In this document: in pieces, positions 1 through 27,854 of the stretch
Numbering within the stretch: the first letter of the stretch is position 1
Layout of the letters: each line of letters begins with the position of its first letter
IMG/VR virus record: IMGVR_UViG_3300032782_000004
DNA length: 27,854 nucleotides
Reading direction: 5' to 3' (one strand)
Source: a virus
Taxonomy: Duplodnaviria > Heunggongvirae > Uroviricota > Caudoviricetes
Program-made: the position numbers and the translations under genes
The notes under the pieces: model-generated
The model's input: only the letters and a program-made list of their open reading frames with translations
What the model was told of the DNA's origin: nothing
Database searches by the model: none

Positions 1-8
1 ACAGGATC

Positions 9-842
9 TTGTGCATCGGGATCTCGGACGCTAAGCACACCGTCGTTATTTGGCCGTGGCGCCCAAGAGTGCACGTGCCGCTTCTGCGGAAGCTCCACGC
101 GCGCGTAAAAACTATCGGGATGCACAACGGCTACTGCTTCGACCAAGTGGCGCTCATTCGCGACGGGATCCCGTTCGAAGAGATCGACGATAAGCTCGAA
201 GACACGCTGCTCGCGCATCACACGTTCGCGAGCCACATGCCTCAACGGCTCGCGCACGTCGCGAGCGTGTTCTGTGATGCCGGCCCGTGGAAGATCGTTT
301 TCAAGAAGGGCAAAGACGGCGCGTCGGAGAAGGGGCTTCCGCCTGAGAAGCTCGATCCGAAGGATCTGTGCAAGTACAACGCGATCGACGCGCGTGTTCA
401 AGCGATGGTCTGGCTCGAGATGCAAAACGATCTGCGCTCCGAGCTCTCGGTGTACGCGGTCGACAAGGACAACGCTCGTTTGTGTCGAGGGATGATCATC
501 GACGGCATCGCGGTCGATCTCGATCGGCGTGACGAGCTTCGAGCAGCGATCATCCTCAAGGAGGAGGACTTGCTGTTTAAGATGCGCAAGCTTCTCCGGC
601 GCTCGAACTTCCACCCGATGCAGCTCTCGGAGGTGCGCAAGGCGCTTTTCAAGACGCTCGGGGCGCCGATCGCTGCGGCGGATCCAACCGAGAGCGGGTT
701 GCCGAGCACGAGCCAGAAGACGCTCGAGCGGCTCAAGGAGCGCCCCACGCGTGCCGGGCAGTTCGCCGATTTGCTGCTTCAGTGGCGTGGAGCCGTGAAG
801 ATCAGAAGCACTTACATCGACTCGCAGGTACTCGATGTCTAA
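9..842 (+). CDS. polA: Family A DNA polymerase, N-terminal part (3'-5' exonuclease plus thumb region); frame is open to the left window edge
   Basis: ExoII-like MHNGYCFD, ExoIII-like KYNAID, and C-terminal LLQWRGAVKIRSTYID matching the PolA LLEYR..KL.STY segment. Stops at TAA 840-842. Confidence 0.8.
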   Translation: MCIGISDAKHTVVIWPWRPRVHVPLLRKLHARVKTIGMHNGYCFDQVALIRDGIPFEEIDDKLEDTLLAHHTFASHMPQRLAHVASVFCDAGPWKIVFKKGKDGASEKGLPPEKLDPKDLCKYNAIDARVQAMVWLEMQNDLRSELSVYAVDKDNARLCRGMIIDGIAVDLDRRDELRAAIILKEEDLLFKMRKLLRRSNFHPMQLSEVRKALFKTLGAPIAAADPTESGLPSTSQKTLERLKERPTRAGQFADLLLQWRGAVKIRSTYIDSQVLDV

Positions 843-1797
843 AGCTAGCGGTAAGCAGAAGCTGTCGGCGATTGAAATCTCGGCACCGGGAGAAATAGGC
901 CCCGTCGCTCGAACGCATTTCAATTGGAGGAGTTACGGCGCCGCGTCCGGCCGGTATTCGTGCCGCTTGCAATCGTGTCCGCGGGCCGAATACCTCAAGG
1001 ACAAGAGCATCGTTCTCGAGACGCGCGTTCGAGAACTGTACGTAGCGCCACCCGGATCGAAACTGGTTTACTTCGACTTGAGTCAAGCCGAGCTCCGCTT
1101 TTCTGCTTACCTGTCAGGCGACAAGTCTTTCATCGCAGCGTGCGAGTCCGGCGATGTTCATACCGCCACGGCGATGAAACTGTTTCCCGCCGACGCAGAG
1201 CTCATCGGACGTGATCCAAAGGGCGCCGGAAAACCGTTCCGGGACGTCGAGAAGAATTCGATCTTCGGGTTCATCTACTACGCCGAGCCGGCGACGATTT
1301 TCACGTTCGTGCGATCGAAGGGGCTTCCGGTGGAGTTTCGCGATGTGCTCGCGATGCACGACATGGTCCGAGAGACGTTCGCCGATTACTTTCGCTACGT
1401 TGAGCAAAACAAGCGTTGGACAGACAAGCACGGCTATCTGCGGTGCGCGCTTTCTGGGCGCATTTCGTGGCTCGGCTGGCACGCGGGTTACCCAGATGTC
1501 AGCAACCGCCCGATTCAGGGCGGTATCGCGTCTCTCATGAATGTTCGACTGCCGAGGATCTCACGCGCGTTACCAAAGGGCGCCCGGGTCGTAGCACAGA
1601 TCCACGACGCGGCGATCATGGAGGTCCCGGAACGCCACGTCGAACGAGTAAAAGCGCTCGTTCAGGCGACGTGGAACGAACCGGTCGTTGTTCCGGCAAA
1701 CGGGTTCGGATCGTCGACGCGGATCGAAGACGGAGCGAGGCAGTTCGTGATGCCGATCGATTTGAAGATCGGAGATCGGTGGAGCTCATTCGGATGA
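835..1797 (+). CDS. polA: Family A DNA polymerase, C-terminal polymerase domain
   Basis: RTHFNWRSYGAASGRYS (cf. TGRLSS), motif A DLSQAELR, motif B RDVEKNSIFGFIY (Phe at the 762-equivalent position), motif C IHD. Confidence 0.9.
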   Translation: MSKASGKQKLSAIEISAPGEIGPVARTHFNWRSYGAASGRYSCRLQSCPRAEYLKDKSIVLETRVRELYVAPPGSKLVYFDLSQAELRFSAYLSGDKSFIAACESGDVHTATAMKLFPADAELIGRDPKGAGKPFRDVEKNSIFGFIYYAEPATIFTFVRSKGLPVEFRDVLAMHDMVRETFADYFRYVEQNKRWTDKHGYLRCALSGRISWLGWHAGYPDVSNRPIQGGIASLMNVRLPRISRALPKGARVVAQIHDAAIMEVPERHVERVKALVQATWNEPVVVPANGFGSSTRIEDGARQFVMPIDLKIGDRWSSFG

Positions 1798-2624
1798 ACG
1801 CTGAAGCTAGGCCGTTCGTAAAGTGGGCTGGCGGCAAGCGCGCGCTGCTTGATCAGATTCTAAAGCGACTCCCGACCAAGATCGTGGAATACTACGAGCC
1901 GTTTCTCGGTGGCGGCGCCGTGTTCTTCGCTCTCGCGAATGAAAAGCGTTTCGAAAAAGCGACGCTCGGCGACGCCAACAGCGAGCTTGCCGTAACTTAC
2001 AGGACGCTCGCACGACATCCGGACGAGTTGATCGCCGAGCTTCAAGCTCTCGCGAAGAAGCACTGCGAAGACTTCTACTACACTGTTCGGGCTCGCAACC
2101 CGTACGATCTCGCGCTTCCGGCGCGCGCGGCGCGGTTGATCTATTTGAACAAGACGGGCTTCAACGGCCTCTACCGCGTCAATCGTAAGGGCGCGTTCAA
2201 CGTGTCGTTTGGAGACTACAAGAATCCGACCATCTGCGATGATGACGCGCTGCGAGCTGCGGCGAAGGCGCTTGCAGGGGTCGGGATCTTGGATGTCGAT
2301 TTCGAGGAGACAGTGCTGACGGCTAGGCGCGGCGACGCAGTCTATTTCGACCCGCCGTACGTTCCCGTTTCGACGACGGCCAATTTCACGAGTTACTCCA
2401 AAGCCGGCTTCGGACCTGCTGATCAAGAACGCCTCCGCGACGTCGCTGAGAAACTCATCGCCCGCGGCGTGTACGTGCTCTTGTCAAACTCCGATACGCC
2501 GCTCGTCTGGAAGCTGTACAAGGGGTTCGAGCTCTCGGAAGTCCGAGCACGACGAAGTATCAATTCGAACGGTGGCAAGCGCGGCACTGTCGGCGAGCTG
2601 CTCATCAGTAGGAGATCAAAATGA
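1794..2624 (+). CDS. dam: Dam-family DNA adenine methyltransferase
   Basis: PFVKWAGGK, EPFLGGGAVFF, YLNKTGFNGLYRVN and catalytic DPPY. ATG 1794 overlaps the polymerase stop (ATGA). Confidence 0.93.
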   Translation: MNAEARPFVKWAGGKRALLDQILKRLPTKIVEYYEPFLGGGAVFFALANEKRFEKATLGDANSELAVTYRTLARHPDELIAELQALAKKHCEDFYYTVRARNPYDLALPARAARLIYLNKTGFNGLYRVNRKGAFNVSFGDYKNPTICDDDALRAAAKALAGVGILDVDFEETVLTARRGDAVYFDPPYVPVSTTANFTSYSKAGFGPADQERLRDVAEKLIARGVYVLLSNSDTPLVWKLYKGFELSEVRARRSINSNGGKRGTVGELLISRRSK

Positions 2625-2755
2625 AAGCGAAAGTGAGCGACGCATTAGTCTTCGGCATGCTGCTCGCGGCGTACGCGGTCGTGGATGCCGTGTGGGCCGT
2701 CGGCGAATGGGTTGATCACGCGAAGCAGTGCGTTCGCAGAGGATTTCGAGGATGA
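2621..2755 (+). CDS. Small hypothetical membrane protein (44 aa)
   Basis: MKAKVSDALVFGMLLAAYAVVDAVWAVGEW...; ATGA-coupled at both ends; hydrophobic stretch. Below the ORF-track cutoff. Confidence 0.6.
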   Translation: MKAKVSDALVFGMLLAAYAVVDAVWAVGEWVDHAKQCVRRGFRG

Positions 2756-2889
2756 CGCCGAGCCAGATCGCGTACGAGTTTTGGGCGGCAGCTTCACAGC
2801 ATCCGCTTCGTCCGTGGAGCAGTTTGCCCGCAGGAGCTCGCGCGTTGTGGGAAGGCTTGGCGCAGGCTGTATTGAAAGCAAGGCCATGA
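2752..2889 (+). CDS. Small hypothetical protein (45 aa)
   Basis: MTPSQIAYEFWAAASQHPLRPWSSLPAGARALWEGLAQAVLKARP; ATGA-coupled at both ends. Confidence 0.6.
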   Translation: MTPSQIAYEFWAAASQHPLRPWSSLPAGARALWEGLAQAVLKARP

Positions 2890-3116
2890 CTATTCGTCGA
2901 TTGCAGTTCTTGATCGAAGCCGCCGGCATGCACCCGAAAGCTTGTTACGCCCTCGGGGATGAAATCGAGGCGGCGAAAGATCTCGTCGAGCTCGGGTTGA
3001 TAGCCGACGTCGACGAGACGGATCCTGGATGCTTCGCGCTGACGCCGAAGGGCGAGCGGATGGCCCAATTTTTGGATGAACAACTGCTAGTCCAAAGTCG
3101 GCTTTGGACCGACTGA
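2886..3116 (+). CDS. Hypothetical protein, possibly winged-helix (76 aa)
   Basis: ATGA overlap at 2886; LVELGLI...FALTPKGERMA resembles a wHTH wing. Confidence 0.6.
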   Translation: MTIRRLQFLIEAAGMHPKACYALGDEIEAAKDLVELGLIADVDETDPGCFALTPKGERMAQFLDEQLLVQSRLWTD

Positions 3117-3158
3117 TCAGATACGCTTTCGCGACGTACGAAGAAAGGATTTGATCCC

Positions 3159-3560
3159 ATGACACCCCCGAACGCTTTGCGCTTCGCCGCCGATCTTCTC
3201 GATAACTGGGCAAAGTCCGGCGACGATCAGACGCTAGTCCACGCATTCGTCGATATCTGTATGATCCACGACAGCATGTTGGACCGCATGCAAAATCACC
3301 CGCAATACGCGGGCGTCCTCAAAGAAAGAGAAAACTCCTTTCGAGCCTACTCGAAACTCACCGAAGAGCGTGACGCGGCCGTCAAGCGGGCCGAGCAGGC
3401 GGAGGTCCAGCTCGCAGGCTGCTGCGCCGCCGCTTTGGGCGCTATCGCGCCGCACGCCGAAGAAGCTCAACCGGGAGACTACGGCTACTCGGCGTCGTAC
3501 GCGGAAGTGATCAAGATCCGACGCGAGCTCGAAGCTCTCCGCGAGGGGCTCAAGCGCTGA
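3159..3560 (+). CDS. Hypothetical phage protein (133 aa, coiled-coil)
   Basis: Clean ORF in the + strand cluster with helical composition. Confidence 0.7.
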   Translation: MTPPNALRFAADLLDNWAKSGDDQTLVHAFVDICMIHDSMLDRMQNHPQYAGVLKERENSFRAYSKLTEERDAAVKRAEQAEVQLAGCCAAALGAIAPHAEEAQPGDYGYSASYAEVIKIRRELEALREGLKR

Positions 3561-3576
3561 ACCGCGCTTTTTCCGC

Positions 3577-3605
3577 TTGCGCATCTTGCCGCCTCTTGCT
3601 ATAGA
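3577..3605 (+). promoter_or_regulatory. Putative sigma70-type promoter for the Ro60 gene
   Basis: TTGCGC (3577-3582), 17 nt, then TATAGA (3600-3605) with a TG extension at 3597-3598. It sits in the only gap before ATG 3615. Confidence 0.35.
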
Positions 3606-3614
3606 TTGGTCAGG

Positions 3615-5294
3615 ATGACGCGATACGCAGCTCACGTGAACCGACGCGCGACCTCTCAGCAAGAGAGCGCTCGTGCCGATCAGGTACAAAACAACGCGGG
3701 CGGTTTCGTGTTCGCGCTCGACAAGTGGAAACGCCTGGATCGCTTTCTTATTCTTGGGGCCGATGGTGGCACTTACTACGTCAGCGAGCGCGAGTTGACG
3801 ATCGACAACGCGAACGTCGTATTGGAATGCCTCGCCGAAGACGGTCTCCGGACGGTTCGGCGCATCGTAGAAATCAGCGACACCGGCCGCGCGCCGCGGA
3901 ACGACCCGGCAATTTTCGCGCTTGCGATCGCTGCGGGTACCGGCATCGGCGTCGGCGGCTACGGCGGCACCGTCGCCGCGGCAACGCGGAAAGCAGCGCT
4001 CGAGGCGTTGCCGAAGGTTTGCCGTATCGGAACCCACTTGTTCCATTTCGCCAATGACGTCGAAGGCTTTCGGGGATGGGGCCCGGCGTTGCGCAAAGCA
4101 ATCGCAGCCTGGTACGCACAACGCGAGCCGCGCGCGCTCGCTTACGATCTCGTGAAGTACCAGTCACGCGATGGCTGGGGGCACAAGGATTTGATCAAGC
4201 TGTCGCATCCTCAAGCGCCGACGGCGGCGCACAAAGCGGCGTTGGCATGGTCTGCACGCGGCGGTACCGAAAAGATGGGCGTTTCAACGCGGAAGAAGGG
4301 CGGCGGCGAACGCGGTACGATCGCCAACCGCGATGCTCTTCCGGCGATTATCGAAGCTTTCGTCGAAATTCACGCCGATGGCGTCGACGTTCGGCGAGCT
4401 TGCGAGCTGATTCGCGCTCATCGGCTGCCACACGAATGCGTCCCGAACGAGCTCAAAAATCGACCGGAGATCTGGGACGCGCTCTCCGAGCACATGGGGC
4501 TCACGGCGCTCATGCGCAATCTCAACAAGATGACGGCGGTCGGGCTCCTGAAACCGCTCTCCGACAAAACGCATGCGATTTGCTCGAAGCTCATTGATCC
4601 CAACGCCCTGTTCAAGGCGCGCGTACACCCGCTCGCGGTGCTTATCGCCCTCAAGACCTATTCGGCGGGTCAAGGCGCTCTTGGCAAGTTGACGTGGATT
4701 CCGACCTCGGAGATCGTCGACGCGCTCGATTCGGCGTTTTACCTCGCATTCGAGGCGATCGAACCGACAAACAAGCGGCACCTGCTTGGCGTCGATTGCT
4801 CTGGCAGTATGACGGCTCCGATCGCGCGCTTGAACCTTACCGCTCGAGAAGGCGCGGCAGCGATGGCGATGGCGACGGTGCGGGCCGAAAAGCGTACACA
4901 TGTGATGGGTTTTTGCGGCCAGTTCGTGTCGCTTCCGATCACGGCAAAGCAGCGCCTCGACGATGTCGTTCGAACCGTAGGGCAGGCGAGCTTCGGCCAA
5001 ACCGATTGTGCGTTGCCGATGATTTACGCGGCGGAGCACAAGCTCGAAGTCGATTGCTTCTCCGTTTACACCGACAACGAGACGTGGTTCGGCAGCGTCC
5101 ATCCGTTTCAAGCTCTTCGGGCGTACCGCGAGCGAATGGGTATCCCGGCAAAGCTCGTGGTCGTTGGAATGGCATCGACTGGTTTCACGATCGCCGATCC
5201 GACCGATGAGGGCATGCTCGACGTAGTAGGATTCGATTCCGCTGCGCCCGCCGTCATCGCCGATTTCGCCGCCGAGCGGGAGGTATGCGGATAA
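3615..5294 (+). CDS. rsr: Ro60/Rsr TROVE-vWA RNA-binding protein
   Basis: NNAGGFVF, RFLILGADGGTYY, KYQSRDGWGHKDLIKLSHP, ALMRNLNKMT, MIDAS DCSGS, YTDNETW, DVVGFDS: characteristic Ro60 blocks along the whole length. Confidence 0.96.
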   Translation: MTRYAAHVNRRATSQQESARADQVQNNAGGFVFALDKWKRLDRFLILGADGGTYYVSERELTIDNANVVLECLAEDGLRTVRRIVEISDTGRAPRNDPAIFALAIAAGTGIGVGGYGGTVAAATRKAALEALPKVCRIGTHLFHFANDVEGFRGWGPALRKAIAAWYAQREPRALAYDLVKYQSRDGWGHKDLIKLSHPQAPTAAHKAALAWSARGGTEKMGVSTRKKGGGERGTIANRDALPAIIEAFVEIHADGVDVRRACELIRAHRLPHECVPNELKNRPEIWDALSEHMGLTALMRNLNKMTAVGLLKPLSDKTHAICSKLIDPNALFKARVHPLAVLIALKTYSAGQGALGKLTWIPTSEIVDALDSAFYLAFEAIEPTNKRHLLGVDCSGSMTAPIARLNLTAREGAAAMAMATVRAEKRTHVMGFCGQFVSLPITAKQRLDDVVRTVGQASFGQTDCALPMIYAAEHKLEVDCFSVYTDNETWFGSVHPFQALRAYRERMGIPAKLVVVGMASTGFTIADPTDEGMLDVVGFDSAAPAVIADFAAEREVCG

Positions 5295-5304
5295 ACAGAT
5301 TCGT

Positions 5305-5372
5305 GCTCGGAGCCGTTGAGGTTGGGTTACCCTTTGGCGGATATCTCCCAACTTCGTTTCTCCGCCCCGAGC
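5305..5372 (+). ncRNA. Y-RNA-like stem-loop, copy 1
   Basis: Outer stem GCTCGG/CCGAGC, inner 9-bp stem GAGGTTGGG/CCCAACTTC, pyrimidine-rich internal loop; begins 10 nt after the Ro60 stop. Confidence 0.7.
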
Positions 5373-5382
5373 CTGTATTGAG

Positions 5383-5459
5383 AAGGTCCGAGCCGTTGCG
5401 GTTGGGTTATCATGCAACGATTCCCCCAGTCGCGCTTCTCCGCCCGGGCCTTATTTTTT
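5383..5459 (+). ncRNA. Y-RNA-like stem-loop, copy 2, followed by a U tract
   Basis: Outer stem AAGGTCCG/CGGGCCTT, inner 9-bp stem GCGGTTGGG/CCCAGTCGC, contains GGTCCGA, ends TTATTTTTT. Lies 80 nt after copy 1. Confidence 0.72.
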
Positions 5460-5469
5460 CTGAGACCAG

Positions 5470-5643
5470 ATGGTGAAGAAAGAGATTTCACGTGGCGACG
5501 TTCTTCGGCTGGCGGCCGAAGCACAGCTCGATCCGAGGACGGTCAAGCGCGCCATCGAACGCGGCATCGAAAGCCTGCAAGCGGCCGTGGACAAAGATCG
5601 CCTTCGCGCCGCCGCGGCCAAGTTGAGGATCAAAGTCGAATGA
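5470..5643 (+). CDS. Small HTH-like DNA-binding protein (57 aa)
   Basis: MVKKEISRGDVLRLAAEAQLDPRTVKRAIERG...; LAAEAQLDPRTVKR fits a helix-turn-helix pattern. Not in the ORF track. Confidence 0.7.
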   Translation: MVKKEISRGDVLRLAAEAQLDPRTVKRAIERGIESLQAAVDKDRLRAAAAKLRIKVE

Positions 5644-5649
5644 ACTTCT

Positions 5650-5860
5650 CTGGAGGTAACTCCAGTTTGGCGTACCCGCGGAGCGCGGGTTCGAAACACT
5701 CTTCGAAAGAAGAGGACAACGTCCGAAGGAAGCGGACGGCACGGGCGATCAAGCGCAAGCTCGAACGTCACGGCCCCGCATTGCCTCGGAAACCGGCCTT
5801 GCGCCGGAGCCCTCGTCTCAAGACGAGGCAATCGATCGTCATCATCGTTTCGCTTTCTAC
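5650..5860 (+). ncRNA. Putative structured ncRNA ending in an anti-repeat (tracr-like)
   Basis: Perfect hairpins at 5650-5665 (GTAA loop), 5674-5690, 5699-5714 (GAAA loop), 5720-5738, 5793-5807 and 5811-5828. No credible CDS. Confidence 0.5.
5826..5860 (-). repeat. Inverted degenerate copy (anti-repeat) of the array repeat
   Basis: Minus strand GTAGAAAGCGAAACGATGATGACGATCGATTGCCT matches the 35-nt repeat at 26/35 positions with no gaps. Confidence 0.8.
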
Positions 5861-5999
5861 GAGAGCGCGAGCGCCGAGGTGCCGCGAGACATGGTTTCGA
5901 GCAATTTCGCTCGGATACGGCGACGTGGAGCCGATGATCTACGAACCGCTCGCAGACCGGCTTGCAAGTACGCGATTCGTCTACGTCGTTGGCAGGCCG

Positions 6000-6257
6000 G
6001 TCGAAAGCGATTCGACGACGACAATCGGTTGTCAGTGGAGCCGGATCAGGATCGCCGGACGGACGGTGGCGCGTCGAAAGCGATTCGACGACGACAATCG
6101 GTTGTCAAACGGACCTAGCGCAGAGTAGCACAGACTACGTGACGTGTCGAAAGCGGTTCGACGATGACAATCGGTCAGTCAGAAGCGTCTCGCGATCTCG
6201 CGAGAGTTTCGAACACATCGTGTCGAAAGCGATTCGGTGATAGCGATTGATTTGTCA
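6000..6257. CRISPR. CRISPR-like mini-array: 4 repeats, 3 unique spacers, no cas gene in window
   Basis: GTCGAAAGCGATTCGACGACGACAATCGGTTGTCA is identical at 6000-6034 and 6073-6107, variant at 6146-6181 and degenerate at 6222-6257. Spacers are 38, 38 and 40 nt. The repeats are certain; CRISPR identity is inferred. Confidence 0.65.
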
Positions 6258-6382
6258 GCGCGTCCTGCGCAGGCGATAATCTCTGTTACGTACCCCAAGT
6301 AACGCCAAAACTCGCGCGGCGGAGCATCAAAGCGCATCCGCTGCGCGGCCTCGAGCATTCGCGCACGCTGAACGTCGGTCAT
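6179..6382 (-). CDS. Small hypothetical protein (67 aa) running antisense into the array
   Basis: ATGA-coupled to the upstream - strand gene; its C-terminal third overlaps repeat 4 and spacer 3. Confidence 0.4.
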   Translation of the reverse strand: MTDVQRARMLEAAQRMRFDAPPREFWRYLGYVTEIIACAGRADKSIAITESLSTRCVRNSREIARRF

Positions 6383-7527
6383 GCGAACGTGATCGGCTGC
6401 GGCGTGACCGGCACCGCCAGCGCCAGTTGAAGCGTCTTGGTGAACAGCCCGCTCAAGAACGTTGGTGCCGGTATAGTCGACGGATCGAGCGGTGGATTCG
6501 GCGGGGGCGCCGCGACCTCGAGCGCGACGAATTCCCCGAGTGGTCCGCTAAGCTCGTCGTTGCTCGGCGTTCCGAACGTCTCGCTCAAGTTTTGTTGCGC
6601 AACCGCAAAGTAACTCTGCGGCAAATACACGAGCGGGCGGTCGATGAGCAATTGCGCTTCGTCGGTGAGCGCGACGAGAAAATCGAGTGCGGTCGCGTTC
6701 GCTTGTACCATCGGCAACGGCTCCGACAGCTCGGCGAGCGTGATTTGCCCTGCGCTGTTTCCGAAAACGCCGGTGCCGGTGAGAATGAAATTGTCGATGA
6801 CGGCGATGTCGATGCTGCCCACCGCGAGCGGCACCGCAGCCGGACGTTTGCCGGTGAGTCCGACCGTTGCCGTGAACGGGCCCGCGCCCGTCGAATCGTG
6901 ATAGATGAGCTCGACGGAGCGCGCGCCGTTTCCGGCCGGAATAGCCGGCGTCGTCGCGACCCCGTTCGTATCGAACGGCGAGGTCGAATAGACCGCCACG
7001 TTCGTCACCGGCGTCGCTACCGTCTTGAATGCGGTCGTGTTGGATGTGATCCCGGAGTACGCGGCGGTGAGTACGATCTGCGTCGCGCCGAGCACCGTTG
7101 CCACTTCGTAGAAAACGCCAGGCTGCGAAAGGAATTGGATCAGATCACCCGATTGCAAATTCGGAATTTGTGTGGCCGTCGTCGCAACGCCGAAGAGGCC
7201 GTTGGCGACGAAAAACGATCCAGGCAGCGTCACTGCTTTGCGCAGTTCGTAGGGAAGTGTCGGCGGCGTCGATGTATCGGGTTGGCAGGGAAACGGTGGA
7301 GGCGCTCCGGCGCCGGCCATGTTCAAGGTGAGCATCCGCGTAACGGTTGTTCCGCTCGGTGTCGTCACGTCGCTGTCGACGTTGAGCCCAAAAAATTGGC
7401 CGAGAACCGGATCAGTGCCCACATTGTCGTAGAGCGGCACTGCGGAAAGCGCCGCAGCAGCTTGCGTTGGCCCATAAGGGCTATTCGTCACGTCGACGGT
7501 CCAGGCGAGCACGATTTGGCTGGGCAT
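6379..7527 (-). CDS. Probable virion structural protein (beta-rich, Thr/Pro-rich)
   Basis: Long ORF, likely start MPSQIV at 7527; composition resembles phage structural proteins. No family recognised. Confidence 0.7.
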   Translation of the reverse strand: MPSQIVLAWTVDVTNSPYGPTQAAAALSAVPLYDNVGTDPVLGQFFGLNVDSDVTTPSGTTVTRMLTLNMAGAGAPPPFPCQPDTSTPPTLPYELRKAVTLPGSFFVANGLFGVATTATQIPNLQSGDLIQFLSQPGVFYEVATVLGATQIVLTAAYSGITSNTTAFKTVATPVTNVAVYSTSPFDTNGVATTPAIPAGNGARSVELIYHDSTGAGPFTATVGLTGKRPAAVPLAVGSIDIAVIDNFILTGTGVFGNSAGQITLAELSEPLPMVQANATALDFLVALTDEAQLLIDRPLVYLPQSYFAVAQQNLSETFGTPSNDELSGPLGEFVALEVAAPPPNPPLDPSTIPAPTFLSGLFTKTLQLALAVPVTPQPITFA

Positions 7528-7680
7528 GGGCTCAGAATACACCCGAAGGCGTCACGCCCTGCACCGTGCCCTCTACGTGGCTCGCAGCGCGCTTTGATCG
7601 ACGCCTCGAACGACCTGGGGTCCGGTGTCCGATCGAGCGCTCTGGAGCCGCACAAGCGCGGTGCTGGACACCGCCGCGCC

Positions 7681-7708
7681 TAGCGTGATAAGGTTGATTA
7701 TCCCGCAC
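7681..7708. other. Candidate tyrosine-recombinase core site (11-6-11 bp, dif/lox-like)
   Basis: TAGCGTGATAA-GGTTGA-TTATCCCGCAC: inner 9 bp of the arms are 8/9 inverted; ATAA-N6-TTAT core as in dif; 13 bp before the recombinase start. Confidence 0.55.
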
Positions 7709-7721
7709 GGTAGGATCTAGC

Positions 7722-8804
7722 GTGTCTGATAACCAGATAACCAAACACGCCGAGCACGCGCTCGCCAAAGCGCAAGAAGATCTCGTAGCGCTGGATAAGC
7801 GTGCGGAAGAAGCCGCCTATTCGGCAATCCCGGCGAACACTCGGCGGGCCTACGAGTTCGACTTGGCCTGTTTCGCGTCGTGGTGCGTCAGACACGGTGT
7901 CTCTCCGGCACCGGCCGAACCGCGAGTCGTGCGCGCCTACTTGCAGGAGCTCGCCGAGCGCGGGCGGGCCGCCGAAGACGTCCAAAGCGGCAAAGCTCGG
8001 GGCCCGATGGGGTACAGCGCGCTCATGCGCGCACTCGCGGCAATCTGCCGTAGCAATCAGAAAGCCGGGTACCCAAGTATTTGGAAAGACACGCTTATCA
8101 GATCGACACGGGAGACGCTGGCGATCACTAAAGGGAAAGCGCCGAAGCGGCAGAAGCGCGCGCTCAGCGGAACCGGCGAAGCACTTATCTTCCGCGTGTG
8201 CGACTTGATAAGCGATGATGTTCGCGGCATTAGAGACCGCGCGATGATTCTCGTCGGTTGGGCAGGCGGCGGTCGACGGCGGAGCGAAATCGCCGCCGCC
8301 CGGCGCGAGCACTTCGAAGACATCGAAGGCGGGATCAAATGGATGATCCCCCGCAGCAAGACCGACCAGGCCGGAGAGGGCTTCGTGGTGCTGTTATCTC
8401 CAGGAAAAGACGAGCGATACTGCCCGGTCCACGCACTGCGCCGCTGGCTCGCCGTTTCGAAGATCGAGCGTGGGCCGGTGTTCCGCGGCGTCGACATGGT
8501 CACCGGCGAAATCATGGCGGCAGCGATCGCCCCCGAAGGGGTAGCGCGACGCGTGCAGCACTACGTGAAATTGCTCGGCCTCGACCCTGCGGACTTTGGC
8601 GGCCATTCGTTGCGTAGCGGGTTCGTCACTACGGCGCACAAGCTCGGTCGAAAGCTCCCCGACATCATGGAATCGACTGGACATCGGACGTCGGTTCAGG
8701 TGCTCGGGTACATCCGCCGCGAAGGCCTCGTCGAAGAGTCCGCCGGCCGCGGGCTCCTGGACGAAGCGTTGTCACGTCAAAAGGGAAGCAATGTCGAAAA
8801 ATAG
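7722..8804 (+). CDS. Tyrosine recombinase/integrase (Cre/XerD-like)
   Basis: N-terminal core-binding NTRRAY..D...F..WC; catalytic RDRAMIL...RRSE, PRSKTDQ, GHSLRSG, TGH....VLGY. Confidence 0.95.
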   Translation: MSDNQITKHAEHALAKAQEDLVALDKRAEEAAYSAIPANTRRAYEFDLACFASWCVRHGVSPAPAEPRVVRAYLQELAERGRAAEDVQSGKARGPMGYSALMRALAAICRSNQKAGYPSIWKDTLIRSTRETLAITKGKAPKRQKRALSGTGEALIFRVCDLISDDVRGIRDRAMILVGWAGGGRRRSEIAAARREHFEDIEGGIKWMIPRSKTDQAGEGFVVLLSPGKDERYCPVHALRRWLAVSKIERGPVFRGVDMVTGEIMAAAIAPEGVARRVQHYVKLLGLDPADFGGHSLRSGFVTTAHKLGRKLPDIMESTGHRTSVQVLGYIRREGLVEESAGRGLLDEALSRQKGSNVEK

Positions 8805-9030
8805 ATCGATCTGTCGTCGCTGTCATCGTCTGCGCGCTTTGGACGCGAGTCGCCACTGCGTCGAATGCCTCGAAACGCTGAAAGCGCTCGGGCGCCCGCG
8901 ACGGGCAGACGTCATGAGCGCCCCCGAGAAAGAAGAGCCGCCGATCACCGAGCGATCAAACGCGACGCCGACGCTTCCGCCGCCGGCGACTCCGGGAGAT
9001 CCCTGCGGAATTGGAGATTTGGATCGATGA
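8791..9030 (+). CDS. Small Cys-rich hypothetical protein (possible Zn finger)
   Basis: MSKNRSICRRCHRLRALDASRHCVEC (two CxxC); overlaps the recombinase end; ATGA-coupled to the next ORF. Confidence 0.6.
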   Translation: MSKNRSICRRCHRLRALDASRHCVECLETLKALGRPRRADVMSAPEKEEPPITERSNATPTLPPPATPGDPCGIGDLDR

Positions 9031-9251
9031 GTAATGACTACGAAATCCACGAGCTCTCATTCAAATGCATGCACCCAGTGGGCAAACGCTTGCCTGGATC
9101 TGGGTATTGCCACATTCATTGTCGGGATTGTGGCGAATATCTCGGGGTGATAATCTCCGAAGAGCGCGCCGAGATGTACCGCCAGAGTCTACGGGATCAT
9201 GTGAAGTGGAAGGAGTACGCGCAAATGGGGACGAAGGTGGAAGGCGAATGA
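9027..9251 (+). CDS. Small hypothetical protein (74 aa, Zn-ribbon-like)
   Basis: MSNDYEIHELSFKCMH...CHIHCRDCGEYLG; ATGA-coupled at both ends. Confidence 0.65.
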   Translation: MSNDYEIHELSFKCMHPVGKRLPGSGYCHIHCRDCGEYLGVIISEERAEMYRQSLRDHVKWKEYAQMGTKVEGE

Positions 9252-9480
9252 TCGACTACGGGATCCGCGAGCTCTCGGAGGATATCGCGTCGTGCCGGAT
9301 GGCGTGAAACAGTGGCAAGCGTTGATGCCGTCACGTGTTAGCGGTTGGATCGATTACCGGACAGCGCACGCGATTTTCGATGACCGCCTCAATTGGCCAG
9401 AAGGGGCGTACTTCGATCTCGAGGATGTAGATCTCGAGAAGGGCGTCGATCTCGAAACGGGCGTGTACGTTCTCCCATGA
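9248..9480 (+). pseudogene. Hypothetical protein apparently frameshifted near 9285
   Basis: The coupled start 9248 gives only 19 aa; a second frame (9292-9480) ends coupled to the next gene. One extra base would join them. Confidence 0.4.
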
Positions 9481-9842
9481 CGACGAAGTACAAGAAAGTC
9501 CGCTCGGCGGTCAGCGACACCGTCCTCGAACTGCGCAATCACACGGCGGCGTTGGAACGGCTCTCGGACTTGATCGAGCTCGCCGACGTGCCGCCGGAAC
9601 GCGGCGGTTACCATTTCTCCGAATGGGAACGTCAGTTTATCGGAAACCTACGCGAGTTGGATCCTCCGATATTTTCGCCGGAACAACGCGCGAAGATCGC
9701 GGAGATTTGGCATGCGACCGATCTCCGAAAACGTCTCGAGATCGACGAGAAGCCGGCGAACCTGTTCTCGAAGTTGTCGCCGCAACGGCAAGCCGAGCAG
9801 CTTGCTCGCGCGGCGCGCGTCAAGCTCCCGTGGGAGAAATGA
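9477..9842 (+). CDS. Hypothetical phage protein (121 aa)
   Basis: ATGA-coupled; contains FSEWERQFI...FSPEQRAKI. Confidence 0.7.
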   Translation: MTTKYKKVRSAVSDTVLELRNHTAALERLSDLIELADVPPERGGYHFSEWERQFIGNLRELDPPIFSPEQRAKIAEIWHATDLRKRLEIDEKPANLFSKLSPQRQAEQLARAARVKLPWEK

Positions 9843-9882
9843 TCGACGCGAAGCAGAAAAAGTTCTGATATTCTTCGATTTC

Positions 9883-10002
9883 ATGCCGACTTGGTTCCCC
9901 TACGCTCTCGCCGCCTCGGCGGTCGTCTTGATTGCCGCCGGATCGCGCTCCGGTTGGAAGCCATCCGGTTCTCAGCCCAAGCAACCTCTTCGATGGCCGT
10001 GA
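9883..10002 (+). CDS. Small membrane-anchored peptide
   Basis: MPTWFPYALAASAVVLIAAG hydrophobic stretch; stop overlaps GTG of the next ORF. The true start may be 9839 via a frameshift. Confidence 0.4.
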   Translation: MPTWFPYALAASAVVLIAAGSRSGWKPSGSQPKQPLRWP

Positions 10003-10265
10003 ACAAACAGCCTGAGCCCGGAGACATTCTGCTCGGTTGCGCGCACGCGCCCGATCCGCACGACGGAGCGCACATTTTTCGCGCCGAGTGTGTGTTGTTT
10101 CGTCCGAACGGCAAAAACGAGCGCTCGAAATGGATCGTACTCTGCGATGCGTGCTTTCAAGAGCACGTCGTCCGCTTGGGAGGTCGGCCGTCGGACGCGT
10201 CGCTCGCGTTCGAGGCTGTCTGGGGCGAAAACGAACCGCCGCTCGTGTTCGAGCAACCCTCCTAG
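9993..10265 (+). CDS. Hypothetical protein (about 90 aa)
   Basis: MAVNKQPEPGDILLGCAH...LCDAC; converges on the - strand module. Confidence 0.65.
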   Translation: MAVNKQPEPGDILLGCAHAPDPHDGAHIFRAECVLFRPNGKNERSKWIVLCDACFQEHVVRLGGRPSDASLAFEAVWGENEPPLVFEQPS

Positions 10266-12055
10266 CTAGTCGCTGCACAGGGGCGCGCGCTGATCACGCC
10301 GTTCTCGATCTCGAACAGGTAAAACACTCCGTCTGGGCCCATCACCGTAGTCGGCTGCCCCTTCGAGATGTTGAGCGCGATCCGAGCGGCAGTTTGCATC
10401 GCCGGCGGCACTTCGACGGGCGCGCCCCAGACGTTGCAGCTCGGCGCCGATGACGGCGCTTTCGGCGACCATGGGACGCCCCACCACCAGCCGGGCGCGC
10501 CGCGCGGCACGAACTGTGATGGACGAGCATGCGGGGCGCCCCCGCCGCTGTGATGCGCGTGTGGTGGAGCACCGACACCGGATTGCATCTTCGGATAGGG
10601 CCCATACGACGCCGCCGGCGAGGTGCCGGCTCCGAGGGCACCGACTCCAGACTTCATTTTCGGATAAGGTCCGTAAACGTACGGCGACGGCGCCGATGGA
10701 GGAGGCGGCTTGGCCGCCGCGGTCGGACTACGGGTCGGCTCCGATGGTTTCGGCGCGGCTTTGGGCGGGGCCGGCGCGGCTTTGGGCGCGGCGGGCGGCG
10801 GGGCCGGCGCGGCTTTGGGCGCGGCGGGCGGCGGCGACGACGCTTGCGCTTTTTGCAGTTGAGCCTGTTGATCGGGCGTGAGTTGCGCGAGCTGCTGCAT
10901 GCTCACGTAGTTGGCGAGCTGTTGCTGCTGATCAGGCGTCAATTGCGCAAGCGACTGGAGCGCCGATTGCGTGATGACATCGTTCAACCACGGATAGTGC
11001 GCAGCTTGAGATTGGAGCGCGGCGTCGAAGCCTTGCAGGACATCGCCGGAGAGCTTCGCGCGCATCGCGCGCACTTGAGCTTCGTTGACGCCTTGGCTCG
11101 CCAGAAGCCCGGAGGCGAGCTGTAGCCCTTGCCGTGCGCTGTCGCTTGGAAGAATTTGAGCGAGCGAGGCCAAACCCGGCGTCGATTGGATAGCCTTCGT
11201 TCCGGTGTCGAGGATCTGTTTCGTCTCCTGCGGCGTCAGATTTGCGACGGCCGCATTGAGCGCGCCTTGAAGCTGCTTGCCGGTCGAGACCGCGATGCCG
11301 ATGTCGAAGGCTTTCTGCGCATCGGGTGAAGAGAGCGCCGCTCGAGCCGTATCGAACGCCGCTTTGGTGATGTTCTGGCCGCTCGCGACTTTCTTGGCGA
11401 GCTCGAAGCCGGTCGTGGCGATAGCTCCGCCGGGGATCGCCGAGGCGATCGCATTCTCGAGCGCGGCGTCGATCGGTTTGCCTTCCGCGAGCGCGGCACC
11501 GGCCCCGATGACCGCTGCGATGCCGGTGCCTAGACCGGGGACAAGCGAGACGACCGTTGCGGCGTACGGCGCGACCGCGCGGACAGCCCCGAGCTGAGAC
11601 TTTGCCGCATCGAGCAATGCCTGGTCGATACGTTGGCCTTCGGCGAGATGGGCGACAGCCGTGATCGGGGAGGCGGCTGCTGTGATGACGGGGCCGAGAA
11701 TCGGGATCTTCGCGATGAACGAAAGCGGCCCGAGTGTCCATTGTGTCGTCGTGTGGACCCCAGCTTTCGCCAACCATGCGTGGGTAGCGCTGAGTATCGA
11801 TTGCAGATCCTTTTTGCGGCCTTCGGTTGACGCCCAAAAAGGATCGTTCGGGTTCTGAAGCGTTTTCAACGCACGACCGTCAGTCGGAAGACCGTACTGT
11901 TGAAGCCGTCCGTATCCGTGCGCGTAGGCGGCTATGGTGAACGCAGGGATCTCGAAACGGCCTGACTCCGATTCGAATTCAGACGCGAGAGTAGCTCGCA
12001 TCCATTGAGGGTGCGAATCGATCAGCTTCTTGAGATCTGGTCCTAGCGCGGCCAT
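10262..12055 (-). CDS. Probable virion protein (597 aa; Ala-rich helical region, Pro-rich linker)
   Basis: Long ORF with internal repeats PKAAPAPP, LAQLTPDQQ and YGPYPKMxSGVGA; lies in the structural module. Confidence 0.75.
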   Translation of the reverse strand: MAALGPDLKKLIDSHPQWMRATLASEFESESGRFEIPAFTIAAYAHGYGRLQQYGLPTDGRALKTLQNPNDPFWASTEGRKKDLQSILSATHAWLAKAGVHTTTQWTLGPLSFIAKIPILGPVITAAASPITAVAHLAEGQRIDQALLDAAKSQLGAVRAVAPYAATVVSLVPGLGTGIAAVIGAGAALAEGKPIDAALENAIASAIPGGAIATTGFELAKKVASGQNITKAAFDTARAALSSPDAQKAFDIGIAVSTGKQLQGALNAAVANLTPQETKQILDTGTKAIQSTPGLASLAQILPSDSARQGLQLASGLLASQGVNEAQVRAMRAKLSGDVLQGFDAALQSQAAHYPWLNDVITQSALQSLAQLTPDQQQQLANYVSMQQLAQLTPDQQAQLQKAQASSPPPAAPKAAPAPPPAAPKAAPAPPKAAPKPSEPTRSPTAAAKPPPPSAPSPYVYGPYPKMKSGVGALGAGTSPAASYGPYPKMQSGVGAPPHAHHSGGGAPHARPSQFVPRGAPGWWWGVPWSPKAPSSAPSCNVWGAPVEVPPAMQTAARIALNISKGQPTTVMGPDGVFYLFEIENGVISARPCAATS

Positions 12056-12106
12056 ACCGGAAGTCTATCACCGCCCATGCGAGAATCGGTGGATTCGCGC
12101 GCACGG

Positions 12107-12129
12107 CCGCGAAAATCTTCGCGGTTTTT
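12107..12129 (+). terminator. Putative intrinsic terminator facing the + direction
   Basis: CCGCGAA-AATC-TTCGCGG followed by TTTTT, intergenic. Confidence 0.45.
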
Positions 12130-12133
12130 CCTC

Positions 12134-12844
12134 TTATTGGACCGTGCCCGATCCGAAGAAAAGACTGGTCGCACCGTCACCGGTCAACGCGATAAGCTGC
12201 GCGATCCATCCGTTCTGTTGAAGCGTCTCGCCCGCGACAGTCGCCGTCTTGTCGCCCGTAGCTCCGGCGTCTACGGCTAGCGTGGCGATGCTGTTGACGC
12301 CGTCCACGTCTGTCAACCTGGCTGTCATTCCGCTGGGCAGCGTCGCGTCGTTGTCGTATCCGCCGAATATCCAAAGTAGCTGAGACGAATTCAACGGGAC
12401 GGTGATCCCCGTTCCAGTGGCCGTGCTCGAACTCGAAGAGGGGCCACCGCTATTGTGCGACGTCGCCACGATGGGTGCGCTTTTGCCGGCACCGCTGAAC
12501 ACGATGCATCCCAAGTTGGTGTACGCCGAGGCTCCGGCGTCGTTGTCGCTCACAGTTACGGTATAGTCGCCGCTCTCGCTGGCCGCCAACTTGGTGAACA
12601 CTTCTACATTGATCTGCAAGTCAGACACAGCGCCAGCGCAGACGAAGTTGTACGTGGTTTTGAGCCGGCTCGTAAATCCGGCCGGAGGGGTGCATGTCAC
12701 GGTCCCCGGCGTAGTGCTCGTGTTGTCGTTGTAGTACCACGCCACTAGCACGATGGTGTCCCCGTCCACGATTGTGCCCGGGGTGACGGTTTTATTGTCC
12801 CCTAGCCCGCTATCCGTTGCCGACCGAAACGTAACTGTAGACAT
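12134..12844 (-). CDS. Beta-rich virion/adhesin-like protein (236 aa)
   Basis: Thr/Gly/Ser-rich beta-sandwich-like sequence in the fibre module. Confidence 0.75.
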   Translation of the reverse strand: MSTVTFRSATDSGLGDNKTVTPGTIVDGDTIVLVAWYYNDNTSTTPGTVTCTPPAGFTSRLKTTYNFVCAGAVSDLQINVEVFTKLAASESGDYTVTVSDNDAGASAYTNLGCIVFSGAGKSAPIVATSHNSGGPSSSSSTATGTGITVPLNSSQLLWIFGGYDNDATLPSGMTARLTDVDGVNSIATLAVDAGATGDKTATVAGETLQQNGWIAQLIALTGDGATSLFFGSGTVQ

Positions 12845-12856
12845 TTTTACTCAGGG

Positions 12857-13540
12857 TCACGACGTCGTGCCGGCCGCGAAAAGCATGGCTCCTGGGAACA
12901 GCTCCGGATCTGGATCGCTCGGATCGGTAGTGAGCGTCCCATGAACAGTGAAGTTGCCGCCTGTTCCGGTGTTGGTTCCTGGGCTGGTAGCGTTAGCCAG
13001 ATCCAAGTAGGTATCGTTCGTTCCGGATGGAGCTATTAAGTTCTGAGAGACCGCCAAGAGCGTTGCGGCCGACATCGCTGTCGTCTGTACGAAGAAACTG
13101 CGTATGTTCGTGTTGACGGCGGGTCCGCCACCGTCCCAGAAAACATTGAAGTTCGTGAACCCGGTTATCTCACCGCCCACGTTTTGCGGAGAGCTGGATA
13201 GCACAGATTGGCCTTCTTTACGCCAATATACAGTGTACACATTCGTGCCGCCGACGTGCACGATAGCGAACCATACCCAACCCGTGTAACTTCCTGACGC
13301 TATAGCGACCGGAAAGTTAGCCCCATTGTATATGAATACGCACAAGTCTGTGGCGAGTATTTCGGCGGTATCGCAACCAAAACCGTTGCCGGCCCCATTG
13401 GAAACGCCGAACACTTGGGTAAACGAGGTTGCGTAGGAGTTAACTCTGCACCAGCAACCTAATGTAAAATCGGCGCTTCCGGATGGAAACGTCGCCCCTC
13501 TGGACAAGTAGTTGGCCGTAGAGGTCGATAGAACGGACAT
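12857..13540 (-). CDS. LamG/concanavalin-A-like domain protein (227 aa)
   Basis: DFTLGCWCRV...WVWFAIVH...YTVYW pattern typical of LamG-like folds. Confidence 0.7.
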   Translation of the reverse strand: MSVLSTSTANYLSRGATFPSGSADFTLGCWCRVNSYATSFTQVFGVSNGAGNGFGCDTAEILATDLCVFIYNGANFPVAIASGSYTGWVWFAIVHVGGTNVYTVYWRKEGQSVLSSSPQNVGGEITGFTNFNVFWDGGGPAVNTNIRSFFVQTTAMSAATLLAVSQNLIAPSGTNDTYLDLANATSPGTNTGTGGNFTVHGTLTTDPSDPDPELFPGAMLFAAGTTS

Positions 13541-13541
13541 G

Positions 13542-14303
13542 TCATTGCACTAGTGTTACTGACGACACTTGCATTGTCTGCGGAAGCGTTGCCGGGTTGA
13601 TCGTCCCGCCGCTACCGCCAAGTGCGACGTTCAAGATCAAAAACATCGGGAAGTTCGGCACCGAAGTGGTAACCGTGCATGTAACCGCCCCGTCGATCAG
13701 ATAGACCAGCGATCCGGCTGTCCAGTTCAACCCATAGGTGTGCCAATTCGTGCTGACGTCTGAAGTGCTCGGGTAGCAACCGGAATTGTCCCCGGACACA
13801 TGGATCTGTTGATTCACGTGCGTCAGATTGCTGCTTAGTATCTCTGCTATGTCTATCTCGCCGCCTCCGCCCGTGTCGCAGGGGGGCGCATCAGGATCCG
13901 TATGGAACTCCGATTGGCACGGTTGCCCCAACATCCATATGGTAGGCCACGGTCCTGCGCCGCCTGTAAATTTGGCGCGAATCCGCAAATCTCCGTACTG
14001 AAAAGAAAACGTGTTCCAGAACGACAATCCCGATGTGTATGAGTAACCCGGTTGCGAAGTGTCACTTTTGACAGTGAGATTCAACAGGCCGCCGGACAGC
14101 GTAACGTTACTAGCTAAGTAATACTGCTGCTCTCCGTTTGCTATATCGGGGATCCTGTTGATGATCGCCCAATCCGAATCGATCAAATCGAAGCCGTACC
14201 AGATCCGCCTCGACAGCGTTAGGCTGTTGTGTGTGCCGCCGATGTTGGACGGCTGCCCAGTACATCCGATCAAAAACAACGCTAGCGTGAGTATCTTGTT
14301 CAT
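13542..14303 (-). CDS. GH16 glycoside hydrolase with lipoprotein-type signal peptide
   Basis: Start [14 protein letters not shown] (ATGA-coupled); WPTIWMLG, catalytic [26 protein letters not shown]. Confidence 0.88.
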
Positions 14304-15949
14304 GCGAACCCTGTTGTTCCGGCGCCCCAATAGTTCGTCCCATCGTAGTAAAACGACGCTATGTTCACCGCACCTACCGTGGTGACCCAAGATGGTTGCG
14401 CGCCTGCCGCCCACTTTACCGACGCCGGCCATGTGAGCGTATATCCTCCGGCGCCCCCGTAAACCAATCTGACTTGGACGTGTCTGCTGTTTGTGGGGGC
14501 CGTAAACGTGAATGTGCAATTTCCCGTAACCGTCGTGACGTGATTGGGTCCTGTGGTAAAATTGACGGTAAGCGCTGTGCCCGAGTTGCCGTCATTGACC
14601 TCGTTGACGATAGACGAGGGCCCGGTTGCCCCCGTTGGGCCTGTCGCGCCAGCGCCGGTTGCACCAGTAGGCCCGGTCGCGCCGGTGTTGGTGGCGCTTC
14701 CCGCCGAGCCGGTCGGACCCGTCGTTCCGGTCGGACCGGTCACGCCGGTTGCGCCCGCCCCTGTCGAACCCGTTGCGCCGGTCGGCCCCGTAGCGCCGGT
14801 TGCGCCTCCTACCCCTGAGCCGGTCGGACCGGTTGTCCCCTGAGAGCCGGTCGGCCCCGTCGCGCCTGTCGCGCCCGCTCCGGTCGAACCCGTCGGCCCG
14901 GTGTTCCCGGCCGATCCGGCAGCGCCGGTGGGGCCGGTCGGACCCGTCCCGATTGCGCCCGTAGGGCCCGTCGGGCCGGTTGCCCCCGATCCGGTAGGGC
15001 CGGTCGATCCCGCTGCACCGGCGCTTCCAGTAGCCCCCGTCGATCCGGCACCCGTTGCGCCGGTGGGCCCCGTAGCCGCCGATCCGATAGCTCCGGTAGG
15101 CCCAGTTGCGCCGGTGTTACCGCTACCGGTAGGGCCGGTCGAACCGACTGCCCCTGTCGAGCCGCCGGCGCCTGTAGGCCCAGTCGAGCTAGGGCCAGTC
15201 GCGCCGGTCGGGCCGATCGCCCCCGTCGAGCCGGATCCGCTGGCGCCTGTAGGTCCGGTCGCACCGGTGGCGGATGCGGCACCAGCCGGTCCGGTGGGGC
15301 CCGTCCCGATTGCGCCGGTCGGACCGGTTGGGCCGGTCGCTCCGGTCCCGGACGCCGTGCCCGGCGGCCCCGTGTATCCTGTCGGCCCGGTGCCGCCTGT
15401 CGCACCTGCCGGCCCGGTGGTACCGGAAGGTCCGGTGCCAATCGGCCCGGTTGCGCCGGTTGCCCCTCCAGCACCGGTCGCGCCGGGCGCTCCGGTGCTG
15501 CCGGCTCCGGTGGGGCCAGTCGCGCCGATGGCCCCCGTTGGCCCGATACTGCCGCTTGGCCCTGTCGCGCCAGTGCCGCCCGCACCAGTGGCACCGGTTG
15601 GCCCTGTTGAACCTTGCGCGCCTGCCGCGCCGGTAGGGCCGCTGGCGCCCGTCGAACCTGTCCCAATCGGCCCTGTCGCACCGGTGGGCCCGCCCGCGCC
15701 GGTGACGCCCGGGCTGCCAGTATTACCGGTAGGGCCAAAGCTGCCGGTCGGGCCCGTGCGCCCCGTCGGACCGGTTGCGCCGGTATTGACAGCCGTACCT
15801 GGAGATCCCGTGGGGCCTGTCGATCCAGTCGGGCCGGTCCCTCCCGTCCCCCCAGTCGAACCGCCGCCGGTACCGCGTCGGGCCAAAGCAGATTCGGCGA
15901 GCTCTTCGATTCGGCCGATACGCGATCGGGTGATTGGACTTCGAGCCAT
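14300..15949 (-). CDS. Collagen-like (Gly-X-Thr) fibre protein with C-terminal beta domain
   Basis: More than 400 aa of GPT/GAT/GST triplets; C-terminus [13 protein letters not shown]...[10 protein letters not shown]...YDGTNYWG. Likely start MARSP at 15949. Confidence 0.88.
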
Positions 15950-15978
15950 CGTTTTGAACTCCGATTCTACATGAACGG

Positions 15979-16650
15979 TCAATGCATCGGATGCGATCGT
16001 CTAAAAACGTTGCGGTTCCATGCGACATATCCAGCGATCGCCGTCATGCCGAGAACGGCAATCGTCGCGAGTACGGGCGCCCCTTCCGGCTTTTTGGGCG
16101 ACGAGACGAGCTCGAACGCGTAGCTGCTATCAGGCACTTCGACGACGCCATTCGCGTGGCTCAACACAGCGCGCATGTGCGCGCGCACGTCGCCGACGGT
16201 GATGGCGCCTTTGCCGTTCGAATCGAAGGTTTGATTGGCGGCGTACTCGGGCGAGCCGGCAGCGAACATGACAGTGCTATCGGGCGCGCCGATGAGGTTC
16301 GCTTGGCCGAATGACGCGAGCACGTAGTCTTCGATCTGTTGCGGGATCTTACGACCGAGTGTCGACGCAAAAAAGCGTTCGACGAGCGGGAGCTGCTGCT
16401 CGGCGGTCATGGCGCGGATCTGGGCCGTCGTCGTGCCCAGACGGTTCGCCGTCGATTCGATGAACTGGATCAAGCCACTCGCCGAACCGTTTGGATTCTT
16501 CGCCGCCGGATTGAAACCGCTCTCTTCACTGATGACCAGCGCGATGCCGTTCGGATCCCACCCGTGCCGTGCAGACAGATCGACAAGCCCGCGCAAAAAC
16601 GTCGGAGTGACGGTCTGGATCCCTGGCAGCGCTAGCAAGTACGTGGACAT
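15979..16650 (-). CDS. Lytic transglycosylase (SLT-like) with C-terminal membrane anchor
   Basis: [13 protein letters not shown]...ASGLIQF; C-terminal hydrophobic helix [19 protein letters not shown] followed by basic residues. Confidence 0.85.
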
Positions 16651-17409
16651 TCACAGGCCTATTTGGCGGCAGTAGTAGCGTATCAATGAGGTCGCTTGAA
16701 CCGGATCCCTGTACGTGTTGTCGACGTACCAGGCGCGGAGACTAGCGAGCGATTTCAAAACGTTATTCGTCGCGTAGATACCCCATCTTGCGGCGTCTAA
16801 AGAGACGGCCCCGCTAACGGCCAAAGCCGAGGAGATAGGCGCGCCGTTCAAGCTCCAGTACAAGCTAGTCCCATCGTATGCCGCATAAACGACAAATGGG
16901 TCAGAGCCGGGGTCGCCCAGCGGTATTAGATCTACGTTCCCGACGTCGTCACCGCGCTCGAACGTCAATGCCGTAGTGTGCGCCGCACCATAGACGATCT
17001 CTATGTGAGAGATAGGGCTTAAGTTATTGCCTATAGAAAACAGCCTCGCGTTTGCTACGGGCGCTCCGCCGACAGCCGACTGCGCAGTTATCACGAATGT
17101 AAACGGCCCTGTAAGATTAGCGCCGAAACTGTATGAGATAAATTGATCCGGTGGCGGTGTCGGTCCGGAGGCGGAATATCCTAGGCCCCTTCCGGCGAAA
17201 TTCCTGAAATATGTCTGATTGCTCGGAATGCAGGTTGTGTTTCCGACAACCGGATTCCAGTTCAATATCGGATCTCCGTCGTCGCTCCCGGACGCGAAAG
17301 TCAGGTTGCTTCTGTCGCACTGGTACACGGCCAGAGGTTGCGCGTCCTTTTGATAGAATGGCGCTTTCTCCAGCCCAACCACTTCGATGAAATCGTATTT
17401 CATCGTCAT
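16651..17409 (-). CDS. LamG-like virion protein (252 aa)
   Basis: ATGA-coupled; FTFVITAQ...RLFSIG...[13 protein letters not shown] pattern. Confidence 0.65.
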
Positions 17410-18275
17410 GGCGGCGCCGCCGGTTGCGGGATTGACACTATGTAAACCATAGAGTTCAACGTGCTGTGCGCCGCGCTGGACGTCACGTAAGAGAAAACTA
17501 GGTTGTTGCCGAAAACAGTGGTTGTTATCCAGTTGCCGATTAACAATGAAGTGTTGATGTTGCTGACGGGTGCGGGCCCTTTATCCGTACCGAGCTGTGT
17601 CGGAGCGCCGCCGTTGATGCGGTAGTAGGTCAGATAGGAGATCCACTCCGCCTTGTTCCCGGGCACGTCTACCGCTTCGAAATAGGCGTAGATTCTGTAT
17701 ACGGTGTTGTCGGATAGCGGGATGGTTACGACCGGCGTGGCGGCAGCGCTGTTGGTGTTAATGTTCGTCGGACCGTATACAGGTCCAATCTCGGGGCCTG
17801 TAGCGCCTGTCACGCCGGTGGGGCCGAATGATCCCGTCGGGCCTGTTGCGCCCGAGGGCCCGGTCATACCGGTAGGCCCTTGTACCCCTGTGCTGCCCGT
17901 GGCGCCCGAAGGTCCTGTTACTGTGCTCGCCGGTCCGGTAGGGCCGACGTCTCCGGTAAACCCAGTGGGGCCGGTTGCTCCGGTGCTCCCGGTCCCGAAG
18001 GCGCCAGTCGCGCCAGTGCTACCGGCTGGACCGGTAGGCCCCGTAGAGCCAGTGTTCGCCGCGCCGCCGCCAGGGCCTGTGCTGCCGATCGCTCCGGTCG
18101 GGCCTGTAGCGCCCGTATTCGTAGCCGCCCCGGGCGGCCCCGTTGATCCGGTAGGGCCCGTCGCGCCGGTCGGCCCAGCCGATCCGGTCGTACCGGTACC
18201 GCCCCCTCCGCCAGGTAGACTGCGCTCCGCATACGTTTGAGTGGCGTATCTCCCTTTGCCGATTACGAAGGACAT
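17406..18275 (-). CDS. Collagen-like (Gly-X-Thr) fibre protein (289 aa)
   Basis: About 45 G-X-T type triplets followed by a beta-rich C-terminal domain. Confidence 0.85.
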
Positions 18276-18299
18276 GTTGAGACGAACCTCGCTTCTCCG

Positions 18300-19809
18300 T
18301 CAAATTAGAGCGGGGTTGAAAACGTGAATTACGGCGTCCAGGCGGACCTGAACGCTCGAACTGCTCGGATTCTTGGTGCCGAGTACCGTCATGACAACGG
18401 TATGATCTGCGCTGTCCAACAACCCAGAATCCCAAAGATGCGCGTTGCGCGTAGTGCCCGAAGGTGTATAGGGATCCACGGTCACAGGGGCGTTACCGTC
18501 AAGAGACACAGAAAACTGTCCGACATCAGGGCTGGTCGTCCCTGTTATCATGATCCTCCAAGACTTCTCACCGGTAAATGTAATTGAATCGCCGGCAGTC
18601 GATGACGTCTCTTCATCATAGTCGTACGCCCCGTCAATTTGCGATCCGTCGTTCGTGGCGCCGGGAGTCGGCCCGGCTGTAACCCATCCGGTGCCAGAAT
18701 GCGCCACAGCGCCGCCGGCATTGGATAGGCTGCAATAGTAAGTATATGACGTCGGTATTGGGACTTTTCCTGTCTCCCAACCTACCGCGTCGAGATAGCG
18801 CGAATAACCCGTTTCTGGGGCCGTCTCTTGCGCTGACAGCATGCCGCCGCCTTCTGAGATCTCGTCCCAACTGTATATGCAAGTAAGAACGTTTCCGCTA
18901 AACGACAGTGAACTGCGGAGTGATCGGATCAGTTCAGGTTGAGTCGGCTCATCTATATAGGCGGTAACTTGTATGGGTCTTCGGTCGTTTTGGAAGCCCC
19001 ACGATACGCATGTGTACCGCCCCAATATGCCGGGCCAGTCTACTTGATCGGCCGAAAACATGGTGGAGAACGGATGCCGCGCCGAACCCGACGGTAAGTT
19101 CGGATCGGGCCCGTATACCGTTTCTCCGGCCATGCTGTAGGTACTAGCCGTGCTGTTAGAGTGCCCGGCGGAGATCGCGAACATCGCGCCTCCTGCCGCA
19201 GCGACGATGTCGTTGTAGCGCGCCAGGGACATGTTCGTAGACGTCGTCATGACACCGAAAAAGAACACGACCGGCATGCCATTGAATCGGACATATTGCG
19301 GATCCGAAAACAGCGATGTCAAATCCGCGATGATGGCCGCCCACTGCGGTGATGCTAGATCGTAGTTAGAAATGTCGGCGTTGGGCTCGAACGAGTACCC
19401 CGGAAGTAGTGTTAATGCGAACTTGATCTTGTCGTGGTATTGGCTCGCTATGTAGGCTCGAAGCGGCGCATTCTGCTTCGAGGCCTCCGATGTATATGGG
19501 GCGATAGCGGACAGCGGGGGGAAATAGTCGAAGAACCACGATATGCCGGACCGCGCGGCCATCAATATTTCCGAGTCCACAATCGATTGCGTGTCGACCG
19601 GAAATATTACGTCGTTAGACCAGCATCCGAACTTGGTACCGCCTACTATCGGATACGCAGGCCACCCCACAGGCTTTCTGTAGTTAAACTTGTACCAGAG
19701 CCCTGGTTTATCCCACGGCTCATCGTCGGGTATACCCCACCCATCCCATCTTATTAGGCCTACTATCGGGTCTATTGCTTTTCAGAGTAGGCCCCCGAGC
19801 GATTACCAC
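18300..19809 (-). CDS. GH99-like/WbsX-like glycan-active domain plus galactose-binding-like domain; apparent frameshift near the N-terminus
   Basis: The frame upstream of the called start reads PIVGLIRWDGW. Also QYVRFNGMPVVFF, IYSWDEISEGG and C-terminal GDSITFTG...VSLDG...HTVVMTVLGTKNPSS. GTG 19809 joins if one T of TTTT 19779-19782 is removed. Confidence 0.7.
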
Positions 19810-19821
19810 TTGCTCAGGGGC

Positions 19822-20817
19822 CTACTCAGCCAACCCCGGGTACATAGCTGCTGCCGCCGCCGACATGGCTGACAGCTCGGACGAAGATGGTTTGTCGGTA
19901 AACACCAACAATGCATATACATCGCAGTTCGCTTCGAATCCGGCGATCACAGCGCCAATATTGATACCGGCTCCAGGATTCACGTTACCTAAATTAGTGC
20001 CTGTCGTCGTGGTAGCGCCGACCTTCAAATAGTCGGAAGTGCTGTTAGTGAACCAAACTTCGATCTTGGTTGGCGTCCCCACGGACATGCCACCGTTATC
20101 CGGACCGAAAGTGCCGTTGTACGCGGCTAATTTGGGCGTCCCGGTGTGCGGTTGGACTTGAGTGGTCCCCACACCGGTGCCGAAAGGCCCGTGGCCTGCA
20201 ACCCATGTCTTAATGTTGCATATGCACCAGATGAACGTGTGCGTGATCCCCGGAGACGGGAGATCTAACGTCGGCTCATTCAATAGGTCATCGACGCCGT
20301 CGAAACTCAACGCGGTGTGCAGCCCTAAACCGTCGGCGACTATTGCCGGCCGTTTTGTGCTAGTAGCTTGCGCCGCATTCGTCGAGTTTTTCCCGTCAGT
20401 CCACGAGTTGCAGTGCCCTGATCCGTCGTCGCTGACCCCGAAATCGGATTGCCACGCCCGCAAACATGTAACTGACGGTGCGAGTGTATACAACACTTCA
20501 CCGATGTTCACTGCCGTCGGTAATGAATCGGTATGTTGCGCGCCGCGAACCGATCGCGCTACGAGCGTGTGATTCCCGTCAACGATTCCGGTTGGCGTCC
20601 AACTCTGCGAGTAGGGCGCCGTCGAATCGGTTGCGACTACGGTCTCACCTATTCCGGGATCCAGCACCCAATCGATACGATCGATCGTACCGGCCACTGT
20701 CGCAGATACCGTAGTGGCGACGCCATTGAAAAGCGGAGCATTCAACGGGGCCGTCAACACAGGCTTTGGCGGCCCTTGATCCGGCGATCCGCCGGTAAAG
20801 AACAGTCCGGGGCGCAT
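19822..20817 (-). CDS. Ig-like plus LamG-like virion protein
   Basis: Bacterial Ig-like DSTAPYSQSW...DGNHTLVARS followed by RPAIVADG...ALSFDGVDD. Start MRPGLFF directly after the upstream stop. Confidence 0.78.
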   Translation of the reverse strand: MRPGLFFTGGSPDQGPPKPVLTAPLNAPLFNGVATTVSATVAGTIDRIDWVLDPGIGETVVATDSTAPYSQSWTPTGIVDGNHTLVARSVRGAQHTDSLPTAVNIGEVLYTLAPSVTCLRAWQSDFGVSDDGSGHCNSWTDGKNSTNAAQATSTKRPAIVADGLGLHTALSFDGVDDLLNEPTLDLPSPGITHTFIWCICNIKTWVAGHGPFGTGVGTTQVQPHTGTPKLAAYNGTFGPDNGGMSVGTPTKIEVWFTNSTSDYLKVGATTTTGTNLGNVNPGAGINIGAVIAGFEANCDVYALLVFTDKPSSSELSAMSAAAAAMYPGLAE

Positions 20818-20818
20818 T

Positions 20819-21664
20819 TTACGCGAACCCCAAGGACGGGATGCCGAAATAGGCCGCCCCATCGTACCACAAAGAAACGATATCGATCCCTCCGGCTGTC
20901 GTCGTCAGCGTCGGCACGGTCCCGCCGACCCATTTGATGGTCGGCCACGTGGCGAGTCTGGATCCTACCCCATCTTGCGTAAGTTTGATCTGAAGCCATG
21001 ACGGGCCGACAGGGGCCGTGAACGTGAACGTGCAATTGCCGGTCAGAGTGATCTTGTGGACCACGCCCGCAGACCAATCGATAGTCGCCGCTGTCCCGGA
21101 TGAACCGTCATCGACGACCGGTATCGAAGCGTTGTTGTTCGGCCCTGTGGCGCCGGTCGCGCCGAGCGCGCCTACAGCCCCGGTAGGGCCTGTCGAGCCG
21201 ATTCCAGTCGGTCCTGCCGGTCCGGTATTCCCGCTTGGCCCAGTGGGGCCCGTCCCGATCGCTCCGGTCGGACCGGTTGGCCCGGTAGCGCCAGTGCTCG
21301 ATGCCGTCCCGGCGGGGCCGGTAAAACCGGTCGGACCTGTGACACCTGCCGGTCCGGTAACGCCTGTGCCTTGAGCTCCGGTCGCACCGGTAGCGCCTTG
21401 AGCGCCGGTTGGACCCGTGCGCCCTGTAGGCCCGGTCGCACCGGTGCTCCCAGTCGAACTGCTGCCGGTAGCACCCGCAGCCCCAGGCGATCCTGTTGGG
21501 CCGGTTGCGCCCGTATTCGTCGCGGTGCCCGCCGGCCCGGTTGCGCCGGTCGGCCCGGTAGGCCCGCTCGGGCCAGTGACGCCGGTCCCGCTACCGCCGA
21601 CAGTAGGCGGTCTCTCCGGGTAAGTTTCGGTCGCGTAGCTCCGTCGCCCAATAGTTCGTGCCAT
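20819..21664 (-). CDS. Collagen-like (Gly-X-Thr) fibre protein (281 aa)
   Basis: G-X-T triplets; C-terminal domain paralogous to that of 14300-15949. Confidence 0.88.
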
Positions 21665-21813
21665 CGAAAAAATGACCTCTGCTTTCGACGGCCGTGAGCT
21701 ACACGGCCACCTCTCTTTTGAGATTGGCCGAACCGGTTGCGGGCGCGCCCGTGGCGGACGGGCGCGAAGCGGCGCTCGAGGCGCTTACGGCTACGGCTTG
21801 CACAGCCTCGAGT

Positions 21814-24800
21814 TTACAGAGGCACCAATCGACTGTCGACGATGCTCGGATCGAAGAAAGCGAGGTGTGCAGAGGCGTCGTTTACACCGAAGCTAGCAAC
21901 TAGCTTTTTGCCATCTCGCGCAAGACCCGCGCAAAATTCAATACCTACACGGGAAAAGTAGAACAAGTCGCTGACAGCAGTAATCCGGAAGTCTCCAGTG
22001 AGCGCGACGAAGCGATGCAAATATACGCGCTCCGGCCGCCAAGCGACTTCGTGCACGAGGCATAACCACCCGTCTCCGTGTCGGATAAGTTGAGAGCCAC
22101 CCCGGAAATCGACGAGCCGAGCGGGTGCCGTGTGTCGTGCGATCTCGACGGTCCGCTCGCCGACATCGGATGAACCACCGCCGGGCGAATAGCATCGAAT
22201 GGCGATGGTCGGATCGCACCAGTACAAGAAGGATCCCGGACGGCCGGCGATCGGCATCCAGTTCTTCTGCGTCTTGTGCCCCTCGTAGTCGCGGATCGGC
22301 ATGATCGCATCGACGTGTCTCTTCTCGTCGAGCCGGCCAATGATCATCTCGCAGCGGCCATCGACGTTGTCGGAGAGGTCGCGTACCGTCGCGGACACGA
22401 AGTACGAATCGGCGCTCGACCACAAGCGACAGTCCTCGAGCCCCTCGACGGGGAACTTGCTGCGCGGCGTGCCGGTCACGTCTTCGATCAGCGTTGATCG
22501 AATCGGCCTCCAGCTTTCGTCCATTTCGACGATGTAGTTGCGCGTTCGGATGATCCCGCTGCCGTCGATTGTCGGGTACTCACCGTCAACGACGACGTAG
22601 TTGACCGTCCGAACGAGCGCCAACCGCGCCTCCTTCTCGACGAAGATCGAGGGGTTCATCGGCGCCCAACCGTCGCCCGGTTTCCAGTCGATCTCTCGAA
22701 TCTCGGCCTCGAAGAGCGTAGCCGCCGACTTCGCGTAGAACGTAAAGTTTCGGCGCGCTTCGTTTCGGATGAAATCGTCGCGATGGAGCGTGAGCTCGGT
22801 GCACGCGCGATATCCCGCTTCGCGCCGCTCCGGGATTTTACTGTGGTACCCGGTAATGGCGAGCTCGCGCTTGGCCCCGAAGTCGTAGACGTTCAATTCC
22901 ATGAAGAGCATCTCGTCTGCCGGCTTGGTTCGAATGAACGCCTCGGCGATCAAAGCGGCCGGGTCGTTCTTCCCTTTTTCGCGGTAGTACGTGGCGAGCA
23001 AATTGAGTGCTTCTGCGCGCCAAGGACGATAGTTATACGCTTCGAAGCACGCTTCGATGAAGGCCGGCTCGTCGCCGAGATCTTTCAAGCAGATCGCGAT
23101 CCCGTAGTACGAGTACCAGATCTCCTCGTCCCACCCGCCACGTTCGATGCGCTTCTTGTACCAGTAGATCGCGCGGTGCGGTCGATCGGACTCGCGATAC
23201 GAGTTCCCTAGATAGAACATGTACCGCTCGTTGTTCGGTTCTTCTTGCAAGCCATCGAGAAGTAATCGGATGTCCCGCTCCGTCTTGTCCGACTTGCTCC
23301 CGCCATCGTTGCGGTCGTCGATGGTCAAACTGGTGATCGGTGCGTATTCGACGCCTTCGACAGAGAGGTGTTCATGGGTGACTCCGACGTAGCAAGCGGG
23401 AACGTCGCGACGCAGGAGGCGCGTGTTCGGGTTCTTGAGCGTTCCGGCGTATTGGATGATCTTATATGCCGGAGCGACGAGCGCGCTTTTGTCGAGCGTC
23501 CCTTGAAGCACCATGTCGGCGTCGATGAGCAACGCGTAATCCCAATCGGGGACAGAGCGCGCGACGCGGAGGCCCTCGTTTCGGCCGTGAGCAAAGTTTT
23601 TGAACTCGATCCGTTCGAGCTTCCCCGGTAGCGGATACTGTTCGAAAAACTTCGTGATCAGCTCGGCCGTGTTGTCGTCCGATCGGCTGTCGATCGAAAT
23701 GGCCCAAGCGTCGATGAACGGGAGCGCGGACGTCAAACAGCGTTCGATAATCTTGCTCTCGTTTCGAACATTCATCACGAGACAGACACGCGGGATCTCG
23801 GGGAGACGTTTCGGCCGCTCGATCGCTTTTTCGAAGTCGATGATGCTGTCATCGTGGTCGGCTTTGTACCAGTCGAAGCGGAAGCCGGCGCGTTCCATTC
23901 GAGCCCAGTTGTTGACCTCCCAGGTCAACGAAACGGGATCGGCATGGAGCGTAGCGTTCAATGCGACGAGATCGCGTATTCGGTTCCTATCGACGAGCAA
24001 AAATCCTCCGCAGAACCGCCAATGCACGACATCGTCTGTCAATGGCGGCGCTTCCGCCGCTGCGCCCCAACATCCTGGAGCGAGCACGCATCCCGCCGGA
24101 GGGTGTAGCGCTCGCAAGCGTTTCCGAAAAGACTCCTCGTCGCGGACGATCTTCATGATACCGAAGTCGATCCAAGCGAAATGCGTCGACACGTTATCGA
24201 GCGAGCGGGCAAGGTCAAGCAGCTCTATCTTCGAATTTTGGAGCAATAGGAAATCGCGCGTGTCCTTCTCGAGTGTGCGATGCGCCGGAAGCGTCAGTTC
24301 GCGTCCTTCGGCCCATTTGAATGGCCATAGATCTCCGAGCCGCATCGGGACGATCTGGACATTCTCGCGCCACCAAGCTCGATCCATGAGCCGTTCATCT
24401 AGAAACACCAAGATCGGAGCGCCGCATTTAGCAAGCCGTTCGAATTGTCGGAACTGCTCGTCCTCGTCGATGCGCCGGTCTTCCAATCGAAAAAATCCTG
24501 TGACGAGCGTTACTTTCGTCGGTCGCGCTACGATCCAATCATGAACGGCCTTTGGATTGCCTTGAAGAATCGTTTTCGTCATTTCCGGCGCTACAGCAGC
24601 GGTCAGCCCGACTTTTCTAGCTCGATCGAGCACATCGTCGCGTTTGAACCATGAGACGCCCGGGTACTGCCATTCTCGAAAATCGGCGCCATGTCGAGCG
24701 CTCCCCGGTGAACCGAATTCATTGCCTTCAGCGAGCCGTATCGAAGCGGCGAGCACGCCTTCTGGTGCGAGCTGTTCTCTAGCCGCGACAAAAAACTCGT

Positions 24801-25197
24801 CGAGCTGACTGTCCGAGGCGTGGCTCAAGATCGAGTGCGAAATGATGAAATCGAACTTCCAACCCAATCCGGTGCGAAAGTCCGCGCGGGGAGAAAATTG
24901 CGGTCGTTTCGCCACGACAGTCGGCGCGGCCTCGGATGCCCTCAACGTCGACTGGATGAGCCACGAGTTCGGATCGATGCCGAAGTAGTTGCCGGCATCG
25001 AGGTATTGCATGATCGGAAAGCCGGCGACCAGAGCGCCGCATCCTATTTCGAGCACGCGATGATGCGGCTTGCAGCCGAGATCTTTTAAGATCTCGAGCT
25101 GCGCTAGACCTTCTTCAGGGAGCGTGCAAACGTAGCTGACGGCATCGGCGTTCTCGGGGCTAAACGGGAGCGGCTTCACGGTCATTATCGACCCCAT
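21814..25197 (-). CDS. Multidomain glycosylation protein: SAM methyltransferase + HtrL/WlaTC-like GT + GT2 + TPR + beta-propeller glycosidase-like domain
   Basis: VLEIGCG; VTLVTGFF...HFAWIDFG; CLVMNVRNE...IDSRSDDNT...LLIDAD; TPR-like YMFYLGNSY/AIYWYKKR; MNPSI, GLEDCRL, QKNWMP, EFCAGL. Confidence 0.85.
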   Translation of the reverse strand: MGSIMTVKPLPFSPENADAVSYVCTLPEEGLAQLEILKDLGCKPHHRVLEIGCGALVAGFPIMQYLDAGNYFGIDPNSWLIQSTLRASEAAPTVVAKRPQFSPRADFRTGLGWKFDFIISHSILSHASDSQLDEFFVAAREQLAPEGVLAASIRLAEGNEFGSPGSARHGADFREWQYPGVSWFKRDDVLDRARKVGLTAAVAPEMTKTILQGNPKAVHDWIVARPTKVTLVTGFFRLEDRRIDEDEQFRQFERLAKCGAPILVFLDERLMDRAWWRENVQIVPMRLGDLWPFKWAEGRELTLPAHRTLEKDTRDFLLLQNSKIELLDLARSLDNVSTHFAWIDFGIMKIVRDEESFRKRLRALHPPAGCVLAPGCWGAAAEAPPLTDDVVHWRFCGGFLLVDRNRIRDLVALNATLHADPVSLTWEVNNWARMERAGFRFDWYKADHDDSIIDFEKAIERPKRLPEIPRVCLVMNVRNESKIIERCLTSALPFIDAWAISIDSRSDDNTAELITKFFEQYPLPGKLERIEFKNFAHGRNEGLRVARSVPDWDYALLIDADMVLQGTLDKSALVAPAYKIIQYAGTLKNPNTRLLRRDVPACYVGVTHEHLSVEGVEYAPITSLTIDDRNDGGSKSDKTERDIRLLLDGLQEEPNNERYMFYLGNSYRESDRPHRAIYWYKKRIERGGWDEEIWYSYYGIAICLKDLGDEPAFIEACFEAYNYRPWRAEALNLLATYYREKGKNDPAALIAEAFIRTKPADEMLFMELNVYDFGAKRELAITGYHSKIPERREAGYRACTELTLHRDDFIRNEARRNFTFYAKSAATLFEAEIREIDWKPGDGWAPMNPSIFVEKEARLALVRTVNYVVVDGEYPTIDGSGIIRTRNYIVEMDESWRPIRSTLIEDVTGTPRSKFPVEGLEDCRLWSSADSYFVSATVRDLSDNVDGRCEMIIGRLDEKRHVDAIMPIRDYEGHKTQKNWMPIAGRPGSFLYWCDPTIAIRCYSPGGGSSDVGERTVEIARHTAPARLVDFRGGSQLIRHGDGWLCLVHEVAWRPERVYLHRFVALTGDFRITAVSDLFYFSRVGIEFCAGLARDGKKLVASFGVNDASAHLAFFDPSIVDSRLVPL

Positions 25198-25198
25198 G

Positions 25199-26434
25199 CT
25201 ACCCTAATTCTTTTTCGAGCGACATAGTCGATTTGCGTGTCAGGATCGTTAGCCCGTTGTTGTTGCTCAGTCGATTTTCTAGGCGCCAATCCGAATGCGC
25301 GTCTAGGAACTCTACGATCGCCGGCCATAAACCGAGCCCGCTCTCGGACTCGTCCCGACTGCCGTAAGTCGTTGTATCGTGCATGAGGATGTGCTTACGT
25401 ACTTTCGACTCATGTACAAATAACTCGCATCGGAGCTGAGCGTAGTTGTGTATCGTGTCGATGAACAATAGATCTGTTTTTTCGATGCTAGCCGCTAAGG
25501 CGCTTTCGACGCAGAATCGAAAATCGATTTTCGCCGCCGCGGCGATCTCGCTTAACTCCCGCATATCCAAATGGCGGATATCGTAACTCCGCATCGACTT
25601 CGGACGCCCGCGCAGTAACCCCCATGTAGATCTGCCCGCGCCGAATTCCGTGACGTGCGCGCACTTGCTCGCGTACATCGACAGAACCGAGATATGCTCG
25701 TTAATGTCGGACGGCTCGATCTCACACTGATGATACTGCCTTTCGATTTTGCCCAGTGCAGTGCATATCTTGTTGAGCCCCGAATCCCACCGAATGCGAT
25801 CGCTTTCTGTTATCGCGTCGAACTCGTGCAAACTAGATCCGCTGACGGCCCCCTTATGCCACACCCCCATGCCGTGCACAGTCCGCTGCGCGAATCCGGC
25901 CCATCTTAGTAGCCAGTAGATCCAATCGTCGCCGCAGTGGATAAGAAGCTCGGAAGGTATAGGGAATGCGATCGACACGGCCTCCCTGGACATCGCGAAG
26001 AAGGCCCCGTGTACATAGTCTGTAGCGGTCGAGTCCGCGGACGGCTCTAGTGGCGCGTAGATCTCGTTTTCGTTGAGTAGTCTGGCGATCCAATATTCTC
26101 TTTGTTCCGCGCTATCGCAGCGCATCAGTAACGACTTCGTCCAATTCGGCGATGCGATCAGATCGGCGTTCGCTAGAACTAGTACGTCGTGTTCTGAGGC
26201 CAGAAAGATTTCCGCCAACTGATTCCATGCCGGATTCACGTAGACGTTCACGTCGTTGCGCACCACAGAGATCGAAGCGCCCATCTCGCGTAAAACCGAT
26301 TTAACATCGGCTGTCGCGCCGTTTTCGATCGCAACCACATGCGTCTCCGGGCTTAAGAAAGATCGAATTGCGCTCAACAGCAATTCACGCGGTTCAGCGA
26401 AGCAAGGCACCCCCACCATAATTCTGGCAGTCAT
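25199..26434 (-). CDS. GT2-like glycosyltransferase fused to a class I SAM methyltransferase
   Basis: MTARIMVGVPCF...IENGA...NPAWN...NAD...GDDW, then SDINEH...EFGAGRST...DLLFIDTIHNY...MHDT. ATG 26434 has an ATGA overlap with an alternative-frame stop. Confidence 0.75.
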   Translation of the reverse strand: MTARIMVGVPCFAEPRELLLSAIRSFLSPETHVVAIENGATADVKSVLREMGASISVVRNDVNVYVNPAWNQLAEIFLASEHDVLVLANADLIASPNWTKSLLMRCDSAEQREYWIARLLNENEIYAPLEPSADSTATDYVHGAFFAMSREAVSIAFPIPSELLIHCGDDWIYWLLRWAGFAQRTVHGMGVWHKGAVSGSSLHEFDAITESDRIRWDSGLNKICTALGKIERQYHQCEIEPSDINEHISVLSMYASKCAHVTEFGAGRSTWGLLRGRPKSMRSYDIRHLDMRELSEIAAAAKIDFRFCVESALAASIEKTDLLFIDTIHNYAQLRCELFVHESKVRKHILMHDTTTYGSRDESESGLGLWPAIVEFLDAHSDWRLENRLSNNNGLTILTRKSTMSLEKELG

Positions 26435-27238
26435 TTTGCCGCCTCCATAGCTCTGTGTGCGGTGTTCAAGAACCTGTCCTCTGACATGTTTGTGGGGCAA
26501 GCCTCTGCACGCTTCAAGAGCAGCGCGTACACGTCGGGATCGAGCGCGCACTTCTCGGTCGCATGTACATCGAACACTCGCTTTCGGTCGGAGCGACCAG
26601 CCGTCTGGGATCCGCCCGTCAAACGGCTTAGAGTAGGTTTCCGAGTCAGGCATACCGCCCCACTTCTGCACGAAATAAAGCCGAGATTGTTCGATCGCGA
26701 CGGCCATCCAGTCGGGGCGCCCGAGAGCGTTGAAAGTCGTCCAACAGCCGGCATGTTGCACCGGCTCGGAGCAATTCCAAGTGCCGCTCACACCGGCGCG
26801 CACGAGACGGACAGCGTAGTCCGAGTCTTCGTAGTACCCGGGCCAAAAGTTTTCGTCGTAGAACCCGACTGTTTGCGTGCACTCCGGCGTCTGCCCGAAA
26901 AGGCACCAGCCGTTTCCAACAATTCGATGAGTCTCGAGATCACGTGTCATTTCCTCGAAGGTGCGCTCGCCGAGGACGACGTCGTCGTTCGCGATGACAA
27001 TCGGTTCGCCGAGCTCGAGCATCTTGTTCCAAGACGCTGCAACGCCGATATTCTCATCGGGGATGACGGCGTGGATCTTCGAGCGCCACGGACGATTTGG
27101 AAGCGATGACAGATCGCCGCCGTTGAACACGATCACGTAGCCGCTCGGCGCCAACGATCCGCGTTCGGCCGATTCGATCAGACGGACGAGCCCCTCGAAA
27201 TTGACGAGAACCGGAACGCCGAGCTTCACCGGTCGCAA
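26431..27238 (-). CDS. GT2-family glycosyltransferase (as sequenced, reads through in frame into the next gene)
   Basis: NIGVAASWN, ANDDV, VGFYDENFWPGYYEDSDY. The ORF track gives one 679-aa ORF, 25199-27238. Confidence 0.75.
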
Positions 27239-27294
27239 GTTACAGCCGACTGTCGCGAACTGTCAATCGAAGCGCGACAACCGTCTGTTTCGCG

Positions 27295-27552
27295 TTAGCT
27301 TGGCGGCGGAGGCGCGAGCGGCGTGATGGCACGCAAAGAAATCGCGAAGTCCCGCGGTCGCGACGCGTGCGCCCAACCGCTATACTGCGAATCCCAATGC
27401 GGCGAGGAGGCGCCGCCGGTGTTGGCGCCCACGTTCGCGTTGTTGAGCGCTTCACGCTGAAGCGCCTCGTCGAGCATTTGGCGCGGCGAACCGTTTTCGG
27501 AATGCCCGGACTTGTGCTTCAGGTTTTTCAATTTTCTGCGCATGGGGATCAT
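27295..27552 (-). CDS. Hypothetical protein (85 aa)
   Basis: ATGA-coupled to the upstream membrane protein. Confidence 0.5.
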   Translation of the reverse strand: MIPMRRKLKNLKHKSGHSENGSPRQMLDEALQREALNNANVGANTGGASSPHWDSQYSGWAHASRPRDFAISLRAITPLAPPPPS

Positions 27553-27830
27553 TCCTTGTCGTTCGGATCGCCGAGCAAGTTAAAGAGTATCGCATACGCC
27601 GCCAGGGACAAGAAGCTCGTTGCGGCGCCCGCAATCAAGGCATCGAGAATCCAGCCGTGTCCAGTTGACGCGACGCCGCTCGCGCCGGCCGCGATGCCGA
27701 CCCACATGCCCGTGCATTGCGCGCAATCGAGCAGGCTCGGCCAAAGCGCGCGCAACCGTTTGAGGATCCCCCACGGCCCAACGCCGTTGACGAGAACGAG
27801 CGTTGCGCCGACAAGCGCGATCCAAATCAT
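27549..27830 (-). CDS. Membrane protein, DUF1360-like
   Basis: Hydrophobic segments around LLDCAQCTGMWVG (CxxC-G-x-W). Confidence 0.7.
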   Translation of the reverse strand: MIWIALVGATLVLVNGVGPWGILKRLRALWPSLLDCAQCTGMWVGIAAGASGVASTGHGWILDALIAGAATSFLSLAAYAILFNLLGDPNDKE

Positions 27831-27854
27831 GCGACTACCTGGAACACGGCCCCG

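Follow-up and report, generated by a model that had tools for sequence, protein, structure and literature searches.

Genes and structured RNAs at the Ro60 locus

The window, which is the whole 27,854-nucleotide stretch of DNA analyzed here, contains a Ro60/Rsr homologue on the + strand at positions 3606–5294, for which the gene callers place the start at 3615. The open reading frame matched the Pfam profiles TROVE (1.4e-38) and vWA_Ro60 (8.5e-68), which confirmed the identification made from the letters alone in the first-pass annotation. Genes of actinophages named 'Ro-like RNA binding protein' are nucleotide matches of this frame. Two short Y-like RNAs follow in tandem on the same strand. 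Y-like RNA 1 (approximately 5307–5375) folds into an outer stem, a conserved asymmetric internal loop and an inner stem, while Y-like RNA 2 (5384–5462, with the stem-loop at approximately 5384–5452) carries the motif GGUCCGA and then a U tract, which probably represents the end of the Ro60-Y transcription unit. Both folds are conserved with compensatory changes in two relatives, L054 and L051. An RNAalifold analysis of the six Y-like elements from the window and these relatives gave 18 pairs, 4 of which were changed on both sides, in agreement with the two covarying stem-loops recognized earlier.

The arrangement is similar to that of the bacterial and phage Ro60 (Rsr)-Y RNA loci, in that conserved stem-loop RNAs, including one with GGUCCGA, come directly after a TROVE and vWA protein. 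Bacterial Ro60 (Rsr) with adjacent Y RNAs was reportedly described by Chen and colleagues in 2014. The Y-like RNAs of the window differ from these in being short (about 70 nt), tandem and devoid of a recognizable tRNA-like domain or an Rfam match. No Rfam family was found at the gathering thresholds, nothing meaningful appeared at E≤10 in the region 5200–6450, where no Y RNA model matched, and the tRNA search found none.

Downstream of the Y-like RNAs lies a 57-aa gene (5470–5643, + strand), followed at some distance by a convergent 387-aa gene on the − strand (6379–7542). The 57-aa frame is a real and conserved gene, with 26 homologues at 63–88% identity, and it occurs in many phage contexts that contain no array. 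The product may be a helix-turn-helix protein, as described earlier, although the only match behind this label was to HTH_28, with an E-value of 0.049 that does not reach the Pfam cut-off. The 387-aa protein contains many T, P, A and V residues and few K and R residues, has no match in Pfam or PHROG, and shows 56% identity to a homologue in the phage G006 that adjoins the integrase. It is probably a structural protein and not an effector; the idea that a hidden effector is encoded here was rejected on its composition and on the lack of Pfam and PHROG matches.

Scaffold, anti-repeat and array between two convergent genes

A cassette of 735 nt (5644–6378) is inserted exactly between the stop codons of these two convergent genes. 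It consists of a highly structured scaffold of 356 nt, an anti-repeat and an array of 36-nt repeats. The tracr-like guide scaffold forms the first part of the cassette (5644–5999, + strand). On the + strand, the hairpin region 5644–6034 is predicted to fold with an energy of −182 kcal/mol (z=−6.0), and its GNRA loops lie on this strand as well, which bears out the dense hairpins noted previously. Six single-nucleotide differences between strains fall within the scaffold, and all of them are structure-neutral in the MFE model. The cassette ends with a trailer containing a GC-rich hairpin (6259–6378, + strand), which extends to the stop codon of the convergent gene.

The anti-repeat is located at 5826–5860 on the + strand. 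Of its 35 positions, 26 are identical to the reverse-complemented repeat, and the pairs number 28 when G-U is included. None of 200 shuffled repeats gave more than 23 matches, and the 26/35 value equals that of the first-pass annotation. The energy of the repeat:anti-repeat duplex was −38.6 kcal/mol, as compared to −27.1 ± 2.8 kcal/mol for the shuffles. A hexamer within the scaffold, GACAAC (5715–5720, + strand), can base-pair with GUUGUC, the last six nucleotides of the repeat at its 3' end, and does so in the MFE fold. Since the complementarity covers only six nucleotides, it may tentatively be viewed as a candidate for a second, pseudoknot-type repeat:anti-repeat contact. A repeat-like site in the SLT gene (16349–16383) matched at 25 of 35 positions and was judged to be probably due to chance.

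The array occupies positions 6000–6258 on the + strand, with repeats at 6000–6035, 6073–6108, 6146–6182 and 6222–6258 and spacers at 6036–6072, 6109–6145 and 6183–6221, in accordance with the four repeats and unique spacers originally reported. The leader lies to the left and the repeats decay rightward, the last two of the four being degenerate. Repeats are 36 nt long and spacers 36–40 nt, and the number of repeats is 4, 10 and at least 12 in three strains. At the same locus and with the same repeat there are 3 spacers in the window, 9 in the near-identical phage contigs L001 and L004, and at least 11 in L002, from which it follows that the array turns over. The flanks are conserved between close strains while the spacer content differs, and in sister strains as many as 12 repeats are perfectly conserved around spacers that differ. 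The trailer-side spacer is common to the window and L004. L004 and L002 have another spacer in common, placed among different neighbours in the two, which suggests recombination as well as acquisition. Assembly contigs from two sequencing runs break inside repeat 1. We conclude that this is a real and fast-changing CRISPR array.

On the + strand, the order of elements is type V-like, with a structured 5' part, the anti-repeat and then the repeat-spacer units. The leader-trailer polarity points to the + strand as the transcribed strand. A reading on the minus strand, which would give a type II layout, is disfavoured by this polarity, the GNRA loops, the lengths of the spacers and the lack of a Cas9-sized gene. 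Thus, the proposal that anti-repeat and array together represent the layout of a tracrRNA-type CRISPR locus is supported, the array itself being genuine.

The repeat was found nowhere but in this phage in a search of 241 million metagenome records (including the same wetland samples), GTDB genomes and IMG/VR, and the exact repeat pattern had no match in IMG/VR or GTDB. With a looser pattern of three 12-mers, the matches were confined to an unrelated repeat in coding sequence (L023) and, in an Obscuribacterales MAG, a satellite of 67 nt (L024). Neither the repeat nor the scaffold nor its translation had a look-alike elsewhere in the index of other surveyed sequences, and the run contigs aligned at 80% likeness contained no second copy of the scaffold. 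Searches of about 60 kb of this phage, of INPHARED and PLSDB and of five related viral records identified no protospacers, and the exact cores of four spacers had no match in IMG/VR. Although the spacers change, no Cas1 or Cas2 was present in about 75 kb of phage gene tables.

Insertion of the cassette beside the Ro60 module

Comparison with related phages showed that the cassette is an insertion. In L054 and in L051/L052, the sequence is homologous to the window up to 5643 and again from 6383/6384 onward. These relatives have kept Ro60 (or a remnant of it), both Y-like RNAs and the 57-aa gene, and contain neither scaffold nor array. Ten more distant phage Ro60 loci had no array within 6 kb, and the nearest complete relative, G006, has neither of the two modules. 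The search for arrays beside Ro60 homologues, which had been suggested as a check, thus found none next to the close homologues and counts against a joint Ro60-array system. The same observations speak against the RNA-guided or decoy module built around Ro60 that the first-pass annotation had envisaged; its remark that such a system has not been described agrees with our literature search, which retrieved no paper describing one.

The best explanation is that two independent modules lie side by side, the older of which consists of Ro60, the two Y-like RNAs and the 57-aa gene and happens to adjoin the site of insertion. This removes a tempting but unsupported "Ro60-CRISPR" system. In L051, the vWA domain of Ro60 is fused to the N-terminal 44 residues of an effector that belongs to the family described below (78% identity), which means that the two modules have been adjacent in another lineage too.

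A TnpB-like effector of the same phage and its relation to the cassette

Searches against Pfam and PHROG identified no cas genes in the window. However, the genome of the same wetland phage, about 92 kb in size, contains a gene for a 625-aa TnpB/Cas12-like protein, located about 27 kb from the cassette on the other strand. The description of the locus as Cas-less is therefore correct for the window and incorrect for the genome, and the search for cas genes beyond the window, also proposed at the outset, yielded an effector in the same phage, a second result that counts against the joint Ro60-array system. The gene tables of a 91.4-kb contig list the 625-aa protein with the domains PF12323 and PF07282. 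The protein was recovered as P0048 from a 91,854-nt record and as P0040 from an 89,921-nt contig that also carries the array of the window. Its locus spans about 39.6–42.5 kb of the 91,854-nt record and falls at about 6–12 kb of contig Ga0335069_10000277. It was retrieved with the 44-residue N-terminal fragment from L051 and not with a 455-aa TnpB-like protein of L050.

Among PDB entries, the effector matched ISDra2 TnpB (6.5e-17) more closely than RdCas12n (9J09; 6.6e-5), so that Cas12n proteins are not its closest relatives, and the matches to TranC and Cas12m were not significant. The D-E-D triad of RuvC is not intact. It reads E-R-D, with Asp replaced by Glu in RuvC-I, Glu replaced by Arg in RuvC-II and Asp kept in RuvC-III, and the Arg in RuvC-II is present in all four family members aligned. 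Judged by these residues, the effector is probably nuclease-dead and would bind or silence DNA without cutting it.

The C-terminal tail of the effector, comprising 121 non-conserved residues, connects the two loci. Its best tblastn match in the 468 kb searched was the window itself at 5707–6006 on the + strand, with 42 bits as compared to 32 bits for the next-best match and 31.2 bits for the best of 100 shuffled tails; the similarity is seen only via translated frames of a low-complexity tail and vanishes under the default composition filters of BLAST. A collinear match in another frame, separated by one frame shift, covers 5649–5795 and includes the peptide PRSAGSK. The coding length of the tail, 351 nt, equals the length of 5649–5999. 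The tail is not a protein domain, because the relatives P0041 and P0044 lack it. Based on these translated comparisons, the scaffold at 5644–5999 and the 3' tail of the 625-aa TnpB-like gene are homologous. Likeness between the two scaffolds is below 80%, as no other sequence aligned to the scaffold of the window at 80%, and the repeat of the effector-linked array had no match to the 29-nt pattern of the window array.

Taken together, these results show a genuine, variable array, an inserted cassette, a phage-encoded effector, and homology between the tail of this effector and the scaffold. The reading that we prefer, to which we assign a probability of roughly 0.6, is that positions 5644–6378 represent a self-contained guide-RNA cassette, without an effector of its own, that serves the 625-aa TnpB/Cas12-like effector of the phage in trans. 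According to this proposal, the cassette and the guide module at the 3' end of the effector gene would be paralogues that have diverged, and the cassette would be transcribed on the + strand. The anti-repeat at 5826–5860, and perhaps GACAAC at 5715, would pair with each repeat to restore a scaffold resembling an omegaRNA, whose 3' end is the spacer. The resulting guides would be loaded in trans onto the phage effector, which would probably bind or silence its DNA targets without cutting. An orphan phage array could then be a complete trans-acting guide module equipped with a diverged tracr-like scaffold of its own. Were the proposal confirmed, it would supply a natural example of a single miniature effector that draws on two guide cassettes, each with a different repeat:anti-repeat pair, and it would bear on how the omegaRNA of TnpB was split into tracrRNA and array, as well as on multiplexed miniature effectors.

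The cassette might instead be an orphan relic, copied or moved from a mini-CRISPR locus, used by no effector and now drifting. Such an origin would fit the lack of an adjacent effector, the divergence of more than 20% from the effector-linked scaffold and the two degenerate repeats at the end of the window array. We consider it rather unlikely, given the perfectly conserved repeats and different spacers of the sister strains, the very strong fold that has been kept despite six nucleotide differences, and an anti-repeat that still pairs along the whole repeat. It is improbable, too, that the phage contributes scaffold and array while a tracrRNA-dependent Cas system of the host (type II or another type V) contributes protein and adaptation, although Cas-less mini-arrays are known from viruses and the spacers change while the phage gene tables list neither cas1 nor cas2. 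Outside the phage, the metagenome records, GTDB and IMG/VR contained no array with this repeat, the effector gene of the phage has a tail related to the scaffold, and spacers of 36–40 nt are a misfit for type II. The first two of these findings also weigh against the earlier suggestion of a mini-array that hijacks or represses a host Cas system.

A functional link to Ro60, in which the protein and its Y RNAs bind, process or quality-control the scaffold-array transcript, is very doubtful. All elements are adjacent on one strand, and the fusion in L051 joins the N-terminus of an effector to the vWA domain of Ro60. Against this stand the conservation of Ro60, both Y-like RNAs and the 57-aa gene where the cassette is missing, the ten other phage Ro60 loci without an array, the absence of both modules from G006, the probable U-tract terminator between the two units and the lack of any paper describing such a system. 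We regard as equally doubtful the more specific idea that the Ro60-Y RNP chaperones, trims or quality-controls the large scaffold (about 350 nt) of a nuclease-dead TnpB-like effector, such that the proximity, including the fossil in L051, would not be accidental. Finally, the repeats could be protein-binding iterons or operator sites unrelated to CRISPR, since each contains two short inverted repeats (small palindromes) and the period of 73 bp corresponds to about 7 helical turns. This is hardly credible for a locus in which near-identical phages have exactly the same repeat but differ freely in the number of units and in the intervening sequences, and in which the repeats decay in a polar manner, the anti-repeat is full-length and a homologous scaffold is linked to an effector.

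A guide cassette acting in trans would have features in common with several known systems. Virus-borne mini-CRISPR arrays without cas genes were reportedly described by Medvedeva and colleagues in 2019 and by Al-Shayeb and colleagues in 2020, and these copy the repeats of a host system. The cassette resembles them as a viral array without adjacent cas genes, but no host array with its repeat is present in the collections searched, and it has a tracr-like scaffold of its own. TldR proteins are TnpB-like nuclease-dead repressors, and Cas12m and Cas12c are type V effectors that only bind. The phage system shares with them a TnpB-family protein with a disrupted RuvC, a mobile element and the expected binding without cutting. 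TldRs use a single fixed omegaRNA guide, in contrast to the changing CRISPR array found here.

The closest comparison is with the effector-linked guide module of the same phage, since the scaffold in the window is homologous to the tail of that gene and of similar length, about 350 nt. The cassette differs in having no effector gene, in being 27 kb away on the other strand, in the sequence of at least the 5' half of the repeat, and in being less than 80% identical. Small TnpB-like proteins, spacers located 3' of the repeat, the absence of adaptation genes, and a tracrRNA that is long, structured and paired through its anti-repeat to 36–37-nt repeats are shared with Cas12n (V-N/V-U4; RdCas12n, PDB 9J09), TranC and the phage 'hacker' Cas12p. 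The latter is a phage-encoded, tracrRNA-using and TnpB-derived miniature type V system (bioRxiv 10.1101/2025.01.20.633832). The phage effector departs from Cas12n in its greater similarity to ISDra2 TnpB and in the E-R-D residues of its RuvC domain. In the published loci of Cas12n, TranC and Cas12p the guide module and the effector are adjacent, whereas in the phage analyzed here they are about 27 kb apart.

The changing array and its structured scaffold

The four-repeat array proposed in the first-pass annotation was recovered with repeats starting at positions 6000, 6073, 6146 and 6222, the final two of which are degenerate. It is a genuine, changing CRISPR array. Scanning metagenomes with the repeat yielded two contigs only, both from this phage and with flanks nearly identical to those of the window. 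The locus holds three spacers in the window, nine in the near-identical contigs L001/L004 and at least 11 in L002, another contig of the same phage. The trailer-side spacer is common to the window and L004. One spacer is common to L004 (10531-11192) and L002 (553-1399), where its neighbours differ on both sides, and G/A variants of repeat position 29 interleave along both arrays, suggesting that recombination between repeats adds to polar addition. In two runs, assembly contigs ended within repeat 1; the depth of a repeat-only unitig was approximately twice that of the flanks. No protospacers were found in about 60 kb of phage sequence, INPHARED, PLSDB or five related viral records, and the exact cores of four spacers had no match in IMG/VR. 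As a separate observation, L002 lacks the trailer-side spacer that the other strains share, and approximately 180 nt of unrelated sequence (L002:355-552, minus strand) separate its last regular repeat from the degenerate terminal repeat.

The region of dense hairpins was confirmed at 5644-6034, which folds at -182 kcal/mol with z-scores of -6.0 on the plus strand and -4.9 on the minus strand; the GUAA and GAAA tetraloops of the scaffold (5644-5999) sit on the plus strand. The anti-repeat at 5826-5860 likewise held up: 26 of its 35 positions agree with the reverse complement of the repeat, against no more than 23 across 200 shuffles, and it has a duplex energy of -38.6 kcal/mol versus -27.1 +/- 2.8 kcal/mol for shuffles. 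A site inside the SLT-domain gene (16349-16383) matches the repeat reverse complement at 25 of 35 positions, above all 200 shuffles (at most 23), and is probably a composition effect. The lone sigma-70-like promoter match in 5200-6500, at 6252-6280 (TTGTCA, 17 nt, GATAAT), overlaps the last degenerate repeat and faces the convergent gene, which it would enter from its 3' end.

The Ro60 block and the insertion site

The gene at 3606-5294 matches TROVE and vWA_Ro60, in agreement with its annotation as Ro60. It is directly followed by the two predicted stem-loops of approximately 70 nt each, the second ending in a U tract. These Y-like RNAs, Y1 and Y2, are well supported; an alignment of six sequences showed 18 consensus pairs, four of which carry changes in both partners, and the internal loop is invariant throughout. 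The 57-aa gene (5470-5643) is real and conserved, whereas its designation as an HTH protein corresponds only to an HTH_28 match at E=0.049.

More distant relatives were traced via homologues of the 57-aa protein. L054 (88% identity) has kept the C-terminal part of Ro60 together with both Y-like RNAs and the 57-aa gene; the scaffold and array are absent, since the 57-aa gene and the convergent gene have overlapping stop codons. L051/L052 (74%) carry what is left of Ro60, then Y1 and Y2 and the 57-aa gene, followed by 283 nt of unrelated sequence. In BLASTN comparisons of the relatives with the window, homology breaks off at 5643 and restarts at 6383/6384, which shows that the cassette (5644-6378) is a 735-nt insertion exactly between two stop codons. 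Ten other phage Ro60 loci (40-49% identity) had no array within 6 kb. On this evidence, the Ro60 block and the array are separate modules, and the empty site in L054 and L051/L052, together with the ten further loci, counts against the earlier proposal of a Ro60-plus-array system.

In L051, a 196-aa chimeric ORF (2633-3223) joins 44 residues of a TnpB-type N-terminus in frame to the C-terminal vWA domain of Ro60. This ORF is what remains, in a related phage, of a deletion by which an effector gene and Ro60 were brought together.

A TnpB-like effector and proposed guide loading in trans

A 625-aa protein carrying PF12323 and PF07282 appears in the gene tables of a 91.4-kb contig of the phage, encoded on the opposite strand approximately 27 kb from the array; Cas1, Cas2 and Cas9-like families were absent from about 75 kb of phage gene tables. 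An exhaustive phmmer search with the 44 N-terminal residues of the L051 chimera led to the same protein at 78% identity. A cluster look-up placed one entry, P0040, on an 89,921-nt contig that also holds the array, and another, P0048, on a 91,854-nt record. P0048 contains HTH_OrfB_IS605, OrfB_IS605 and Cas12f1-like TNB domains, and its PDB match to ISDra2 TnpB (6.5e-17) is stronger than that to RdCas12n (6.6e-5). Among four aligned family members, the RuvC-I Glu is present in three, the RuvC-II Arg in all four, and the RuvC-III Asp is kept. This E-R-D protein probably binds rather than cuts. Family members P0041 and P0044 stop directly after the RuvC-III motif; P0048 and P0043 run on for approximately 120 poorly conserved residues, which fits a tail that is in fact scaffold DNA.

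In a tblastn search of 468 kb of DNA, the best match to the P0048 tail was 5707-6006 on the plus strand of the window (42 bits), as compared to 32 bits for the next-best match and at most 31.2 for 100 shuffled tails. A second collinear match in another frame (5649-5795) includes the identical heptapeptide PRSAGSK, which corresponds to a hairpin in the window sequence. The two matches are 2 nt out of step, as expected of noncoding homologues with a small indel difference. The coding length of the tail, 351 nt, equals that of 5649-5999, and the best match of the P0043 tail within the window also lies in the scaffold. The P0048 match is lost under default low-complexity and composition filters, and therefore constitutes moderate evidence, not proof, that the effector tail and the cassette scaffold are homologous. 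The cassette scaffold and the effector-linked scaffold are less than 80% identical, and the repeat of the effector-linked array does not fit the 29-nt pattern of the cassette repeat.

In the mechanism that we propose, the cassette would give rise to a long structured RNA from the plus strand. The anti-repeat would dock onto each repeat, and GACAAC at 5715 would perhaps pair with the repeat 3' end, a contact resembling the pseudoknot contact of Cas12 tracrRNAs (bioRxiv 10.1101/2025.01.20.633832). Guides would load in trans onto the E-R-D TnpB-like protein. The most likely reading is that the cassette, which has no effector gene of its own, serves as the second guide cassette of a mini-CRISPR on this phage genome.

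Four competing explanations were weighed. Hijacking of a host Cas system, as suggested in the first-pass annotation, is weakened because the repeat was not found outside this phage in scans of the metagenome, GTDB and IMG/VR. A true Ro60-linked system would agree with the L051 chimera, which shows that both modules once adjoined in a second lineage too, but is weakened by the relatives with an empty site. Less probably than a guide cassette acting in trans, the cassette may be an unused relic; that the repeats are non-CRISPR iterons is very unlikely. All five elements noted at first are present, and their original interpretation is supported in part only.

A different TnpB-like gene of 455 aa was observed in the relative L050 (12380-14051), where it follows the homologue of the 57-aa gene at a distance of 2.4 kb and has His at the RuvC-I position. 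Copies of a 14-nt motif, CCTGCACTCGCTCC, lie on both of its flanks, 28-70 nt apart. Eight homologues of its protein were found, and the 625-aa effector is not among them.

Cargo region and genome setting

The window covers part of the genome of a temperate, tailed phage, with genes for a split family-A DNA polymerase, a Dam methylase, an integrase, collagen-like tail fibres, a GH16 domain and large glycosyltransferases. Exact-protein look-ups identified the same phage on wetland metagenome contigs of 68, 89.9, 91.4 and 91.9 kb. In run X7, from a 2022 peat metagenome of a different study, a contig of 151 nt matches the scaffold exactly (5863-6013), so the phage or the cassette occurs beyond one wetland campaign. 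Among complete relatives in IMG/VR, the nearest is G006 (111 kb), whose polymerase is 72% identical; it retains the 387-aa convergent gene (6379-7542, minus strand, in the window) and the integrase, and has no Ro60, TnpB-like gene or array. The genome stretch holding Ro60 and the cassette is a cargo region.

The polymerase is encoded by two adjacent genes, of 573 aa with a UDG domain and then 320 aa (window 3-1797; L007:12582-15258). Upstream lies a 631-aa gene with a faint LAGLIDADG match, possibly an intein. At 21814-27238 on the minus strand, two very large genes (1127 aa and 676-679 aa) adjoin the tail genes and join methyltransferase, glycosyltransferase and TPR domains, an unusual phage cargo.

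Follow-up and report, generated by a model that had tools for sequence, protein, structure and literature searches.

A candidate tracr-like scaffold RNA gene with its own anti-repeat upstream of a phage CRISPR array, remote from the TnpB-like effector gene it may serve

Gene content of the locus and pairing of the anti-repeat with the array

The window analyzed here is a stretch of 27,854 nucleotides from a virus of the Caudoviricetes (IMG/VR record IMGVR_UViG_3300032782_000004), a phage of soil or wetland. It encodes a split family-A DNA polymerase, a Dam methylase, a Ro60 protein with TROVE and vWA domains (3606-5294) and an integrase-like protein, together with collagen-repeat tail-fibre proteins, a lysozyme and glycosyltransferases. 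The polymerase is divided between two overlapping ORFs (3-842 and 835-1797), the upstream one of which also carries a UDG domain. Two very large ORFs occupy 21814-27238 on the minus strand, one of 1127 aa combining methyltransferase, glycosyltransferase-2 and TPR domains, the other of 679 aa with a glycosyltransferase-2 domain. The minus-strand ORF at 10262-12055 probably corresponds to a variable receptor-binding or tail protein. From 10802 onwards, two sibling contigs (L002 and L004) diverge from the window here by more than 700 differences between identical flanks, and the product measures 597 aa in the window and 586 aa in these siblings.

The region of interest begins downstream of the Ro60 gene. 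Directly after it, at 5295-5459, lie two tandem units of about 80 nt with shared motifs; these are candidate Y-like RNAs with no Rfam match. They are followed by an ORF of 57 aa (MVKKEISRGD...; 5470-5643) that has no PHROGs match. Immediately 3' of this ORF is the candidate scaffold RNA gene described below (5645-5999, plus strand), which is followed by a CRISPR array (6000-6256). The scaffold starts two bases past the stop codon of the 57-aa ORF, so that it could be transcribed by read-through from the Ro60 operon; consensus scans near the scaffold found neither a sigma-70 promoter nor an intrinsic terminator. Rfam searches, at gathering thresholds over the whole window and at E 10 over 5200-6400, returned nothing relevant, and ARAGORN found neither a tRNA nor a tmRNA.

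The array consists of four direct repeats of 35 nt on the plus strand with a period of 73-76 nt. Repeat 1 (6000-6034) and repeat 2 (6073-6107) have the same sequence, repeat 3 (6146-6180) is decayed and identical to repeat 1 at 28 of 35 positions, and repeat 4 (6222-6256), at the trailer end of the array, is the most decayed (23/35). The three spacers between them lie at 6035-6072, 6108-6145 and 6181-6221. Module and array are unchanged over 5200-6400 in three sibling contigs (L001, L002, L004), and a fourth (L003), which ends inside repeat 1, shows no change over the part it covers; having no differences in the module, the four siblings carry no covariation information. Different spacers between the same repeats were found in contigs or unitigs from two other wetland runs, which indicates that the population makes use of this type of array. 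The contigs of four wetland runs, in which 5770-5957 is uncovered, include no joint or inverted form.

Across all loci examined, the spacers match only themselves. They have no exact 22-mer match in the viral_contigs collection, and no match in about 56 kb of the phage, the effector gene discussed below and its upstream region included. Neither the repeat nor a scaffold motif was found in viral_contigs, and the repeat was not found in genome_contigs either (185,579 species, one genome each), which is weak evidence against a host system with this repeat.

A preliminary description of this DNA had reported an inverted copy of the repeat, termed an anti-repeat, at 5826-5860, and we recover the same letters at the same place, with 139 nt (5861-5999) between its end and the start of repeat 1 at 6000. 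Read on the plus strand, it can pair without gaps with repeats 1 and 2 over 26 Watson-Crick and 2 G-U pairs of 35, and our recount agrees with the number given at the time. When both partners are read on the minus strand there are 26 Watson-Crick and 3 G-U pairs, and pairing with the decayed repeats 3 and 4 involves 23+3 and 24+4 pairs, respectively. The anti-repeat is the top inverted match to the repeat anywhere in the 27.9-kb window. When the other 27.4 kb of the window was shuffled 300 times with dinucleotides preserved, the highest score over both orientations was 21.2 on average and 24 of 35 at most. The complementarity between 5826-5860 and the repeat is therefore beyond chance. It is also contained in the minimum free energy fold of 5645-6035 as a single sequence (z -5.8).

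The repeat has another inverted match, of 25/35, at 16349-16383, inside the SLT-lysozyme gene on the minus strand, and it too lies above all 300 shuffles. Read on the minus strand, it corresponds to a repeat-like 35-mer within the mRNA, whose fit to the anti-repeat is poor by eye.

Anatomy of the scaffold RNA and its counterpart in a distant effector gene

The 5' domain (5645-5828) of the tracr-like scaffold has seven helices: H1 (5650-5665), H2 (5671-5693), H3 (5697-5715), H4 (5722-5729 with 5784-5790), H5 (5732-5779), H6 (5793-5807) and H7 (5811-5828). We recognized it by homology to the scaffold at the tail of an effector gene and by an nhmmer profile built from seven loci, which matches the window at 5644-6035 (E 1e-85). 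The anti-repeat comes next, and after it a conserved 3' domain or leader (5861-5999) that aligns with the matching segment of the effector-linked scaffold and of its orthologs. This segment contains hairpin H9 (5896-5915) and, at 5928-5957, a motif that hardly varies, GAGCCGAYGA...CCGCTCGCARAC. It may represent an extra RNA domain, a remnant of an ancestral omega-RNA end, or a conserved leader or promoter.

Two further features were noticed around the end of this segment. Just 5' of repeat 1, a shortened repeat-like stretch at 5968-5996 shares GCGATTCG with the repeat and ends in GGCAG where the repeat ends in GTCAG; a degenerate "repeat 0" and the former omega-RNA end are two possible readings of it. 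For the invariant repeat end GTCAG itself, a pseudoknot search by eye gave the conserved GGACAAC as a candidate partner.

The effector gene was found by walking leftwards from the window through identical metagenome contigs, which led to a contig of 91.4 kb (L011). Its 625-aa product carries the Pfam domains HTH_OrfB_IS605 and Cas12f1-like_TNB. The gene lies on the opposite strand, with its 3' end about 23 kb before the start of the window, and is followed by an array of its own, hereafter the primary array. A phmmer search against the PDB matched the protein to the TnpB of ISDra2 (E 6e-17) and, weakly, to RdCas12n (9J09, E 1.5e-5), and by its relatives the effector may be regarded as TranC- or Cas12n-like. 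Neither Pfam nor tblastn detects an effector gene in the 27.9-kb window, so that the only effector found in this phage is the remote one, and the window scaffold has none next to it. In GenBank phages, relatives of this region are limited to those of Ro60 and the TnpBs found are all distant; the species genomes yielded only TnpBs of at most 30% identity.

Positions 5645-5999 of the window align end to end with L011 (minus strand, 5135-4795), that is, with the last ~340 nt of the 625-aa gene plus the stretch up to the first repeat. The primary scaffold thus lies inside the called ORF of the effector, and only there does the RNA overlap the nuclease tail in the way known from Cas12n tracrRNAs. 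The indels that separate the two scaffold copies measure 4, 4, 5, 2 and 2 nt, tblastn of the effector against the window gives only tail matches in mixed frames and without significance, and hairpins differ between the copies by compensatory changes (for example CTGGAG/CTCCAG versus CCGGTA/TACCGG). These three observations indicate that the homology is at the RNA or DNA level and not at the level of protein.

The effector has 26 homologs of 41-99% identity, all of them metagenomic. Homologous scaffolds accompany eight orthologous effectors in other phage contigs, and the profile finds a scaffold beside the effector in L013, L014, L093, L015, L016, L094, L095, L019 and L023. Such effector-linked scaffolds are always on the strand of the effector and always upstream of the array, which places the window RNA on the plus strand. 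The preliminary description had counted two wobble pairs on the plus strand and three on the minus strand, and considered that these did not fix the strand; the counts hold, and the orthologs now supply the orientation. In L019, which is a more distant relative, an ORF with an HNH-like cysteine/histidine pattern is present between the effector gene and the scaffold (9000-9600).

Two contigs contain scaffolds that stand apart from the nuclease gene. L018 has a naturally detached guide module, comprising a scaffold and 15 or more array repeats at 17427-18870, 6 kb downstream of an effector gene (10001-11419) that ends without a scaffold. L095 has a second scaffold copy at 13109-13600, about 1.2 kb past the last profile match in the first array. 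This copy is truncated (profile positions 5-216) and lacks the ~140-nt 3' domain, and the anti-repeat in it (CGAACGTTTCCCATCATGG) fits another set of repeats, of the CACGATGGGAAACGTGCGTCAG type, which are decayed. Guide modules apart from the nuclease gene therefore recur in this effector family.

Covariation of the anti-repeat with the repeat and comparison of the two copies

In ten loci an anti-repeat stands just after the same hairpin, H7, and is complementary to the repeat of its own array, the repeats of the ten loci being widely different and unrelated in sequence. From seven distinct loci, RNAalifold predicts the anti-repeat:repeat helix unaided. This helix has 26 pairs, 16 of which have changed on both sides, and 85.7% of its cells are paired, a percentage that is inflated since the structure was derived from the same sequences on which it was scored. 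None of 2000 column shuffles reached these values, and sliding the partner by one to three columns left 27-47% paired. Within the scaffold, H1, H4, H5 and H7 are 82-96% paired, versus 23-67% with the partner slid by one column, and have 6, 6, 10 and 6 pairs changed on both sides, respectively. In H9 this holds for five of the seven pairs, and H10 and H11 are invariant across the aligned loci.

The comparison of cognate with foreign repeats by permutation is free of the bias from structure derivation. For the in-register fit, all anti-repeats but one pair best with their own repeat, and no other of the 5040 permutations does as well as the true assignment. With RNAduplex on the ten loci, own pairs average -36.8 kcal/mol and foreign pairs -21.6 kcal/mol; the own repeat ranks first in seven of the ten, and none of 100000 random assignments was as good. 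Covariation in homologous loci had been proposed as the check on the anti-repeat, and the outcome is positive. Judged from these alignments, 5826-5860 is a true anti-repeat that has co-evolved with the repeats of its own array. Together with the homology to effector-linked scaffolds, the covariation in ten loci bears out the tracr-like duplex suggested earlier.

The family alignment also refines the borders of this duplex. Its consensus form joins 5829-5870 to 6001-6031, with 5829-5860 and 5868-5870 as the scaffold arm. The first three bases of the anti-repeat, 5826-5828 (AGG), more probably close H7, a covarying hairpin whose closing arms are CCTCGTC (5811-5817) and GACGAGG (5822-5828), than pair with the repeat.

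The phage thus carries two paralogous pairs of anti-repeat and repeat, and these differ markedly. Between window and primary locus, the repeat and the anti-repeat are each about 48% identical (15 of 31 columns each), and the rest of the scaffold is 61% identical. The window anti-repeat forms 23 of 26 pairs with the window repeat (-33.9 kcal/mol by RNAduplex, as for the following values) and 20 of 26 with the primary repeat (-26.6 kcal/mol), whereas the primary anti-repeat forms 22 of 26 with the primary repeat (-30.7 kcal/mol) and only 13 of 26 with the window repeat (-13.1 kcal/mol). Given this poor fit, the first scaffold could hardly mature the second array, which would explain why the second array keeps a dedicated scaffold copy. 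Between the paralogs, 25 helix pairs have changed on both sides and are still paired. Ten pairs are broken in the window copy only and seven in the primary copy only; as the window copy breaks about as few pairs as the primary one, it is not visibly decaying.

Proposed function, competing explanations and comparison with known systems

With good confidence, we propose that 5826-5860 is the anti-repeat of a tracr-like scaffold RNA gene of about 355 nt (5645-5999, plus strand), a diverged paralog of the primary scaffold that would rebuild the guide stem for the distant effector. If transcribed, the scaffold RNA would use 5829-5870 to pair with almost all of the repeat, in cis for repeat 1 and in trans for the repeats after it, and the duplex, which RNase III or another enzyme might process, would reconstitute the terminal stem of an omega-RNA-like guide. 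The rebuilt guide could then be bound by the distant effector and direct it to any target of the spacers. By homology, the scaffold probably serves the TnpB-like nuclease encoded about 23 kb away. Such a history would be one in which the window repeat diverged until the primary scaffold no longer paired with it, leaving the second array with an anti-repeat of its own that co-evolved with it.

Weighing against this proposal, only two repeats are intact and two are decayed, the spacers gave no target, and the three siblings that span the array do not differ in it. The main rival builds on the same ground: the cassette would have arisen when the primary scaffold and array were duplicated and would no longer function, anti-repeat and repeat matching only because they were copied together. 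The degenerate repeats 3 and 4, the spacers without targets and the absence of a nearby effector gene would all fit such a leftover, and the second module of L095 shows that copies of this kind can decay. However, anti-repeat and repeat have each fallen to about 48% identity with their primary counterparts and still form 23 of 26 mutual pairs. Eight anti-repeat:repeat pairs have changed on both sides where neutral decay would break pairing, 17 further double changes keep the scaffold helices, and breaks are no commoner than in the primary copy. The spacer content, moreover, varies between samples. We therefore regard a decaying duplicate as improbable.

More doubtful still is a role as a decoy or regulator, in which guide-like RNAs would sequester or redirect the effector of the phage itself, of a competing phage or of the host. 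Phage sgRNA mimics that subvert Cas9 have been described (bioRxiv 10.64898/2026.06.01.729453, 10.64898/2026.06.03.729762). Here, the anti-repeat and repeat 1 lie on one strand only 139 nt apart, such that a single transcript could fold as a natural single guide, and the window anti-repeat still forms 20 of 26 pairs with the primary repeat. Against a decoy, the array has several, variable spacers and not one fixed guide, these match nothing in the ~56 kb of phage that include the effector gene and the region upstream of it, and no host system with this repeat is known, none of the 185,579 species genomes containing it.

The neighbouring Ro60 gene suggests another role, which we consider very unlikely: the scaffold could act as client or partner RNA for Ro60, which is encoded 350 nt upstream and would help to process the array transcript. 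The TROVE and vWA gene and the two Y-like stem-loops indeed lie just upstream on the same strand. However, the scaffold has no Rfam Y RNA match over 5200-6400 at E 10, and no Ro60 gene is present within the examined flanks of L011, L014, L015, L016, L018, L019, L023, L093, L094 and L095. The adjacency of Ro60 and scaffold is seen only in the phage of the window and looks incidental. With Ro60 near no orthologous module, whether linked to its effector or detached, within the flanks examined, the earlier suggestion of Ro60-assisted processing finds no support. Equally improbable is an element acting as DNA, that is, a recombination or inversion site, half of a protein-binding palindrome or a repeat stranded by an inversion, as also raised in the preliminary description: the inverted, imperfect repeat copy 139 nt away speaks for such a site, but the same inverted copy occupies the same place inside a covarying, structured RNA in all the relatives, ten loci with unrelated repeats, which a DNA site would not need.

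A tracr-like scaffold with a co-evolved anti-repeat is thus the reading we retain. A broader possibility, which we advance only tentatively, is that one phage TnpB-like effector is served by two orthogonal guide cassettes, each with a tracr-like scaffold whose anti-repeat has evolved along with the repeat of that cassette, such that the first scaffold cannot mature the second array. Scaffold plus array would then form an independent, mobile "guide module", free to be copied, inverted and relocated in phage genomes apart from the nuclease gene, as in L018 and L095. Such modules might even be exchanged between phages, or tap the effector of a related phage.

Anti-repeats and tracrRNAs are already known as a kind of element. 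What is unusual is that a complete guide-RNA cassette stands isolated in a phage genome, at a long distance from the single matching nuclease gene, and that its anti-repeat and repeat still fit each other after half of each has diverged from the primary pair. In the literature searched, we found no account of an additional scaffold-plus-array cassette that lacks an effector and has a co-evolved anti-repeat of its own. Should the cassette prove active, this would mean that the RNA part of TnpB-derived CRISPR systems can evolve and move apart from the protein. It would also provide a natural pair of orthogonal tracr:crRNA sets for one compact effector, of use in multiplexing, and a data point on how an omega-RNA splits into tracrRNA and crRNA. 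For annotation, effector-less phage arrays should be checked for scaffold genes of their own before they are called orphan.

A close parallel to the primary locus is Cas12n (type V-N, formerly V-U4; RdCas12n, PDB 9J09), a compact TnpB-derived effector. In Cas12n, the tracrRNA is encoded by the DNA of a disordered C-terminal tail and ends with the anti-repeat (PMC12216341). As in Cas12n, the scaffold overlaps the effector tail, the anti-repeat:repeat duplex would form the last stem of the guide, and adaptation genes are absent. In contrast to Cas12n, the effector described here is nearer by sequence to the TnpB of ISDra2 than to RdCas12n, and no effector gene adjoins the window copy. The ~140 conserved nucleotides between anti-repeat and array (139 nt in the window) likewise depart from the Cas12n guides described (PMC12216341). 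TranC (transposon-CRISPR intermediate) systems also combine a TnpB-like protein with a short array of 32-38-nt repeats and a guide split into tracr-like and crRNA parts, and some members occur in Caudoviricetes (as cited in bioRxiv 10.64898/2026.03.27.714800).

The omega-RNA (reRNA) of IS200/IS605 TnpB is similar in being a long structured RNA whose start lies within the 3' end of its nuclease gene and which carries its guide 3', and its nuclease is of the same protein fold family. The guide here would instead be encoded apart, in a repeat-spacer array, and be joined to the scaffold by a duplex that is intermolecular or long-range, and, unlike in IS200/IS605 elements, transposon ends and TnpA are absent. 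Viral sgRNAs, rAcrIIA1 and RNA anti-CRISPRs share with the window the presence of phage guide-RNA parts, anti-repeat and repeat, without an adjacent nuclease gene. However, these mimics copy a Cas9 or other Cas system of the host and have one fixed guide or none, whereas here the phage itself encodes a matching effector family and the cassette is a multi-spacer array. Finally, orphan or mini viral CRISPR arrays are likewise short arrays without cas genes in a viral genome; they rely on the Cas proteins of the host or of a co-infecting element and have no tracr gene of their own, whereas the window array brings with it a dedicated scaffold gene.

Follow-up and report, generated by a model that had tools for sequence, protein, structure and literature searches.

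An effector-less tracr-plus-array cassette in a wetland phage, probably served in trans by the phage's own TnpB-like effector

In the 27,854-nt stretch of Caudoviricetes DNA analysed here (the window), four copies of a repeat follow one another at 6000-6257, and the question is which system they belong to and which protein could use them. The preliminary description took them for an orphan, cas-less CRISPR mini-array of an unrecognised repeat family. When we recomputed the array, every repeat and spacer of that description lay exactly where it had first been placed, and the decay was the same: repeat 2 is an exact copy of repeat 1, repeat 3 carries two substitutions and one extra nucleotide, and repeat 4 is degenerate. 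The array consists of the following features.

6000-6034, + strand: CRISPR repeat 1, leader-proximal
6035-6072, + strand: spacer 1, 38 nt, present in the window's array version only
6073-6107, + strand: CRISPR repeat 2, same sequence as repeat 1
6108-6145, + strand: spacer 2, 38 nt, present in the window's array version only
6146-6181, + strand: CRISPR repeat 3, substitutions at 6156 and 6164, altered 3' end with one additional base
6182-6221, + strand: spacer 3, 40 nt, the trailer-end spacer, common to sibling contigs L012 and L013, containing a palindrome
6222-6257, + strand: repeat 4, the degenerate terminal repeat, kept in all three array versions

Repeat 4 retains ~60% identity to repeat 1, the repeat periods are 73, 73 and 76 nt, and the three spacers are unrelated in sequence to one another. 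A 15-nt core of the repeat, with up to two mismatches allowed, occurred 4 times against 0.43 expected from shuffles, and each repeat has the potential to form a hairpin. The array site is a gap of ~730 nt from a 56-aa ORF (5473-5643, +) to a 382-aa gene (6379-7527, -). In the ORFs crossing the repeats, the GC content by codon position was flat (0.59/0.59/0.62, vs ~0.64/0.49/0.72 in the real genes here), indicating that the array stretch is non-coding.

We then compared the array among sibling strains. The siblings were wetland metagenome phage contigs found via the neighbouring 382-aa protein, and one further contig was recovered by scanning metagenomes for a 22-nt core of the repeat. Three versions of the array, holding 3, 9 and 12 spacers, were found in otherwise ~99% identical strains. 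Contig L011 was identical to the window across 5600-6420. An 89.9-kb contig (L012/L014), whose copy of the neighbouring gene is 99.4% identical to that of the window, has ten repeats and nine spacers at the array site, and the trailer spacer is the only one that L012 has in common with the window; spacers 4-9 of L012 are also present in L013. Contig L015 has thirteen repeats and twelve spacers, and one spacer in common with L012 at a different rank. The flanks of the array are ~99% identical between the strains and almost every spacer is different. The sibling arrays retain 9-12 perfect repeats, and repeat 3 of L012 carries one of the window's two substitutions only. Logan contigs from four wetland runs broke at repeat 1 and yielded no new array version.

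Since the spacers are replaced wholesale between conserved flanks and the repeats decay at one end, the repeats are a true, fast-changing adaptive CRISPR array. Across the array versions the repeats measure 35-36 nt, within the 23-47 nt usual for CRISPR repeats, and the spacers measure 37-41 nt. The CRISPR reading of the preliminary description is therefore upheld: the spacers turn over among siblings, and the flanks and the terminal repeat stay constant. Spacers conserved among relatives, which it had named as the sign of a fixed structural RNA or operator array, were absent, the siblings carrying 3, 9 or 12 mostly different ones.

Two details of the sibling arrays are worth recording. An identical 37-nt spacer is the fifth of L012 (L012:11617-11653) and the second of L015 (L015:1256-1292) with all neighbouring spacers different, which suggests either that arrays have recombined or that one favoured protospacer was acquired more than once. 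L015 is without the trailer spacer common to the window and L012, and it carries an unrelated 184-nt insertion (L015:370-553, - strand of the locus) between its last intact repeat and the conserved degenerate terminal repeat.

Such a place might also be occupied by iterons or operators bound by a protein, by a partition site or by a structured RNA array linked to Ro60 and Y RNA, as the array lies in a non-coding gap of ~730 nt between convergent genes, with a Ro60 gene, itself accompanied by Y-RNA-like elements, 700 nt upstream, and a hairpin is possible in each repeat. However, the sequence between the repeats is replaced wholesale in siblings and the copy number of the repeats ranges from 4 to 13, variation that is incompatible with iterons, with operators and with a fixed array of structural RNAs. 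In addition, ten Ro60-encoding phages had neither the repeat nor the scaffold described below, and the RNA upstream of the array has homologues among the effector-linked scaffolds of phages without Ro60. We consider a non-CRISPR identity extremely improbable.

The region upstream of the array holds an inverted copy of the repeat (5826-5860, 26 of 35 positions matching), which the preliminary description had missed; 500 shuffled repeats reached at most 22 matches in the same kilobase. The copy lies inside a longer RNA gene, the parts of which are listed below; together with the array we call it module B.

5648-5824, + strand: 5' domain of a tracr/omega-like scaffold RNA, with several hairpins, compensatory changes, and profile and blastn homology
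5825-5860, + strand: anti-repeat, at a position homologous to that of the anti-repeat of scaffold A (scaffold position 177 in B vs 170 in A)
5861-5999, + strand: 3' domain of the scaffold, or leader, from the anti-repeat to repeat 1, defined by the alignment of five modules and a consensus fold

Scaffold B starts 5 nt past the stop codon of the 56-aa ORF. By blastn, window 5675-5968 is 70% identical over 300 nt (E = 9e-21) to a scaffold in the tail of an effector gene of a sibling, and the similarity begins just 3' of the last RuvC motif of the effector. This effector gene, its scaffold (A) and its array form module A, and further effector-linked modules (C, D and E) come from other phages. 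An nhmmer profile was built from scaffolds A, C, D and E with B left out (model length 344). It matched the window at 5648-5986 (+) with E = 1.5e-47 over model positions 3-329 of 344, and it found no match in the ten Ro60-encoding phages (L001-L010).

The structure of the scaffold was assessed by profile HMM and by pair counting in Python. The five scaffolds align with long invariant blocks, every one of which is present in module B; those conserved in all five modules within 5861-5999 are GATACGGC, GCCGAYGA and GAACCGCTCGCA. When the consensus fold was predicted from A, C, D and E alone (104 pairs), B formed 90 of these family pairs (87%), vs 33-45 when the 3' partners were slid by 1-3 columns, and 26 of the 90 are compensatory in B, both sides differing from the commonest pair. 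The five-sequence consensus has 118 pairs, 58 of them with compensatory change, and includes a long-range helix between the anti-repeat and repeat 1. Six SNPs distinguish the strains in scaffold B, none of which breaks a predicted pair. The divergence between strains was 1.7% in scaffold B vs 0.6% in the neighbouring gene, a value that does not argue for strong constraint. Window 5648-5999 (+) is thus a full-length, structure-preserving homologue of the clade's effector-linked scaffolds of ~350 nt. The array lies directly 3' of this scaffold with its cognate anti-repeat, and the orphan, cas-less reading of the preliminary description is not supported.

General searches gave little for the same region. 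Rfam at gathering and permissive thresholds returned nothing relevant over 5200-6500, a tRNA search found none, a simple sigma-70 and terminator scan upstream of the scaffold found nothing, blastn of the whole region had no match in GenBank phages, and no RNA run was found to contain the stretch. A 22-nt core of the scaffold was absent from IMG/VR, and its single match in GTDB, within a Mycobacterium coding region with dissimilar flanks, was rejected as a chance match.

The effector of module A (P0129) is a 625-aa protein encoded at sibling locus L019:3398-5275 (-), with HTH_OrfB_IS605 and Cas12f1-like_TNB domains. Its sequence matches in the PDB were ISDra2 TnpB (E = 2.5e-18), 9j09 (E = 2.5e-6) and LaTranC (E = 2.5e-3). 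With regard to a Cas12n grouping, ISDra2 TnpB ranks far above 9j09 in this search, a ranking by sequence alone. The effector gene is followed by array A, with 36-nt repeats and mostly 35-nt spacers, and scaffold A overlaps its 3' tail. The same 625-aa effector gene lies ~27 kb from the module B site on a 91.4-kb contig, which also carries proteins identical to the window's neighbours and the same gap of 736 nt at the array site; the size of this gap fits the 3-spacer array version. No effector is encoded beside the scaffold and array of module B, and the sole effector of the family that was seen is ~27 kb off with a scaffold and array of its own. A tblastn search of the window with the coding part of the effector found no remnant.

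The RuvC triad of P0129 is non-canonical in the alignment, with Glu in motif I (GVEVGV), the Glu of motif II lost and the Asp of motif III kept. Glu replaces Asp in RuvC-I in the whole P0129 sub-clade, while more distant members retain Asp. In RuvC-II, LREP of 18 close family members corresponds to RMRPAG in P0129, with the Glu lost and one residue inserted, and this loss is found in P0129 alone among its relatives. Because motifs I and II depart from the canonical residues, we propose that the phage effector may bind or block DNA, which appears more likely than cutting it. Binding rather than cutting has been described for Cas12c, Cas12m and TldR proteins (PMC13565253; 10.1101/2023.11.30.569447).

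We found 25 relatives of the effector at 40-57% identity, mostly on phage-sized contigs; peptide patterns retrieved none from IMG/VR, and GenBank phages offered at best a single match of 27% identity. Three relative loci were read (L024, L025 and L026), and they share one layout, in which an effector gene is followed by a scaffold overlapping its tail and by an array of 35-36-nt repeats. Judged from these similarities, module B appears to belong to a small, phage-borne clade of TnpB-derived, Cas12-like (TranC / type V-U-like) systems.

The repeats and anti-repeats of the five modules were compared next. The B anti-repeat (5825-5860) pairs with its own repeat through 26 Watson-Crick and 2 G-U pairs out of 36, ungapped. 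In the 21-pair helix of the family, the number of pairs between own anti-repeat and own repeat is 18 for A, 21 for C, 18 for D, 20 for E and 17 for B, and each of the five scaffolds pairs best with its own repeat (17-21 of 21 on the diagonal). In the crossed combinations, 9 of 21 positions fit for the A anti-repeat with the B repeat, and 15 of 21 for the B anti-repeat with the A repeat. The anti-repeat and repeat of module B have co-varied. All five module repeats are 35-36 nt long with YGTCAG at the 3' end, and most spacers begin with G; in module B the first spacer base is G in 19 of 24 and A in 5 of 24. The boundary between repeat and spacer is uncertain by one base; given this excess of G and the GTCAG ends of the related repeats, the true repeat length is probably 36 nt.

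The repeat for which the preliminary description knew no family is therefore a member of the family of this phage effector clade (35-36 nt, ending in YGTCAG). Within the family, the B repeat is 47% identical to that of A and 64% to that of C, and B and the effector-linked module are only ~50% identical in their repeat/anti-repeat pairs. The spacers of array B are 37-41 nt long vs mostly 35 nt in array A, a gap that could reflect different handling. The exact repeat was absent from IMG/VR, and a 23-nt repeat core had no exact match in 185,579 species genomes (GTDB), so that exact matching found no host CRISPR repeat with this core. Altogether, the array, its orientation and its decay stood as first described, and the orphan status and the unrecognised repeat family did not.

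Where did module B come from? Scaffold B is 61% identical to A of the same phage and 56-66% identical to the scaffolds of other phages, the closest being C, and so it did not arise by recent duplication within the genome. The effector locus of L024 is flanked in its entirety by DNA polymerase/methyltransferase genes on one side and by a homologue of the 382-aa gene plus an integrase on the other; module B occupies this neighbourhood in the window. Since B is as far from A as from the modules of other phages, and L024 has a whole locus in the same neighbourhood, module B would most likely be the remainder of a second, C-like system that lost its protein-coding part in a deletion ending exactly where the RNA gene begins.

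Based on these observations, we suggest, with a probability of roughly 0.6, that 5648-6257 (+) is an effector-less tracr-plus-array cassette, probably a relic of a second system, which would be served in trans by the phage's own effector. Two guide cassettes would then probably supply one phage protein. The + strand is expected by homology to be the RNA strand, with the type V/TnpB polarity in which the repeat handle stands 5' of the spacer; this polarity agrees with a leader on the left. The left-hand leader, + strand sense and trailer-end decay of the preliminary description are supported as well. In the proposed mechanism, the + strand would be transcribed, and the 56-aa ORF may be co-transcribed with scaffold B. 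The scaffold would pair with the repeats, acting in cis on repeat 1 and in trans on the rest, and the duplex would be processed into guides made of a repeat handle followed by a spacer. These module B guides would be loaded in trans on the 625-aa effector. We regard trans use as the most economical reading, because no other effector of the family was seen, the scaffold blocks that face the protein are conserved, renewal of the array continues and none of the six SNPs breaks a pair. The compatibility of module B with the phage effector is assumed from the conserved scaffold blocks, with the two scaffolds ~61% identical and the A anti-repeat fitting the B repeat at only 9 of 21 positions. Because of this scaffold distance and the different spacer lengths, two other readings remain live.

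In the first of these, module B is a decaying, non-functional leftover of a second TnpB/Cas12-like system, which lost its effector and whose RNAs are used by no protein. Such a fate would fit the lack of an effector gene within the window, the distance of B from module A, which is no smaller than that from the modules of other phages, the failure of the A anti-repeat to fit the B repeat, and the short array of the window with two of its four repeats damaged; the scaffold also diverges faster between strains than the neighbouring gene. A dead remnant is hard to reconcile with spacers that differ almost completely among ~99% identical strains and with siblings that hold 9-12 perfect repeats. Moreover, 87% of the family base pairs, all conserved blocks and the complementarity of the anti-repeat are intact, and no pair is broken by a strain SNP. 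We judge a wholly unused relic rather unlikely.

In the second, the phage contributes only scaffold and array, and the host or a co-resident element encodes the effector and the adaptation proteins, as is assumed for virus-borne mini-arrays. The effector is indeed not adjacent, adaptation genes are absent from the parts of the phage that were read, spacer turnover needs an integrase from somewhere, and virus-borne arrays without cas genes have been documented (PMC6858448, PMC7099407). On the other hand, the scaffold family was found only beside phage-borne effectors (L019, L024, L025 and L026), neither the repeat core nor the scaffold core had a true match in 185,579 species genomes, and the same phage encodes an effector of exactly the matching family. 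Dependence on a host effector is in our opinion unlikely.

The near-complete difference in spacers among ~99% identical strains requires recent adaptation activity on the array. No cas1/cas2 or other adaptation gene was found in the ~55 kb of phage read. The only gene seen there that could conceivably touch spacer processing (L016:3697-4857, +, ~9 kb before the window start) encodes a 386-aa PD-(D/E)XK protein (PF12705) of a superfamily that includes Cas4, and it is more likely a recombination nuclease. As for targets, the spacers gave no significant match in GenBank phages or in plasmids and no match in ~200 kb of local phage loci, and three spacers had none in IMG/VR; targets in competitors or host genes, as suggested in the preliminary description, are hypothetical. 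A bolder proposal is a two-cassette system, in which the cassettes are separable from the effector gene, a single nuclease-impaired TnpB-like protein works with two mutually non-pairing tracr:repeat sets from distant sites, and both arrays gain spacers rapidly without cas1/cas2. We hold this to be improbable as a whole; if true, it would imply foreign integrases acting on non-host repeats, or an as yet undescribed, Cas1-independent spacer addition in TnpB-derived systems.

We compared module B with several known systems. In TranC / type V-U systems, the omega RNA is split into tracrRNA and crRNA (PMC10691335; PMC13565253, citing Jin et al. 2025). They resemble the present family in the TnpB-sized RuvC effector, the long omega-like scaffold running over and past the 3' end of the effector gene, the anti-repeat that pairs with a 35-36-nt repeat, and the short downstream array without cas1/cas2; their structurally known neighbour is Cas12n (V-U4). 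In contrast to them, module B is without an effector gene, ~27 kb from the sole one seen, and has its own diverged repeat/anti-repeat, and RuvC motifs I and II of the phage effector are non-canonical. The cas-less mini-arrays of Sulfolobales viruses and others (PMC6858448, PMC7099407) are likewise short, lack adjacent cas genes and have variable spacers. The repeats of those arrays are of host type, the class 1 machinery is the host's, a tracr-like RNA is lacking, and the spacers, usually 1-2, are directed against related viruses (PMC6858448, PMC7099407), whereas the module B repeat matches no cellular genome searched, and module B has its own 350-nt scaffold, up to 12 spacers in siblings and a matching effector family in the phage itself.

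The cassette also resembles some carriers of single guides. PATE-like IS200/IS605 derivatives are non-autonomous carriers of omega RNA. Like them and like the guide RNAs of TldR (10.1101/2023.11.30.569447), module B is a TnpB-family guide RNA gene with no adjoining tnpB, its protein would come from elsewhere, and a nuclease-impaired TnpB relative would be used for binding. Theirs is one fixed guide set by the transposon end, while here there is an adaptive array with split tracr and crRNA. The alternative tracrRNAs of Cas9 loci (10.1101/2020.09.02.279885) similarly show that one effector can be served by multiple tracr-type RNAs, but those lie inside the cas9 locus and serve one repeat type, whereas module B sits at a remote site with its own diverged repeat family. 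Surveys of TnpB and Cas12 diversity restricted their search for arrays to a distance of 10 kb from the effector gene (PMC10691335), and thus remote effector-less cassettes would be missed or filed as orphan arrays. Here, an apparently orphan phage array could be assigned to an effector family via its scaffold RNA and not via its repeat. It would be a natural case in which the RNA part derived from an omega RNA survives apart from its protein gene and still renews its spacers. The locus would also offer a test bed for how much scaffold divergence a TnpB-like effector tolerates, for the partition of guides by non-cross-pairing sets and for Cas1-less spacer acquisition.

Several genes around module B are described here for completeness. 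The Ro60/Rsr gene (3606-5294, +) encodes TROVE and vWA domains (E = 1e-38 to 1e-68). It is followed at 5295-5459 by two units of ~80 nt with a common GCCGTTGNGGTTGGGTTA motif and then a U-tract terminator; these units are plausible Y-RNA-like genes and had no Rfam match. Ro60 is missing from the relatives that bear the scaffold, and the scaffold from phages that encode Ro60; this is therefore adjacency only, and the position of Ro60 next to module B looks coincidental. The 56-aa ORF has gene-like GC by codon position (0.70/0.44/0.68) and a faint HTH_28 match (E = 0.05). On the other side of the array, a 67-aa ORF (6179-6382, -) starts in an ATGA overlap with the stop codon of the 382-aa gene and spans the degenerate terminal repeat; its extent is doubtful, as its C-terminal half cannot be conserved in L015.

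The 382-aa protein (P0001, 6379-7527, -) is a widely conserved phage protein with more than 265 relatives at 53-66% identity, many on contigs of 85-130 kb, and in the window phage it is ~110 residues shorter than in most relatives. It was considered as an effector and rejected, as it had no Pfam, PHROG or PDB sequence match, and its all-beta model (pLDDT 77) had no Foldseek match at E <= 1e-3. The next gene (7722-8804, +) encodes a 360-aa protein with a sub-threshold tyrosine-recombinase match (Pfam E = 4e-4; PHROG integrase E = 2e-11), and its counterpart in L024 has a clear Phage_integrase match. Farther along, two genes (21814-25197, - and 25199-27238, -) encode large methyltransferase plus family-2 glycosyltransferase plus TPR proteins and adjoin collagen-repeat tail-fibre-like genes, which suggests phage-encoded glycan modification.

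Follow-up and report, generated by a model that had tools for sequence, protein, structure and literature searches.

The repeat array described here belongs to a soil phage, not yet cultured, with a genome of about 91 kb, and is probably a genuine phage-borne CRISPR array that lacks cas genes and is served by the Cas proteins of its host. It has repeat-spacer architecture, its spacers turn over between close relatives, it is polar, and no cas gene is recognizable in the window (the whole stretch of 27,854 nucleotides that was analysed) and about 73 kb of the phage. The features concerned are listed in Table 1.

Genes in the window, which has about 60% G+C, specify a Dam-type methyltransferase, a split family A DNA polymerase, collagen-like tail fibres, a GH16 glycosidase, large glycosyltransferases and, at 7722-8804, an integrase-like protein. 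The DNA polymerase is at most 26% identical to those of cultured phages. It is encoded by two overlapping ORFs (3-1797 of the window, plus strand; 14451-17050 in L036), one for a 573-aa UDG-like/PolA N-terminal part and the other for a 320-aa PolA C-terminal part. On the minus strand at 21814-27238 a 1127-aa protein (methyltransferase, GT2 glycosyltransferase and TPR) is adjacent to a 679-aa protein (GT2); in a variant contig these large proteins give way to an HtrL_YibB protein, and so this part of the genome looks like a variable glycosylation module. A 462-aa protein encoded at 2940-4328 of L036 has about 35 tandem SQL[RWGE] tetrapeptides ahead of a globular C-terminal domain that belongs to no known family.

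Table 1. Array, leader, inverted copy and Ro60-linked features, with positions in the window
Feature	Position	Strand	Remarks
Phage Ro60 (Rsr) gene	3606-5294	+	Pfam TROVE 1.4e-38, vWA_Ro60 8.5e-68
Candidate Y RNAs, two tandem stem-loops of ~70 nt	5305-5377, 5387-5450	+	Separate from the array; directly after the Ro60 stop
Inverted degenerate repeat copy	5829-5861	+	Complementary to the repeat; 139 nt upstream of Repeat 1
Leader-like region	5862-5999	+	Between the inverted repeat copy and Repeat 1
Repeat 1	6000-6035	+	36 nt, consensus; two hairpins
Spacer 1	6036-6072	+	37 nt; in window-type array only
Repeat 2	6073-6108	+	36 nt; A replaces G as last base
Spacer 2	6109-6145	+	37 nt; in window-type array only
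Repeat 3	6146-6182	+	37 nt; hairpin 1 intact, hairpin 2 broken by 1-nt insertion and substitutions
Spacer 3	6183-6221	+	39 nt, trailer end; L014 copy identical; has an 8-bp palindrome
Terminal degenerate repeat	6222-6258	+	Initial 15 nt intact; hairpin 1 kept via two G-U pairs; 3′ half decayed

Repeats, spacers and spacer turnover

A repeat search of the window finds four direct repeats at 6000-6258, their starts separated by 73, 73 and 76 nt, and Tandem Repeats Finder gives the same four-copy array (period 73, score 208); four decaying repeats were what a sequence-only reading of this DNA had reported. The repeat length was set to 36 nt because every one of the 24 units seen ends in a purine. 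By that definition the sole difference between the first two repeats is their last base, G in one and A in the other, the third has three substitutions and a 1-nt insertion, and the fourth has eight substitutions and one insertion, with the decay increasing rightward. A pair of identical 35-mers at fixed spacing is far beyond chance. The spacers between them, 37, 37 and 39 nt long, have no mutual similarity; the lengths of 38, 38 and 40 nt originally given for them, with the statement that they are unrelated, are correct for a repeat taken as 35 nt. Across the arrays compared the repeat period is 72-76, the first two repeats of the window differ at one position or none, and the counterpart of Repeat 3 in one of the relatives (L014 6882-6917) is nearly intact.

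The repeats have the potential to form two hairpins each, GUCGAA-AGCGA-UUCGAC and GAC(GAC)AA...UUGUC, the second of which (5 bp with a 4-nt loop) ends two bases ahead of each spacer. The predicted fold of the plus strand is -13.3 kcal/mol (z = -2.5) and that of the minus strand -9.9 (z = -1.5). All repeat polymorphisms in the window, L014 and L032 are in hairpin loops or yield G-U pairs, and the 3′ end of the repeat is [G/A]TTGTCA[G/A]. The variants with G or A at positions 28 and 36 are grouped in blocks along the arrays of these three.

The array region is non-coding. Codon-position G+C signal is absent across 5644-6378, the ORFs listed over the array region (5412-6128, 5879-6118 and 5962-6240) have no support from it, and a Pfam scan of the first of them gave no match. 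In public assemblies automatic callers have placed ORFs of 130-233 aa over the array, and these are artefacts of the repeat structure.

Relatives were found by way of their Ro60 protein and are near-identical phages from a single study, in three of its metagenomes. Over 5200-6450 L013 does not differ from the window. L014, with flanks 96% identical to those of the window, has ten copies of the window repeat, and L032, from a metagenome scan with the repeat core, has twelve full repeats, a 183-nt insert and a terminal degenerate repeat. Within flanks that are 96-100% identical there are accordingly 4 copies of the repeat in the window and L013, 10 in L014 and 13 in L032, and the spacers that they enclose (3, 9 and 11-12, respectively) are almost all different. 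The distinct spacers, about 22 over the three arrays, are 36 nt (8), 37 nt (4), 39 nt (5) or 40 nt (5) long and of no other length, their mean G+C is 0.64, and the best chance overlap between any two of the 22 has a median of 15 nt. The length distribution in the window, L014 and L032 is bimodal, 36-37 and 39-40 nt, with zero at 38. The insert in L032 (939-1121, reverse strand) is non-repeat sequence with a 9-bp GC-rich inverted repeat and stands in place of the trailer-end spacer. A hairpin in this insert resembles a terminator by eye but fell short of the criteria of the terminator scan.

These are the properties of a CRISPR array: near-identical direct repeats, within the range of 23-55 nt, are regularly spaced and alternate with unique spacers of similar length, and spacer content varies among close relatives while repeats and flanks are constant. 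The sequence-only reading had called the array CRISPR-like, a view incompatible with spacers conserved in sequence and order among relatives, and that nearly all of them differ between such similar flanks upholds it. The same comparison makes it very improbable that the repeats act as DNA, whether as replication iterons, as a partition site or as a protein-bound operator array, for which an inverted copy of the repeat present upstream (Table 1) would be an autoregulatory site. Direct repeats with one inverted copy are a typical layout for such elements, and integrase-like and replication genes are nearby. However, iterons have fixed spacing, conserved inter-repeat DNA and stable copy number, and here the inter-repeat DNA is replaced wholesale by unrelated sequences of 36-40 nt and copy number is 4, 10 or 13 among almost identical genomes; furthermore, the terminal-repeat hairpin is kept by means of G-U pairs, which are relevant only in RNA.

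The arrays are also polar. At the right end the window, L014 and L032 all have the same degenerate repeat, and the trailer-end spacer is common to the window and L014, while the left ends are wholly different. There is one exception to the polarity: an internal spacer is common to L014 and L032 and different spacers come after it in each, and so strict addition at the leader end is insufficient. Spacer order must also owe something to recombination between arrays, to a favoured protospacer having been acquired more than once, or to chimeric assembly paths. It needs to be kept in mind that the arrays are from metagenome assemblies and that the order of their spacers could be partly an assembly artefact. 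Two array lengths recur in independent assemblies: L013 shares with two ENA contigs a distance of 1085 nt between the Ro60 stop and the gene that follows, and L014 shares one of 1527 nt with a further ENA contig.

The variable left end, together with the conserved 139-nt region next to it, puts the leader on the left, where it had been placed before any relatives were compared, and the trailer-end spacer shared with L014 is in keeping with this. In the leader-like region, which is not A+T-rich, the window and L014 have about 98% identity, with 7 differences over the 360 nt of 5640-5999. A consensus scan detected no sigma-70-like promoter in this region, and promoter and terminator scans of the locus gave nothing usable, the consensus in both cases being one made for sigma-70 hosts. 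The plus-strand transcription that had been proposed along with the leader is suggested, rather than established, by the better plus-strand fold of the repeat, by the confinement of repeat polymorphisms to loops and G-U pairs, and by the two G-U pairs of the terminal repeat, which in minus-strand RNA would be A-C mismatches.

The inverted repeat copy and the search for cas genes, targets and hosts

The earlier description of the locus was right about repeats and spacers and overlooked three things: the hairpins of the repeat, the Ro60 and Y-RNA context, and the inverted copy. Bases complementary to the repeat number 26 of 33 in that copy (77-79% pairing over 31-33 nt), and G-U pairs beyond these Watson-Crick ones come to 1 on the plus strand and 3 on the minus strand of the 33 positions. 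The RNA duplex that it could form with any of the repeats is predicted at -38.6 kcal/mol for either strand, against -13.8 +/- 3.5 for shuffles, and is about 20 kcal/mol better than the two RNAs folded apart. The copy is without the repeat's own first hairpin and so would be free to pair with the repeat; several hairpins lie directly upstream of it, at 5698-5828. In L014 it is identical and at the same distance from the array. An ability to pair with the repeat is what defines the anti-repeat of a tracrRNA, and by these predictions the inverted copy looks like one.

This similarity raises the possibility of an autonomous phage guide-RNA system, with 5829-5861 as a tracrRNA-like anti-repeat and an unrecognized phage protein as effector, which we consider unlikely, though it is the foremost of the alternatives. 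The extent of complementarity and the strength of the predicted duplex relative to shuffles argue for it, as do the conservation of the copy's place and sequence in L014, its lack of the first hairpin and the presence of hairpins directly upstream, an arrangement that type V tracrRNAs share. The repeat was, moreover, found only in these phage contigs and in no cellular genome or other metagenome record of the collections searched. The effector would then be encoded in the remaining approximately 18 of the 91 kb or be among the phage proteins of no known family. In a variant of the proposal the array would be coupled to the adjacent Ro60/Y-RNA particle, for instance through crRNA 3′ trimming by recruited PNPase. 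On the other side, Pfam tables, PADLOC and PHROGs reveal no Cas9, Cas12 or TnpB-like protein in 73 kb, a very basic 577-aa phage protein proves to be arginine-rich low-complexity sequence plus a hydrophobic segment, and there is neither an Rfam tracrRNA match nor, in the scans with a sigma-70 consensus, a promoter or terminator bounding a separate RNA. The inverted copy itself may be a mere decayed repeat left by a rearrangement.

The search for cas genes was broader than the effectors just named. Pfam detects no cas domains among the large ORFs of the 27.9-kb window, and precomputed Pfam gene tables for a 68-kb contig and 91-kb contigs, which cover about 73 of the 91 kb of the phage, contain no Cas families. 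PADLOC and PHROGs found no Cas protein among the ten largest unassigned proteins; one is helicase/primase-like and another is a tail fibre. There is thus no cas locus adjoining the array in the window and none recognized in the 73 kb covered, within which the initial designation of the array as an orphan holds and from which the phage is likely cas-less.

Rfam release 15, which includes CRISPR-DR models, has no match to the repeat at gathering scores for the whole window or at E values up to 10 for 5200-6450, and in neither search did any family appear at all, be it a CRISPR repeat, a tracrRNA or a Y RNA; as far as Rfam shows, then, the repeat is of no known family, as had been thought from its sequence. 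A full-text search of the literature for the repeat sequence yielded no match. In IMG/VR the exact repeat is absent, as is either half of it in array geometry. A scan of 241 million JGI metagenome records with the repeat core returned two of these phage contigs and no other record. Nor was a host array carrying the repeat found: in 185,579 species genomes, a pattern in which the first hairpin occurs twice at the spacing of an array gave 16 matches, all to unrelated MITE-like or tandem repeats, and the repeat is absent, with up to 3 mismatches allowed, from 401 sampled Actinomycetota genomes.

Protospacers proved equally elusive. None had been seen in the window by eye, and there is likewise none for any of the spacers in the phage's own sequence, of which about 70 kb was compared, or in its relatives. 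Matches of the L014 and L032 arrays to INPHARED phages and of the window array to PLSDB plasmids are at chance level (E 0.3-0.7), and three spacer cores, among them a 24-nt core of Spacer 1, have no match in IMG/VR.

Repeats with no cas genes nearby and no protospacer matches might instead be an RNA decoy, an anti-CRISPR of the Racr type whose repeats soak up host Cas6 or effector subunits and whose spacers have no targeting role. Solitary repeats or mini-arrays of phages that mimic host repeats do inhibit CRISPR-Cas (PMC10651486). A decoy needs repeats, however; it does not need fast-changing spacers held to a narrow range of lengths, nor polarity and a conserved leader, and the scans of genomes and metagenomes gave no host repeat that it could imitate. 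In view of the spacer turnover it is less likely than an array served by the host, and we give it a low probability, somewhat below that of an autonomous system.

The Ro60 neighbourhood

The array starts 0.7 kb downstream of the Ro60 gene and on the same strand. Between the Ro60 stop and the next clear gene (6379-7542, minus strand) are 1,085 nt, and the DNA of this interval (5295-6378) has no match among cultured phages. Its sole coding signal is a 57-aa ORF at 5470-5643. The small protein (plus strand; 6824-6997 in L011) is conserved, alpha-helical-looking and also present in L011, which is array-less; gene tables list no Pfam family for it.

Ro-like proteins are already known in phages and occur widely in cultured actinophages; 360 records of cultured phages carry the annotation 'Ro-like RNA binding protein'. 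For the present one, the two tandem stem-loops directly after its stop codon are candidate Y RNAs. Their hairpins have 19 pairs with 97.9% of cells paired, as against at most 51% in slid controls, and 5 of the pairs have compensatory changes. They are bulged, have no Rfam match, and recur in L011 (6666-6735 and 6743-6806) and L012 (3900-3968), whose Ro60 proteins are 72-74% identical to that of the window.

A reading in which the neighbouring Ro60 has the repeats themselves as its RNA partners or substrates, the array being a series of Y-RNA-like modules, draws on the short distance and common strand of the two, and is nevertheless hardly tenable. The covarying hairpins are the better Y RNA candidates, and both L011 and L012 have Ro60 with such hairpins. 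In L011 the order of genes around Ro60 is that of the window, and both hairpins are present along with the small protein, the minus-strand gene and the integrase, yet there is no array, which makes the array a separate module. Ten more distant viral contigs that encode Ro60 likewise have no array beside it. Modules of structured RNA would, besides, not contain freely replaceable inserts of 36-40 nt. The adjacency of the array to Ro60 is probably incidental. In comparison with the bacterial and phage modules of Ro60 (Rsr) and Y RNA, the neighbouring Ro60 orthologue with its two candidate Y RNAs is alike, whereas the array is a difference, missing as it is from the Ro60 loci of relatives.

In more distant viral contigs that encode Ro60 (L001, L003, L009 and L010) tRNA genes cluster directly upstream of it. 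In L003 two 124-nt 'tRNA' matches with long insertions (3552-3675 and 3767-3891) look like tRNA-like Y RNAs of the YrlA type. In the window ARAGORN finds neither tRNA nor tmRNA. The repeats were considered as Y-RNA or tRNA-like modules of Ro60 and rejected as such, given the separate Y-like hairpins and the hypervariable spacers.

Proposed function and relation to known systems

For the favoured explanation, a cas-less array that depends on the host, the following course of events can be envisaged. The array would be transcribed from its leader on the plus strand, and the pre-crRNA cut, loaded and used by host Cas proteins. New spacers might be gained while the phage DNA sits in a cell bearing Cas1-Cas2, perhaps as a prophage; alternatively, arrays might swap spacers through recombination. 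The targets of the guides would be competing phages or other mobile elements, and the same use of host Cas in conflict between elements has been described for virus-borne mini-arrays (PMC6858448).

Arrays of this kind show phages using CRISPR guides against each other. Most of those described are from archaeal viruses, gut or clostridial prophages, or huge phages, with arrays in Clostridioides prophages, cyanophage N-1 and huge phages among the examples. The present array is from a soil phage of about 90 kb that is unrelated to cultured phages, and within one study its spacers turn over from sample to sample. Should there be a matching host system, the array would tie this uncultured lineage directly to its host. 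Otherwise the locus would point to an unrecognized effector, for which the conserved anti-repeat-like element is a testable lead.

The closest parallel is with the cas-less mini-arrays of archaeal viruses, which share a few to a dozen spacers, a leader, no adjacent cas genes, spacer content that varies among close viruses and presumed use of host Cas (PMC6858448). In contrast to what is found here in the collections searched, their described repeats match host arrays and many of their spacers match related viruses; the inverted repeat copy upstream is a further difference. Racrs are also phage-encoded CRISPR repeats without cas genes, but they are single repeats or very short arrays mimicking a known host repeat, whereas here there are up to 13 repeats, spacer turnover and a conserved leader (PMC10651486).

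With respect to CRISPR type, there are resemblances in two directions. Repeats of 36 nt with spacers of 36-40 nt resemble Cas6-processed class 1 arrays (types I-A, I-B, I-D and III), among them the type III-A direct-repeat locus of Mycobacterium tuberculosis with repeats of 36-37 nt and spacers of 35-41 nt. Both lengths and the degeneration of the terminal repeat in its 3′ half are alike, yet there is no sequence similarity and no Cas6 or effector genes are recognized here, and in place of the usual ATTGAAAC/G-like 8-nt tag the repeat ends [G/A]TTGTCA[G/A]. A hairpin directly ahead of each spacer and a complementary copy upstream would, going by predicted structure, suit a guide of type V or type II and its tracrRNA as well. 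The tracrRNA-dependent loci (type II, and types V-B, E, F, G and K) have 36-nt repeats and nearby an imperfect complement of nearly the whole repeat, as here; they differ in having a Cas9 or Cas12 gene, of which none is recognized in about 73 kb of the phage, and Rfam gives no tracrRNA match for the present locus. Type II spacers are usually about 30 nt, shorter than those of 36-40 nt here, while the second repeat hairpin, with its short stem and small loop so near the spacer, is reminiscent of type V guides. Three features of the present array are unusual: its repeat family, which was met in this phage lineage alone, spacer turnover that is visible between samples, and an anti-repeat-like element.
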